From Candidatus Tenderia sp. (GTDB taxonomy: Bacteria > Pseudomonadota > Gammaproteobacteria > Tenderiales > Tenderiaceae), in contig JANOSY010000056.1 of assembly GCA_031416075.1 (NCBI GenBank), forward strand, positions 1 to 64,000: a stretch of DNA of 64,000 nt, in the 5' to 3' direction. Shown here one piece after another: positions 1 to 64,000 of the stretch. The position numbers were made by a program, and so were the translations under genes. Each line of letters begins with the position of its first letter. Positions within the stretch are counted from its first letter, which is position 1. The notes beneath the pieces were generated by a model that had not been told where the DNA came from, made no database searches, and saw nothing but the letters and a program-made list of their open reading frames with translations.

Positions 1-134
1 CCGTCCAGATGGCATGAAATGCCTGAGAGTGGACGAAAACCTTGGGAATTTTTCGCTAAATATCGTTATTTTTGGCTGTTTTTAGAAAAATCACCGGCAT
101 GTGGAGGTTGCGGAGTTTGATTTTCAACGGCCTG
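1..134 (+). mobile_element. Right-hand end of an IS5-family element that extends beyond the window's left edge
   Basis: TTTTCAACGGCCTG at 121-134 is followed by CTAA (YTAR-type target). It is nearly identical to the IS end TTTTTCAACAGCCTG|TTAA at 6422-6440. The adhesin ORF terminates just inside it. Confidence 0.7.
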
Positions 135-789
135 CTAATAGTCCCGCATCATCAAAACTCAATATCGCCTGCCTGCCTGCGGCCAAGGTAACAGAACCAA
201 GATTGGCGGCGATGAGGCCGCTGTTCTCTACCCGCCTGCCCAATAGCGCGACGTTGCCGCCCAGTGAGGCGTTAATGGTGCCGCGATTGATCACTACGCC
301 GTCGCTGCCCACCACTTCGTTAAACAGGTAATCCCTGTTCATGAAGTCGCTGGTTTTAATATCCAGCGCCGAGGCGATGATGCCCCCGACGTTGATCACA
401 GCATCTGGCGTAAAAAAGATACCGTTGGGATTCACCAGAATCACCTGGCCATTGGCATCAATACGACCGCGAATCTCGGAGGCGGAATTGCTGAGGATAT
501 GATTGAGAGAGATAGAGGACTGGTTGGGCTGAAAGTACTGCACCCGCTCGTTGCTGTTGACGTTGTAGCCCTGCCAGTCAATGGCCATGTTCTGGCTGTT
601 CTGCTGGATGGTGGTGGTAACTCCACTCTGGCTGATGCTGCCTTCACCGCCAGTGACAACGCCGCCTTCGGGTCCGGCGTAAATAGCGGGTGTGCAGAAC
701 ATGGAGATGAGCAGCAGTGTCTGCCTGACTGGCACGACCCGTAAACTGAGTGGAGCTGTATGGGCCACTGCGTTTTTTTGTCTGCTCAT
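124..789 (-). pseudogene. Filamentous haemagglutinin/TpsA N-terminal secretion domain, truncated by IS insertion
   Basis: Signal peptide, then GPEGGVVTGG...IDWQGYNV...QP...GRIDANGQVILVNPNGIFF (NPNG motif of the haemagglutination-activity domain). The frame runs into the IS end at about 135 and stops. Confidence 0.85.
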
Positions 790-840
790 TGTTGTTGTCC
801 TGTGTTATGTAGTGCTAACGCCACATTGGTAAATGTAATG

Positions 841-1077
841 CTATAAGTTTTTTTTTGAACGATTGGTTAGCTGACGGGTATAAAACAAATCGCCTAAAAA
901 ACCACCAATAGTAACTAATGATAAAAAGATAATGACGTACATCTCAGAAAAATCCTCTATTTCTCCTTGTCCCAAGAAAAGAATACGGACCTGATATTGA
1001 GAGACTCCCGAAACAACCATAAATCCAATGATCGAAAAGAGAAGCATACCAATTACTATTGATGACAATCGTTTCAT
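841..1077 (-). CDS. Small two-TM membrane protein, candidate immunity/partner of the Tae4-like amidase
   Basis: ATG at 1077 overlaps the amidase stop (ATGA). 78 aa with two hydrophobic segments; AT-rich. Confidence 0.6.
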   Translation of the reverse strand: MKRLSSIVIGMLLFSIIGFMVVSGVSQYQVRILFLGQGEIEDFSEMYVIIFLSLVTIGGFLGDLFYTRQLTNRSKKNL

Positions 1078-1565
1078 GGTACTGCCCAAAACCAAATTGA
1101 GTCAGCCCCTCTATAGTCTGAACCGATACCAACAGAGCCAAAGCGTAAATAAATCTGCGCTATTGACATGGGGTGAGTCAGGCGATAACCATTCCAAAGA
1201 TCGATGTGGTCTCCCTGATTCCCAGGGCCATAATAGTTCTGAAAGAAGATAATGCCCCGCTTCCCTTTTATCTTTTCAAACACATCCTTGCCTGAAAATT
1301 TCTGCACCTTCGGCATCATCACGCCACTGCCTCTGCCAAAGGGGGAGGTTAACCAGTTGGCCAGTTCCTGGGCGCGAATGGCATATTTAGGCTTTCCCTT
1401 CTGCCAGGAGAGTTGCCCCTTGAAGGTTTTAACATTGACCCCTGAACGCATCAATACCGCATAGAGGTTAATGGCGCACTGGCTCTGGTAGGCGCCTTTA
1501 TCCAGCAGCGGAGCCTCACCTTTGACGTTGGGGTGGTTATCCCAGAGTTTTGAAAATGACAGCAT
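1074..1565 (-). CDS. tae4: Tae4-family T6SS peptidoglycan amidase effector
   Basis: Catalytic Cys in YQSQCAINL, AIRAQELANWL, GIIFFQNY and catalytic His in GDHIDLWNG. No signal peptide. RBS-like AGGGGA precedes the ATG at 1565. Confidence 0.8.
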   Translation of the reverse strand: MLSFSKLWDNHPNVKGEAPLLDKGAYQSQCAINLYAVLMRSGVNVKTFKGQLSWQKGKPKYAIRAQELANWLTSPFGRGSGVMMPKVQKFSGKDVFEKIKGKRGIIFFQNYYGPGNQGDHIDLWNGYRLTHPMSIAQIYLRFGSVGIGSDYRGADSIWFWAVP

Positions 1566-1589
1566 GTGCAACGTCCCCTGTAATCGCTG

Positions 1590-2930
1590 TTAATATTCCG
1601 TATATAAAAATTCGGCAAAACCGGCTGATTCTCCGTTAGAGAACGCAATCAGCATTAAGTCACCAATACTGGGAATCATACTGGTAGACAAGTTGGCGCT
1701 CAATCCTGTATAGCTATTCCGTAAATTTAACTGATCACATTCATCAAAAATAACGTTGAATAGATAAATTCCGCTATCTGGAGTCGGTGTGATTTTGTCG
1801 CCGCGAACAGCACAGCCTGAAAAATATCCACTTATAGAGATACCAAAATGCTCAAGCCCTCCTTCTTCAGAAATCTTAAATAAAGTTGCTGTGTCAGAGG
1901 CGTATGGCTGATAAAAAGCTCCACCCCATACACTCCTTGTCACCGTATTCACCACCCGCGCCAGCGATGCTGCCTGTGCATTTAACGAAAGGTTATACAG
2001 CACATCAAACGTGCCATTGCCCGCACCACTGCCAGCCAGGGTGCCCGCAATTTTAGAGCCAGCGGTGATGGTGCCAGAGACGACTATTGGAGTGGTACTA
2101 ATACGTGCACCACTTTTGTAAAGGGTGACACTGCCGCTGTAATTGCTGCCGGTGATGGTGATGGTGCCGTCATAGAGTAGTTGTTGCCCCAGACTCATGA
2201 GCATGAGGCGGTTGCCGTTGACCATGGCCCGCAGGTCGGGGATGTTGAGGTTGGTGGTATTGTTGTCGGCTTTGACATCGGCCGTGCCGGTGTAATATCC
2301 GGTGGCGGTGACGCCGCAGTTGACGGTGATGGTGGTGATGTTTTGTTGCGCGACGGTGCCGGTGTTGCTGCTGACACTACAGCTATAGCCGCTGGGTTGA
2401 GTATGAACGGTGACGCTGTAACTGCTCCCTTCCAGTTGAGCCGTTAGGAATTGGTAGCTGCCATCGGCACTGACGCTGAGCTGTTCACTGCTGTTGTTTT
2501 GTAAAATGACGGGATCACTGCCGAGGCCAGTGACGCTGCCACCAATCGTATAGGTGGGGAGGGCAATACAGCTCACATCAATATTAATAATGTTCTGCGA
2601 ACCCACAGTACCTGTACCGTTACTGACACTACAGCTGTAACCTGTGGGCTGGGTAAGTACGGTGATGTTGTAAGCGATGCCCTGGGTGAGGGCGGTGGTG
2701 AATGTATAGGTGCCGTTTGCGCCGACGCTGAGAGTTTCTGTCCCGTTGTTGTTTTGCAAAACCACCGGGGTATTGCCTAGGCCCGTTACACTACCGCCCA
2801 CAGTGTAAGTAGGGGCGGGGCCACCACTGCCACCGCCACACGCTTGCAGGAGTAGCGTGAGGCCCAGCAACAGTAACAGGGCCAGGGGCTGTGGGGCGTG
2901 GCGGTGGGGATTGTTCTTTGGTGTTGTCAT
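1590..2930 (-). CDS. Surface lipoprotein with two tandem ~85-aa beta-rich repeats
   Basis: Lipobox LLLQAC followed by GGGSGG. Two repeats of the form YT[VI]GGSVTGL...LQNN...Y..TV.TQP.GYSCSVS..TGTV...NI..I.V.C. Confidence 0.75.
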   Translation of the reverse strand: MTTPKNNPHRHAPQPLALLLLLGLTLLLQACGGGSGGPAPTYTVGGSVTGLGNTPVVLQNNNGTETLSVGANGTYTFTTALTQGIAYNITVLTQPTGYSCSVSNGTGTVGSQNIINIDVSCIALPTYTIGGSVTGLGSDPVILQNNSSEQLSVSADGSYQFLTAQLEGSSYSVTVHTQPSGYSCSVSSNTGTVAQQNITTITVNCGVTATGYYTGTADVKADNNTTNLNIPDLRAMVNGNRLMLMSLGQQLLYDGTITITGSNYSGSVTLYKSGARISTTPIVVSGTITAGSKIAGTLAGSGAGNGTFDVLYNLSLNAQAASLARVVNTVTRSVWGGAFYQPYASDTATLFKISEEGGLEHFGISISGYFSGCAVRGDKITPTPDSGIYLFNVIFDECDQLNLRNSYTGLSANLSTSMIPSIGDLMLIAFSNGESAGFAEFLYTEY

Positions 2931-2994
2931 GGCGCTCTTCTCGTCTGCGGGCGGTGTTATGTGGGTGGGTGTGTTTGTGTGTCAGGGGGCGCGG

Positions 2995-4152
2995 TTAGCC
3001 GATGATGCCTCTAACTGCTCTTGCGGCTTCTTCGGTGATTTTTCGCATCAACCGCTCAAGGATGTTGCGCATGAAGGCGCGGGTGAGCTGTTCTACGCTC
3101 TTGACGACTTTCATTCCCACTAACTGCATGATTTTACGCATGAGGCGCAATACCCAGACGCTGGTCTCTTTGGCGAGGTCGATCCCTTTGAGCAGCAGCC
3201 AGGCGATTTTATCCGCCAGGGTGAAGAAGGTCATAAAGCCCATCTGTATGGATGCCACCGCGCCCGCCATGATGCTTTGCAGGACCCACTGCAGTCCGGC
3301 GTTGATGAAGGCCCATGTGTGGGGGTTGAGCGGACTCACGGGGGCGTCCGATGCCAGCCATTGCTGTATCGCTTTTTGATTGCTGGTCAGCGGCGGGGGG
3401 CGCTTCAGCATTTTCCAGGTTCGCCCTTCAACCGATTTAATGTAAGCAGCCATTTTGTGGGCGGCACCGCTCAGCATGACCTGGGAGGAAGGAACGTGGT
3501 AGCCATGGCCAGGGGTGGGGGCGTGTGAAAAGGGGTAGACGGGCGCCATGGTGACGGGGTCTGTCTCGTGATAGACGCGGTGGATGTTGCCTGTTTTGAG
3601 CCGGGTGGTGACGGTGGTGGCAAAAAATTCAAAGCCGACGCGCGGGCAACCAAAGGTATAAAGCAGCACGCGCAACGCGGTATGTGTTCTCACCCAGTCG
3701 GCGGCCAGCGTGGCCACCGCGCCACCCAGGCTGTGGCCGATGCAGTGAATGCGGTTGACCCCGTATAGATTGCCCGCGATAAACGCACGCAGTTGCGTCA
3801 ACAGGCTGGTGAAGGCGTGGTTGAATCCCAGGTGCACGGGCAGGCCGGTCACTGAGCGTTCTACGCCCAGACGAAAATCACTCATGATGTCCGCGCCGTA
3901 ATTGGAGAGGGTGGTGCCTCTGAAGATCAGGAAGAGATCGTTTTCATACCCCTTGCCTCCCCGTGCGCAGACAGCAAAGCTGTCTTGGGTGTTGAGCAGG
4001 CGTGAACCAACTGCGGCTTTGAGGACGATTTTGCTTTGGGGGTTGGGGGTGAAGATTTTGTTGGCTAGGAATGCTTTTAAAACAAAATTATCTTGAACGT
4101 CATAAACATCATTAGCTAACTTAGCGGCAACAGCAGGAGTAATAATGGTCAT
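2995..4152 (-). CDS. Class-3 lipase family protein, probable T6SS lipase effector
   Basis: LIFRGT, VHLGF, GHSLGG nucleophile elbow, YTFGCPRVG and DPV motifs. No signal peptide. Coupled by ATGA to the upstream lipoprotein. Confidence 0.85.
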   Translation of the reverse strand: MTIITPAVAAKLANDVYDVQDNFVLKAFLANKIFTPNPQSKIVLKAAVGSRLLNTQDSFAVCARGGKGYENDLFLIFRGTTLSNYGADIMSDFRLGVERSVTGLPVHLGFNHAFTSLLTQLRAFIAGNLYGVNRIHCIGHSLGGAVATLAADWVRTHTALRVLLYTFGCPRVGFEFFATTVTTRLKTGNIHRVYHETDPVTMAPVYPFSHAPTPGHGYHVPSSQVMLSGAAHKMAAYIKSVEGRTWKMLKRPPPLTSNQKAIQQWLASDAPVSPLNPHTWAFINAGLQWVLQSIMAGAVASIQMGFMTFFTLADKIAWLLLKGIDLAKETSVWVLRLMRKIMQLVGMKVVKSVEQLTRAFMRNILERLMRKITEEAARAVRGIIG

Positions 4153-4691
4153 TTTCTGTTTTCCTTATCAATTGAATTCCATACACAGGATGTTACTAAA
4201 AGCCCGCCCTTTGCTTCGACAGGAACTGGCTCATCTGTCAGTTCGCACCTTAAATTGATAGGGACTCCTCCTAATTCACCGTACTCCTCGCCCTCATCAT
4301 GTTTTCCCATCCCCCATATTTGATACTCCTGCCCTTGGTAATGAACAAAAATACTTTGGTGTGCCACAAACTCAGCCGGAAAAAGCTGCCTGAGCACCCG
4401 GTTCATCACCGGCAATGAGAATCGGCCTTTTTCATCGGTCACCGTAGTCTCAGTCTCCCCCTTTTCATCCTTCCATCTAACAATGAGTGCCACCTTAGCC
4501 CCCACAGCAGGCTTGCCCTGAAAGGTAATTGTGCCCTCCATGGCGGAAAACACGCAGACATCCTCAGCTTGCAACCACATATCCTCTCCTTCATTTTCAC
4601 CGTTACATGCAGCGACTGACAATACCATCGCCAGTAATAAGGCAACAGCAGACGTACGTTTGATAGTCACCATGGCACCCCCCTTCATCAC
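4149..4691 (-). CDS. Lipoprotein with transthyretin/carboxypeptidase-regulatory-like fold (DUF6795-like), candidate lipase immunity protein
   Basis: Lipobox SVAAC; FSAMEGTITFQGKPAVGAKV...TDEKGRFSLP...C-terminal Cys pair. Its stop overlaps the lipase start. The true start may be the later Met of MVTIKR. Confidence 0.7.
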   Translation of the reverse strand: MMKGGAMVTIKRTSAVALLLAMVLSVAACNGENEGEDMWLQAEDVCVFSAMEGTITFQGKPAVGAKVALIVRWKDEKGETETTVTDEKGRFSLPVMNRVLRQLFPAEFVAHQSIFVHYQGQEYQIWGMGKHDEGEEYGELGGVPINLRCELTDEPVPVEAKGGLLVTSCVWNSIDKENRK

Positions 4692-4747
4692 GCCAGCATC
4701 ACAGCCCGGTATGAGTTACGCGCAACACTATTCTGCACTGCAAAATA

Positions 4748-6092
4748 TCAGGTATCCCCCACTGCGCCAACCCTTGTGAATTCTGCGGTGAGGATGTGGA
4801 TGGTGTCACGCCCGGCCCAGCCATCAAGGGTGTCGCTGATGGCAGCGACATCGCCGAGGGTGAAGGTGTCGTCCCTGTTGCCGCCAATCAGGTTTTTAAT
4901 GCCGCTGAAGTTGATGGTGTTGCTGCCGGTGGTGGTGATCTTCCCCGCATCGCTGCCACTGATTAACCAGCTGGCAATCTCATTTCCACCGCGCAGAGTA
5001 TCGTTGCCACCACCACCGCTGAGATCAGCGATGGCGAGACCGGCGGCGTTGAGGTTAAAGCGATCATTACCCGCGCCACCATTAAGGGTACCAGCGATGG
5101 CTGTGGCGAGGTCGAAGGTATCATTACCGTTGCCACCCTTGAGCGTGATGGTGACAGTGTCATCACCGATATTATCGCCCGCGCGGATGGCACCGTTGGC
5201 GGTAGCGGTAAAGGTGCTGTCACTGTTGCCCTGACCAAAGTTGAGCGCCAGGGCAGTGGTGACGGGGCTGGCGGCCAGGCCATCGCTGCCGATGCCTTCG
5301 ACTCTCCCGCTCACGGTGAGGTGGCGATCGGTATTGACGGTGAGACTGCCCGCCACGCTGATGTTGTTGAGCGTGGTGGTGGCGGCGCTGTTCTTCACCC
5401 ATGCGTCAGCCAGGTAGCCGTCCGCACGGCTCAGGTTGATGTTGCCTTGCAAACTGTTGTTGTTGGCGAGGTTGATTTTTCCATCCATGGCGGTGGAGGT
5501 GATGATGGTCGCACCAGTGACGGTCAAAGTGTCATTGGTGCTGCCCTGTTGAATGCTGAGATTGTCACCGTTTTTACCGGCGGTGGTGATGTTTAATTGC
5601 GCGACCGACATCTTCACGAGCAGCGTGGTGCCCGTCATGTTGAGGGTAGCGTTGCCACTGCCGGTGTTGATGGATACGGTTCTGCTAGCGGAGGAGGCGG
5701 CGCTGTAGTTAACGCCCGTCACATTGAAATCGCCGCCACGGGTATCAACTGTAAGATTTGCGGCATTATCAACCACAACATTGCCCGTACCGTTGTTATC
5801 CCGGTCGGCGTTTACATTGACCGATAGTGGCCCCGTGGCGGCAATGCCGCCGTAGAGGGAAATGTGATCACCGGCATTCAGCGTGAGCACGCCTGTAGCA
5901 CTGGCGACCGCCGAATAAAAATTTACACCGCCGCCATTGCTCGCCGTCACGGTCAGATCACCGCCAAGGTTGAGAGTATTGACAGTGCTACTGTTTCTAA
6001 CAAAGGTAATGTTGCCCGTCGTGGTGCCTGTGCTGCCATCGGCATTCACCTCCCGTGCACCCACGGTGGTGATGGTGGTGGCATCCTGCCGA
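4748..6092 (-). pseudogene. Internal fragment of a large beta-helical adhesin with RTX-like GGxGxD repeats
   Basis: Thr/Gly/Asn-rich sequence with GGNGNDTF, GGAGNDRF, GGGGNDTL, GGNRDDTF and GWAGRDTI repeats. No native start; fused at about 6093 to the truncated transposase. Confidence 0.75.
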
Positions 6093-6436
6093 CAGCTGGC
6101 GTTCACTGCGAATAGTGAAAAGCACCTGAAGCATCTGGGCCCTCAGTAACCGCCCTGGCGGAATCGATTCGCGACCATATTCTGAATAGGCACCATGCCC
6201 AAAGCGCTTCGCGGGGCCCTCAAGCAGCCAGCTGATGCGTTTCAGGGCCTCGTTGAATAAAGTGCGAATTGGACATAGTGGGTGGTTCTTGGGGACGAAG
6301 GTTTCGAGGTGAACCGTGGTGAACAGGGATTCTTGAGTAATATCTGCGCCGCGCATTTTTGGATCTTGGGTTGGGGATTGTCGGTGACGGTAGTCTACAG
6401 GGGGCAATGATGGCGCGGTAGTTTTTCAACAGCCTG
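6093..6436 (-). mobile_element. Truncated IS5-family element: left end plus N-terminal ~88 codons of the transposase (ATG at 6356)
   Basis: Terminal TTAA|CAGGCTGTTGAAAAAC. Translation MRGADITQESLF...VPKNHPL.PIR...GRESIPP..LLRA..LQVLFTIRSERQL is typical of the IS5/DUF772 N-terminus and breaks off after RSERQL. Confidence 0.85.
6196..6217. repeat. 22-nt mini-hairpin element, copy 1, in frame inside the transposase
   Basis: TGCCCAAAGCGCTTCGCGGGGC; 19/22 identical to 18361-18382. Confidence 0.7.
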
Positions 6437-6469
6437 TTAAGAACCCACATCCTCCTCATCGCTATAACT

Positions 6470-6890
6470 CTAATCACTCGGCAACATCACAGCGATGCCA
6501 TAGCCCGCGCCACTGCTGTTGGCGATGTTGGCCAGCAGTGCGTAGTGTTTGGCCATGAGTTTGGCCTCTTCTGCCGTTTGGTTTTGTCGCTGTTTTTCGA
6601 TAATCGCGGCGGCCTGGATGAGTTATGCTTCGTAGGCACTGCACTGCTGGGCGTTGACGGGGGTGATGATGACCATTTGTCCGGGGTAGACCTGTGGCCC
6701 GAGGTGGCTGTTTGACGAGGCCGTAGGGCATTGCGTCGGGGATGGGGCTGGCAGTGGCGGTTATGGTGGTGCTCCGTGCAGTTTTGTTGAGTAGGGCATA
6801 TACAAAAATCCGTTTATTAAATGGGGCTGCTATTGCGGTCAGGTAGCTATATTTGTCACGCCAGCAGTGGGTGTATCTGTCTTTAGTTAT
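6470..6890 (-). pseudogene. Degraded hypothetical gene with an internal stop and a frame break
   Basis: Protein-like frame NSHLGPQVYPGQMVIITPVNAQQCSAYEA*LIQAAAIIEKQRQ...EEAKLMAKHYALLANIANSSGAGYG with TAA at 6625-6623. The 5' boundary is uncertain. Confidence 0.45.
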
Positions 6891-7177
6891 GGGGCTAAAA
6901 TGGCGTTGAAGGTGATTTCTGAAAAGGGTTTGGTGGACGGCGGTGTTACGATGGAGATGAGGGGCGGCTGGGGGCGTTTGAGGCTGTGCAATCGCTTGAA
7001 TATGTAGAATTTTGTCAGAGCATCCTCAAGTTTCATCACGCCGAGACGACTACAGTGGGGCTGTCGGGGTGGAGGTTGTCCCTGTTTTGATTTGTGAATA
7101 TATTGCCAGTATCGTCTACCTTAAGGATTGGGTGCTGGTGTACTGATAATCAGAGTGTTCCAGGAAGGAGTTGGCTT

Positions 7178-8092
7178 ATGCGGATGGCAATGATCGGTTT
7201 GGGGAAGATGGGTGGCAATATGGCGCGTCGTCTCTGTCGTGGTGGGGTTGAGGTGGTGGGTTACAACCGCTCCGCTGAGATTGTGGATACGCTGGTGGCG
7301 GAGGAGGGCATGGTCGCCGCTACCTCTCTGCGCGATGCGGTGAGTAAGTTACAGGCACCACGGATAGTCTGGCTGATGTTGCCGAGCGGTGAGCCAACTG
7401 AACAGGCGTTGCAGGATCTGGTATCAATGCTGGAGCCGGGCGATGTGGTGGTGGATGGCGGGAACTCCAATTACCACGACAGTCAACGTCGTGGTGTGCT
7501 GTTGAAATCACACGGTATCGGTTTTATGGATGCGGGGACCTCTGGTGGCGTCTGGGGGCTGGCTAATGGTTACTGTTTGATGGTGGGCGGTGAACCGGAG
7601 GTGGCGGCGCAGGTGGAGCCAGCGTTGAAGGTATTGGCACCCGCGGCTGATCGCGGCTGGGCACATGTCGGCCCCGTGGGGGCTGGCCATTTCACCAAGA
7701 TGATCCACAACGGTATTGAATACGGCATGATGCAGGCGATGGCCGAAGGGTTTGCGCTGTTGAAAGGGAAGGGTGAGTTTGATCTCGATCTGGCTAAAAT
7801 TTCTGAGCTGTGGCGGCACTCGTCAGTGGTTCGGAGCTGGTTGCTGGACCTGACGGCAGAGGCGTTGAGTCAGGATCAGCAGCTTAAAGATGTTGCCCCG
7901 TATGTGCCTGATTCCGGTGAGGGACGCTGGACGGTGATTGAATCGATCGATCAGGGCACCGCTGCGCCGGTATTGAGCTTGGCCTTGAGCATGCGTTTTA
8001 CCAGTCAGGATAATGAGGGCTATGACTTCAAGCTGCTCTCCATGATGCGTAACGCCTTTGGGGGCCATGCGGTGAAAAAGGCCGACTCATGA
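7178..8092 (+). CDS. gnd: Decarboxylating 6-phosphogluconate dehydrogenase (short, YqeC/GntZ-like)
   Basis: [39 protein letters not shown] and MRNAFGGH motifs. RBS AGGAAGGAG precedes the ATG at 7178. Confidence 0.95.
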
Positions 8093-9603
8093 GTAAACTG
8101 CCTCCTTGTACGATTGTTATCTTTGGTGCCACGGGTAATCTGTCGCGACTGAAGTTGATGCCAGCGCTGTTTCGGCTCGATTCTGAAAAACGGTTGCCAG
8201 AAGGTTCCAAGGTGCTGGCCTTTGGTCGCCGTGCCTGGGATCGGCAGCAGTGGCTGGATGAAGTGGCCAAGATGCTGACGGAGAAATATCCCCGTGGTTA
8301 TGACGAAGAGGCATTTCTGAGTTTCAGTGAGAAACTTGACTACCATCAGGGGGATCTGGAGGAGGAGAGCGCCTACGTTGAGTTGAAGGAAAAACTGACA
8401 AACAGCGGCAACTTTCCCCGCAACGTACTCTATTATATGTCGATCAGCCCATCGGAGTTTTGTCCAGTGATCGACAAACTTGGCAAGGCCGGGTTGCTGC
8501 AGGAACAGCATGGCTGGGGCCGGGTGGTGGTGGAAAAACCGTTTGGTTACGACCTGCTCAGCGCGCAGTCGCTACAAAAGGGGTTAACCCGTCATCTGAA
8601 CGAAAACCAGATCTACCGCATCGATCATTATCTGGGTAAGGCGACAGTACGTAATGTGCTGGTCTTCCGTTTTGCCAACCTGATGCTGGAGCCGTTGTGG
8701 AACCGTAACTACATTGACCACATTCAGATTACCCACTCTGAAACACTGGGCATTGGCAGCCGCGCCCACTATTACGATAATGCCGGCGCGTTGCGTGACA
8801 TGTTGCAGAGCCATCTGTTGCAGCTGCTGGCGCTGGTTGCGATGGAGCCGCCCGCGGGCATGGATGCAGAGTCGTTGCGTGATGAAAAGGTGAAGGTATT
8901 GAAGTCAGTACGCCCAATCCCGCAAAAGGCGGTACATGCCCACGCCTTCCGTGGTCAATATTCGGCGGGCCAGATTAATGGCCAGTCGGTGCCGGGCTAT
9001 CTGGAGGAGGAGGATGTGCCGGGTGATAGCGTGACGGAGACCTACGCGGCGCTTAAACTTTATATCGATAACTGGCGTTGGAAGGGTGTACCCTTTTATG
9101 TCCGTACCGGTAAACGGCTGGCGGAGGGGAGTTCGGCAGTCAGCATCCGTTTCAAACAGCCACCACAGCAGCTTTTTCGTGGCGCACGGCTTGATCAGTT
9201 GCAGCCTAACTGGTTGCTGTTAGGCATTCAGCCCAACGACTGTTTGAAGCTGGAGATCAATGTTAAAGAGCACGGCACGGCCATGAAAACCAGAATGATC
9301 AGCCTGGATGCAAGTTATCATGAGCAGAGTAAAGGGGCGCAGGGCGACGCCTATGAAGATCTTATCCTGGATGTGATTAAGGGTGACCATTCGCTCTTTT
9401 TGCGTTACGACGAGGTTGAGTGGGCCTGGCGCGTAGTGGATCCGATTCTTAAGGTCTGGTCGATGGAGCGTGACTTCATCAATACCTATCCGGCGGGCAG
9501 CTGGGGACCACGGGGTACATATCGCCTGTTTGATAGAGAAGATCAGTTCTGGCGTCACTCCCTAAACATTGATGGGAATGATGTGGGATCTGAAGCGTAT
9601 TGA
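8089..9603 (+). CDS. zwf: Glucose-6-phosphate 1-dehydrogenase
   Basis: [23 protein letters not shown] and [13 protein letters not shown] motifs. Confidence 0.97.
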
Positions 9604-9634
9604 TTACAGATTAAATAACCTTTAAAAACAGTAG

Positions 9635-11290
<1,656 letters not shown>

Positions 11291-11353
11291 ATTAAGGTGT
11301 AGGTAGTATAAAGAGGGGGGCTTTTTTGCCTGATGGTTCTGCTTTTTTAAACG

Positions 11354-14035
11354 TTGGAATGTCACTTGGTTTTAGAACGCGAAAAGCACAGGATTAATGT
11401 TGTGGGCGGTCTCCTTCTAGTTGTTCTGACACTGGTAGCGGGAATATCGGTTTTTGTGGTGATGCAGCGACATGCAGAGGCCTTGCTTGGCAAAGGGCTT
11501 GGGGTCTCTCTAGCGGGCAATGTTCGTCTGTTTGAGGTGCGCATTGAGCAGGTGCTGAGTAATGCCCAGTCCGTTGCGAACCACCCGTTTGTCATTCAGA
11601 ATCTGCAGCTTATTGAGTCGCAGCCAGGTGGTGAGGTAGATATGCTCGGCCTGCAGAGTGTTGCCGCATCGTTTCCAGCAACGATTTTTACCGCCCTCTC
11701 TTTTTACGATGTTAACGGTCGTGAAGTCGCTCAGGTGGGTGATTTCTCTGACAATTATGTTTTAAATGTCCCTTTAAATACAAAAAATAGAACCTTTCTG
11801 TTGTGGGATGGGCAGTTCTTTTTGCGCACCAGTGCTGACATATTGGATCCGCAAGGGCGGCTTATTGGTAGTGTCAGTGTGGAAGCCTCAATGCCGGTGA
11901 TTACAGAAGTTTTTGCTGATATTGCTTCAATCGGCGAAACAGCCGAGTTTGCTGTATGTGTGCAGTTGGCGGACGATGTTAAAAACATGGACTGTTTTCT
12001 GAATAGACTCGCTGGAAAGCTGTTTGAGCGATTCCCCCGTATTGTCGATGGTGCTTCTCTGCCGATGGACCACGCCCTGGAAGGGGATGCAGGCGTGATT
12101 TTTGCCAGGGATTATCGAAGAGAGAAGGTTGTTGCCGCCTATGCGCCTGTGGGTGATTTTGGGATTGGCATGGTGATGAAGGTAGATCAGACAGAGCTGT
12201 ACCATCCTATAGTGGCACAATTAAAATATATCATTCCGCTGCTGGCTGCGTTGGTGATGGTGGGAATGTTGTTGCTGCACGTTCTGGTGAGGCCATTGGT
12301 GCGTAAGCTGGTGGATTCTGAGCGTGCCATGCGTAAGCTCCATGTGGAGTTGAGTCAGTTTAAAAATACCTTGGATCAGACACTGGATGGTGTTTTTATG
12401 TTTGATCCAAAGACCTTGCGTTTTACCTATGTTAATGAAGGGGCAAGGCAGCAGGTGGGGTATAGCGAAGCGGAATTGATGCGGATGCTGGTGACCGATA
12501 TTGGGACTGATTTTACGCTGAAAGGGTTTCAAGAGTTATTACGGACATTGATAGAGGGTGTTCAGCCATCGCTTACTTTTCAGAGTGTGCATCGTCATAA
12601 AAATGGGCATGATATACCCGTTGAGACATTTCTCCAGCTTATTAGCCTAGAGGGGCAGGGGCCCCGTTTTGTGGCGATGGTGAGTGATATCAGTGAACGT
12701 CTGCAAGCAGAGCAGAGAATTGCCCATTTGGCTAACCATGACGCATTGACTAATTTGCCAAATCGCAATCTGTTACAGGACCGAATTACACAGGCGTTGC
12801 TGCAGGCAGCACGTAACAATACGCGCGGAGCGGTGTTGTTTATCGATCTTGATCAATTTAAAACCATCAATGATTCGATGGGCCACAGTGTCGGTGACCT
12901 TTTGTTAAAAGAGGTAGCACAAAGACTGGTCGCCAATTTGCGTGGTCAGGATACGGTGGCACGTCAGGGAGGTGATGAATTTATCGTTCTGTTGCCGTCA
13001 GTTGCAACTGCTCAGGATGCAGGGGGTATCGCGCAGAAGCTGCTGAGAGATCTGTTTTTACCTTATGAGATCAATGGTAAGGAGCTGCACCTCAGTGCCA
13101 GTATCGGTATCGCCGTCTTTCCTGACGATGGCGATGAGGCGGATACATTGCTGAAACATAGTGATACGGCGATGTACCACGCCAAGGAGGCGGGGCGTAA
13201 CAATTTCCAGTTTTTTGCGCCACAGATGAACCAGCAGGCCGCAGAAAACCAGATGTTAGGCTCCTGCCTGCGTTATGCCCTGGAACGTAATGAGCTGCTG
13301 CTGCACTACCAGCCCATTGTTGATATGGTGAGTGGAAAGCTGGTTGGTCTGGAGACCTTGATCCGTTGGCAGCACCCTGAGCAGGGGTTGATACCGCCGC
13401 TTAAGTTTATTCCGCTGGCAGAGGATACCGGGTTGATTGTGCCCATTGGTGAGTGGGTGTTGCGAACGGCCTGTATGCAGTTGAAGTGGTGGCAGGATCA
13501 AGGGTATGAGGTGCCGCAGCTGGCGATCAATCTTTCTGTTAAACAGTTCAGACAAAATACCTTGGTAGAAAGCATTGTGCGCATCCTGGACGAGACTGGT
13601 GTAGATGCCCGTTTTGTGGAGCTGGAGATTACCGAAAGTATTCTCATTGATAATTTTGATGAGGTGGTTAGTATGTTGCGCACGCTCAGTGATATGGGGC
13701 TTAAGTTCTCTCTTGACGACTTTGGTACGGGCTACTCCAGTCTGAGTTATCTGAAACGTTTTCCGATTAGCACACTGAAAATTGACCGTTCCTTTGTTCA
13801 TAATATGGTGACTGATGTTGATGACGCCTCGATTGTCTCGGGTATTATCGGGCTGGCCCATAGTCTGCGTATGAACGTGATTGCAGAAGGGGTCGAGACA
13901 GAGGCGCAACGTACTATTCTGGCTGAACAGGGGTGTGATCAATATCAGGGCTACTACTTTAGTCGGCCGCTGCCAGTCTCTGACATCACCTTAAAGTTGC
14001 AGCGGCGAGAGGTGCCGGAGTCGTTGTCGGAGTAG
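11354..14035 (+). CDS. Membrane-anchored Cache-like/PAS/GGDEF/EAL cyclic-di-GMP signalling protein
   Basis: Two TM segments flank a periplasmic region, followed by PAS, an intact GGDEF (ARQGGDEF) and an EAL domain (ETL variant, DDFGTGYSS, EGVE). TTG start is uncertain. Confidence 0.92.
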   Translation: MECHLVLEREKHRINVVGGLLLVVLTLVAGISVFVVMQRHAEALLGKGLGVSLAGNVRLFEVRIEQVLSNAQSVANHPFVIQNLQLIESQPGGEVDMLGLQSVAASFPATIFTALSFYDVNGREVAQVGDFSDNYVLNVPLNTKNRTFLLWDGQFFLRTSADILDPQGRLIGSVSVEASMPVITEVFADIASIGETAEFAVCVQLADDVKNMDCFLNRLAGKLFERFPRIVDGASLPMDHALEGDAGVIFARDYRREKVVAAYAPVGDFGIGMVMKVDQTELYHPIVAQLKYIIPLLAALVMVGMLLLHVLVRPLVRKLVDSERAMRKLHVELSQFKNTLDQTLDGVFMFDPKTLRFTYVNEGARQQVGYSEAELMRMLVTDIGTDFTLKGFQELLRTLIEGVQPSLTFQSVHRHKNGHDIPVETFLQLISLEGQGPRFVAMVSDISERLQAEQRIAHLANHDALTNLPNRNLLQDRITQALLQAARNNTRGAVLFIDLDQFKTINDSMGHSVGDLLLKEVAQRLVANLRGQDTVARQGGDEFIVLLPSVATAQDAGGIAQKLLRDLFLPYEINGKELHLSASIGIAVFPDDGDEADTLLKHSDTAMYHAKEAGRNNFQFFAPQMNQQAAENQMLGSCLRYALERNELLLHYQPIVDMVSGKLVGLETLIRWQHPEQGLIPPLKFIPLAEDTGLIVPIGEWVLRTACMQLKWWQDQGYEVPQLAINLSVKQFRQNTLVESIVRILDETGVDARFVELEITESILIDNFDEVVSMLRTLSDMGLKFSLDDFGTGYSSLSYLKRFPISTLKIDRSFVHNMVTDVDDASIVSGIIGLAHSLRMNVIAEGVETEAQRTILAEQGCDQYQGYYFSRPLPVSDITLKLQRREVPESLSE

Positions 14036-14197
14036 CTCCTGCTCTGCAGTGCGTACCTTTGTGGTGCGACAGCCGGTGATAGCGGCTGATTGCTTTTCTG
14101 CTGTTTTTTCGTGATATTGAATCCCATAGCGCTTGCTATACCTGCCCGGGGGGCTGTGCTGCCGCATCTCTTTATTAGTACGGGGGGTGGCGCTGAT

Positions 14198-14226
14198 TTC
14201 CTGTTTAGCGCAAAAAAAGGTAAAAT
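14198..14226 (+). promoter_or_regulatory. Putative sigma70 promoter of the aceEF-lpdA operon
   Basis: TTCCTG-17 nt-TAAAAT, about 145 nt upstream of the aceE ATG. Confidence 0.35.
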
Positions 14227-14370
14227 CGCCCGCTTGTTTCAGCGGTTTGAAAGCAGACCCCCGGTTTTATAAAGGTTTGAAGATCGCTGATCTTAGCGTG
14301 GTGGCCCGGTAACGGCCCGCGTTGCATCCGCCTGAGAGGCGGAAATTACTATATTGAGGATTGGAGTTCT

Positions 14371-17031
14371 ATGTCTCAGCTAGCGCAGTTACCCGATATC
14401 GACACCGTTGAAACCCAGGAGTGGATTGACGCCCTTGAGGCTGTCATCGAAAAGGAAGGTGTCGAACGCGCCCACTATCTATTGGAGCAGATGATCGACA
14501 AGGCACGCCGCAGTGGCGCCAATCTGCCTTACTCAGCCAATACCGCCTATGTAAATACCATTCCGCCTCACCTCGAAGCGCCGATCCCCGGTGATCAGGC
14601 GATGGAAGAGCGCATCCGCTCCTTCATCCGCTGGAACGCCATCGCCATGGTGGTGAAGGCCAATCGCAAGGCATCAGAACTGGGTGGCCATATCGCCACG
14701 TTTGCCTCGGCGGCGGTGCTTTATGATGTGGGTTACAACCATTTTTGGCGCGCCCCTTCCCATGAACATGGCGGTGATCTGATCTACTCCCAGGGTCACG
14801 CCTCACCCGGTACCTATGCCCGTGCCTTCCTTGAAGGGCGTCTTACCGAGGAGCAGCTCGATAACTTCCGTCAGGAGGTGGATGGCAAAGGTTTGTCCTC
14901 CTATCCGCACCCCTGGCTGATGCCTGACTTCTGGCAGTTCCCCACTGTATCCATGGGTCTTGGTCCGATCATGTCGATCTATCAGGCCCGTTTCATGAAG
15001 TACCTGCAGGATCGTGGTCTGGCTGATACCAAAAACCGTAAGGTCTGGGCCTTCCTTGGTGATGGCGAGACCGATGAGCCGGAGTCTCTCGGCGCCATCA
15101 CCTTGGCTTCACGTGAGAAGCTCGACAACCTCATCTGGGTGGTCAATTGCAACCTGCAGCGCCTTGACGGCCCGGTGCGTGGCAACGGCAAGATCGTGCA
15201 GGAGCTGGAGGCGAGCTTCCGTGGCGCTGGCTGGAATGTGATCAAGGTATTGTGGGGCTCTTATTGGGATCCACTGCTGGCCAAGGATAAAAACGGTCTG
15301 TTGCAGAAACGTATGATGGAGTGCGTGGATGGTGACTTCCAGAACTACAAATCCAAAGATGGCGCCTATGTGCGTGAGCACTTCTTTGGCAAGTATCCAG
15401 AGCTGCTGGCGATGGTCTCAAAGATGTCTGACGATGATGTCTGGCGTCTCAATCGTGGCGGTCACGATCCACACAAGGTCTACGCCGCCTACAAGGCAGC
15501 CGTTGAAAGTGGCCAGCCGAGTGTCGTTCTGGCCCATACCGTAAAAGGGTACGGCATGGGTGCGGCGGGTGAAGGGCAGAACCGCACCCACTCACAGAAG
15601 AAGCTCGGCGATGACGAGATGATCTACGTCCGTGATCGTTTTAATATCCCGATGAGTGATGAAGATGCTGCCGCCGGGACCTACTACAAACCGGCCGCAG
15701 ACAGCCCCGAAATGCTTTACATGCACGCCCGTCGCAAGGAGCTGGGCGGTTACCTGCCAGCGCGTTACCACAGCGCTGCACCGCTGGAGGTGCCGCCACT
15801 GTCGGACTTCGATGTGCTGTTGCAGGGCAGTGGCGACAAAGAGATGTCCACCACCATGGCTTATGTACGTATGTTGACGTTGCTTTGTCGTGACAAAAAG
15901 ATCGGCAAACACATCGTGCCGATCGTGCCTGATGAGGCACGTACCTTCGGTATGGAAGGCATGTTCCGCCAGCTTGGCATCTACTCATCCGTCGGCCAGC
16001 TCTACACGCCGCAGGATAAAGAGGAGATCATGTTCTACAAGGAGGATAAGTCCGGCCAGATCCTCGAAGAGGGGATCAACGAAGCGGGTTCCATGTCCTC
16101 CTGGATTGCGGCGGCGACCTCTTACAGTTCACACGGCGTCAATACCGTTCCTTTCTATATCTATTACTCCATGTTTGGTTTCCAGCGCATCGGCGATCTG
16201 GCCTGGGCGGCGGGTGACATGCAGGCGCGTGGTTTCCTGATCGGCGCCACTGCCGGTCGTACCACATTGGCCGGGGAAGGACTGCAACACCAGGATGGCC
16301 ACGGCCTGATCCTGGCGGGCACCATCCCCAACTGCATCAGCTACGATCCAACCTTTGGTTACGAGTTGGCGGTGATCGTGCAGGATGGTATGCGTCGCAT
16401 GTACGAACAGCAGGAGAGTCTCTTCTACTACATCACCACCATGAACGAAAACTATGTTCATCCGGCCATGCCGAAGGGTGCCGAGCAGGGCATCATCAAG
16501 GGCATGTACAAGCTGCGTACTGGCGGTAAAAAGAAAAATAAGGTGCAGCTGCTTGGCTCCGGCACCATCCTGCGTGAGGTGATGGCCGCGGCCGATCTGC
16601 TGCGTGATGAGTGGGATGTCGATGCCGACATCTGGAGCGCCACCAGCATTAACGAACTGACCCGTGAGGCGCAGGATTGTGATCGCTGGAACCGCTTGCA
16701 CCCGGCAGAAACAGCAAAAGTGCCCTACGTCGCGCACTGTTTTGATGGCGTGAAAGGGCCGTTTATCGCCGCCACCGACTACATTCGCAACTACGCCGAG
16801 CAGCTCCGCAAGTGGGTTCCCGGCCGTTACGAAGTGCTCGGTACCGATGGTTTTGGTCGCAGTGATACCCGTGCCCAGCTGCGCAAACACTTTGAGGTGA
16901 ACAGCTACCACGTGGTGGTGGCTGCCCTTAAGGCGCTGGCTGATGAAGGTCAGCTGCCTGCTGCCAAGGTGACTGAGGCGATTGCCAAATACGGCATCGA
17001 TGCAGAAAAAATTAATCCGTTGTTTGCGTAA
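14371..17031 (+). CDS. aceE: Pyruvate dehydrogenase E1 component (homodimeric type)
   Basis: GGHIA, LSSYPHP, FPTVSMGLGP, GDGETDEPES ThDP motif and EGLQHQDG. Confidence 0.98.
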   Translation: MSQLAQLPDIDTVETQEWIDALEAVIEKEGVERAHYLLEQMIDKARRSGANLPYSANTAYVNTIPPHLEAPIPGDQAMEERIRSFIRWNAIAMVVKANRKASELGGHIATFASAAVLYDVGYNHFWRAPSHEHGGDLIYSQGHASPGTYARAFLEGRLTEEQLDNFRQEVDGKGLSSYPHPWLMPDFWQFPTVSMGLGPIMSIYQARFMKYLQDRGLADTKNRKVWAFLGDGETDEPESLGAITLASREKLDNLIWVVNCNLQRLDGPVRGNGKIVQELEASFRGAGWNVIKVLWGSYWDPLLAKDKNGLLQKRMMECVDGDFQNYKSKDGAYVREHFFGKYPELLAMVSKMSDDDVWRLNRGGHDPHKVYAAYKAAVESGQPSVVLAHTVKGYGMGAAGEGQNRTHSQKKLGDDEMIYVRDRFNIPMSDEDAAAGTYYKPAADSPEMLYMHARRKELGGYLPARYHSAAPLEVPPLSDFDVLLQGSGDKEMSTTMAYVRMLTLLCRDKKIGKHIVPIVPDEARTFGMEGMFRQLGIYSSVGQLYTPQDKEEIMFYKEDKSGQILEEGINEAGSMSSWIAAATSYSSHGVNTVPFYIYYSMFGFQRIGDLAWAAGDMQARGFLIGATAGRTTLAGEGLQHQDGHGLILAGTIPNCISYDPTFGYELAVIVQDGMRRMYEQQESLFYYITTMNENYVHPAMPKGAEQGIIKGMYKLRTGGKKKNKVQLLGSGTILREVMAAADLLRDEWDVDADIWSATSINELTREAQDCDRWNRLHPAETAKVPYVAHCFDGVKGPFIAATDYIRNYAEQLRKWVPGRYEVLGTDGFGRSDTRAQLRKHFEVNSYHVVVAALKALADEGQLPAAKVTEAIAKYGIDAEKINPLFA

Positions 17032-17049
17032 TCAGGGGCGAGAATAGAG

Positions 17050-18342
17050 ATGGCAAAAGAGATATTTGTACCTGATATTGGCGACTTCAAAGAAGTTGAA
17101 GTGATCGAACTGCTGGTCGGCGTGGGGGATACCATCCAGGCCGACCAGTCACTGATCTCGGTCGAGTCTGACAAGGCGGCGATGGAGATCCCGGCCCCCG
17201 AGGCGGGTGTGGTCAAAGAGCTGAAGATCAAGATGGGCGATCGCATCTCTAAAGGTTCGCTGATCCTGTTGCTGGAGCCTGCTGCCAGCGAGGAGAGTGC
17301 TGTTCCGGTTTCCCAGGCACCCGCGCCAAAGGTTGAAGCAGCGCCTGCTGCGGCAGCGGTACCGGCACCAGCCAAACCTGCCGCGCCTGTTGCAGCAGCC
17401 CCCGTGCGTCAATCCCCTACCGCTCAGATCGACGAGACCGGTTTTGCCAAGGCCTATGCCAGCCCCTCGGTACGCAAGTTTGCCCGCGAACTGGGGGTTG
17501 ATCTCGGCAAGGTCGATGGCACTGGTCGCAAAGGTCGTATCACCCATGAAGATGTGCAGAACTTCGTCAAACGTGTCCTCAGTCAGCCCGCCGCGGCGGG
17601 TGGTCTGGGTGTGGCGCCGATGCCCGATATCGACTTCAGCCAGTGGGGCGCTGTTGAAAGCAAGCCACTCACCAAGATCAACAAGCTCACCGGCCAGTTC
17701 CTCCACCGCAACTGGGTCACCGTTCCCCACGTCACCCAGTTCGACGAATCCGACATCACCGACATGGAGAGCTTCCGCAAGGAGATGGCCGAAGAGTACA
17801 AGGCCAAGGGGATCAAGATCACCCCGCTGGTATTTATGATGAAGGCGGTGGTCTCGGCAATGAAGCAGTACCCACGTTTCAACTCATCACTCGATGCGAC
17901 GGGTGAAAATCTGATCATGAAGAGCTACTTCAACATCGGTATCGCGGTGGATACGGCGGACGGCCTGGTCGTGCCGGTGGTGCGCGATGTCGATCGCAAG
18001 ACGCTGGTGGATCTGGCGGTGGAGTTGGGTGAGATCAGCGCCAAGGCCCGTGACAAAAAACTCAAACCCGGCGACATGCAGGGTGGTTGCCTGACCATCT
18101 CCAGCCTCGGCGGCATTGGTGGCACCAAGTTCACGCCGATTGTGAACGCGCCGGAAGTGGCGATTCTCGGCGTCTCGCGCGCCAAGATGCAGCCGGTCTG
18201 GAACGGCAAGGAGTTTGAACCACGCCTGATGTTGCCGCTGTCACTCTCTTACGATCATCGTGTGATCGATGGTGCCGACGGCGCCCGCTTCACCTCGTTC
18301 CTCAGCCGCGTCTTGTCTGATACACGTCGTCTGCTGCTGTAA
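17050..18342 (+). CDS. aceF: Dihydrolipoamide acetyltransferase E2 with a single lipoyl domain
   Basis: Lipoyl motif ESDKAAME, E3-binding [16 protein letters not shown] and catalytic DHRVIDG. Confidence 0.97.
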
Positions 18343-18352
18343 TTTGTAGTCT

Positions 18353-18391
18353 GGAGAGCCTGCTCAAAGCACTTCGTGGGGCAGGCTCTCC
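18353..18391. repeat. Intergenic palindrome enclosing copy 2 of the mini-hairpin element
   Basis: GGAGAGCCTGC (18353-18363) and GCAGGCTCTCC (18381-18391) form a perfect 11-bp inverted repeat. The inner sequence is TGCTCAAAGCACTTCGTGGGGC. No U-tract follows. Confidence 0.75.
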
Positions 18392-18433
18392 AAGCTAGAC
18401 GACTGATGTAAGTGGCCAGATAGGGAGCACTGT

Positions 18434-18892
18434 ATGCCCGAGTTAGAAAAAAAATACCAGAGCCTCGTCGCACAAGGTTGGAGTGGTATGTTGTTCCTGC
18501 TGCTCACAATGTTCATCACTGATTTAGTGGAGTTTTCACTGCCGGGGGATTTTAAAGCGCTCTCTACGCAGCTCTCCCTCGATCCCGGCATGGTGGGGTT
18601 GTGGGTATTGGCCGGAATCATCTGCCTCAATGTTGTTGGGCAGATGGCGATACGTGCCGTCTATAAACGCGTCTGCCGCTGGTGGGTTTTTGGCGTCACT
18701 GTTGCCTATGTCGCCTTTTTTCTGCTCCACCAGATTGTTCACCTGCTGAATGGTGAAGGCTTTGATATCCACTTTATTTTGGACGCCACTCACCATGTCG
18801 TCGGATTTTGGGCGATCTGGGCGGCCTACCGTTGGGCAAAATCGGCGACGCGTGACCATGACGACTCGCCCGCGCCGCTACTCTTTAATTAA
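18434..18892 (+). CDS. Hypothetical four-TM membrane protein with His cluster
   Basis: RBS GGGAG, four hydrophobic segments and HQIVH...H......THH. Confidence 0.7.
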   Translation: MPELEKKYQSLVAQGWSGMLFLLLTMFITDLVEFSLPGDFKALSTQLSLDPGMVGLWVLAGIICLNVVGQMAIRAVYKRVCRWWVFGVTVAYVAFFLLHQIVHLLNGEGFDIHFILDATHHVVGFWAIWAAYRWAKSATRDHDDSPAPLLFN

Positions 18893-18927
18893 AAATAAGA
18901 CAAATTCGAGAACCAAAGGGATAAGCC

Positions 18928-20676
18928 ATGAGTAATATCGTTGAGATCAAGGTACCGGACATTGGCGACTTCAAAGAGGTTGAGGTCATCGAGATACTGG
19001 TTGGTGTTGGTGACACCATCAAGCCTGAACAGTCATTGATCTCGGTCGAGTCTGACAAGGCCGCTATGGAGATCCCCGCGCCGCAGGGTGGTGTGGTGAA
19101 AGAGCTATTGCTCAAGATCGGTGACAAGGTCTCTCTCGGTAGCACCATTCTCAAGCTTGAAATGGAAGAGGCTGTGGCCGCAGCACCTGCACCTATTGCA
19201 GAAAAACCTGGGGTTGCTTCAGCGCCAGTCGCCACAGCACCGCAGTCCGTCAGCTATAGCGGCAGTGTTGATCTTCAGGCTGAAATCGTTGTGCTCGGCT
19301 CCGGCCCTGGCGGTTACACAGCCGCTTTTCGCGCCGCCGACCTTGGTAAAAAGGTTGTCTTGATAGAACGTTACGACATCATTGGTGGTGTCTGTCTCAA
19401 CGTTGGTTGCATCCCCTCCAAGGCGCTGCTGCACACCGCACAGGTGATCAACGAAGCGGCGGAGTTTCATGAGATTGGTGTTGAGTTCAATAAACCAAAG
19501 ATCGACATCGACAAACTGCGCACTCATAAAAACAGCGTCATCAGCAAACTCACCGGCGGCCTCAAGCAGCTGGCCAAGCAGCGCAAGGTTGAAATCGTGC
19601 ACGGCTACGGCAAGTTCATCTCGCCCAACACCATCGAAGTGGTGGCCAGCGATGGCAGCAAGAAGGTCGTAGGTTTTGAAAACTGCATCATCGCCGCCGG
19701 TTCACGTGTCACCAAACTGCCGTTTATCCCTTGGGCCGATTCACGTGTTATGGACTCTACCGATGCGCTTGAAATTGAAGAGGTGCCAAAACGACTGTTG
19801 GTGGTCGGCGGCGGCATCATCGGTCTGGAGATGGCGACGGTTTACGATGCACTCGGCGCCAAGGTTACCGTGGTGGAACTCTCGCCGGGTTTAATCCCCG
19901 GTGTTGATCGTGACATCGTGCGGCCACTCGAACGGCGCATTAAAAAGCGTTACGAAAATATCTACCTCAATACTAAAGTGACTGCCATCGAACCGACGGA
20001 CAAAGGTTTGGTCTGTTCGTTTGAAGGCAAGGGTGCACCGGCGACGGATACTTTTGATCGTGTGCTGGTCTCCATTGGCCGTACCCCCAACGGCAAGTTG
20101 ATCGATGCAGATAAAGCGGGCGTTACCGTAAACGAGGCGGGCTTTATCCCGGTTGATAAGCAGATGCGCACTAACGTGCCGCACATCTTTGCCATCGGTG
20201 ACGTTGTTGGCCAGCCGATGCTCGCCCACAAAGCAACACATGAAGGCCGAACTGCGGCTGAAGTGATTGCCGGCATGAACTCATTTTTTGACGCTCGCAC
20301 CATTCCCGCTGTTGCCTACACCGATCCAGAAGTGGCGTGGATGGGTAAAACTGAAGAGCAGTGCAAGGCCGAAGGTATTGAATATACCAAAGGTGTATTC
20401 CCTTGGGCCGCCTCTGGCCGTTCACTCTCCATTGGCCGTGATGAAGGCATGACCAAAGTTCTTTTTGGCGCTGATCATAAAATTATTGGTGCCGCGATTG
20501 TCGGTACCAACGCCGGAGAGTTGATTGCTGAAGCAGTGTTGGCGTTAGAGATGGGAGCCGATGCCCATGATATTGGTATGGCCATTCATCCGCATCCAAC
20601 GTTGTCAGAGACGTTAAACTTTGCTGCCGAGGTGGCGCTGGGGAGCTGTACGGATATTTACGCGCCAAAAAAATAG
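18928..20676 (+). CDS. lpdA: Dihydrolipoamide dehydrogenase E3 with N-terminal lipoyl domain
   Basis: Lipoyl [15 protein letters not shown], redox [13 protein letters not shown] and HPHPTLSE motifs. Confidence 0.97.
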
Positions 20677-20696
20677 TGGCGGTAGGTTATATATTT

Positions 20697-20728
20697 AAAA
20701 GTCCCAGCCATGTGTTGGGATTTTTTTT
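20697..20728 (+). terminator. Intrinsic terminator after lpdA
   Basis: AAAAGTCCCAGC-CATGT-GTTGGGATTTTTTTT. Confidence 0.8.
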
Positions 20729-20904
20729 GTCGAAAAAAATATTGGCTATAAAGTAATATGTAGCTTGTGTCGATAAGCTAAGTTGTTTTGTTTTTTTAGG
20801 GGGTGTCATGGATGGTACAACTAACGGATGGTAAGTCGCAAAAAGCTGGGGCAGGGTTGTACATCCTAAGACATTATATTTTAGTCTAAGTAAAGGGAAG
20901 AACT

Positions 20905-21750
20905 GTGATGAATGTTGTGAGTAATGTATTGAAAAAATCCGAAAAAATCAGATTACTAGCGCCGGCACTTTTGGCAGCCACACTGTTTGTATTTTGGTCT
21001 CCGGCGCAGGCGTTGCCATTTACAACTGATATCACGATTACCGGGATGTCAGATTTTAGTGATAACCACGCCTCCGAAGGTGGTTTTACCCAGCTGGGAA
21101 GTTATTCGGTAACGCAAGGGGGAGTGACGACAACCAATACAGTTAATGGTACGACAGTAACAGGCGGCCGTCCTCTGAATGCGGCGTTGACTCAGACAGG
21201 TGATGGTTTTGGGATCTCTGCTGATGTGAGTGGTACCAGCACTGGGGTAGGTAGTGAGTTCCCTATGAATATTGAATTCTCTATTTTTAACAGTGCAGTA
21301 TCAGCTATTTATCAATTGACGTTGCAGTTTGATTATAGCCATACCGTTAATGTTAATGGTGGTAATGCATATGCCTTCAGTGAGTTTTTATTGACTGATA
21401 CCACGAATAATCTGGATGTAATGATGCGTAACGTTCTGTCGGATACTTTTTTTGGGGATCATAAAAATGGCTCTAATCCTGGAACGTTTGGTGATGTGGT
21501 GGCGGATGGAGGAACACTATTTCTTGATCTGATTCTTAGACCTGGGGAGCTGATTGAGTTTTTTGCTCAGTATGATATGAGTCTGGGTGTTATTTCTGAC
21601 CCCAGCTCTGCTGTGGGGAGTTTTTCCGGATTTCTCAGTGTTGCCAATGTTGTGCAGGTTGAGACAGGTGCCATCCCTATACCAGCAACACTGTTTTTGT
21701 TGTTGATGGGTGGTTTGGGGTTGGTAGTCCGTCGTCCTGAACGGATCTGA
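20905..21750 (+). CDS. Exported protein with PEP-CTERM-like (IPIP) exosortase sorting signal
   Basis: Signal peptide ending AQA; C-terminus IPIPATLFLLLMGGLGLVVRR (motif, TM helix, basic tail). Confidence 0.8.
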   Translation: MMNVVSNVLKKSEKIRLLAPALLAATLFVFWSPAQALPFTTDITITGMSDFSDNHASEGGFTQLGSYSVTQGGVTTTNTVNGTTVTGGRPLNAALTQTGDGFGISADVSGTSTGVGSEFPMNIEFSIFNSAVSAIYQLTLQFDYSHTVNVNGGNAYAFSEFLLTDTTNNLDVMMRNVLSDTFFGDHKNGSNPGTFGDVVADGGTLFLDLILRPGELIEFFAQYDMSLGVISDPSSAVGSFSGFLSVANVVQVETGAIPIPATLFLLLMGGLGLVVRRPERI

Positions 21751-21770
21751 TCAGTTTTACTAGGGTGTTA

Positions 21771-21799
21771 TAAAAAGCTCGGCACTGCCGGGCTTTTTT
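21771..21799. terminator. Intrinsic terminator, potentially bidirectional
   Basis: AAAAAGCTCGGC-ACT-GCCGGGCTTTTTT. Confidence 0.8.
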
Positions 21800-21856
21800 G
21801 TATATAAAATATGCGCAGAGAAATATGGGCACGGTGTATTTAGGCGGAGTGATTTT

Positions 21857-23017
21857 ATGATTATCCCTGACTATCAAGCTGGAAGTATTGTTAATCTGAT
21901 GAGCAGTATCACTCAGTCGCGTGGGGGAGCTATCAATTCGCTCTATGCACCACTGCGAGGTCTGGATATGGCCCGTTTGTGTGCGGTGGATAATGTGGTG
22001 TTGCTGGTGATTGATGGTCTTGGATATGACTATCTGCTACAGCACCGGCAAAGTGTTTTATATAAACATCTGCATAGTTGTATTACCTCTGTCGCGCCAC
22101 CGACCACGGTCGCCTCTATTACCACCTTTTTGACGGGCATGGCACCACAGCAACATGGACTGACAGGATGGTTTACCTATTTTCGTGAGCTGGGCAGTGT
22201 GGTGACAGTATTGCCCTATACCCATCGTAATGGTGGAGCAACCTTGAGTACGCAGGGTATTGAGGCGCGGAAGTTTTTTGATCATACCTCGGTGTTTGAA
22301 CAGATGGCAGTGAAGTGTTACTCGGTAACACCCAGTTGGTTAAAAGCATCTGAGTACAACATCTCCCATACCGTTGGGGCGGAGATGGTTCCACATTCTG
22401 GTTATCAACACTGTTTTGATGAGATAGTACGATTGGTGCATTGTCATAAACAGCGTAAATATATTTATGCCTATTGGCCTGAATTTGACGGCTTGGCACA
22501 TGAGCACGGCGTGGGTAGTAATGAAGTGGCGCGACACTTTACTAAGCTTGATGCAGTATTTTCTAAATTATTAGATCAGCTGCATGGGAGTGGGACGACG
22601 CTGCTGGTGACGGCTGACCACGGTTTTGTGGATATACCACCGGAGCATCGACTGGACTTGGCTGATCATCCACAATTAAAAGAGTGTTTGTTGATGCCCC
22701 TGTGTGGTGAGCCACGTCTGGTTTATTGTTATGTGCGTTATGAAAAACGTCAGCAGTTTGAACGTTATGTGAGAGATATATTGATTGATGTGTGTGATCT
22801 GTATCGTAGTGCAGATCTGATTGCTCAAGGCATATTTGGTCTCGGGGTACCGCATGCAGAGCTGTTATCCCGAGTGGGGGATTATACATTGGTGATGAAA
22901 GATAACTACGTGTTGACAGGGCGTATTCCTGGCGAGTCACCACTGCGGATGGTAGGGTTTCATGGTGGCTTGTCAGCGGCAGAGGTTCATGTGCCACTGG
23001 TACTGGTGGAGTGCTGA
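21857..23017 (+). CDS. Alkaline-phosphatase superfamily protein (type I phosphodiesterase/nucleotide pyrophosphatase-like)
   Basis: LLVIDGLG, SVAPPTT...TG..P..HG, DGLAHEHG, VTADHG and GFHGGLS metal-binding motifs. Confidence 0.88.
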   Translation: MIIPDYQAGSIVNLMSSITQSRGGAINSLYAPLRGLDMARLCAVDNVVLLVIDGLGYDYLLQHRQSVLYKHLHSCITSVAPPTTVASITTFLTGMAPQQHGLTGWFTYFRELGSVVTVLPYTHRNGGATLSTQGIEARKFFDHTSVFEQMAVKCYSVTPSWLKASEYNISHTVGAEMVPHSGYQHCFDEIVRLVHCHKQRKYIYAYWPEFDGLAHEHGVGSNEVARHFTKLDAVFSKLLDQLHGSGTTLLVTADHGFVDIPPEHRLDLADHPQLKECLLMPLCGEPRLVYCYVRYEKRQQFERYVRDILIDVCDLYRSADLIAQGIFGLGVPHAELLSRVGDYTLVMKDNYVLTGRIPGESPLRMVGFHGGLSAAEVHVPLVLVEC

Positions 23018-23294
23018 TTAAGTTGCAGAAGTTCTTAAGCGACTTTTTATTATGTGTTTGTTAAATGCATATTAGGTTTGCGCGCTCTGGTGATGGCATG
23101 CAAAAACTATTTTGTAAAAGAATGTGCACTGTTTTTATAAAGTGTGCCTGTGTTAGGCCGATATTTTCTTGAAGTTGCATCTATGTGCTGAACTTTGTGC
23201 AGGTTTTCAGCGTTATCTAAGTGTTTCGTTGAGTTAGTGGCCTGCATGATGTGGTTGTGTGGCCGAGCGGAAAAATATTCGGGGGTCACCCACC

Positions 23295-24188
23295 ATGAGT
23301 TACACATTAAAGCCAGAGCGAAAACAGTTGTTTGCTATCAATTTCCGGCAGAGGCTTGAGTCGGCTATTGAGTTGCCGCCACTGCCGGAGGTGACACGTG
23401 AGTTGCTGTTATTAAGAAACAGTGATGTGGATATAAAACGATTGATTCATATTGTGGCGAAGGACGCCTCTATCGCTGCACAAATGCTCTCCTATGCAAG
23501 GCTCTCTATGTTTGGTTATGGCAATCGCATTCAAACACTTGATGATAGTGTCATGTTGGTATTGGGTTATGACAAAGCGTTGCATATGGCGATGGGCATT
23601 GCGGCAGGAAAGTCGTTACGCATGCAGGCAGATGGACCGTTGGGGCGTAAGGCATTCTGGCACCATTCGTTGCAGATGGCCATGTTGACACAGGCGTTGT
23701 GTATGACGTTGCCAGCGGCAAAACGCCCAGAACCAGGTGTCTGTTATCTTGCAGGTCTGTTGCATGATATTGGCTACATGCTGTTTGGCCATCTCTATCC
23801 GGCAGAGTTTTCCATGCTTAACCAGCTTGTCGCCCAATATCCCGAGAGGGACGTGCGTGAGCTGGAGATGTCCGGTTTTGGTGTGAGCCATGACATGATT
23901 GGTATGTGGTTGATGCGAGCCTGGAATATGCCTGAGAGTATTGTGGTGGCAGTAAGAGAGCACTGCTTCTTTGATTATGATGGTAAACATGCCATTTATT
24001 CCAAGCTGGTGGCGTTTGCTAACCAGATTCTGCGGGCAGAGTCTGGTGAGAGTGCGTTAGCGGGGAATGGTGAATTTATAGCTTGCGAAACATTGGGTTT
24101 AGACGCCCAGCAGGTCGAGCAGCTGCTTGAGCGCATGCGTGAGGCCTCTTCCCCCCTGGAAGCGATGGCTAGAGAACTGGCTGCCTGA
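23295..24188 (+). CDS. HDOD domain protein
   Basis: LPPLPEV, D.SIAAQML..A, FWHHSL, AGLLHDIG, H..IG.WL...WN.P. Confidence 0.9.
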   Translation: MSYTLKPERKQLFAINFRQRLESAIELPPLPEVTRELLLLRNSDVDIKRLIHIVAKDASIAAQMLSYARLSMFGYGNRIQTLDDSVMLVLGYDKALHMAMGIAAGKSLRMQADGPLGRKAFWHHSLQMAMLTQALCMTLPAAKRPEPGVCYLAGLLHDIGYMLFGHLYPAEFSMLNQLVAQYPERDVRELEMSGFGVSHDMIGMWLMRAWNMPESIVVAVREHCFFDYDGKHAIYSKLVAFANQILRAESGESALAGNGEFIACETLGLDAQQVEQLLERMREASSPLEAMARELAA

Positions 24189-24321
24189 TTAGCGTGTAGG
24201 CCACCGCCGGCCAGACGGTGAAGTGGCTATCTATTGTGCTGTTGTGCAGGCCATCTGCACACCGCGCCCCTTTCCGTTATAATTGTCCCCTGTCCTAATC
24301 ATTCCCAAATGAGATTTAACT

Positions 24322-25548
24322 ATGTCACAAACAGCTGTGAAAAAAGTGGTACTGGCCTATTCCGGTGGTCTTGACACCTCCATCATCGTTAAATGGTTGC
24401 AGGATGAGTATCAATGCGAGGTGGTTACCTTTACTGCGGATATCGGCCAGGGAGAGGAGGTTGAACCGGCCCGCGCCAAAGCTAAGGCGATGGGGATCAA
24501 AGAGATCTATATCGAAGATCTGCGTGAAGAGTTTGTCCGCGACTTTGTCTTTCCTATGTTTCGTGCCAACACCATTTATGAGGGTGAGTACCTGCTGGGT
24601 ACCTCCATCGCCCGCCCGCTGATTGCCAAGCGGTTGGTTGAAATTGCAACCGAGACCGGCGCTGATGCCATCTCTCATGGGGCCACCGGCAAGGGTAACG
24701 ATCAGGTCCGTTTTGAGCTGGGGGCCTATGCACTGAAACCCGGCGTCAAGGTCATTGCGCCATGGCGTGAATGGAATCTCACCTCGCGTGAGACATTGAT
24801 GGCCTACGCTAAAGAGCACAACATTCCTATCGATTTTGCCAAACAGGGCAAAAAGTCGCCCTATTCCATGGATGCCAACCTGCTGCACATCTCATACGAA
24901 GGGGATGTTCTGGAAGACCCCTGGCACGAGGCTGAGGATGACATGTGGCGCTGGTCCGTATCACCGGAGCTGGCTCCAGATCAGGCAACCTATATTGAAA
25001 TCAGTTATATCAATGGTGACCCGGTTGCCCTGGATGGCCAGACAATGAGCCCGGCGACCATGCTGGAGACGCTGAATAAGATTGGTGGTGCCAACGGTAT
25101 TGGCCGTCTTGATATTGTTGAAAATCGTTACGTTGGCATGAAGTCGCGAGGCGCTTACGAGACGCCGGGTGGCACTATTATGATACGCGCCCATCGTGCC
25201 ATTGAATCGATCACTCTCGACCGTGAAGTTTCTCATCTAAAAGATGAGTTGATGCCACGTTACGCCAGTCTGATCTATAACGGTTATTGGTGGAGCCCAG
25301 AGCGCAAGATGCTGCAAGCGATGATTGATGCCTCGCAGGCGAGCGTAAACGGTGTCGTCCGCTTGAAGTTATATAAAGGTAATGTGATTGTTGTTGGTCG
25401 TAAGTCTGACGACAGCCTGTTTGATGCCTCTATTGCGACTTTTGAAGATGATGCCGGGGCGTATAATCAGGCCGATGCAGCCGGTTTTATTAAACTCAAT
25501 GCATTGCGTATGCGTATCGCAGCCAACAAAGGGCGTAGCCTTAAATAA
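24322..25548 (+). CDS. argG: Argininosuccinate synthase
   Basis: [32 protein letters not shown] and [10 protein letters not shown] motifs. Confidence 0.98.
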
Positions 25549-25601
25549 AAAACAGTGCTGCCGAATGGTTGCATCGATGAAAAAATCAGGAGTGATTTAA
25601 T

Positions 25602-25910
25602 ATGGAATATACAAACGCCAGTGTTAAACAGAAGGCCAACATCTATCATGATGGCAAGGTGACCAGTCGTAGTGTGGTGACCGCTGAAGGTGAGATGAAG
25701 ACGTTGGGAATCATGTTGCCAGGACTCTACCGTTTCTCCACTCAGGCGGCAGAGGTGATGGAGGTGACTCAGGGGAGCTGCCGTGTCAAATTGGCCGACG
25801 AGCAGGAGTGGGTCAACTTCCAGGCTGGGCAGAGTTTTAATGTGGCAGCCAACTCACACTTTGATATTGAAGTGGATGACATCCTTGATTACATCTGCCA
25901 CTTTGCCTGA
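25602..25910 (+). CDS. ppnP: Pyrimidine/purine nucleoside phosphorylase (DUF1255/YaiE)
   Basis: ANIYHDGKVTSRS...KTLGIMLPG.Y.FST.AAE.ME...F.V.ANS.F...DYIC; follows argG. Confidence 0.9.
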   Translation: MEYTNASVKQKANIYHDGKVTSRSVVTAEGEMKTLGIMLPGLYRFSTQAAEVMEVTQGSCRVKLADEQEWVNFQAGQSFNVAANSHFDIEVDDILDYICHFA

Positions 25911-25936
25911 TTAGGGTAGTACCGTTTTAAATCTAT

Positions 25937-25960
25937 AAATCCCCCGTTATGGGGGATTTT
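25937..25960 (+). terminator. Intrinsic terminator-like hairpin between ppnP and gloA
   Basis: AAATCCCCC-GTTAT-GGGGGATTTT. Confidence 0.7.
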
Positions 25961-25977
25961 CTTTTGAGGAAAAAATA

Positions 25978-26361
25978 GTGCGATTACTACATACAATGTT
26001 GCGTGTTGGCGATCTTGACCGCTCGATAAAATTTTACACAGAGGTGTTGGGTATGCGGTTATTACGCCAGCGCGACTGCCCCGATGGGAGTTTTACCCTG
26101 GCGTTTGTTGGCTACGGTGATGAGACGGACACTGCGGTGATTGAGCTTACCTATAACTGGGGGGTTGATAGTTATGAAATAGGCACCGGTTACGGCCACA
26201 TTGCCATCGGCGTTGATGGTATTTACGAGGTGTGTGATGCGATTAAAAAATGTGGTGGCAAGGTTGTACGTGAACCAGGCCCGATGAAAAACAGCACCAC
26301 TGTGCTGGCTTTTATTGAGGATCCGGATGGCTACAAAATCGAATTAATAGAGGGGCGTTGA
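25978..26361 (+). CDS. gloA: Lactoylglutathione lyase (glyoxalase I)
   Basis: [29 protein letters not shown] and [11 protein letters not shown] motifs. Confidence 0.96.
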
Positions 26362-26407
26362 CGCTGGCTAATGGCTTTATGATTTTGTCCGATGATTAGG
26401 GGTGTAG

Positions 26408-26830
26408 ATGAAGGAACACTCCATGCCATATATTGAATTTAATAACAGCCTGCGGGTTGGCAACAGGCTCATGGATCAGGAGCATGAGATGCTTGTTGGG
26501 TATATCAACCAGTTGCAAAAAGTGGTTGAGGAGGATGCTGACAGCAATGTTATTAAACAGGTTATACGGGGTCTGGTTGAGTATAGCCGTACCCATTTTT
26601 TTGTTGAAGAAGAGTTAATGAGGGCGTACGGCTATCCAGACAGTGAGTTTCATCTTCGTGCACATGAAGGATTTCGTGCCAATGCCAGTGCATTAGTGCG
26701 TGACATGGATATGGGGAATGAGATTGATCTGGGGCAGATGTTGGGATTTTTAACCGAATGGTTAACCGATCATATTCTAAACACGGATGTTCAATTGGCG
26801 GATTTCCTCAGAGATCAGACGCTGGTTTAA
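26408..26830 (+). CDS. Bacteriohemerythrin (single domain)
   Basis: Complete di-iron ligand set: DQEH, HFFVEE, HLRAH and WLTDHILNTD. Confidence 0.92.
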   Translation: MKEHSMPYIEFNNSLRVGNRLMDQEHEMLVGYINQLQKVVEEDADSNVIKQVIRGLVEYSRTHFFVEEELMRAYGYPDSEFHLRAHEGFRANASALVRDMDMGNEIDLGQMLGFLTEWLTDHILNTDVQLADFLRDQTLV

Positions 26831-27231
26831 CCGCTGGTCTTGGTGAGCAGGGTCTGCATGATTGCCAACAGCTCGTTGGATTTATAAGGCTTATGTAAAA
26901 AACCACCCAGCCCCAGTGCTTGGGCGCGTGCTTTATCAATGGCATCGCTATAGCCGGTGCAGAGCAGGAAGGGTAGTGTGGGGCGTAAAATAAACATCTG
27001 TGCGGCCATCTCTGTGCCGGTCATGCCAGGCATTGTTTGATCTGAAATGACTAGGTCGACTGTTTCAAACGCATTTTCAAAATGGTGTAATGCGGTGGCA
27101 GGGTTGTTAAATGTGGTGACCTGATAGCCGCGACTGCCGAGCAGTGCTGCAAGAAACAGCGTGATTGACTCTTCATCATCAACAACCATGATGTTGGCGG
27201 GGTGTTGTTGCTGTTGTGAAAAATTATCCAT
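26827..27231 (-). CDS. Single-domain response regulator
   Basis: IMVVDDE, DLVISDQTMPGMTG, CTGYS and KP motifs. Confidence 0.92.
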   Translation of the reverse strand: MDNFSQQQQHPANIMVVDDEESITLFLAALLGSRGYQVTTFNNPATALHHFENAFETVDLVISDQTMPGMTGTEMAAQMFILRPTLPFLLCTGYSDAIDKARAQALGLGGFLHKPYKSNELLAIMQTLLTKTSG

Positions 27232-27254
27232 GACGCTCTTTTATCTCCAGGCAT

Positions 27255-29954
27255 TTAGGTGCAGAGTGATTCATGTTCGTTAAACAGTAGCCGGAATTGA
27301 CTGCCGGTTTCAGGTGAGCTGGATAGCATAATGTGCCCCCGCGCCTCGTGCATAATGCCATGGACCATGGCTAGCCCCATACCGGTCCCTTTGCCAATCG
27401 GTTTGGTGGTGAAGAAGGGTTCGAATATGCGCTGTTGTGTGGTGGCATCCATGCCGGGGCCACTGTCGCTGATACATAACTCCACATGGTTGCCGGAGAA
27501 CCCCTGATGACAGGAGCTGCATATGGCATTTTCCAGGGTGATTTTTTTCACGGAGATAGTGAGTGACCCAGTGCCATTCATGGCATCACGTGCGTTAATG
27601 CAGAGATTGAGCACGATCTGTTGCAAGCCAATGGTATCGAGCAATACTGTTGGTGTATCGGGATCAAGCACGGTCTCCATGGCGATGCTTGATGGTAATA
27701 CAGGTCGTAACAGTTTGAGCATCTCAGGAATGGCGTTGGAGAGCAGCACAGGTTCAGGCATGTTGGCGTCGCGGCCACGGCTAAATGCCAGCATCTTGGC
27801 GACCAGATCACGCGCTCGTTCACCAGCACGATAGATCTGTGCCAAGTGGCTGCTGAGTGTGGCGTACCCCTGTGCCTGAGCGATCTCTTGTGATAGTTCA
27901 GTAAACCCCAGAATGCCTGATAGCATGTTATTAAAATCGTGGGCAACACCGCCTGTGAGTTGGCCAATGGCCTCCATCTTCTGTGCCTGTGCAAGTTGCC
28001 GCTGAAGTCGTTGTCGTTCGAGCTCTGCAGTTTTACGCTCGGTGATGTCGCGCACTACGCCGATAAAGACGGGACGTCCAGCACGGCTGATTTGCGATAC
28101 TTGTAACTCCATTAAAAAAGTTGCCCCATCTTTACGCCGTCCTGTTACTTCCCGACTCATGCCAATAACATGTTTCTCTCCGGTAGTGAGATAGTGATGT
28201 AAATAGTGATCATGTTGGTTGTGATGGGGTTCTGGCATTAACATGTTGATGTTGTTGCTGATAACTTCGGCGGCGGTGTATGCAAAAATTGATTCTGCTG
28301 CATGGTTGAATGCAGTCACAATACCGTGTTCGTTAATAGTGATAATACCTTCAATCAAATTGTCGAGGATAGCCTGGGTATGTCGGGCCTGTTCTTCACG
28401 GCTGCGCTCAGCGGCAGCCCTTTCCATTTCGGCACTCAGGCGGGTGGCAAATATTTTCATGATAGTAATACTGCGCTTCTCATCTTCAATGGGCTTCCGG
28501 AAGAGAATCGTCATGTGGCCAATAATACGTCCCTTGTCATTAAGAAATGGAATGACCAGAAGTGACTCAATGCCTAGCAGGAGAGGACAATCGGGGTAAT
28601 GTATGTATGCCTGCTCGGTGATACATAAATGTTCTCCTGGATTGATAAGAGAACAGGGTGTTTCATCAATGTTGCACTCAAAATTGTCATGGAACTCACC
28701 ATTGCTCCATACGGCAAGTGTCCGGGATCGGCGTAATATCGGATCGGTAATCTCTGTGACTATCACAGTGTCCGCTTCCAAAGCCGTTGCAGCGGTCATT
28801 GCACTCACTCTGAACACCTCATCGGCAGAGTTTGCGGTTGTTCCAAGAAAAATCGCCTGCAGGGTGTTTTTTTCCCGCTCCATATCGATCATTGCGGTTC
28901 TTAGTATCTGTTCATCCCGTTTACGCTCGCTGATGTCCTGGACAAGAGTTAAATAGAGTGTCTCATCCTGCCCTGTTATTTCAGTGATTTTAAACTCAGC
29001 GGGGAAAAGTTGCTCACCACGACGGACAGCATGAGTGGTAATAGCCCCCTGATTGATGACACGATCCCGATGCTCAGCAGAGCCCATCCAGCTTTGATGT
29101 TGGGTGCGCTGTTTTGGCGGCATTAGTATGTTGACGTTACGTCCTTTCAGTTCATGTTCTTCATAACCAAAAATAGCGCAGGCCGCTGCATTTACTGACT
29201 CAATAGTACCGTTGGCCCACACGGTAATGATGCCGTCTGGGATGTGTGATACTACAGCGAGCAGTCGCTGTTTACTTTGCAGTAGTTTGTTTGTCATGGT
29301 TTGAAGCTGGGTCCGCATAGTCTCCAGAGCAGCGGCTAACAAACCTATTTCATCGTGACCACGTTGTATAATCGGTTCATTGAAGTTGCTTTGTGCCAAT
29401 ATTTTTGCGGCGGATGCCATCTCTTCCAGCGGGCGTCGTATTAACCAGTCCTGCAGTATAAAATTCAGTGTTAATCCCGTAGCAATGAACGCAAAAACTA
29501 TCAGGCTGATCAGGTTTATCTTTGAAAGCTCGGCCTTTAATTGTGTGCGTGGATCAAACTGTAGTGTGATTTGTGCCAGTGGTGCGCCACCAAAATCGAT
29601 GGGTGCCGAGATGTTCATCATATTAGACGAATCACTTTTATGGGTGACTATCAACGGGTAGATCTGTTTTTTATCCGGGTTGTGGAGTTGAAGTCTCGTC
29701 CAAGTTGAATCGGTAGCGATGACAGCATCTAATGTTTTGTAAATTTGACTAAAGTCATCAGAGAGCAGTGGTTCGACCAGTGCAAGGCTGAGTATGTGCA
29801 GCTTAATCTGTTGCTCCTGCTGTATGTTAGTGATGGTGTTGTTGGTTTGCCACGGTACCCATAACCATTGAGTCAGGGCGAGCAACAGACCTAATACTAC
29901 CAATCCAGGTAGCAGTAGTTTAGTGCGAATGGTAGTGAATCGGTTAATCTTCAT
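27255..29954 (-). CDS. Membrane sensor histidine kinase (HAMP-PAS-GAF-like-PAS-HisKA-HATPase)
   Basis: Two TMs, HAMP (DEIGLLA), two PAS domains, H-box GGVAHDFNN, NLCINARDAM, DSGPGM, FEPFFTTK and GTGMGL. Confidence 0.93.
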   Translation of the reverse strand: MKINRFTTIRTKLLLPGLVVLGLLLALTQWLWVPWQTNNTITNIQQEQQIKLHILSLALVEPLLSDDFSQIYKTLDAVIATDSTWTRLQLHNPDKKQIYPLIVTHKSDSSNMMNISAPIDFGGAPLAQITLQFDPRTQLKAELSKINLISLIVFAFIATGLTLNFILQDWLIRRPLEEMASAAKILAQSNFNEPIIQRGHDEIGLLAAALETMRTQLQTMTNKLLQSKQRLLAVVSHIPDGIITVWANGTIESVNAAACAIFGYEEHELKGRNVNILMPPKQRTQHQSWMGSAEHRDRVINQGAITTHAVRRGEQLFPAEFKITEITGQDETLYLTLVQDISERKRDEQILRTAMIDMEREKNTLQAIFLGTTANSADEVFRVSAMTAATALEADTVIVTEITDPILRRSRTLAVWSNGEFHDNFECNIDETPCSLINPGEHLCITEQAYIHYPDCPLLLGIESLLVIPFLNDKGRIIGHMTILFRKPIEDEKRSITIMKIFATRLSAEMERAAAERSREEQARHTQAILDNLIEGIITINEHGIVTAFNHAAESIFAYTAAEVISNNINMLMPEPHHNQHDHYLHHYLTTGEKHVIGMSREVTGRRKDGATFLMELQVSQISRAGRPVFIGVVRDITERKTAELERQRLQRQLAQAQKMEAIGQLTGGVAHDFNNMLSGILGFTELSQEIAQAQGYATLSSHLAQIYRAGERARDLVAKMLAFSRGRDANMPEPVLLSNAIPEMLKLLRPVLPSSIAMETVLDPDTPTVLLDTIGLQQIVLNLCINARDAMNGTGSLTISVKKITLENAICSSCHQGFSGNHVELCISDSGPGMDATTQQRIFEPFFTTKPIGKGTGMGLAMVHGIMHEARGHIMLSSSPETGSQFRLLFNEHESLCT

Positions 29955-30780
29955 AAAACTCGTCCAGCCGCATTTTTTTCATAGGTTCATAATCTTTCAG
30001 CTGGGCGATAGCGATGTTTTTGATGGGGATTTGGCTCAGCATCTTCTGTCCGGATTTTGTTTTTCCTAGTGATAACATCGCTTGCTGTATTGCATCTCTG
30101 ATGGATTGAGGGACTCGTGGATGTGCTGTCAGTGGATGCGGGGCAACAGCGATGGTGGTATGAAGAATACGGAGTTGATCTTGTATCGTTGCGGACTGAT
30201 GGGCGAGTGTACTGGCAACGCCTCCGCCTGCTGCGGTATTGCCTAGAGCTACATTAAGATAAACCGAGTCGTGACTGTTCACGTATCGCGGTTTAAAGGG
30301 TATTTTTTCCTCGCGTGTCAGCATTGCACGTATCATTAATGAGGCCCCTAATGCATTGGGTGAAGGGAAGGCGATGCTTTGATCACGCAGGTCTTCAATT
30401 TTCATATAGGGGCTGTCTTTTCGTACAACTAAAATACCGCGCAGATCTGTTGCAATATCGCGCACCAGAGGGATGTATTCATTAGGTGCAGTGGTTTTAA
30501 GAAGTTGGTAGGGATTGACATAAGCAAAGTCAAATTCGCCGGCGAGTAACTGATTCTCAAATACGGGAATGGTCTGACTGCCGCGTAGCACAAAACTGTG
30601 CCCGGTACGTTGTTGTAACTCTTTTAAAATAGGACGCCAGATCTGCTGTGTGGTGCGGGCATCAAATTGCGGTACAACACCTATGGTGAAACTATCGGCT
30701 TGGCAGATGTTCGCCATCATCAGGGCAATGATAGTGAACCAATGGCAACTTTTTTTTCTATCGGTTACCTGAGCGGCCAT
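29944..30780 (-). CDS. PhnD-like phosphate/phosphite/phosphonate substrate-binding protein
   Basis: Signal peptide; GVVPQ, DFAYVNPY, IAFPSPNALGAS, SHDSVY..V..G...AGGG and PHP motifs. Overlaps the kinase start. Confidence 0.88.
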   Translation of the reverse strand: MAAQVTDRKKSCHWFTIIALMMANICQADSFTIGVVPQFDARTTQQIWRPILKELQQRTGHSFVLRGSQTIPVFENQLLAGEFDFAYVNPYQLLKTTAPNEYIPLVRDIATDLRGILVVRKDSPYMKIEDLRDQSIAFPSPNALGASLMIRAMLTREEKIPFKPRYVNSHDSVYLNVALGNTAAGGGVASTLAHQSATIQDQLRILHTTIAVAPHPLTAHPRVPQSIRDAIQQAMLSLGKTKSGQKMLSQIPIKNIAIAQLKDYEPMKKMRLDEFYED

Positions 30781-30816
30781 ATAAATTCCTTTTGGAGTTG
30801 GTGGTAAATATCAGGA

Positions 30817-31203
30817 TCACCCGGCAATCGTTGAAATTGCGGCACATAGCTCCTCACGTTTGAAGGGTTTTCTTAGAATATTTCCCGCTCCAATCAGTGT
30901 GGCCAGTGGCAGATAATCAAAACGACCATTGAGGCCACCACCACCAGACATCGCCACAATTTTTGCGTTGGGGGCGAGTTGGCGGATTTCTAGAATAAGG
31001 TCGATGCCGTTTTTTTCTGGCATGACTAGGTCAGTGATGACCAGGTCGATCTGTTCGCGACGCAGTATCGTTAACGCAGCATTGCCATTTTCGGCAGTCA
31101 GCAGCTCATGTTCTGGTGACTCCAGCATGGCGCTTACCAGCAGCCGCATGTGGGGTTCATCGTCGACAACTAAAATTTTTATCAGAGTGATCTCCTTGTC
31201 CAT
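30817..31203 (-). CDS. Single-domain response regulator
   Basis: ILVVDDE, DLVITDLVMPEKNG, AMSGGG and KPF motifs. The start is uncertain: ATG 31203, or CTG 31185 after AAGGAG. Confidence 0.9.
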   Translation of the reverse strand: MDKEITLIKILVVDDEPHMRLLVSAMLESPEHELLTAENGNAALTILRREQIDLVITDLVMPEKNGIDLILEIRQLAPNAKIVAMSGGGGLNGRFDYLPLATLIGAGNILRKPFKREELCAAISTIAG

Positions 31204-31425
31204 AGGCCTATGGCAGTTGTGGTTGCTGCGGCGCGGCAACCTGTCTATGAGTACGGTTTATAACAGTAGAAAAAACTCTAATCATCTACGCCAGCGCTGT
31301 TTGGTAGCGGTGTGCTTTTCAGATTAGCGACAGTTAGGCGGGGAACTTGATTGCCAGGATAGTCAAGGTGGAGGGAGAGGATTGTGCTGTTTGAGTAAAA
31401 CTAAATGTTAAAGTGAAGTTAATGA

Positions 31426-31450
31426 AAAGGGGACTGATGATCTGTCCCCG
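31426..31450 (-). terminator. Intrinsic terminator after the phoX-like gene
   Basis: Minus strand reads GGGGAC-AGATCATCA-GTCCCC-TTTT. Confidence 0.6.
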
Positions 31451-31475
31451 GGTTCTTTATATAGTGTTGTCGCTG

Positions 31476-32744
31476 TTATTTTTTGTGGCGGGTGATGGCC
31501 CAAGTGCCATCGCCATCCGGTGCGGCAGAGTGCTGAATGTTAACAAAGAGTGTGTGTGGATCCTTACCGAAGTAGATACCGGTCCCTTCAGCCTCAGGAT
31601 CGCTCAGGGAGCCAAACAGCCAGGTATGGTCTGCCGCACCATCTCCATTTTTATCCATACCTGCAACCCATATGTCAGAGGGGACATTGTCCTCAATGAT
31701 CATCAGCTTGCCATCAGGCGTTACTGCCAGATTGTCAGGGTTGTCAAAACCAGTCTGGAAGTTGGCATCGCCAGGTTTACCGATCTCAATCGGAACATTG
31801 ATACCAGGTTTGATGAAGTTGCTGACCATCATGGAAGAGAGGTCGATAGCCAATACACGGCCGTCATAACTCTCCTTGTCTGCCAGGAAGTCGCCCTCGG
31901 TAATGGCGGCATAAAGGGTATTGCCGATGATCTGTAGATCTTCCGGACGATTATAGCTGGCACCACCGGCCGTAGTGCCCGCCTGGCGTGCGGTGTAAGG
32001 GTCGATTGGTCCGACCCACTCACCCAAACCAGTACCATCGCTATTGCCAGTTACCTTTAGCACATAGAGCTTGCCGGAGCTGAGATCGCCGTAGCTGTTG
32101 GCTACAAACTTGTAGATGCCGCCGCCATACCCTTCCTTCTGGCCACGGAACTCATCGACGACATAGACCGCGCCATCGCTGCCGATTTGAATCCCCTCAT
32201 GAGCCAGCAGGCCCACGGCGGGACGTTCAGAGACGGTGCCGTACATTGGGTTTTGCTCGTCCAGCGTGATCTCGAAGAGGCGGCCATTGGTGGTCTCTTC
32301 CGCGAACAGCACGGTGCCCCATGGGGTCCAGACGATGCCGTCGAGGGCGGTCCAGGTGGCGTTCTGCGCCAGCACGCGGGCCGCGCCGGTCTTCAGGTCG
32401 ACCACGGAGACGGCGCCACCTTCAGGCACACCACGCACCTCGTGGGTGCGGTAGAGATAACGGCCAGCATGTTTGCCGGTTTCGTTGACGGTGTTCATGT
32501 CGTGCCAGTCATCACGGCCATTGTCATAGATGTTGAGGTTGGTCTCATTGGAGACGACGCTCTGGGTGAAGCCTTCAGGTAACTTCCATGGTGAAGCTGG
32601 ATTCCAGGCCGCAGCGCTGGCCGAAGCGTCGATGGGCTTGAAGCCGAACGGGCCGGTCTGGCTGCCCTTGTCGGCATGGGCGGAGGATACGGACAGGCAG
32701 AGGACAACGGCGCTGGTGACAGTGCTGAGTTTGAAACGGTTCAT
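31476..32744 (-). CDS. phoX: PhoX-like (DUF839) exported phosphatase, short variant
   Basis: RTHE, TPWGTVLFAEE, AHEG, DE..G..YKF, RPED, DNPDNL, IIED, AEGTG and LFVNIQH beta-propeller metal motifs. Sec-like signal ending AHA. Confidence 0.8.
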   Translation of the reverse strand: MNRFKLSTVTSAVVLCLSVSSAHADKGSQTGPFGFKPIDASASAAAWNPASPWKLPEGFTQSVVSNETNLNIYDNGRDDWHDMNTVNETGKHAGRYLYRTHEVRGVPEGGAVSVVDLKTGAARVLAQNATWTALDGIVWTPWGTVLFAEETTNGRLFEITLDEQNPMYGTVSERPAVGLLAHEGIQIGSDGAVYVVDEFRGQKEGYGGGIYKFVANSYGDLSSGKLYVLKVTGNSDGTGLGEWVGPIDPYTARQAGTTAGGASYNRPEDLQIIGNTLYAAITEGDFLADKESYDGRVLAIDLSSMMVSNFIKPGINVPIEIGKPGDANFQTGFDNPDNLAVTPDGKLMIIEDNVPSDIWVAGMDKNGDGAADHTWLFGSLSDPEAEGTGIYFGKDPHTLFVNIQHSAAPDGDGTWAITRHKK

Positions 32745-32796
32745 GTTCGAGTCTCCCGAAGGTTAAAGGTTCGAGCGCTGAGTATTGGCCGGTAAT

Positions 32797-32836
32797 GTTA
32801 ACCGGTAGTGAAAGAGCGGTGAAGATTTTGTGACAA
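32797..32836 (-). promoter_or_regulatory. Pho-box-like (PhoB/OmpR-family) tandem operator upstream of the phoX-like gene
   Basis: Minus strand TTGTCAC-AAAA-TCTTCAC-CGCT-CTTTCAC-TACC-GGTTAAC: heptamers at an 11-bp period resembling CTGTCAT. Confidence 0.6.
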
Positions 32837-32934
32837 AGGCGCGACGGAACCGATGGCTGTTTTCACGGTCCTTTTGTGCACGCCGCTTTGTTAGAATGGC
32901 GACAACAATATTAACCAGCAGACAGGAAAAAACC

Positions 32935-33909
32935 ATGGAACTCTCCACCACGCAACAGGCAGTGCAGACGCTTAAGCAGCAGATATCGCAACAGATCATC
33001 GGTCAAGAGGTGCTGGTAGAGCGGCTGCTGATTGCACTGCTCGCCAATGGTCATCTGTTGGTAGAAGGGGCGCCGGGGCTGGCCAAGACCCGCGCCATCA
33101 AGGCGTTGAGTATGGCGATTGAGGCGGATTTTCATCGTGTCCAGTTCACGCCTGACCTGCTGCCCGCCGACCTCACCGGCACCGACATCTTCCGGCCCCA
33201 GGACGGCTCGTTCCAGTTTCAGCGTGGCCCGCTGTTTCATAACCTGGTGCTGGCCGATGAGATCAACCGCGCCCCGGCCAAGGTACAGTCGGCGCTGCTG
33301 GAGGCGATGGCCGAACGTCAGATCACCGTTGGTGCTACCACCTACAGACTGCCCGAGCTGTTTCTGGTGATGGCGACCCAGAATCCTATTGAACAGGAGG
33401 GCACCTACCCACTGCCCGAGGCTCAGCTCGATCGCTTTCTGCTGCACGTCAACATCACCTACCCCTCGGCAGAGTCAGAGCGCGAGATTCTGCAACTGAC
33501 CCGGCGTGAAGCCGCATCCTCCCCCCCTAAAGCGGAGCCAGTACCGCGCCTGACACAGCAGACGCTGTTGCAGGCGCGTGATGAAGTGCTGCAACTCTAC
33601 ATGGGCGATAACCTGGAGCGTTATTTGATTGAGATCATCCTCGCCACCCGCAACCCCGCCCCCTACGGAGCGGAGCTGGTGGGCTGGGTACAGTGGGGGG
33701 GCAGTCCACGGGCCACCATCGCCCTGGACCGCTGCGCCCGGGCACATGCATGGCTGGCCGGGCGCGATTACGTGAGCCCCGAGGATATCCAGACCATGGC
33801 CTACGATGTACTGCGTCACCGGGTATTGTTAAGCTACGAGGCCGAGGCCGAAGGGATCACCCCAGACCGCTTTATTGAAACATTGCTAAACCGGGTGGCG
33901 GTGCCGTAG
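32935..33909 (+). CDS. moxR: MoxR-family AAA+ ATPase
   Basis: EGAPGLAKT, QFTPDLLPAD, LADEINRAPAKVQSALLEAM and ATQNPIEQEGTYPLPEAQLDRF. RBS AGGA. Confidence 0.95.
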   Translation: MELSTTQQAVQTLKQQISQQIIGQEVLVERLLIALLANGHLLVEGAPGLAKTRAIKALSMAIEADFHRVQFTPDLLPADLTGTDIFRPQDGSFQFQRGPLFHNLVLADEINRAPAKVQSALLEAMAERQITVGATTYRLPELFLVMATQNPIEQEGTYPLPEAQLDRFLLHVNITYPSAESEREILQLTRREAASSPPKAEPVPRLTQQTLLQARDEVLQLYMGDNLERYLIEIILATRNPAPYGAELVGWVQWGGSPRATIALDRCARAHAWLAGRDYVSPEDIQTMAYDVLRHRVLLSYEAEAEGITPDRFIETLLNRVAVP

Positions 33910-33998
33910 AGTCGCCGCTGCAGGGCATATATATAGAATAGAGAGCCGGTGGACCGGCCCAAATATAAAAAATAGATACAAAAATGCCAAAGGGGCAG

Positions 33999-34665
33999 AT
34001 GATGAACAACCCGCCAAAGGCTTATGTTGCCAGCATAGGCATGGTCACACCGTTGGGGTTTAACAGCGCCATGACTGCCGCCATACAGGCCGGGCAGAGT
34101 GGCTATGCCGCGTCTGACTATTACAACTATGTCGGAGCGGCGCTCACCCTCAGCCTGATCCCCAATGGATTTTTTGATGCACAAGAGTGCGAGATCGACA
34201 CAGGTGATTACTACAGCGCCCAATATGAGCGCACCATTAAACAGGCTGTTTTTTGCCCTGCAAGCGCTGTCCAAATCCCACCCCCTAAAAGAGCCAGTGC
34301 CCCTGATACTCGCACTGGCAGAGCCACAGAACGATGTCCGCCACATCGATCCCCTGCTGTTGATACACAACCTGCTCAGTCAGCCCAACCTGCCGACTGC
34401 CCGCGACAAGGTACGCCGCACCTACACCAGCAGGGCGGGTGGCATAGAGGGGCTCGATCTGGCGTTGTGCTATCTGCACGATGGCGGAGAAGATTACGTG
34501 TTGGTGGTGGGCAGCGACAGCCATCTGGGGGGCGCGGTTGAGCGACCTGGACAGACAGGGGCGGCTGCTGGCACCGGGGACGGCTTTGCCCCCGGCGAAG
34601 GGGCGGCCTTTTTACTGCTCACCCGCCACCCGGAGCAGGCGCTCTGCCGTGATGGCCAGTATTAA
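33999..34665 (+). pseudogene. Frameshifted, truncated thiolase/ketoacyl-synthase-like gene (PRK06147-like, T6SS adaptor-associated family)
   Basis: SIGMVTPLGFNSAMTAAIQAG in one frame, PLILALAEP...RAGG..GL...VLVVGSDS in a second, RLSDLDRQGRLL in a third, then DGFAPGEGAAFLLL. Two breaks fall near the T-run at 34249-34254 and the G-run at 34527-34532. Confidence 0.7.
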
Positions 34666-34761
34666 TAGGGTTGATTTGTTATAGGGTGGACTGGCGCTGT
34701 CTTTTGTGCCGCCCACATAACGGTTCTGTTTTGATGTGTATTGGTAAGAGAAAACTGTTTC

Positions 34762-35736
34762 ATGATGTGGTTGTTTGGTAAAAAACAGAAAACAGAGTCT
34801 GCTGTCGTGCCGCTGGAGCGGGATGTGGTGTCGGTGAGCGCCCCGTCGCTGATTGCGCTACGCCATGGCGCGGCGTCGTTAACGTTAAAACCGACCCGTA
34901 TTCGTGCCCAGCAGAGTGGTGGTTATCTGTCACCCTTTAAGGGGCGGGGCATGGAGTTTGAGGAGTCGCGCCCTTATACCCCCGGTGATGATGTGCGTAG
35001 CCTGGATTGGCGGGTGATGGCACGTAGCGGCAAGCCCCATACCAAGGTGTTTCGTGATGAGCGTGAGCGGATGGTACTGCTGTGGGTGGATCTGCGTCGA
35101 CCGATGTTTTTTGCCACACAGGGGGCATATAAGTCGGTACGGGCGGCACACGCGGCGGCGCTGTTGGGGTGGAGTGCGATTCAGCATGGCGACCGTATCG
35201 GTGCGCTGATTTTTTCTGAAGATGAACATCTGGAGTTGCGCCCTAAACGGGGTAAACAGGCGTTGTTACAGCTTTTTAAACGGATGGCGGATGCCCGTGT
35301 CTGGCATGTTGATCTGTCGCTGCCATTCCCACCGCCACCGGTGACTGCGTTGCAGCAGTCGCTGTTGCGGCTCAGGCGTGTGGCGCAGCCCGGCAGCCTA
35401 GTCTTTCTGTTGAGTGATTTTGGTGACATGGATGAGCAGGCTCGTGCACATCTTACCCAGCTGTCACGCCATTGTGATCTGGTGCTGGTATCGGTTTACG
35501 ATCCACTGGAGGCGGAGTTGCCACCACCGGGGCGCTATCGTGTCAGTGATGGTGAGCGGGTGGTGACGGTTGATACGACGTTTGACGCGGTATGCCAGGA
35601 GTATCGCCAGCGTTATCAGCGGCGACAGGCGGAGCTGCAGCAGTTTTGCCGTCGTCACGGTATCTATCTTTTGCCAATGAGTACGGCGGAGGATCCATTA
35701 ACGGTGTTGCAGCGTGGGCTGGGGGGGCGACTATGA
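34762..35736 (+). CDS. DUF58 family protein (MoxR partner)
   Basis: GRGMEFEESRPYTPGDDVRSLDWRV.AR...TKVF..ERE and LLSDF motifs. Confidence 0.93.
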   Translation: MMWLFGKKQKTESAVVPLERDVVSVSAPSLIALRHGAASLTLKPTRIRAQQSGGYLSPFKGRGMEFEESRPYTPGDDVRSLDWRVMARSGKPHTKVFRDERERMVLLWVDLRRPMFFATQGAYKSVRAAHAAALLGWSAIQHGDRIGALIFSEDEHLELRPKRGKQALLQLFKRMADARVWHVDLSLPFPPPPVTALQQSLLRLRRVAQPGSLVFLLSDFGDMDEQARAHLTQLSRHCDLVLVSVYDPLEAELPPPGRYRVSDGERVVTVDTTFDAVCQEYRQRYQRRQAELQQFCRRHGIYLLPMSTAEDPLTVLQRGLGGRL

Positions 35737-36185
35737 ACCCGGATCTGAGTCAGCTGCATGATATTCATCTGCCGACATCGGTCTCCTGGTGGCCGTTGGC
35801 ACCAGGGTGGTGGTTGTTACTGGCGCTGCTGTTGGTTGTGCTGCTGTTGGGTTTTGGGTTCTACCGTCGTTATCAGCGGCAGCGCTGGCGGCGTGAGGCG
35901 CTGATGCTGTTACGGCAGCTTCAGCAGCAGTCGCTGACACCAAAGATGTTGGTGGTTGAGTACTCCCAGTTGCTGCGGCGGGTGGCGATCAGCCGTTTTC
36001 CGCGTACCGAGGTGGCGGCCCTGACCGGTGAGCAGTGGCTTGTTTTTCTGGATCAGCAGATGAAGGTGCCAGGGTTCCAGCAGCAGGGGCGTATGTTGAT
36101 CACCGCCCCTTACAGCGCCACGGTGGAGGGTGATCTGGAAGAACTCAGTGTGCTGTGTGAACGCTGGATTGTGGGGGTGGCGTGA
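35733..36185 (+). CDS. DUF4381 family membrane protein
   Basis: L.DIHLP..VSWWPLAPGWW and A.LTGEQWL.FLD motifs; ATGA overlap with the DUF58 gene. Confidence 0.9.
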   Translation: MNPDLSQLHDIHLPTSVSWWPLAPGWWLLLALLLVVLLLGFGFYRRYQRQRWRREALMLLRQLQQQSLTPKMLVVEYSQLLRRVAISRFPRTEVAALTGEQWLVFLDQQMKVPGFQQQGRMLITAPYSATVEGDLEELSVLCERWIVGVA

Positions 36186-37171
36186 TGGTGGAATTTGTCT
36201 GGCCATGGCTGTTTGTGACCTTGCCGCTGCCCTGGTTGGTTCGCTGGTTTTTGCCCGCCGCTGCCACGGCAGAAGAGGCGGCGTTGCGTGTGCCACAACT
36301 GAATACGTTCACCTTGCCACAGCAGCAGACACTGCGCGGTGTGAGGAGGGGGCGTTGGCTGTTGTGGCTGGCGGCACTGGCCTGGCTGTTGCTGGTAGCG
36401 GCGGCGGCGCGTCCCGTCTGGTACGGTGCCCCCATGGAGTTGCCGGTGAGCGGGCGTGACCTGATGCTGGCGGTGGATCTTTCTGAAAGTATGCAGACGG
36501 AAGATTTTACTATTAATGGTAAACAGGTGAACCGTCTGATTGCCACTCAGGTGGTGGCCAGTGATTTTATTGAACGCAGGATCGGTGACCGTATTGGTCT
36601 GATCCTGTTTGGTACGCAACCCTATGTGCAGGTACCGCTGACCTTTGACCGGACCACCGTGCGTACGCTGCTGCGTGAGGGGGCCATTGGTCTGGCAGGA
36701 CCGGCAACTGCTATTGGTGATGCGATTGGTCTGGCGGTTAAACGGCTGCGGGATAATCCCCAAGGGGGACGTGTATTAATCCTGCTGACGGATGGTGCCA
36801 ATACGGCGGGGGAGATAGAGCCGATCCAGGCTGCACAGATGGCGGCTGAGCAGGGATTGAAGATCTATACCATTGGTATTGGTGCGGATGAGTTGGTGGT
36901 GCGTTCACTGTTTGGAACGCAACGGATCAATCCTTCCAGTGATCTGGATGAGAAGACATTGACGGCGATTGCCGATGCCACTGGCGGGCGTTATTTCCGC
37001 GCCCGTGACAGTGCGGAGCTGGAGCAGATCTACCAGATACTGGATGAGCTGGAGTCGGTGCAACAGGAGGCGCAGACCTTCAGGCCACAACAGGTGCTGT
37101 TTTACTGGCCATTGTCAGTGGCGCTGTTGTTGGCAGGGCTGGTGGCGCTGATAAAAGGGGTGCGGCGATGA
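36182..37171 (+). CDS. BatA-like VWA domain membrane protein
   Basis: F.WPW, MIDAS DLSESM, TAIGDAIG and LLTDGANTAG motifs. Confidence 0.92.
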   Translation: MMVEFVWPWLFVTLPLPWLVRWFLPAAATAEEAALRVPQLNTFTLPQQQTLRGVRRGRWLLWLAALAWLLLVAAAARPVWYGAPMELPVSGRDLMLAVDLSESMQTEDFTINGKQVNRLIATQVVASDFIERRIGDRIGLILFGTQPYVQVPLTFDRTTVRTLLREGAIGLAGPATAIGDAIGLAVKRLRDNPQGGRVLILLTDGANTAGEIEPIQAAQMAAEQGLKIYTIGIGADELVVRSLFGTQRINPSSDLDEKTLTAIADATGGRYFRARDSAELEQIYQILDELESVQQEAQTFRPQQVLFYWPLSVALLLAGLVALIKGVRR

Positions 37172-39033
37172 GCTTTTTGGGTGGCCTCCATTTCATCCGT
37201 CCCCTCTGGTTCTGGGCGCTGTTACCCCTCTGTCTATTGATGGTTTTACTCTGGCGTCAGCGCTTGGTGAGTCGTAGCTGGCGTGCGGTGGTTGATGCAC
37301 AGCTCCTACCCCATCTGCTGATGGGCAGTGGCAAGGTGCAGCGTCGCACATGGCCGTTGGTGTGGGTGATGTTTGCTGGTGTGCTGGCGATTGTGGCGCT
37401 GGCCGGACCGACGTGGCAGACGCTGGAACAGCCGGTATTTCGCCAGCAGTCAGGTTTGGTGGTATTGCTTGATCTGTCTCGCTCGATGGATGCGGCGGAT
37501 GTACGCCCGAGCCGTCTGGAGCGTGTGCGCCTGAAGCTGATTGATATTTTGAATCAGCGTAAAGAGGGGCAGACCGCACTGGTGGCCTATGCCGCCACCC
37601 CTTTTGTGGTGACACCGCTGACCAGTGATAATAAAACCATCATCAGTCAGCTGCCCAGTATGACCACCGATTTGATGCCCGCCCAGGGGTCGCGGCCTGA
37701 CCGCGCCATTGCTATTGCCTTGCAGTTACTGCAACAGGCAGGCATTGTCCGTGGCAGTGTGCTGCTGGTGACCGATGGTGTGGAGGGTGTTGCACCGCAA
37801 CAGTTAAATGATGCAACGGCGGCGCTGCGGGCGGCTGGCCATCGTCTGTTGGTATTGGGTGTGGGCACAGCGACAGGCGCACCAATACCGATGTTAAGTG
37901 TGGGTGGTTTTCTGACGGATGCCAGTGGTGCCATTGTTATCCCCAAACTGGGTGAGGCGAGTTTGAGTGCAACGGCCAGTGCAGGGGGTGGACTTTATCG
38001 TCAGCTGAGTGGTGATGATAGTGATATTAATGCCCTGTTGGCGCAGGTGGAGAGTGATACCAATCGTGAGCTGACAACACGGGTCTCAGAGATGATGAGT
38101 GATCAGTGGCAAGAGTCCGGTGTCTGGCTGCTGCTACCACTGCTGCTGTTAGTGCCGTTTGCATTCAGGCGTGGTTATCTGGCAGCGGTGGTCTTGGCGC
38201 TGGTGATTCTGCCGCAACCACAAACGGCCCATGCGTTTGAATGGAATAGCCTCTGGGCTAACAGTGACCAGCAGGGGGAGCGGGCGCTGAAAGCGGGTGA
38301 TGCAGCAAAAGCGGCGCAACTGTTTAAAAAGCCCGAGTGGCGTGGCGCCGCTGAGTATCGCGCCGGTGAGTATGAAAAGTCACTGCAGTCGTTGCAACAG
38401 GTGGAGAGTGCGGATGGTTATTACAACCGTGGCAACGCCCTGGCCAAGCTTGGCCGTCTACCCGAGGCCATCAATGCCTATGATGAGGCGCTTAAACGTA
38501 ACCCCAGTATGCAGGATGCAAAAGAGAATCGAGAGTTGGTCAAAAAACTGATGCAGCAGCAACAGCAGCAGGATAAAAAAAACGATCAGGGCAAGGATGA
38601 CCAATCACAGCAGCAGCCAGATAAACAGGATCGTGCCAACGAGGGGGACGATTCAAAACAGCCCTCTGAGGAGGGTGGCAAAAAGAGTGAACAGCCGGGC
38701 GAGGGGAAAGAGTCACCGCCGCAATCGGGAAAAGAGGGTGACGATAATAGCGAGTCACCACAGCGCAGTGATGCCAATCATTCCAAGTCTGATCAGCAGC
38801 CATCGGCGCCACAGCAGCAGGCAGAACAGGCGGGAGAGAGAGCTGATAAAAAACCGGAGCAGTCTGCGGCAAAACAGTCTCCACAACCGCAGCCGCAACT
38901 GAGCGAAGAGCAGCGTGCTAACGAGCAGTGGTTGCAGCGTATCCCCGATGATCCGGGTGGTTTGTGGCGGCGTAAATTTCTTTACCAGTATCAGCGGCAA
39001 CAGCAGCAGGGCAAGGAAGAGATAACATGGTGA
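37168..39033 (+). CDS. BatB/C-like VWA plus TPR protein with Gln-rich linker
   Basis: DLSRSM, PSRL.R, YNRGNALAKLG TPR, Q/D/E-rich tract and WLQRIPDDPGGLWRRKF. Confidence 0.9.
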   Translation: MSFLGGLHFIRPLWFWALLPLCLLMVLLWRQRLVSRSWRAVVDAQLLPHLLMGSGKVQRRTWPLVWVMFAGVLAIVALAGPTWQTLEQPVFRQQSGLVVLLDLSRSMDAADVRPSRLERVRLKLIDILNQRKEGQTALVAYAATPFVVTPLTSDNKTIISQLPSMTTDLMPAQGSRPDRAIAIALQLLQQAGIVRGSVLLVTDGVEGVAPQQLNDATAALRAAGHRLLVLGVGTATGAPIPMLSVGGFLTDASGAIVIPKLGEASLSATASAGGGLYRQLSGDDSDINALLAQVESDTNRELTTRVSEMMSDQWQESGVWLLLPLLLLVPFAFRRGYLAAVVLALVILPQPQTAHAFEWNSLWANSDQQGERALKAGDAAKAAQLFKKPEWRGAAEYRAGEYEKSLQSLQQVESADGYYNRGNALAKLGRLPEAINAYDEALKRNPSMQDAKENRELVKKLMQQQQQQDKKNDQGKDDQSQQQPDKQDRANEGDDSKQPSEEGGKKSEQPGEGKESPPQSGKEGDDNSESPQRSDANHSKSDQQPSAPQQQAEQAGERADKKPEQSAAKQSPQPQPQLSEEQRANEQWLQRIPDDPGGLWRRKFLYQYQRQQQQGKEEITW

Positions 39034-40769
39034 CGATAAAACAGATGCGTTACATGATTGTGGTATTGGTGCTGTTTACTGGTCAGAGCTGGGCTGCGGT
39101 GAGCGCCTTTGTTGACCGTAATCCAATAAGCATTAATGAGTCGCTGACGCTCACGATTGAGAGTGATAACGGTGGTGATAAACCCGATTTTTCAGTCCTG
39201 CAAAACGAATTTGAATTGATGGGGCAGAGCAGCAGTACCAGCTTGCAGATTATCAATGGTGCAGTCAGCCGTAAGCAGCAGTGGCAGATAAGATTGATGG
39301 CAAAACATGCCGGTGAAATTCAGATCCCGGCCTTTACTGTTGGCACAGAGCAGAGCCAGCCACTGTTATTAAATGTTGAGACAGCGGATGTGCAAAAAGT
39401 AGAGCAGAGCAGCGATCTTTTTATAGAGGTGAGTGCCACACCAAAAAAATCCTATGTACAAGAGCAGCTGATATATACAGTAAAACTCTATTTTGGTGTC
39501 AGCATGGCTGAAGGCAATACCCTCACAGAGCCAAAAGTGGCAGGTGGGGATGCCATTGTTGTTAAGCTTGGTGATAATCGTCAATACCAGACCACCATCA
39601 ACGGTCGGCGTTATGGTGTGATGGAGCAGCAGTACGCGCTCTATCCACAAAAAAGTGGCAGGCTCACCATTAAACCGCCGGTTTTTGATGGCAACGTGGT
39701 GGAGCAGGGGCGCAGTGGCGGCATTTTTTTTGATCCGTTTAATCAGACAACACGTCATGTACGTGTTAGTGCAAAAGAGATGAAGATCGATGTGCAACCG
39801 ATGCCCGCCGGAATCACTTCCCACTGGTTGCCAGCGCGTAGCGTGCAGCTGCTCGAGCAGTGGTCTGAAGATCCGCCCAACTTTATAGTGGGTGAGCCGA
39901 TCACCCGTACGCTGGCACTTATGGTTGATGGGCTGACCGCAGCGCAACTGCCTGATGTAGGTGGTAATCTGCCTGCGGGGCTGAAAAGTTATCCAGATCA
40001 ACCGCAGTTGACAGATACCACCGATGCAAAAGGTGTTACGGGTATGCGGCAACAAAAAATTGCCTTGATTCCAACGCAGCCGGGAACACTAACCCTGCCT
40101 GCCATTGAGCTGGCCTGGTGGAATGTTGAAAAGCAGCAGTTGGAGATTGCACGGCTGCCTGAACGTACTGTCACCGTGGCAGCAGGCAGTGGTACGGCTA
40201 CGCCAGTGCCAGAAAAGACAATCCCCCAGGCACAGGTAGTGGAGCATGAGGAAAAGAGTAGTACAAATCGATTAATGGATCTTGTTAGTACCACTCAGGG
40301 GGCAATGAACCCGCTTGGGTGGTGGCCGTGGTTATCGCTTGTTTTGGGACTTGCCTGGCTGATTACGTTGATAGCGTGGTGGCGACGGCGCACAGTGCCC
40401 CGGCAAGTGACAGCGGTTGCAGCAGCAGAGCAGCAGCAGTTACGCCCCCTTGAATTACAGTTAAAGCAGGCCTGCCAGAAAAACAGTGCAGTGCAAAGCA
40501 AAGCCGCATTGCTTGCATGGGCGAAGGTATATTGGCCACAGCAGTCAGTGGTGAGTCTGCCTGCTATTGCAAAGTTGAGTTCAACATCCCTGGCCGATGA
40601 GATTCTTTCCCTCGATCGGGCGCTCTACGCTGAAAGTGATGCGGAGTGGAAGGGAAATGTATTGTTGCAGGCGTTTGAGAAAAGCAGGGAGAAAAAATCT
40701 CGTCCAGCGAATAAACACAATGAGTCGCTGTTAAAACCACTTTATCCTGGAGAGAACTCAGCGGGTTAA
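39027..40769 (+). CDS. batD: BatD family protein
   Basis: Signal, A.VDRNPI, YVQEQL.Y, PQKSG.L.I, VGEPITRT, YPDQP, WWNV and a C-terminal TM. Confidence 0.9.
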   Translation: MVTIKQMRYMIVVLVLFTGQSWAAVSAFVDRNPISINESLTLTIESDNGGDKPDFSVLQNEFELMGQSSSTSLQIINGAVSRKQQWQIRLMAKHAGEIQIPAFTVGTEQSQPLLLNVETADVQKVEQSSDLFIEVSATPKKSYVQEQLIYTVKLYFGVSMAEGNTLTEPKVAGGDAIVVKLGDNRQYQTTINGRRYGVMEQQYALYPQKSGRLTIKPPVFDGNVVEQGRSGGIFFDPFNQTTRHVRVSAKEMKIDVQPMPAGITSHWLPARSVQLLEQWSEDPPNFIVGEPITRTLALMVDGLTAAQLPDVGGNLPAGLKSYPDQPQLTDTTDAKGVTGMRQQKIALIPTQPGTLTLPAIELAWWNVEKQQLEIARLPERTVTVAAGSGTATPVPEKTIPQAQVVEHEEKSSTNRLMDLVSTTQGAMNPLGWWPWLSLVLGLAWLITLIAWWRRRTVPRQVTAVAAAEQQQLRPLELQLKQACQKNSAVQSKAALLAWAKVYWPQQSVVSLPAIAKLSSTSLADEILSLDRALYAESDAEWKGNVLLQAFEKSREKKSRPANKHNESLLKPLYPGENSAG

Positions 40770-40794
40770 GGTTCGGGCAGAGTCCGGTTTTATA

Positions 40795-41052
40795 TTATTG
40801 GTCGGAACTGCCTGCCTGCTCAGGCAGAACAGGGTCGAACAGATCGCCAAATAGGCTATGCAGTACCAGTTTATGCTCCTCTCTTTTGGTGCTGCCCTTT
40901 GTCTCCTCCCACGGGACCATGTACAAAATTTGTGGTGCCTCTTTGTTGTCTTTGATGATGGTGGTATCAAGCTCCAGCGTATCGTCAGCATGAGTAAGCG
41001 AAGAGAATAAAAGGAACATTAATACAACAAGCGTATTGTTTAGTCTGTTCAT
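40795..41052 (-). CDS. Small exported protein, GltF/CglF-like
   Basis: Signal peptide ending THA; LELDTTIIKDNKEAPQILYMVPW; ATGA-coupled to the upstream TPR gene. Confidence 0.6.
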   Translation of the reverse strand: MNRLNNTLVVLMFLLFSSLTHADDTLELDTTIIKDNKEAPQILYMVPWEETKGSTKREEHKLVLHSLFGDLFDPVLPEQAGSSDQ

Positions 41053-41645
41053 GGTCTGTTCTTACTGAGTGTGGATTTAAGTTCTTCCAGCCAATTGGCA
41101 GTTGCCACATCTTTATGATCGGTAAGATCAAGGTAACGTTGATAGTGGGGAATGGCCTGTTTTATATCTTGGAGATAAGTATCATACAGCAGGGCAAGAT
41201 TGTAATGGGCGATAGCATAGTCATCTTTTTGCATAATTGCCTGGGTATAAAATTTTTCTGCCTGACGAATATTTCCTTTTTTTATCTCAATCAAACCGAG
41301 CAGGTTAAGCGTCTGCGGAAATGTGGGATCTTTGTCCAGAGCAGTGTTTAGTAGTTTCTCGGACTCCTCCACCTTGCCCCGTTTTAACTGCATGATCCCC
41401 AGATTGACCCAGACGCCTGTAATGGCGCTATTTTTTTTGGTCAATGACTGGAAAATCTTCTCCGCCTTATCCGGCTCGTTACTGTTTAGATGGGTAATGG
41501 CCTGCTGATAAAGAACACTATCGTCACTCCGGCTGCCATCACTCGACCCAGGCAGCGAATCGTTGCGATTTTGTGCACTGCAGGCAAATAGCAGTATCAG
41601 AGAGCAGGCCAATAGCCATCTAGTGCAATAGGTCAACATAGTCAT
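41049..41645 (-). CDS. TPR lipoprotein (GltE-like)
   Basis: Lipobox LLFAC; consecutive TPRs (WVNLG, LNLLG, AHYNLALLYD.YL...A..HYQRYL). Confidence 0.8.
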   Translation of the reverse strand: MTMLTYCTRWLLACSLILLFACSAQNRNDSLPGSSDGSRSDDSVLYQQAITHLNSNEPDKAEKIFQSLTKKNSAITGVWVNLGIMQLKRGKVEESEKLLNTALDKDPTFPQTLNLLGLIEIKKGNIRQAEKFYTQAIMQKDDYAIAHYNLALLYDTYLQDIKQAIPHYQRYLDLTDHKDVATANWLEELKSTLSKNRP

Positions 41646-44433
41646 CTACTTTTGCTTCTCTTAAATATCTGGCGGGGAATAGCAGCTTTAACTGATCATG
41701 GCTGCGTTGAATCCATGAGTCAAAAACTCCATCGCTGATATGGGCCATATTGGCTTCGAAAAATTCGATGGCTTTCTCTTCAAAGGGGAATGCCTGATCT
41801 TCGAGCAGCAGGTTGTACTGCTCAAGTTCTTCTTCATTTAAGTTGTTAGGCCGCTCTGACTTTATAAGGGCATGGTTAAAGAGCTGGTATATTTCACCAA
41901 TGCTGTGTTTTGCCTGGGTAGAGGTTTCAGCAACGCCATAGCCAGAGGCTTGGCCAAAAAGTCTGACGGCTTTTTGCATCGCTGCTTTCTTTTTGTCGAG
42001 ACTCTCTCCCAGTGGTAGCGTGAGTGATATTGTTTTGTATAAACCAAACTCTTTAATAGCCAGATTGAGCGCAGCGGTTGAGGTGATGAATTTGGTACGG
42101 CTGTTCATGGCATCGCGGGAACCATTTTTGTCCGCATCAAGAATGGCGTGTTGCCATATATCTACGTTAGCCATCTCCTTTTCAGCTGTGTAGAGGGTGA
42201 CAAGCTTCTGCATCGCTTCAAGATGTTGGGCGTAAGGCTTCTGGTAGGTAGTTGCAAATGCTTTGTAGGCAGTAATCGCTTGCGCCGTTTTATTATTTGC
42301 CTCATAAAGCTCAGCTGCTTTCCATTGCGCTGCCATTTTGATAGCAGCATCACCACCGGCCAAGGCAATTTTTTCATACTCCCTGGCGGCGGATATCTCC
42401 TGTCCACTCTTCAAATATACGGAAGATAGTTTGATGTTGATCGCGTTGTTAAGTGAATGGTTTGGAAACTGTGTCTGGAATATTTTTATGTTGCCAATGG
42501 CGATATCCCATAGTTCGTTTGTAATCGCCAGATCGATCGCCTCATTTACGGCATCTGGTGCAATGCCCGCGTCAGGAGCCGCTTTTGATATACGCATTAA
42601 GTGCTCAATTGCACTTTGAGTATTACCATTGCTCTTCTCCGACAACCCCTGTTTGTAGATGGATAGTGCTAGCTGGTTGCCTATCTGGTAGCGGGCTTTA
42701 TAGGTTGAGCTTGATGACTTTAATATGGATGTATACGTGGTTTCAGCATTGCTGAATTGACCACTTTCGAAATAAGAGTGCCCACGTATGGTTTTTATCT
42801 CTTCCATTTGCATTGCATCGGCACTGTTATGCACCAGGTTTGTTAATTCAATGGCATTGGCATACTGTTTTGCTTTAAAGGCAAGTTCAGCGGCATGGGC
42901 AATCACCTTGGGCGTTAACTCATCATTAGGGTAAAGCTGCGCATAAGCACGTGAATATTGTAAGTTTCTGTCCAGGTATGATGATTTTTCCTGATCAGTG
43001 CTGGATGATCGGTGTAGCTGGCTGGTGATAAGGATAGTGCTGTAGGCAGCGCGCTTGTTGAGTATGATGTCATCGTTGTATGCGGCCTTTTCATAGTGAT
43101 AAAGGGCCTCTTTGTCACTCTTGTTTTCGGCCAATAACTCGGCATATAAAAAGTGTACGTTATCTTTGCGGGAATATTGTGAAAAATGGCTAAGGTAGCG
43201 TTTATACCACTGGTCAGCGTTTGAAAAATCCTGCTTCTGATGAGTTGATTGATACCTGCTGTGGTAGTTGGCCATCATCAACAAGGTGTATTCTTTGAGT
43301 GAGTTGGCGATGCTCTTCTGTAATGCAGGATTGCTGTCTTCAGTCCAATACGAGCTATCTGGGTTGTAGGCTGTGTAAAAGAGATCAATCGCATCGTATG
43401 TTTTTTGGGTAAAGCCGCTTAATTTCCAACTTTCGATCAGTTTAACCTGTGATTCAGGCACATAAGGTGATGAAGGGAAGTGCTCAGAAAAATGGGCCAA
43501 TGCTCTGGCTGAATCAGAGTAGCGATTCTGTTTTAAATAGATGTCACTGATGCTGCTGTATATATTGTAAATATAGCTGAACGCTGGCCTCTCTTTGAAA
43601 TAAGCGGTTATCTCGTCCAGGTTTTGCATGTACGCAAACGATAGCCCAATGGCCCTGAAGTACTCATTGAACAGATCTTTCTCTGTAGAGCTCAGGTTGT
43701 CGATGTCTGAGAAGCCGTGGTAAGCAACAGCGTTAATGTAGTCGTCGGCGGCTTCGGCGTAATACTCCAGTTTCAATCTTGACCAACCACGTTTGAAATA
43801 GGATTTCTCAATGAAGCGTTCATTTTTGGGCGTAGAGATCACGTTGGTATAAGCATCATCGGCGGCTATGTACTCACCTTTTGAGAAATAGCCTTCGGCA
43901 ACCCTGAATTGGCTCTCCAAGTAATATTTGGAGCGCGGGTATTTGTTAATGATGGTTGTCAGGGCGGCTAATGATGGTTCTATTTTTCCCTGCTGGTCAT
44001 AAGCATTGGCAAGATTGTATAAAAGCTTGTCATTGCCGCTGGCATTTGGGTATTCCTGTAACGAAGTGGTGATTAACGTAATAGTGGTCTCAAGTCTTGC
44101 ATTGTATGTCTCATCCATGAGTACGGGGCTGTCGCCGGCCAGACTGTTTTTTTCCTGGGCGACACGATTGCCAAGCTCAAATTCTAATTCGGCAAGACGA
44201 TTGATGGCGGTTAATCTGGAAATGTCATTTTTTGAGGCGCTGTGCAGATAGTCTGCGTAGGCTTTTCTGATGGCGTCGTTGGATGTCTGTATTGATGAGT
44301 CACTGTTTTTGCCAATATCGTTATGGACGATGTCAATGTCTGATAGGGTTGCATCTTTGTGTGATGTTGCACAAGCAGCCAGACTGATACAGAGCGGAAT
44401 GATAAGCACTTTATATCTCATACGGTATTTCAC
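41620..44433 (-). CDS. Large multi-TPR lipoprotein (GltD/AgmU-like)
   Basis: Lipobox SLAAC; many TPRs (LYNLANAYD, ESQFRVAE, SYFKRGWS); C-terminal SERP..L...ELEQY..LLEDQAFPFEEKAI. Confidence 0.8.
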   Translation of the reverse strand: MKYRMRYKVLIIPLCISLAACATSHKDATLSDIDIVHNDIGKNSDSSIQTSNDAIRKAYADYLHSASKNDISRLTAINRLAELEFELGNRVAQEKNSLAGDSPVLMDETYNARLETTITLITTSLQEYPNASGNDKLLYNLANAYDQQGKIEPSLAALTTIINKYPRSKYYLESQFRVAEGYFSKGEYIAADDAYTNVISTPKNERFIEKSYFKRGWSRLKLEYYAEAADDYINAVAYHGFSDIDNLSSTEKDLFNEYFRAIGLSFAYMQNLDEITAYFKERPAFSYIYNIYSSISDIYLKQNRYSDSARALAHFSEHFPSSPYVPESQVKLIESWKLSGFTQKTYDAIDLFYTAYNPDSSYWTEDSNPALQKSIANSLKEYTLLMMANYHSRYQSTHQKQDFSNADQWYKRYLSHFSQYSRKDNVHFLYAELLAENKSDKEALYHYEKAAYNDDIILNKRAAYSTILITSQLHRSSSTDQEKSSYLDRNLQYSRAYAQLYPNDELTPKVIAHAAELAFKAKQYANAIELTNLVHNSADAMQMEEIKTIRGHSYFESGQFSNAETTYTSILKSSSSTYKARYQIGNQLALSIYKQGLSEKSNGNTQSAIEHLMRISKAAPDAGIAPDAVNEAIDLAITNELWDIAIGNIKIFQTQFPNHSLNNAINIKLSSVYLKSGQEISAAREYEKIALAGGDAAIKMAAQWKAAELYEANNKTAQAITAYKAFATTYQKPYAQHLEAMQKLVTLYTAEKEMANVDIWQHAILDADKNGSRDAMNSRTKFITSTAALNLAIKEFGLYKTISLTLPLGESLDKKKAAMQKAVRLFGQASGYGVAETSTQAKHSIGEIYQLFNHALIKSERPNNLNEEELEQYNLLLEDQAFPFEEKAIEFFEANMAHISDGVFDSWIQRSHDQLKLLFPARYLREAKVDDYVDLLH

Positions 44434-45827
44434 TCGGTAAGGCTGCTGTCATAGAGTAATGCAAGGCCGTATCTTGATTGAGCTATGTAGCTATTGAGTT
44501 GTGTGGCCCGTTCGGTCAGAAACGCCCTGGCGACGTTGATTAACGCATCATTGTAAGCAGCTTCAAGCGGGTTTAACTGTTGTGTCAATCCAATATCTGT
44601 TTGTATTTTGAGTTCTTTAATGTGCAGATAGTTGTCGATGAGCGATTGTGGAAAACGCTGGAGGGTATCCATTGGGTATTTGTCTATCATCAATATTTGA
44701 TTGTCTGTTATTTGAATCGTATTAAGCAGCATGTTGTTTTTTTCTAGCAATGTTTCGATAGCCTGAATCTCTTGCGTGTAGTGTTCAATTGCGCTGCTGT
44801 AGCTGGCCGATGCGGTGAGGCTTTGATCCAGCTTGCTATAGATATAGGGGATTAATAGATAAGATTCTGCACTTGGCAGATCATGTTCTTGTTTTTCTTT
44901 GAGTATGGTCGCCGCATTCAGGGCTCCCACATAGTTATCCTGGTTGATGGCAGCCAGTGTTATACCGATCAATGCTTGATTGGTGTACTGGCTGGTAATG
45001 TTTACTTTTCTGAAGGCATCTCGTGCATTTCTATAATAACCTTGGCGCATGAGTGAGTAACCGAGAATAACATTAAAACGATTTTCCAGTTCGCTCAGGC
45101 TGCCATTGAGTGGTCGTTTCAGCAGTTCGTTAATGGCGGCGTGAGCATCTGTCCACCAGTCTTGGCGAATGTAAGCAACGGCAAGGTTTAAAGTGATTTG
45201 TGGATGCAGCGTGGATATTGCTGTATTTTTTTCGTAGATCTCAATCGCTTCTCTATGTTTCTTTAACCGTTGAAGTGCAACGCCATGCATTAAATTGGCG
45301 TAATCCGCATCGTTGACGACAAGATCACCAGTAATGCCATCCAGTTGTTCGATGGCTTTTTGCCATTGGTTTCGCCTCATATAGTGTTTTGCCATGATAA
45401 AGCGGGCATTGGAGACGATGGTTTTGTTACTGTCATTCTGAATAGTGGTGAACAACCTGCTGGCAGAGTCCCACTCATTGTATTTTAAAAGCAGTGCCAG
45501 GATGTTGATAACAGCGGGTGAGTCTATATTGCTTTGAATTAGGTTCAGATGTGTGACAATTAAAGTGATGGCATCAATAGTCTGTTTATTCTGTTGATGT
45601 TTCTCTACCGCTTGTATAAGGGGTTGGAAGTTATTATATGGCGTGCTGGTTTGAGTTGATTTTTGTAGGTAAAACTGTTTTGAAAAGTTTTGATAGAGTT
45701 TGTCAAGCTGATCAATGTCGCTGCCGTTTAAGTCCGTTGCTGCTGCCTGACCGATAAGTATGATGCCCAGCAGGATGGCTCCTGTAGTCTTGGCGAATAG
45801 ATGCAGATTTGTTCGGTATTGTGGCAT
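44430..45827 (-). CDS. Exported TPR protein (GltC-like position)
   Basis: Signal-like hydrophobic segment ending AAA; helical repeats (NLAVAYI, LGYSL...Y..A..AF.KV); C-terminal RYGLALLYD. The start is uncertain because the ORF is open to 45941. Confidence 0.7.
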   Translation of the reverse strand: MPQYRTNLHLFAKTTGAILLGIILIGQAAATDLNGSDIDQLDKLYQNFSKQFYLQKSTQTSTPYNNFQPLIQAVEKHQQNKQTIDAITLIVTHLNLIQSNIDSPAVINILALLLKYNEWDSASRLFTTIQNDSNKTIVSNARFIMAKHYMRRNQWQKAIEQLDGITGDLVVNDADYANLMHGVALQRLKKHREAIEIYEKNTAISTLHPQITLNLAVAYIRQDWWTDAHAAINELLKRPLNGSLSELENRFNVILGYSLMRQGYYRNARDAFRKVNITSQYTNQALIGITLAAINQDNYVGALNAATILKEKQEHDLPSAESYLLIPYIYSKLDQSLTASASYSSAIEHYTQEIQAIETLLEKNNMLLNTIQITDNQILMIDKYPMDTLQRFPQSLIDNYLHIKELKIQTDIGLTQQLNPLEAAYNDALINVARAFLTERATQLNSYIAQSRYGLALLYDSSLTE

Positions 45828-45993
45828 GGTTGGGTATGTTAGATGTGCGCGGCAAATGAGGCGAAAATATACCATTTTCGGAGATATTGTGTCTATGCGC
45901 CAGGTTCGGTTTGTCGGCGCAGTGGATGATGTTACATCCACTGCTGGGAATTACAATAGGTTGATGTGATGGGTGTACCGTGAGTTGTGAGTT

Positions 45994-48678
45994 CTATTTT
46001 ATTTCGTAGAGGAACTCTCCCTCTTCAGTTGTAGTTACATGTATGGTTGAGATGGTTTCCTGCAGCGCCATTTTTGATAAACACTCGGTGGCTAATGCTG
46101 GCATTAATGTTCGAGTCAGAATGTTTTCAATATTTCGGGCACCTGTGTCAACCTCCTGGCTGCGTGCAACAATGTGTAGCAGCACATCGTCATGGTAAGT
46201 GAAACGGGCATCGTAATGATTTTTTATCCGTTTTTCTATCCGGGCCATGTTGATTTTGCATATATCCAGTAGATTATCATCGCTGAGTGGGTAGTAAGGG
46301 ATGATGGTCGTCCGTCCTAAAAATGCAGGTTTAAAATAATTTAATAGGTGTGGGCGGAAGTTGTCTAGCAGTGTATCTGGATCGGGCAGCGTTTCGCTTG
46401 CGGCACAGATTGCGCGAATATGCTCTTCGGCGGCATTGGATGTCATGATGATAATGGTATTGCGAAAATCAATGTCGCGTCCTTCGCCATCTTTTATGGT
46501 CCCTTTGTCGAAGAGGTTGTAAAAAATATCCTGCACTCCGGGATGTGCTTTTTCCATCTCATCCAGCAATATTACGCTATAGGGTTTTCGCCGTACGGCC
46601 TCTGTTAATACGCCACCCTCGCCAAAGCCGACATATCCAGGGGGTGAGCCGAGCAACATTGATATCTTATGCTCTTCTTTAAATTCTGACATGTTGATGG
46701 TGGTGATGTTGTGTTCGCCACCATAAAGCAGATCTGATAGCGCCAATGCAGTTTCGGTTTTACCTACGCCGCTGGGTCCCACCATAAAAAAGACACCGAT
46801 AGGTTTGCGGGGGTCGGTGAGGCCGGCGCGGGATGTGCGTATGCTCTGTGCAATAGCATCCAGCGCATGTGTCTGGCCAATGACACGTTTACCAAGAAGT
46901 TCCTTGAGCTTCATAATAGATTGAATTTCATCGGCGACCATCTTTCCAACAGGAATGCCTGTCCAGTTGGCGACAACCTCGGCAATGGACTGGCTATCAA
47001 CATTGATCTGGATCATGGGGGTTTCACCCTGTAGCTCAGCCAGTGCCTGTGTGCATTGGTTTAACTCTTTTTTAATGGTGACGAGTTCACTTTCAGTCAA
47101 GGGTGGTGGTGAACTGTTCTGTTTTTTCTGCTCTTCAGTGAGATGGCTGAGTTTAAAGTCCTCTTCGATGGTTTTCTGAATGGCGTGAATTTGAGCGACC
47201 TGTTGTCGCTCTTTTTTCCATTGTGTGAGTTGTTCTTCGAGCCGTATTTCAAGTCTGGATTGCTCTTCTGTGAGCGCCTGAATTCGTTCATCATGGCCCC
47301 CTGTTGTTGCATTTTCGCGCCCCAGAGAGATGATGTTGGCTTTGCATTGAGCTATGCGTCGTTGACTATCTTCTACAGGCGCAGGTGTTGTGCTTTGGCT
47401 TAAGGCCACACGTGCACAGGCGGTATCCAGCAAACTTACCGATTTGTCAGGTAGCTGGCGTGCCGTAATGTAACGGCTTGATAGGCGCACAGAGGCTACA
47501 ATGGCATCATCCAAAATTCGGACGCCATGGTGAGTTTGCAACATGTCAGAGATGGCGCGCATCATATCTATGGCTTTTTCCTCGCTGGGCTCTTCAATCT
47601 TTACAACCTGAAAGCGCCGTGTCAGTGCCGGATCGCGTTCAAAGTATTTTTTATACTCTGCCCAGGTTGTCGCGGCGATGGTACGCAGTTCACCGCGTGC
47701 CAATGCAGGTTTGAGTAAGTTGGCGGCATCGCCTTGTCCCTCTTTGCCACCAGCACCAATGAGGGTGTGGGCCTCATCTATAAACATGATAATGGGCTGA
47801 GGTGATGCCTTTACTTCGGCAATAACAGATTTGAGGCGATTTTCGAATTCGCCTTTGACGCTGGCACCGGCTTGCAACAGACCAAGATCCAGGCTGCGTA
47901 CACAGACACCTTTTAACTGATCTGGAACATCACCGGAGGCGATGCGCTGGGCAAAGCCTTCAATGACGGCTGTTTTACCGACACCTGCTTCGCCAGTGAG
48001 GATGGGATTGTTTTGGCGACGACGAATTAATATGTCGATGATCTGACGGATCTCTTCGTCGCGTCCTAGTATGGTGTCAGTTTTTCCCTGTTTTGCCTCT
48101 AGTGTCATATTGACAGTGAATTTATCGAGGGCGGGTGTCTGGCTAGGGGTACCCGTTGCGCTAGGTTTTGTATCACCGTCAAGGGCTGCGTGGCTAAGTG
48201 ATTCGCTGGTCGAGCCTACAGTTGCGCGAATAACCTCACGCAGAGATTCGGGGGCGATTTTTTTTAACTCTCCACCGGTGATGGAGGTAGAGCGGCTCAG
48301 GCTCTCATCTAACATTAGTGCCCCTAATATGTGGGCAGAGGTGGTTTGTGTGTGACCATACTCTATGGATGCGAGCATCCATGCTGTTTTTGCCACATCA
48401 ATAATATTGGTCGACAGTGCTGGTGCGCGGGTATTTCCGGTTTTTATATTGTCCAATTCTCGATTTAATTCACGGGTAAAGGTACCTATATTGATATTGA
48501 ATCGATTTAAAATGGTTAACAGATCGGTGTCAGGTGTCTCTATCAATTTGAGAAGCCAATGTTCTATTTCAACATTGTAGTGTGTCCGTGCCATACATAA
48601 ACCGGCTGCCCCCTCCAGGGCGCTGCGGGTGGTGTGGTTCATTTTGGCGACCAAGGATTTTAAGTCAATGGTGATCAT
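45994..48678 (-). CDS. tssH: T6SS ClpV ATPase
   Basis: [48 protein letters not shown] and LLDEMEKAH motifs. Confidence 0.97.
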
Positions 48679-48736
48679 TCCGGCTCTCTCTTTCTGAATA
48701 TATAGGTACGTTTAAACGTTAATATTTGGAATCGTA

Positions 48737-49831
48737 TTACATTAATCGATCAGCAGAAACTGATATTTCCATGGTAGCATTTTCTGCATATACACGATCT
48801 TTTTTGCTGGCCAGCCAGGTATTCCAGCTTATACACGGTGGGTTGTGGGAGTCCAGTTTGACTTGATATGGGATGTCCGATTTCCTGATCTGTATTTTAA
48901 AATCGTAATCATATTCCATGCCGGCATATAGCCTTACAATCTCATTCATGGCTTTCAGTGCTTGTGTTCCTGGTGCAAACTCTTGTAATTGGTCTTTTTT
49001 AAGGGGGCCAATAACGATGCTGAACTTTCCTTGGGTGAGCCAGCCTTTTTTTCCAATCATGGCGGATTTTCCCAGGTTGTTATTTTGACCGGGAGAGACT
49101 CTTCCATTAGGGAGCCTTGTTCGCACATCATCAATCAGCTCTTGCCATTGGCCGATAAACTCTCTGATGTTGATGGGGACATTGAAATGGTTTTGCAATA
49201 TCTGCTTGAGATTGGCGCTGGTTTTAATCTGTTCTGATAGCAGCCCGCTATAGTAGATAAGGGACTCATCCTCGATATGCAGCCGGTTATTAAGGCGTGT
49301 AGTACCCATCCCTATGAGTGATAGAAAAACTCTTGTGAAATGATCGCTTTTTTTATCAACGCCTGTTTTGCTATGTTCATAGTTCAGGGCAAGACTGTAT
49401 TTTGTACTGGCTTGGTAAAATAGTGAGATGGTTCTGTGGTTAAAGAGATCAAAAAATTCTTTTAATGCCTCATCTTTTATTTTGAGTCGTTGAAGAATTG
49501 TTTCGGTATAGTGGTGTGGTAGCACACCTGAACTGCCCGTTAATCCCATAAAGTTGACATCAACACCCCAGTGTTTTTCTCCAGCGATATTAACGATGTC
49601 GTCGACAGATTCAATCTCTGTGGCAGGAAAGCTGAGTGATTGATTGACTGAGAAGCGTATGGACTCTGCAGTAGGTGGTGTGAAAAGCCCAACAGGTTTG
49701 GATGCAGGGTTTTTATTGAGCGTGGCGGAGCGCTGAATTAGTCTGACAGTTTGTATAAATGTATATTTATACGGAGCGCCAGCTAGGTCCTGAATTATAG
49801 AAATATCTTTTCGCCGGCGCTGGGAGGGCAT
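48737..49831 (-). CDS. tssG: T6SS baseplate subunit TssG
   Basis: F.Q.VRL, SLSFPATEI, NFMGLTGSSGVLPHHYT, FFDLFNHR and EFIGQW motifs. Confidence 0.95.
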   Translation of the reverse strand: MPSQRRRKDISIIQDLAGAPYKYTFIQTVRLIQRSATLNKNPASKPVGLFTPPTAESIRFSVNQSLSFPATEIESVDDIVNIAGEKHWGVDVNFMGLTGSSGVLPHHYTETILQRLKIKDEALKEFFDLFNHRTISLFYQASTKYSLALNYEHSKTGVDKKSDHFTRVFLSLIGMGTTRLNNRLHIEDESLIYYSGLLSEQIKTSANLKQILQNHFNVPINIREFIGQWQELIDDVRTRLPNGRVSPGQNNNLGKSAMIGKKGWLTQGKFSIVIGPLKKDQLQEFAPGTQALKAMNEIVRLYAGMEYDYDFKIQIRKSDIPYQVKLDSHNPPCISWNTWLASKKDRVYAENATMEISVSADRLM

Positions 49832-51624
49832 TTTTTAAGGTATCCTTCTCTGTTTTTTAGTTTGACCAGTACACGGGTAAATGAGTTGATTGAGCAGTAT
49901 AGGGCAAAAAAGTGTTCCAATATTGTGGCAAATAGATAAGCGCTGCTTCCGGTGAGCTGCTGATCATCCAGTAAAACCTCAATTTCGGTTCCCCTGTACA
50001 TGGCCGCACGACCATTGATGGTGAGTGGTGCACTGATGGGGCGGACCTGAATATCGAGTATTGCGTCAATTAAACCACGGGTAATGGATGACTCTTTGAA
50101 GTCATACAGTCGTAATATCTCTTTCAGTGCTTTGGTAGCATTGTCACCACCCACCAGTGATAGATGGTTGAGATTTAAATGTGAGATTAAGCGCCAGCGG
50201 GCATGGTTTCGTAGCGCAGGCCTGACGGTTGCCGATGGCTGTGTCAGGCAGCGGATATTGATGCAGGGTGGTGCGATGTCAAGGCATTGAAGTTTTGGTT
50301 GTGTGGATGAGTAGGGCAGTTTTTCGGGCAGATTGCGGTTGCTGCAGGTAGTGTCTATTACTAGTGTGCGCGCCTCTGGCATGTCAGGGTTAAAATGCAG
50401 ATCCACCAGACTGAGGAAGATATCGGTGGCCTCATCTCTGGTGCCGGCGCTCATGGTTGCAGGGCGTCGTGTGGCGCACCAGAATACTCCGGAGGCCGAG
50501 TCACTCTGTTTATGATTTAGCCCGTAGAGCGGTAGACACTCCTGATTGCCTGACGGTGATGTGGCCGTGACTTTGTCGACGGAGTAGATCTCATAGCTTT
50601 TAGGTCGGCGTGACTCGGGCATTATCTGATGTTCGGAATTGTGGTGGTCTAATTTAATAGGGTCGGCGCGTAGTGGAAAGAGATTGATACCTGGTGTGGC
50701 ACCCAGTACAAACATCTCGCCGCTAAGATTATGTTCAAGTTCTATGTTGGTTGATGATAAATAGATGTAAATTTCTAGCGTGTTTTTGGCGTTGGCGGGT
50801 ATGAATTCGGCCAATCCGTTGAGATCGATGAACATGAATTTTTCTGGAAAAGTGAGAAACTCTGTTAATAGTCGATAACCGACAAACGATGTGGGTGGGT
50901 ATGGGTAGAGTCCATCATTTGTTCCAAAACCAACGGGTTGTATGGCACTGTTATTGATGGTGATTGATTCGCCGGTCTCCGGGATGTGCATGACAAGGGT
51001 TAGGGCATCCCTTAATAACAGTTCGTAGAGCGGATTAATATATTGAGATTGCCCTTTGAGATAAAAACGAATCGTTTCAAGTTTGATATCTGAAAACATC
51101 AGTTCATTAGAGAAGGTGGTGAGCGACAGTTTAAGCACAGATTTTGCGCCATTCACTTGGGCGGATTTAGGTGTTTTAAAGGGGCGTCCGATAAGATGTG
51201 CTGACTCAACCCGGATTGGGAGTAGTTCAGTGGGGTAGATGGTTGAAAATTTACAGCTTTCACCCCCAAAGTGTTCTGTTTCCAAGAGGGTGTTTTCGGC
51301 AATAAAATATTTTGAATCCAGCTGTTCTTCATCAGCGATAAACTGAATGATGGTTGATGATGGTAATGGGCGCTGATAGTGCGGAAAAATCACACTTAGC
51401 ATCGCATCACTCAACTCAGGAAAATCATCATCCAGTTTATGTTGAATCCGGGCGTTGAGGTAGGCAAACCCTTCGATAAGCCGGGAGACGTGTGGATCTT
51501 CAATGGTATCGGTACTAATACCCAGGCGACCGGCGATCTTGGGGTGCTCTTTAGCAAAGCGAGCACCTAACTGCCTGATGTAGGCCAGCTCTTTTTCGTA
51601 ATAAGGGAGCAGTTCGTCAGCCAT
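49795..51624 (-). CDS. tssF: T6SS baseplate subunit TssF
   Basis: YYEKELAYIR, DPHVSRLIEGFAYL, GYRLLTEFLTFPEKF, WRLISHLNLNHLSL and YCSINSFT motifs. Confidence 0.96.
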   Translation of the reverse strand: MADELLPYYEKELAYIRQLGARFAKEHPKIAGRLGISTDTIEDPHVSRLIEGFAYLNARIQHKLDDDFPELSDAMLSVIFPHYQRPLPSSTIIQFIADEEQLDSKYFIAENTLLETEHFGGESCKFSTIYPTELLPIRVESAHLIGRPFKTPKSAQVNGAKSVLKLSLTTFSNELMFSDIKLETIRFYLKGQSQYINPLYELLLRDALTLVMHIPETGESITINNSAIQPVGFGTNDGLYPYPPTSFVGYRLLTEFLTFPEKFMFIDLNGLAEFIPANAKNTLEIYIYLSSTNIELEHNLSGEMFVLGATPGINLFPLRADPIKLDHHNSEHQIMPESRRPKSYEIYSVDKVTATSPSGNQECLPLYGLNHKQSDSASGVFWCATRRPATMSAGTRDEATDIFLSLVDLHFNPDMPEARTLVIDTTCSNRNLPEKLPYSSTQPKLQCLDIAPPCINIRCLTQPSATVRPALRNHARWRLISHLNLNHLSLVGGDNATKALKEILRLYDFKESSITRGLIDAILDIQVRPISAPLTINGRAAMYRGTEIEVLLDDQQLTGSSAYLFATILEHFFALYCSINSFTRVLVKLKNREGYLKKCPPSAGEKIFL

Positions 51625-52114
51625 GACCAAGTTCTGTCACGCTAACACTTCGTGTGACAGACTCCAGAACAGAGTCGAAAACGACGATTTCTGGCGAAGG
51701 GTCGGCATAGAGTACCGCATCAATTCTAAAGCGTAACGCCCGGTCAGTTTTATCTTTATTATCATGGTGTGTCACTTTTACCGATTTGAAGCGCGGTTCG
51801 TATGTTCTAATAACTTTTTCCATGTGACGGATAAACTCTTTTTTCTGATTGGCATCAATAATGTTGATTGTAGCAAGGTCTGGCAGGCCGTAGTTGAGTA
51901 ACGAGTGTTCTAACTGCCCATGTTCTGGTGGTGGGCTGACGATTCGATATCGGGTATTGAGAAGTTGCTCGAGATCGCGGCGCACACTTTGCCGCAGTGT
52001 TTTCAGGTTTTGATACCTGTCGGGTTCTGACTCCAGTTTGTTGTGGGGCGCATCATCCAGCAGTCTGTCAAATATCGACGGGCGGAGTTTTTTTGATCTA
52101 TCAATATGGGCCAT
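51617..52114 (-). CDS. tssE: T6SS baseplate subunit TssE (gp25-like)
   Basis: PSIFDRL, SVRRDLEQLLNTR, SLLNYGLPD and YEPR motifs. Confidence 0.95.
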   Translation of the reverse strand: MAHIDRSKKLRPSIFDRLLDDAPHNKLESEPDRYQNLKTLRQSVRRDLEQLLNTRYRIVSPPPEHGQLEHSLLNYGLPDLATINIIDANQKKEFIRHMEKVIRTYEPRFKSVKVTHHDNKDKTDRALRFRIDAVLYADPSPEIVVFDSVLESVTRSVSVTELGHG

Positions 52115-52116
52115 TT

Positions 52117-53601
52117 TTAGCTCGCCGAGGTCAGTTCAGTGCTGAGTTCAAGTTCAGATATCATCTGGTCAAGTTGGTAATGGGGACGCAGCCTGATAAT
52201 GGATATGTATTGTCCCGGTTTTTCAGGGTGTTCTTTCACCTCAACGGCGGCTTCTCGGAGCGGGTATCGTGCCTGCTCCTCCCAGGCTAAATCTTCCCTG
52301 GCTGTTGTATAACGAAACAGCCAGTTGCGTAAATAGTCCTCACACTCGCTGGCAGTGATAAATGAGCCGATCTTATCCCTGATAATAACCTTAACGTAGT
52401 GTGCGATCCTGGAGCCACATAGCACATGTTGTAACATGGCCGATAATTTTGCATTGGTGCCGGATTGATATTGTGGTTTGTGCAAGGATTGATTGTTATA
52501 AAAAGAGGCAAAAGAGGTGTTATAACATTGGCACAGCGGAATAAAACCAAATTCACTAAGCCCCCGTTCAACGGAGTCAGTAATAATAATATCAGTGACT
52601 GGTTTAATAGCGATTCCGTCGGCATCGATCTCAAAAGAGTCGATAGGCAAGGTGTTTAGCAGTCCGCCTGAGAGTTGATCACGAGAGGCACCTCTGATAT
52701 GCCCAAACCAGCCAATATTGGCAAACTCCCTAATTAATACAGCACCAAAGCCGTAACAGGCATTGCCCCATAGGTACCCATCAGCAGTACTGGAGGTGTG
52801 CGTCTCATAAAAATAGAGTCCCTTGTAGCTGCCAGGTTTGGTGCGATAAGGGCGGCGTATCAAAATTCTGGGGAGTGTTAAACCAATAAATCGGGTGTCT
52901 GCATCATCACGCAGTGAGCGCCATTTTATATACTCGGATTGAGCAAAAATAGCATCGAGGTTCAAGGGTGATCTGAGTTTGGAGAAATTATCCAAGCCAA
53001 AGAGCTCGCTGGAGGCTGAGGTGATAAAGGGTGCAAATGAGGCAGCGGCGATTTTTGCCACGCCATTTAAGGTGGCTACATCGTCATGTGGGTGTCTATC
53101 AGAGATTCTGTGGTTAAGTTCGTAGTCACCAATCAATACACCAAAGGGTTCTCCTCCGGGGGTATCGTACTCATCACTATATATTTTCCGAAAGAGCTGG
53201 CTCTGGTCAAACTCCAACGCTTTATCGATATCTTTAGTCACTTCAAGCCAGTTGATATCGAGTACTTTGATTTTAATATTGGAAGCGCTATTTGCCTGGG
53301 TAATGAGATACCACAACCCGCGCCATGAGGCTTCCAGTTTCTGCAGTTGTGGATGGTGGATGATCCGATTTAGCTGTTCATTAATTAAATCATCAATAGA
53401 GGCAATGGTTTGATTGATTGCATAATCAATGTCACTGGCCGTTTTCAGTACGCAGTTTTTTTCAAACGTGGTCATCCAGTATACAAGCGCATGTATGTGG
53501 TCTTTTTCACTTAAAAAAGCGTCAATTCCGATAATATAGGCGGGCTGGGTATACAGCTCATCCATATTGATACTATATGCGTTGTTACCTGCTTGAGGCA
53601 T
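52117..53601 (-). CDS. tssC: T6SS contractile sheath large subunit, second divergent copy
   Basis: QKLEASWRGL, EFDQSQLFRKIY..EY.TPGGEPFG, YLWGN and ARYPLREA motifs. Confidence 0.92.
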   Translation of the reverse strand: MPQAGNNAYSINMDELYTQPAYIIGIDAFLSEKDHIHALVYWMTTFEKNCVLKTASDIDYAINQTIASIDDLINEQLNRIIHHPQLQKLEASWRGLWYLITQANSASNIKIKVLDINWLEVTKDIDKALEFDQSQLFRKIYSDEYDTPGGEPFGVLIGDYELNHRISDRHPHDDVATLNGVAKIAAASFAPFITSASSELFGLDNFSKLRSPLNLDAIFAQSEYIKWRSLRDDADTRFIGLTLPRILIRRPYRTKPGSYKGLYFYETHTSSTADGYLWGNACYGFGAVLIREFANIGWFGHIRGASRDQLSGGLLNTLPIDSFEIDADGIAIKPVTDIIITDSVERGLSEFGFIPLCQCYNTSFASFYNNQSLHKPQYQSGTNAKLSAMLQHVLCGSRIAHYVKVIIRDKIGSFITASECEDYLRNWLFRYTTAREDLAWEEQARYPLREAAVEVKEHPEKPGQYISIIRLRPHYQLDQMISELELSTELTSAS

Positions 53602-53640
53602 GGGGTATGGCCAATGTTGTAGGTGGATTGCTGCAAAGAA

Positions 53641-53662
53641 GTGCGGGGAGAACTCCCCGCAC
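53641..53662 (-). terminator. GC-rich hairpin between the two tssC genes (terminator or RNA stabiliser)
   Basis: GTGCGGGGA-GAAC-TCCCCGCAC, followed on the minus strand by TTCTTT. Confidence 0.65.
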
Positions 53663-53667
53663 GAACG

Positions 53668-55155
53668 TTAACCCGCTTTGGGAATACTGGCCACCAGTCG
53701 GAGTGATGCGGTGAGCTCCTCCATCTGTAGCCAAGGGCGCATCCAGGCAATGGCGCTGTAGACACCCGGTTGGCCAGGGACTTCCTTTACTTCAATGTTG
53801 GCTTCAGCAAGGGGATACCGTGCCTTCATTTCGGCACTGGCCCCCGGCGTGGCGTTAACATATTTGGATATCCACTGATTGAGCCACGCCTCTGCTTCGG
53901 AGGCCTCCATAAACGACCCTACCTTGTCACGCGCCATCACCTTGAGGTAATGGGCGATACGGGCAGTTGCCATAATGTATGGCAATCGTGTTGAAATCTC
54001 GGCATTGGCAGTTGCGTCCGGATCATCAAAACGCTGAGGCTTTTGTGTTGTTTGTGAACCGAAAAATACCGCGTAGTCGGTGTTTTTGTAATGGCATAAG
54101 GGCAAGAATCCAAGCTTGCTGAGCTCAGCTTCGCGACGATCGGTAATGCCGATTTCGGTGGGGCATTTCTGATCCATATCGCCATCATCACTGACGAAGG
54201 CATGGCTTGGCAGGCCTTCGACCTTTCCTCCGCCCTCGGCACCACGTATGCTGGTGCACCAGTTATAGCTGGCAAATGAGCGTGTTAATACGGTGCCCAT
54301 TGCATAGGCGGCATTGGTCCAGCAGTATTCGCCATGTTCACTCTGTGTATGTCTGCCGGAAGTATCAATAGACATTTCTTCAAAGTTGAATGCGTCAATG
54401 GGCTTGGTTGCTGAGCCGTAAGGCAATCTAGCTAAGACACGAGGCATTGTCAGTGTCACAAAACGAGAATCTGCGGTTTCACGGAAACTGCGCCATTTGA
54501 TGTACTCTGCGGAATCAAATATTTTTTCCAGATCACGGGGTTTTGAGAGTTCAGTAAAACTATCAAAGCCAAACATGTTTGGAGAGGCAGCTGAAATGAA
54601 GGGGCAAAACCCTGCGGCTGCAATATTGGACATGTTTGAAAGCATATCGATATCTTCGGGGTGGGTTGAGAATTCGTAATCACCGATGAGTGCAGCATAC
54701 GGTTCACCGCCAGCGATCCCGAACTCGCTCTCATAGATCTTCTTGAAGGTTTGACTTTGGTCAAATTCAACAGCTTTCTCAAGATCTTTGGCCAGCTCTT
54801 TTTTGCTGATGCTCATCATCCGTATCTTTAGTTGAGAGCTGGTTTCACTGTTCATCACCAGATGGTTTAATCCGCGCCATGAACCTTCGAGTTTTTGGAA
54901 TTTCTCATCATGCATTACGGTAGCCAACTGCTTGGACATCAGTTTGTCGATGGCTGCAATAGCGGAATTGATGGTGATGGTCAAGTTTTTGTCCCACTTG
55001 ACAGTCCCCTTCATCGCTTCCTGGGTGAGGTTCTTTAAGAGACTCTCCGTTTCATCTTTGGGGGTCTGTTTGGTGGCTGTTATCGCCTGTTCAAGAAAAC
55101 TGACCTCAAGGCTGGCTGCCTCGGTGGCATCATTTTTTTGCTGTTCTGTGCTCAT
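53668..55155 (-). CDS. tssC: T6SS contractile sheath large subunit
   Basis: [37 protein letters not shown] and [16 protein letters not shown] motifs. Confidence 0.97.
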
Positions 55156-55683
55156 TTATTTATCTCCCCCTTTGTTGTCTTTGCTGTCGCTTACACCAAG
55201 CTCCTGGGTGAGTGAAGACATCGCTGCGGAGTTGCTGAGCACCTGTTCCAGTAAAGACTCCAGTTCGTCAGAACGATCAGCCTTGGTCAGCAGGTCTCGT
55301 AATTTATTGCGGGTATCAAGGAGTTTCTTCAGGGAGTCAATTTGCTCGATAACCCGATGTGGCTCGAAATCTTCCATAGTGTTAAATTTCAGGTTAACGG
55401 ACATATCACTTCCGTCCCCCTGTAGAGTGTTTTCAACCTTCATTTTGAGCTCTGGTGATATTTTATTCATCACCTCATTGAAATTATCACGATCAATTTG
55501 GGAGAACTTGCGCTCTTTCAGTGGCTTTTTGTTGTCGGTATTGTCGCCTGAGTAGTCGCCCATCACGCCCATCACAAACGGCAGTTCTTTATCAGCAACG
55601 GCACCATTGGTCTCAAGATCATAGGTGATATGAACCCGTGGCTTGCGTACGCGCTTCAATTTATCGTGAATACTCTCAGACAT
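55156..55683 (-). CDS. tssB: T6SS contractile sheath small subunit
   Basis: [33 protein letters not shown] and MEDFEP motifs. Confidence 0.97.
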
Positions 55684-55818
55684 GATTTATCCTTTTATAT
55701 ATGTATTGTGGTGGTTTTAATATTTCCATAACAGGGCTCCACAACAGCAGGTTGTCATCTTATTACCAAAGGGCCCAAGCCGCATGCTCAATATTGTTGT
55801 TAATCTAACATAAATTGG

Positions 55819-56943
55819 TTATTGATCTTTGGGAGTCACTCCGGTAAGTGATTTATAAATATCACGGGATGAATCATCAGGGATCAGCTCGAGAATGAGT
55901 TCATTAAGGGGCATATTACCCCATTTGATCGCTCTTTCTATGGAATAGCATATGGGTGAATGAGGCTCTGTCTTCCGGAAAAAGTCGGCGATATTGTTCA
56001 GCTGCCTGAACGCGTCGTCTCTGGAGCGTATGGGGCCAAGGCGCTGTGTGGCTTCACTGCTGGCAGTGGTGCCCTGGTTGGAATCGTGGCCGGACTGTGC
56101 AGCAGGGATGGAGGGGGAGGCATCGGAAATACTGTCGGGTATCTTTGATTTTCCAAGGAATTTAACTGTCGCCAAGGCATCTTCAAGGGCGTTGATGATG
56201 TTACTTGTGGGTGGGCCTTCATGGGTGCCGCAACGGTTATCAAGTAACTCCCCTATCTTTCTATATTCTGCGATTGAGGTGTGGATATCACTGTGAAGAT
56301 CGATGAAGAACTGGTCACTGGACTTTGATACAGCTGACTTTATATCGGCGATGCTAAAGCCTATTTGTTCGGTTTTTTTGTCGCGTAAATCGGCATCAGA
56401 AATTTTTTGTATATCCAGGGCCTGTTTGTACTGCCAGATGGTAAACGGGCCGGGATAATGAGATTCCGTGATAACACTGTTGCGTATAGGGGGGATTAAC
56501 ACACCATCGGTCCCCTCGCCATTTAGGCCTGTGAGTGGAGATACGCGTGTTTCCAAGCCATCTTCATCAGGCATGGGGTAGAGGCTATCCCAGAAAGTTT
56601 CTATCAAGTGCCTGATAAGGGTGAAGCCGCTGTTCAGGCCTTTAAATCCCTGTTTACGAATTAATGCCTCCGTATACCAAGCGGCAATTTCAAGATCTTT
56701 TGCGTGATCACGCAGTATTACTGGTGCCAAGTCAAGTATCTTTTGCCAGTTTTCCATGGCCATATCACTTTTGCCATCAAATAGACTGTTGCGTTCGGCA
56801 GCACGAGCAGTGGCACGGGCATCCTTAATCTGGTTGTACGGTGATGAAATGGATTGATTTTGGCGAATATCGTGCCCGCTTGGAATCTCTCCGGGTATGG
56901 GAGAGAGTAGCTCGTTTAAATCAACAGTGCCTAGCGATGACAT
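55819..56943 (-). CDS. tssA: T6SS TssA (ImpA N-terminal domain)
   Basis: LLSPIPGE.PSG.D.R, KDLEIAAW..EAL, FWDSLYP and FFRKTEPHSP motifs. Confidence 0.93.
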   Translation of the reverse strand: MSSLGTVDLNELLSPIPGEIPSGHDIRQNQSISSPYNQIKDARATARAAERNSLFDGKSDMAMENWQKILDLAPVILRDHAKDLEIAAWYTEALIRKQGFKGLNSGFTLIRHLIETFWDSLYPMPDEDGLETRVSPLTGLNGEGTDGVLIPPIRNSVITESHYPGPFTIWQYKQALDIQKISDADLRDKKTEQIGFSIADIKSAVSKSSDQFFIDLHSDIHTSIAEYRKIGELLDNRCGTHEGPPTSNIINALEDALATVKFLGKSKIPDSISDASPSIPAAQSGHDSNQGTTASSEATQRLGPIRSRDDAFRQLNNIADFFRKTEPHSPICYSIERAIKWGNMPLNELILELIPDDSSRDIYKSLTGVTPKDQ

Positions 56944-57582
56944 CTTTATCCCTTCAACCTTGTACTTACTTTGAGAAAATAGCTATCTGTAGCCAAGTGC
57001 ATTTCTCGTAATATATCTATGTTAATCAAATTGTTATTGTTTTTCTGCCGTAAAAATGACATCTGCGTGTCTGTGTGGGGCAGGAAACTACCACTTCAAA
57101 TGCCCGAGCCTATGGTTATTTTAGGGTTTTCTTATAGACACAAGAGAAAGATTAAATGCCTGAAACTTATAATATATTATTTATACCGTGTAAAGCGCTG
57201 TTGGCAAAATAGACAGCTGTCGTCTTTATGAGTGTAAGTAGCAGTGTGTCCAGCTACCCGACGGGGTTATGGTGATTGGGTAGTTATGAGCGCTTTGCTG
57301 TTAGTATTGTGATTCGTTATTGTATTGAGGCGTGGCTTGATGGTTTGTTCAGGCGAAAAACATCATTAGTTGGGTAGTGCTTGGTGTAATATGTCGACAC
57401 GGTTTACGTAGACGCTAAACCAACGTGAGGGGGAGCTTAATGCAGGTGGAGTTGATGATGGTTAACTGGTGGTTTGCCATATCGCTTTAATGTGAATGTT
57501 CATGGCCAGAATGGTGCGTGGCAAGTCATCCATAGCTGCATTAAGTATTGGTAGGCAGTGATTTAATTTGAATGTTTGGTTT

Positions 57583-59070
57583 ATGTCAGTTATTACAGTT
57601 TCAATGGCCAAGGCCCCTAGTAATGCCACAAATGCCCGGACAAACATGACGTTTTCGGCTCGGGGTGGCACGATCGGTCGCAGTTCGGATAATGCTTGGG
57701 TGCTGGATGACCCCGATCGCTTTATTTCTGGGCGGCATGTTCAGATTGACTGTTTGAGCAACAGATTTTACCTGACCGATCTAAGTACAAACGGCACGTT
57801 CCTTAATGGTGCCGCTGAGCCCGTTGGCCGGGGGTGTAAAACCGTTTTGTCCGATGGAGACGTATTTACACTCGGTGATTACGAGTTTGCTGTCTCAGTG
57901 TCGGCTAATGCTGTTGTCAGTGAGCCTTTTCATGAGGAGCCTGCCAAGCATCAGGTTTCAGGGCCTTTTTCTGGTCTGGATATAGAGCCTCAGCGGAATA
58001 TTGACCCATTGGCATTCATTCCTGATCAGGCCGATCCGTTGTGGGCGCGTGAAGCTTTAGAACGCCCCCTACGGCCTGTTGTCCCTGAGATGCCGGGTAG
58101 TGTTACCGAACAGAGGGATCCCCTGGCACTGCTGGGTGGCGGTGAGTCTGAGCTATTTGCTGACCCACCCGAGTGGGACGGTGTTGTTAGCTATTCAGAT
58201 GGTGCGGGTGCGGTAAATCAGGCTTATTCATTCCCCAGCGCAATCCCGGAAGATTGGGATGATGATTTTTCAGATGCGGTTATATCTAACTCACAGCCAC
58301 CCGTGTCGCCACCAGTGCGCAAACCTGACACGCCAGATGTTGATTTTGGGCGTGTTCGTCAGCTGGAACAGAAGATTAAAGCGTTAGAAAAGGCCAACGG
58401 CGCGCTTGAGTTGCGTTTGCGAGCGCTGCAGGAACAGGAGGTATCTGCCCCACTTAAGGTTGACCTAACGGCGGGGCATGTCAGTTTGATTCGTGCGCTG
58501 GGTCTTGATAAACGGGGCCTAAGTGATGAAAAAGTGGCGATGATCAATCAGGTGGCAGGGGATTTTATTCGCGTAACCATTGCCGGCATGATGCAGGCTG
58601 TTAGTTACAAAAATAGTATAAAAAATGAATTTCGTATGAATGTCACTACTATTCAGCCAGTTGAGAACAATCCGCTTAACTTTTCTGCAAACATTGAAGA
58701 TGCCATAGAGAATATGTTTGTAAAAGAGGGAAATGCTTATAAAAAGCCAGTTGATGCTATTCGTGAAGGCTTTCAAAGCATTGGTGACCATCAGGTTGCC
58801 GTATTGGCGGGTATACGGGCCGGTTTTAATCGGGGGCTTGAGCGGTTTGATCCTGAGGTGCTGGAGATGAGATTTAACAAGTACCTTAAATCAGGACTGA
58901 TCCAAGTGAGTAAAAAAGCCAGGCACTGGGATTCGTACAGGGACTATTACAATGAGCTGGTGAATGATATGGACGCATCATTTAAAGATCTGTTTGGGGA
59001 TGATTTTGTAAATGCATACGAAGATCAGCTGCAAAAGTTGTCGTTAAATCGTAGCAAGGGCTCAAAGTGA
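57583..59070 (+). CDS. tagH: T6SS-associated FHA domain protein TagH
   Basis: FHA motifs IGRS, LDDPDRFISGRH and DLSTNGTFLN; C-terminal T.IQPVENNPL.F...HQVA...FDP..LE...LFG..F..AYEDQ. Confidence 0.92.
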   Translation: MSVITVSMAKAPSNATNARTNMTFSARGGTIGRSSDNAWVLDDPDRFISGRHVQIDCLSNRFYLTDLSTNGTFLNGAAEPVGRGCKTVLSDGDVFTLGDYEFAVSVSANAVVSEPFHEEPAKHQVSGPFSGLDIEPQRNIDPLAFIPDQADPLWAREALERPLRPVVPEMPGSVTEQRDPLALLGGGESELFADPPEWDGVVSYSDGAGAVNQAYSFPSAIPEDWDDDFSDAVISNSQPPVSPPVRKPDTPDVDFGRVRQLEQKIKALEKANGALELRLRALQEQEVSAPLKVDLTAGHVSLIRALGLDKRGLSDEKVAMINQVAGDFIRVTIAGMMQAVSYKNSIKNEFRMNVTTIQPVENNPLNFSANIEDAIENMFVKEGNAYKKPVDAIREGFQSIGDHQVAVLAGIRAGFNRGLERFDPEVLEMRFNKYLKSGLIQVSKKARHWDSYRDYYNELVNDMDASFKDLFGDDFVNAYEDQLQKLSLNRSKGSK

Positions 59071-59114
59071 GCGGCCGGGGCGTAACGAGTGCAATCTAGT
59101 TGGGATGCAGATAT

Positions 59115-59615
59115 ATGGTTCATGCTCTAAGGCTGGTACTTAGTGTGGTAGTTGTTTTGTCGGTTGCAGCGTGTACGGCCACTAAGGAGAAGATTGCTCC
59201 GGTGCTTCCAGCTGATACTGAGTTAACGCTGGAAGTGAAAGTAAATGGGGATATTAACCCTGACGACAACAACGTTCCATCGCCTCTGTTTGTTCGTATG
59301 TATGAATTAAAATCGGACAAAGCATTTTTGAAAACAGGGTTTTTGGATATATACGAAAAAGATAAACAATTGTTTGGTGGGGAGTTACTTGTCAAACATG
59401 AGCTTAAACATCTTGTGCCTGGCCAGGGTGTTACCAGTAAATATACGTTGACTAAAGAGACTCAATACATCGGCGTCTATGCAGAGTTCGTTCAGTACAA
59501 AGATGCAGAATATAAGCTGGCTGTGCCGGTTGTGAAAAAAATTGATGGAAGCATGCGCTTGGTCGTCTCAGTATCCGGCAACAGCATCAGAATAGATCAG
59601 TCGGTTAATGAATAG
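59115..59615 (+). CDS. tssJ: T6SS outer-membrane lipoprotein TssJ
   Basis: Lipobox VAAC; INPD....PSPL.VR.YELK, L.PG and YIGVYAEF motifs. Confidence 0.92.
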   Translation: MVHALRLVLSVVVVLSVAACTATKEKIAPVLPADTELTLEVKVNGDINPDDNNVPSPLFVRMYELKSDKAFLKTGFLDIYEKDKQLFGGELLVKHELKHLVPGQGVTSKYTLTKETQYIGVYAEFVQYKDAEYKLAVPVVKKIDGSMRLVVSVSGNSIRIDQSVNE

Positions 59616-59751
59616 GCCATTGTGTTTAATGGGAACTGAAAAAATTATCAGGTAAGAAGAGCTGAGGTATGTGTTACTGGATTTATGGTAGATCATTTGT
59701 ACCAGAAAAATATTTCAGACATATCGATGTGTAAAATATAGGCGCATTTAA

Positions 59752-61086
59752 ATGTCACTAGATAGCAAGGTTGTTTGGTCTGAGGGGATGTTCTTAAATC
59801 CCCAGCACTTTCAGCAACAAGAGCGTTATTTTCAACGTTACGTTGATGGTAGATGTTCTGCTTTAGGTAGTTATGACTGGGGGTTGCATGAATTTGAGGT
59901 GGATGGGCAGCTGCTTAAACTTGGAAAAATTTCCATTGTTAAAGCGGCAGGTGTCTTTCCGGACGGCACCCCATTTTCGTTCCCCGAGCAAGATGCCCCA
60001 CCAGCAGTTTTGGAAATAGCTAGTGGCACCCATAATACAGTTGTCTGTATTGGTATAACGGTAAACCGTCCGGGTGTGGTTGAAGTGTCCAGTGATGATG
60101 GTGCAAGAGGGGTATCCCGCTACTATTCATTGGAACAGAGTACTCGTGACGTCACCCAGATAGGGGGCGAGAGCATACCGATAAATGTGGGCATGCTTAG
60201 GATTAAGCTGCTGCTTGAGTCGGATGATTTGAGTGGTTACGCCTGTATAGGTGTATTGCGGATCGCTGAGTCCCGAGAGGATAAAAACATCTTGTTGGAT
60301 AACAGTTTTATCCCTACCTTTCTTGATTGTAATTCAACCCCAAAGCTGTCTGCCATCATATCGGAATTGCTTGGGTTGTTGCACCACAGGGGCGAATCGA
60401 TAGCAGGTAGATTGGCAGATGTCAGATCTGGAGGGACGGCTGAAGTTTCTGATTACATTATGTTGCAGTTGATTAACCGGCATGAGCTGCTTATGACGCA
60501 TCTGGCAAAAATTAAAGGCCTGCACCCCCTGACCCTGTTCTTTTATTTGTTGCAAGTATTGGGTGATCTTAGCGTCTTTTTTAGCCAAACCAAGCGTCCT
60601 CCAACACTGACGCCATATCTGCACGATGATTTGCGTGCCACGTTTACACCACTGGTTGTGGCGTTGCGTCAAGGATTGAGCGCGGTATACGAGCAGACTG
60701 CTGTTGCGTTGAATCTGGTTGAAAAGAAGTATGGCATTAAGGTCGCACAAATTCCTGATGTTACTTTATTAAGCAGCTCCATGTTTGTACTGGCGGCACG
60801 TGCCAATATCGCGGATGATGTTTTACGTGCCCGTCTGCCTGCTCAGGTTAAGGTTGGCCCCGTAGAACGTATACGCCAGTTGGTTAACGCCGCGATTCCT
60901 GGAATACCGATGAAGGCGTTACCTGTGGTACCACGACAAATCCCCTTTCATGCCGGGTATACCTATTTTGAACTGGATAAGAGTAACCCGTTGTGGAAAG
61001 AGCTTCAGCACTCCGGCGGCATTGCACTGCATGTAGGCGGAGAGTTTCCTGGGCTTGAGTTTCAATTCTGGGCGATTAGGCAATAA
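59752..61086 (+). CDS. tssK: T6SS baseplate subunit TssK
   Basis: KVVWSEGMFLNPQHFQQQERY, GVFPDGTPF, PRQIPFHAGYTYFELD and FWAIR motifs. Confidence 0.97.
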   Translation: MSLDSKVVWSEGMFLNPQHFQQQERYFQRYVDGRCSALGSYDWGLHEFEVDGQLLKLGKISIVKAAGVFPDGTPFSFPEQDAPPAVLEIASGTHNTVVCIGITVNRPGVVEVSSDDGARGVSRYYSLEQSTRDVTQIGGESIPINVGMLRIKLLLESDDLSGYACIGVLRIAESREDKNILLDNSFIPTFLDCNSTPKLSAIISELLGLLHHRGESIAGRLADVRSGGTAEVSDYIMLQLINRHELLMTHLAKIKGLHPLTLFFYLLQVLGDLSVFFSQTKRPPTLTPYLHDDLRATFTPLVVALRQGLSAVYEQTAVALNLVEKKYGIKVAQIPDVTLLSSSMFVLAARANIADDVLRARLPAQVKVGPVERIRQLVNAAIPGIPMKALPVVPRQIPFHAGYTYFELDKSNPLWKELQHSGGIALHVGGEFPGLEFQFWAIRQ

Positions 61087-61147
61087 TGTTGATAAAAAGT
61101 ATAGGCCAGGGTTTTGGACAGAGAACCATTCGTAAAGGGAGGCGCTG

Positions 61148-62029
61148 ATGTCTTCTGACGAGTCAGATAAAACAGTTTTCTGGCAACCCAAGAGTGGTGA
61201 TAGCACGGTTGTTAGACCGACACCTGGCGGAGGACGTAGAGGAGCGGCTCAGCCCAGTGCCCCAGAAACAAGGATGGATAAACCAGCAGTATTGGATCAT
61301 GGTTCTCTGCCCGTATACAGTCAGCCGGAATATAGTTTGAATCCATTGATTGCCGCGGCGTCTGCACTGCTGGTTGTATTTGAGAAAACACGTGTCTCTC
61401 TCAGTCACCCCAATGTTGATGGTCTGTATCAGCGTTTAGTTGCTGAGATCAAAGCTTTCGAAGCGCAGGTCAGAGAGCGTGGCATTAAATCTGAAATTGC
61501 ACTGACAGCACGTTACATACTCTGCACTGCACTTGATGAGGCCGTCCTGAATACGCCATGGGGTGGCGAGAGCAAGTGGCCACAACAAACGTTGTTGAGT
61601 ACATTTCATGGCGAGACAGCGGGTGGTGAAAAGTTCTTTCTTATACTGGAGCGGTTGCGTGGCGCCCCTAGGGAGAACCTCCATATTTTGGAGCTGATCT
61701 ACCTGTGCCTCAGTCTGGGGTTTGAAGGCAAATATAAACTGACCCACAGTGGCCGGAATACATTGGAAAAAATCAGAGACGATCTGTTTGCCATGATACG
61801 GGCATCCCGCGGTGAGTATGAGCGCTCTTTGTCGCCCAACTGGCGTGGAATGGGGCGTGTTAAAAATACATTGGCCAGCCATATTCCACCTTGGGTCGCG
61901 GTTGTATCAATATTGGTACTGTTGCTGCTGATCTACTCTGGCTTTAAATACGCCCTACACTACTCATCTGCTGCTGAAGTGCAAAAGCTGATGGATATTT
62001 CTGATGCTGGCAATGGTATTGAGCTTTAA
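61148..62029 (+). CDS. tssL: T6SS inner-membrane protein TssL (DotU), no OmpA domain
   Basis: ARYILCTALDEAVLNTPWG, FHGETAGGEKFF, YLCLSLGFEGKY and a C-terminal TM. Confidence 0.95.
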   Translation: MSSDESDKTVFWQPKSGDSTVVRPTPGGGRRGAAQPSAPETRMDKPAVLDHGSLPVYSQPEYSLNPLIAAASALLVVFEKTRVSLSHPNVDGLYQRLVAEIKAFEAQVRERGIKSEIALTARYILCTALDEAVLNTPWGGESKWPQQTLLSTFHGETAGGEKFFLILERLRGAPRENLHILELIYLCLSLGFEGKYKLTHSGRNTLEKIRDDLFAMIRASRGEYERSLSPNWRGMGRVKNTLASHIPPWVAVVSILVLLLLIYSGFKYALHYSSAAEVQKLMDISDAGNGIEL

Positions 62030-62075
62030 CGATGGCTCCCATGGCTGGCACACATGATCTTTGTTGGATAATCAG

Positions 62076-64000
62076 ATGAAAAACGTCGTTGTATTTTTAA
62101 AAAGCAGGATTTTTATCTCCATTGTTGGCCTCGTTCTTCTGTCGTTATTGATCTGGTTTGTTGGCCCGTTGATTAAGTTTGGGGCCAATAATTTTGCCCC
62201 GCTTGGCGAGGCCATCTATAGACTGTTTGTCATCCTGTCGATTGTGGTGCTGTGGGGCCTGAATGTTTTACGAATCCAATTGCGTGATAGTAAAAAAGAT
62301 AGGGAGTTGTTGGCAGGTCTGCAAGGACATGGATATGAACAAGCCATTGATCAGGGAGCGATTCAGTCAGCCGACGAGCTTGAACAGATAAACGAAACAT
62401 TTTCACAAGCACTGGCAACACTTAAAAAGGTGAAGTTTTCAGGGGGTGGTCGTCGCAAGGCGCTCTACGAGCTGCCCTGGTACATTATTATCGGCCCCCC
62501 GGGCGCAGGTAAAACCACCGCGCTGGTCAACTCAACACTGGAATTTCCTCTGGCGGAGCAGTTTGGCAAGGGGGCGCTTCATGGTGTAGGTGGTACGCGC
62601 AATTGCGATTGGTGGTTCACTAATGACGCTGTACTAATTGATACTGCAGGTCGGTATACCACGCAAGACAGCCACAGGGTTGCTGACAGCGCAGTGTGGA
62701 ACGGTTTTCTTGAGCTGCTGAGAAAAAAACGCCGCCGCCGCCCAATCAATGGGGTCATTGTTGCCATTAGTTTGCAGGATGTCATGATGCAAACTGATGT
62801 TGAACGCAGTGAACATGCAAAAACCATCAGGGCACGAGTTGATGAGTTGATGGAAAAACTGGGGATTCGTATTCCTATTTATCTGGTGTTTACCAAAAGT
62901 GACCTGGTGGCAGGATTTGCAGAGTTTTTTGAAGACCTTAATAAAGAAGAGCGAGAGCAGGTGTGGGGGATCTCCATGCCTGATATGCCAGACGTCTCCA
63001 GAAGCCCAGACTTTAATCTGTTTGCACAAGAGTACAAAAAGCTCCTATCAAGAATCTACGAACGGGTGATGTCGCGTATTCATCAAGAGCGGGATACACG
63101 GCGTAGAGGGGCCATTTTTGGTTTCCCTCAGCAGATGGAAGCTTTGGGGCCAGCATTGCAGAGTTTTGTCCAACAGGTATTTGTTAAAAACAGGTACCAG
63201 CACCAACCCTATATGCGTGGTGCCTACTTCTGTAGTGGCACACAAGATGGAACCTCTATTGACCGTTTGATGACACAGGTTTCCAACAGTTTTGGCATCC
63301 CCCGTATTGCGGTGCAGCCAACATATGCTCAAGGCAAAAGCTTTTTTCTGGGCGATCTTTTCCGGTTGGTTATATTTCCAGAGGCGGAATTAGCAGGGGC
63401 AAATAGACGTAACGAAATGTTGGAACGCTGGTCTAGACGGGGGGTGTACATCGGTGGGGCCGTTGTGCTCGTGGGTGCCACACTTGCGTGGTTGGGCAGT
63501 TTTACGCAACACGCGCTTTATGTACAAGAGGTAGATCTCCATCTGCAGGAGTTCAAAGAAGTGCGTAGCAAGCTCCCTTCCGTAAATGCCACTCCAGTAG
63601 CTGTTCTGCCCGCATTAAATGCGCTTGAAAAAGCCAGCACGGTGTATGACCAGGAGAAACATCCATGGTTGTCTGGGCTTGGTCTGTACGATGCAAGTGT
63701 TGATAAAAATGCCAATTTGGCTTACCAGACCCAGCTGCAAAAGCTATATCTTCCCAGTGTTATCAATTATCTTGAAAACAGCCTCAAAAATGAAATTCAG
63801 GACGGTGATCTATATAACTCATTTAGAGTTTATATGATGTTTAATAAGCATCAGCATATGGATAAAGCTGTGATGAAAAAATGGTTTGCTTCCGCCTGGG
63901 CGTCAGATTACAGCGGGCAGAATGCTGTCAATGATGAGCTTAACAGGCATTTGGCTGCACTTATGGAGATAGAGTGGCAGCCGGTTGAGTTGAATAAACA
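62076..64000 (+). CDS. tssM: T6SS membrane subunit TssM (IcmF), partial; runs off the window's right edge
   Basis: Absent from the ORF track because no stop lies in the window. Reads MKNVVVFLKSRIFISIVGLVLLSLLIWFVGPL...LYELPWYIIIGPPGAGKTT...GTRNCDWWF...DTAGRYTTQDS. Confidence 0.95.
   Translation, partial: MKNVVVFLKSRIFISIVGLVLLSLLIWFVGPLIKFGANNFAPLGEAIYRLFVILSIVVLWGLNVLRIQLRDSKKDRELLAGLQGHGYEQAIDQGAIQSADELEQINETFSQALATLKKVKFSGGGRRKALYELPWYIIIGPPGAGKTTALVNSTLEFPLAEQFGKGALHGVGGTRNCDWWFTNDAVLIDTAGRYTTQDSHRVADSAVWNGFLELLRKKRRRRPINGVIVAISLQDVMMQTDVERSEHAKTIRARVDELMEKLGIRIPIYLVFTKSDLVAGFAEFFEDLNKEEREQVWGISMPDMPDVSRSPDFNLFAQEYKKLLSRIYERVMSRIHQERDTRRRGAIFGFPQQMEALGPALQSFVQQVFVKNRYQHQPYMRGAYFCSGTQDGTSIDRLMTQVSNSFGIPRIAVQPTYAQGKSFFLGDLFRLVIFPEAELAGANRRNEMLERWSRRGVYIGGAVVLVGATLAWLGSFTQHALYVQEVDLHLQEFKEVRSKLPSVNATPVAVLPALNALEKASTVYDQEKHPWLSGLGLYDASVDKNANLAYQTQLQKLYLPSVINYLENSLKNEIQDGDLYNSFRVYMMFNKHQHMDKAVMKKWFASAWASDYSGQNAVNDELNRHLAALMEIEWQPVELNK

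Follow-up and report, generated by a model that had tools for sequence, protein, structure and literature searches.

The usual view is that a mobile DNA must encode its own enzyme or, at the least, carry the two ends of an element that does. The SDR1-8 repeats of Nostoc and related cyanobacteria, said to have been described by Elhai and colleagues in 2008, are reportedly 21-27 nt in length, and an RNA intermediate was reportedly proposed for them. Elements of the IS200/IS605 type are inserted 3' of a short target without duplicating it, and the donor DNA is resealed exactly. Rickettsia palindromic elements (RPEs) have a length of about 100-150 bp.

Excerpts of PMC3116915 and PMC3733652 cite the SDRs, and the excerpts of the latter place RPEs typically in frame in functional host genes. 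In PMC8266576, IS200/IS605 transposition is described as strand-specific and as taking place on single-stranded DNA (ssDNA), and RAYTs are described as cutting ssDNA on either side of a hairpin, at CT or CA dinucleotides.

Here we analyze a 28-nt unit, termed E, which has neither an enzyme gene nor such ends. Two copies lie in the window, the whole 64,000-nt stretch of DNA that was analyzed, which is contig C56 of the Candidatus Tenderia sp. genome G000 (3.49 Mb, 95 contigs), a metagenome-assembled genome (MAG) from freshwater sediment runs. The original prediction paired two 22-mers, TGCCCAAAGCGCTTCGCGGGGC at 6196-6217 and TGCTCAAAGCACTTCGTGGGGC at 18361-18382, and took them for copies of a dispersed, structure-selected micro-element of 22-24 nt.

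Results

A 28-nt Unit Dispersed in the Genome

The coordinates of both 22-mers are correct. They are identical at 19/22 positions, and the three positions that differ are those predicted (CGC/GCG to CAC/GTG, and GCCC to GCTC). When the window was scanned with the first 22-mer at up to 3 mismatches, these were the only two sites (shuffle mean 0.00, n = 100). A genome search with the degenerate 20-mer of the original prediction gave 12 matches, compared with 0 for the reversed control. Alignment of the copies defined a family unit of 28 nt (consensus RCCCAAAGCRCTTCGYGGGGCAGGCTCT), which begins RCCC and terminates CTCT, instead of the 22-24 nt proposed; copy 1 of the window is shortened and copy 2 is full-length. 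With 2 mismatches allowed G000 yielded 20 matches (0 for the reversed control), with 3 allowed for the degenerate 20-mer it yielded 35, and an nhmmer profile search yielded 29 matches at an E-value < 0.01. The genome holds ~29 copies, and not merely the two of the window.

Copy 1 (GCCCAAAGCGCTTCGCGGGGCCCT, 6197-6220, plus strand) lies in an IS5-family element. The minus-strand ORF at 5997-6407 translates to ...LLEGPAKRFGHGAYSEYGRESIPP and includes ...NHPLCPIRTLFNEALKRISWLLEGPAKRFGHGAYSEYGRESIPP... (Pfam DUF772 match, E-value 4.8e-05), and GPAKRFGH is the minus-strand translation of the shortened E. A tblastn search of G000 with this ORF gave a paralog on contig C17, which reads ...ISWLLD--------SAYSEYGRESIPP. 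The 24-nt in-frame insertion that had been claimed was recovered in the DNA alignment with C17 as a single clean 24-nt gap with conservation on both sides (6196-6219 is an equal placement, with a T at both ends), and the claimed spacing from PLRPIR to GRESIPP is exact, with 29 aa in the window copy versus 21 aa in the C17 paralog. The C17 copy of the same IS is an empty-site allele. It is complete (~1.3 kb), and further copies of this IS end contigs. The window holds a truncated 5' fragment of ~107 codons (6093-6440, minus strand), which is 86% identical to 264-587 of the query taken from the full C17 copy. The IS homology stops at ~6093; past this point lies the rest of an unrelated, repeat-rich ORF (4748-6106). 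By this alignment the window IS copy is a relic, a dead fragment, because it stops after ~107 codons.

With respect to the 28-nt consensus, the 3' tail AGGCTCT of copy 1 has shrunk to CCT, and nhmmer aligned the copy to profile positions 1-21 only. Copy 1 is, on this comparison, a 24-nt version of E that came to be in frame by chance. High-depth contigs of runs X2 and X3 (sediment metagenomes) lack 2+4+18 nt at 6194-6219, and are most simply read as a multi-copy empty IS. Full-length E, at 28 nt, breaks the frame of any gene entered. The in-frame state was seen in one case, this one, sitting in a dead IS fragment.

Copy 2 (GCTCAAAGCACTTCGTGGGGCAGGCTCT, 18362-18389, plus strand) is a full-length E (nhmmer E-value 7.6e-08, profile positions 1-28) that starts 20 nt past the stop codon (18340-18342) of a 430-aa aceF-like ORF. 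The ORF order is 886, 430 and 582 aa, named aceE, aceF and lpd from reading of the sequences. Copy 2 belongs to a 51-nt block, TTGTAGTCTGGAGAGCCT followed by E and CCAAG (18344-18394, plus strand), which is absent from the same spacer of the same-genus genome G003; the alignment (locus L138) has one clean 51-nt gap, conserved flanks and a shared downstream ORF. Unrelated DNA follows aceF in three other genomes of the genus. No empty allele of the aceF site was found among contigs of X2, X3 and X5, which bridge copy 2 gap-free. In the predicted ssDNA fold, GGAGAGCCTGC in the left flank forms base pairs with GCAGGCTCTCC, at the end of E, to give an extended hairpin (18352-18392, plus strand) with an outer stem of 14 pairs and an inner stem of 3 pairs. 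The segment 18350-18393 folds at -14.8 kcal/mol (z -5.18), and 0/200 shuffles were as good. The extended hairpin is probably a REP-like stem-loop or a terminator after aceF.

The predicted occurrence of a dispersed micro-element in both coding and intergenic DNA extends to transposase genes, a MITE, REPs and E itself. Flanks were shared in 13/38 E matches of G000, most of them in the left arm of one MITE, a palindromic element of ~165 nt with ends GGGAACCTCTGAATAA. A search with the MITE right arm gave 27 matches, among which, by reading, 8 carry a full E, 1 carries a degenerate E and at least 8 are exact empty copies (CCGT^TCGTGG). Three MITE copies retain a 12-nt stump of E that corresponds to a deletion between two CTTCGTGG repeats. 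E is nested in E on contigs C50, C66 and C26, and some copies lie in REP-like repeats, directly 3' of GTAGGGT. None of the 29 G000 copies lies inside an identified host gene (frames read, longest only), and most E-bearing IS copies of G000 are truncated relics.

Alignment of filled with empty alleles, as the original prediction had advised, gave exact filled and empty alleles in four hosts, the IS5-family IS, the MITE, IS6 and IS30; target duplication was absent at the empties of the IS5-family element, IS6 and the MITE.

Target Site and Structure of E

For target analysis, 144 copies were pooled into 73 flank clusters, taken as independent contexts. Position -1 was T in 67/73 contexts and position -2 a purine in 70/73; the base after E was C or G in 58/73, and nothing else was conserved. 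A G at -2 was associated with an E that starts in A (29:6 vs. 16:18, p 0.002). A longer target motif was rejected, as logos, also when split by the first base of E, revealed nothing beyond purine-T and a mild preference for C/G at +1. Targeting to hairpin loops was not supported either: it applied to 29/73 empties, compared with 32% of 1500 RT^S sites drawn at random (p 0.16), and the mean fold energy was equal. A 2-nt target cannot account for repeated insertion at one nucleotide of IS6 or IS30.

The IS6 site also carries a tandem array of three E and one variant, and head-to-tail E pairs with a period of 28, abutting without a spacer, were found in G002 and G004. The tandem arrays suggest that the mark of the insertion site lies 5' of E.

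Among 124 copies in the matches listed, the R..Y pair was A..T in 67, G..C in 51, A..C in 5 and G..T in 1. Position 1, opposite a fixed C, was A in 83 and G in 39 of these copies. The exceptions are G.T pairs on the reverse strand, which hints that this is the structured strand. E alone folded at -0.8 to -4.9 kcal/mol (z -0.1 to +1.4 vs. shuffles); the hairpin of the G..C type had -4.5/-4.9 kcal/mol with z near 0, and in the A..T type the hairpin is not the minimum-energy fold. The proposed structure selection has the support of one covarying pair (118/124 Watson-Crick among the matches listed). The hairpin folds no better than shuffles, and the two main pair states could be two lineages; the hairpin is therefore no more than plausible. 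A permissive search of five E-bearing loci against Rfam 15 gave three unrelated matches (E-values 0.29-0.86, far below gathering scores), none of them on E. Readings of E as a dif/Xer site, an attC site, a transposon-end footprint or a CRISPR repeat were dropped from its anatomy.

Recurrent Sites in Transposase Genes

Contexts recur among the 124 copies in the matches listed, and the same nucleotide is hit in diverged IS30, IS6, IS3-type, IS256, IS66 and IS5 transposase genes. When the 48-residue flanks were searched against Pfam, five loci matched rve, rve_2 or rve_3, and there E always splits G^AY AAT (Asp-Asn codons). Other flanks matched Transposase_mut, DDE_Tnp_IS66 and DUF772, and an intact neighbour copy matched DDE_Tnp_IS240 (IS6 family). 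One more context resembles an IS91-type C-terminus (by reading only). Relative to host genes, E occurs in either orientation and falls in each of the three codon phases.

All 15 E copies of G041, a genome with long contigs, were found in IS6 copies, and 14 of the 15 map to C9:631-782 kb. At up to 3 allowed mismatches, 10 copies matched perfectly and the other 5 differed at a single position, so that no copy had two or three mismatches. In an alignment of 11 IS6 copies, site A was filled in 5 and exactly empty in 5, and site B was empty in 6 and filled in 3, in one of these by a 36-nt variant. The four possible A/B combinations are all represented, which requires repeated gain, exact loss or recombination at least once. 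One empty IS6 copy is an intact 227-aa gene, and all three segments of a doubly filled copy are open.

E might be mainly a passenger, which entered a few IS and the MITE once each, has since multiplied and moved between genomes with these hosts, and passes among related IS copies by homologous recombination or gene conversion and not by transposition of its own. The clustering agrees with such spread: one IS-rich region has 15/15 of the G041 copies and 13/14 of those of G043, and one MITE family carries about 12/38 matches of G000. Against it, at least 40/73 contexts are single and unrelated, and self-nesting and tandem arrays require new insertions. By reading, the flanks of filled IS6 sites in G041 resemble one another no more than do those of empty sites, and they differ even at position -2. 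The E copies have 0-1 mismatch although their IS6 hosts are only 66-86% identical to the query copy, and the insertions in REPs and in the aceF spacer occurred without a homologous donor context. A further point in its favor comes from IS30: a ~1.1-kb IS30 with E at the same site is found at different loci in three species (G000, G001 and G004), with homology confined to the IS, so that the two move as a unit, and the divergence of E among these copies (1-2/28) is about that of the IS. G041, in addition, has no intact Y1 gene. Spread as a passenger appears unlikely.

IS30 Copies That Carry E

All four IS30-like N-termini of G000 carry E at one site, between the ER(Y/C)Q and IY codons, and these proteins are only 37-45% identical; the inserts measure 26, 28, 28 and 29 nt. 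An empty IS30 site was found in a relic of another sublineage (L255). The G004 member of the trio of IS30 copies found in three species has a second E nested in the first. After E, 308 codons are intact in 3/3 species, with dN/dS of 0.26, 0.19 and 0.17 at dS 0.09-0.36, and the 13 codons before E have only two changes, both synonymous. Such purifying selection on an E-bearing IS30 is unexpected if E simply kills the gene. This leaves two readings. The insertions of E into the individual IS30 copies may be separate and recent, or the gene may function while it contains E, through exact excision or a downstream start.

E could also be a working part of the host elements or the cell (for example an exactly excisable switch, or a leader with an alternative start that throttles the transposase), kept by selection and not by spread alone. 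We consider this quite improbable. The intact IS30 frames and their low dN/dS speak for it, as do the IS6 copy with two E, which is otherwise an open frame throughout, and the IS30 orientation of E, which by reading ends TTG GGY in frame with the gene and has GAAG before it. The strong stem-loop made by the aceF copy, and one E located ~30 nt upstream of a glnS-like start, point the same way. A working part is nevertheless hard to reconcile with the use of both orientations and three codon phases in host genes, and with inserts of 26, 28, 29 and 56 nt at one IS30 site. Most E-bearing IS in G000 are relics, intact E-free copies exist, and the purifying selection could predate separate, recent insertions.

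Alternatively, E could be removed or skipped in RNA, as a tiny intron or by ribosomal bypass or frameshift, so that the transposase is still made. This would fit the purifying selection on IS30, and also the pairing data, in which A..C outnumbers G..T 5:1 and position 1 is A in 83/124 copies among the matches listed, to give wobble pairs on the reverse strand. The presence of both orientations within genes conflicts with it, however, as do the lack of matching take-off and landing codons and the inconsistent frame offsets (26, 28, 29 and 56 nt). The window remnant, moreover, came into frame through the loss of 4 nt, which is what translation of E would lead one to expect. Removal or skipping in RNA is highly improbable. 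Considered from the sequence, frameshift and bypass were rejected separately, because for an insert of 28 nt the direction set by the CCCAAAG heptamer is wrong, and because take-off and landing codons are not matched.

Distribution of E

At up to 2 mismatches, E was detected in each of the 4 remaining genomes of the genus, at 13 to 43 copies per genome, and in 7/12 genomes of other genera in the family (11/16 other family genomes overall), and in 0/24 genomes from other families of the class; the control was 0 everywhere. The exact 23-nt core was present in at least 120 stretches (one genome per species), from MAGs and isolates of many gammaproteobacterial lineages. The genera among the matches listed include Halioglobus, Zhongshania (type strain), Cycloclasticus, Candidatus Tenderia, Exilibacterium and Thiobacillus, and the families Chromatiaceae, Ectothiorhodospiraceae, Kangiellaceae, Porticoccaceae and Thiotrichaceae, with one Planctomycetaceae MAG. 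The matches show E to be nearly identical, at the sequence level, in distant gammaproteobacterial lineages of several orders. A blastn search of a plasmid collection with three tandem E copies gave no match, and the exact 23-mer of E gave 0 matches in viral contigs. A search of 8.4 million papers for four 17-mers of E, with both strands covered, had no match in their text, and word searches brought up only papers on REPs, REPINs and MITEs, and papers citing SDRs.

Search for a Mobilizing Enzyme

The window had been predicted to lack a mobilizing enzyme, and none of the 8 Y1_Tnp matches of G000 is on the window contig. The set comprises an IS200-type TnpA, canonical RAYTs, and a Y1-like protein of 232-237 aa (two full copies and one broken). 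Neither in this set nor elsewhere in our searches was an enzyme that moves E identified.

A RAYT protein search gave 6 matches in G000 and up to 11 in a relative. The suggested co-occurrence with RAYTs was not borne out: canonical RAYTs are present in 10/12 E-positive and 4/5 E-negative genomes of the family, and do not track E, and the 28-nt E was found near RAYT at only 1/30 family RAYT loci. Pairs of 28-nt E, and terminal repeats, were absent from the RAYT flanks inspected. Two related RAYT loci from different genera (L153 and L155, 76% identical) are flanked by the 36-nt E variant, which sits there in the loop of a GTAG-headed REP; the empty REP form is 150 nt away.

The longer, 235-aa Y1-like protein was found in 11/12 E-positive vs. 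1/5 E-negative family genomes (one-sided Fisher p 0.0099, hand calculation, for 17 genomes that are kin and of which several are incomplete), and E-positive G001, with 18 copies, had no match. The protein thus co-occurs with E weakly. In G041, with its 15 young copies, only a broken Y1 fragment was found, and the flanks of the long Y1-like genes showed no inverted or terminal repeats and no E copies. An autonomous partner between E pairs was also sought and rejected: a region of G000 (contig C24) holds ordinary genes, and nothing suggestive was seen in nine regions of G001, G002 and G004.

Discussion

The copies demonstrate that (i) E comes and goes as one exact unit; (ii) E sits directly 3' of purine-T and duplicates no target bases; and (iii) E inserts into itself and builds head-to-tail arrays. 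E is very probably a genuinely mobile micro-element. The explanation that we favor as a whole, and hold to be fairly likely, is that of a 28-nt non-autonomous mobile element moved in trans, likeliest by an HUH/Y1 nuclease. An enzyme supplied in trans would move E at the DNA level; a single-strand nuclease of the HUH/Y1 type would cut after the NT dinucleotides that flank the small hairpin, namely the RT preceding E and the terminal CT; and the flanks would be resealed exactly after E leaves, as with IS200/IS605 and RAYT enzymes. Between taxa, E would ride inside occupied insertion sequences. The assignment of the mover to the HUH/Y1 class, taken separately, is tentative and somewhat doubtful; it is suggested by the resemblance of RT before E, CT at its end and the exact empties to HUH chemistry.

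E may further be a homing-like parasite of parasites, which specifically enters the most conserved transposase codons of many IS families, is exactly removable and acts as a reversible brake on transposition. The hosts would in that case remain functional, as the E-bearing IS30 may be (dN/dS about 0.2, transfer between species as a unit). We regard this as a rather improbable extension. If true, the eliminated sequences of ciliates, 26-30 bp in length, would have a bacterial parallel in E, and the enzyme at work would come from a class so far unconnected with substrates of this kind.

The findings raise the questions of how E finds its transposase targets, and whether it controls or merely exploits mobile elements. 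These questions are bench-testable because a cultured carrier, the Zhongshania type strain, is among the matches listed. In addition, E breaks or lengthens transposase frames and makes stem-loops after genes, and so will mislead gene callers and IS annotation in environmental genomes.

Among known systems, MITEs and CRISPR repeats are remote. In contrast to a MITE, E has no terminal inverted repeats and causes no target duplication, and it is itself a passenger in the ~165-nt MITE. In contrast to CRISPR repeats, E is dispersed, and adjacent copies abut at a period of 28 without spacers. With RPEs, E shares the character of a palindromic repeat found in reading frames, and the window copy adds 8 residues in frame; the full E of 28 nt, however, breaks frames, and 0/29 G000 copies are in an identified host gene.

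E resembles IS200/IS605 elements in its insertion at a short target without duplication and in the exact empties, but its single hairpin is weak, where they have two in subterminal position, its conserved target is only 2 nt, its length is 28 nt, and no linked TnpA was found. E is similar to REPs and REPINs of RAYTs in being a short, GC-rich, imperfect palindrome with intergenic copies after genes, and possibly in an HUH mechanism with NT cuts beside a hairpin, as described in PMC8266576. Unlike these, E has no GTAG/CGTC head (GTAG belongs to the host REP), no stable stem-loop and no flanking RAYT; it has only ~29 copies, is not species-specific, and inserts inside REPs and into the coding DNA of mobile elements.

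The likeness to SDRs, as these are reported, is broader. Both are very small and dispersed and encode no enzyme, and both are nested in themselves and in mini-transposons, SDRs reportedly also in heptamer repeats. Both have a small hairpin with compensatory changes, which in E is the R..Y pair (118/124 among the matches listed). E belongs to a different phylum and spans several orders, whereas SDRs are said to be confined to one coherent subgroup, and E occupies fixed codons in at least six Pfam transposase types. By analogy, E would work most like the cyanobacterial SDRs, and next like REPs and gene-less IS200/IS605 derivatives; new in E are the identity of the element from one order to another and the fixed positions that it takes in transposase genes.

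Results

Insertion contexts of the 28-nt micro-element (E) were pooled from loci L017-L136 and from G000, the genome to which the window belongs. Across these 73 contexts, in most of which a purine and a T precede E, the first base of the element varied with the base two positions upstream (p 0.002). After G-T, E begins with A in 29 of 35 contexts; after A-T, 16 contexts begin with A and 18 with G.

A canonical RAYT gene (176 aa) is located within G000 contig C87:270-1115 (locus L153), between inverted GTAG-headed REPs. A 36-nt variant of E, GCCCAATACACTCGCTCCACTCGCGGGGCAGACTCT, occupies the loop of each REP beside this gene, at CAAT^AAGC, and an empty REP, lacking the variant, is present at C87 270-306 of the same locus. 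The layout of RAYT, REPs and 36-nt variant is matched in another genome, G011 (locus L155).

E is also carried by a palindromic MITE of ∼165 nt, found in G000 at C24:156722-156900, C33:20240-20410, C45:15460-15630 and ∼20 other positions. Its termini are GGGAACCTCTGAATAA and TTATTCAGAGGTTCCC, the flanks of the G000 copies are frequently TAA-like, and the copies show 77–94% identity. The same MITE, with E inside, was detected in another MAG (locus L092).

At G000:C70:9300-9500, an IS30 relic bearing E ends abruptly at other sequence, whose translation (GKPPALPGDS.RFDL...) is similar to that of the IS200-type element on C45 at its left end. This resemblance suggests that an IS200/IS605 element was inserted into the relic.

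At least nine contig ends of G000 terminate within the IS5-family IS whose fragment in the window hosts a copy of E: besides the window start, these include ends of C30, C76, C39, C18, C95, C46, C4 and C50. The IS is thus multi-copy, and the assembly is broken by it. Positions 1-138 of the window are the 3′ end of a further copy of this IS (99% identity). The truncated IS5-family fragment of the window is continuous with a repeat-rich, Gly/Thr/Asn-rich ORF of 452 aa (4748-6106, minus strand), for which a Pfam scan returned no match; ORF and fragment seem to have been truncated jointly, via a deletion or rearrangement.

In genome G041, a region of ∼300 kb (C9:494000-813000, loci L183-L212) contains some 40 IS6-family elements, diverged copies and fragments, almost all in the same orientation. 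A comparable E-rich stretch is found in G043 (C1:47-118 kb).

Discussion

In marine MAGs, many copies of E lie within short repeats in which CTTCGTG / CTCTGTGG precedes GGTTAAAAA (loci L025, L039, L047, L072, L090, L095, L101, L102 and L108). These repeats resemble the core of E itself, CTTCGTGG, and also the spacers 3′ of aceF in genomes G005 and G010.
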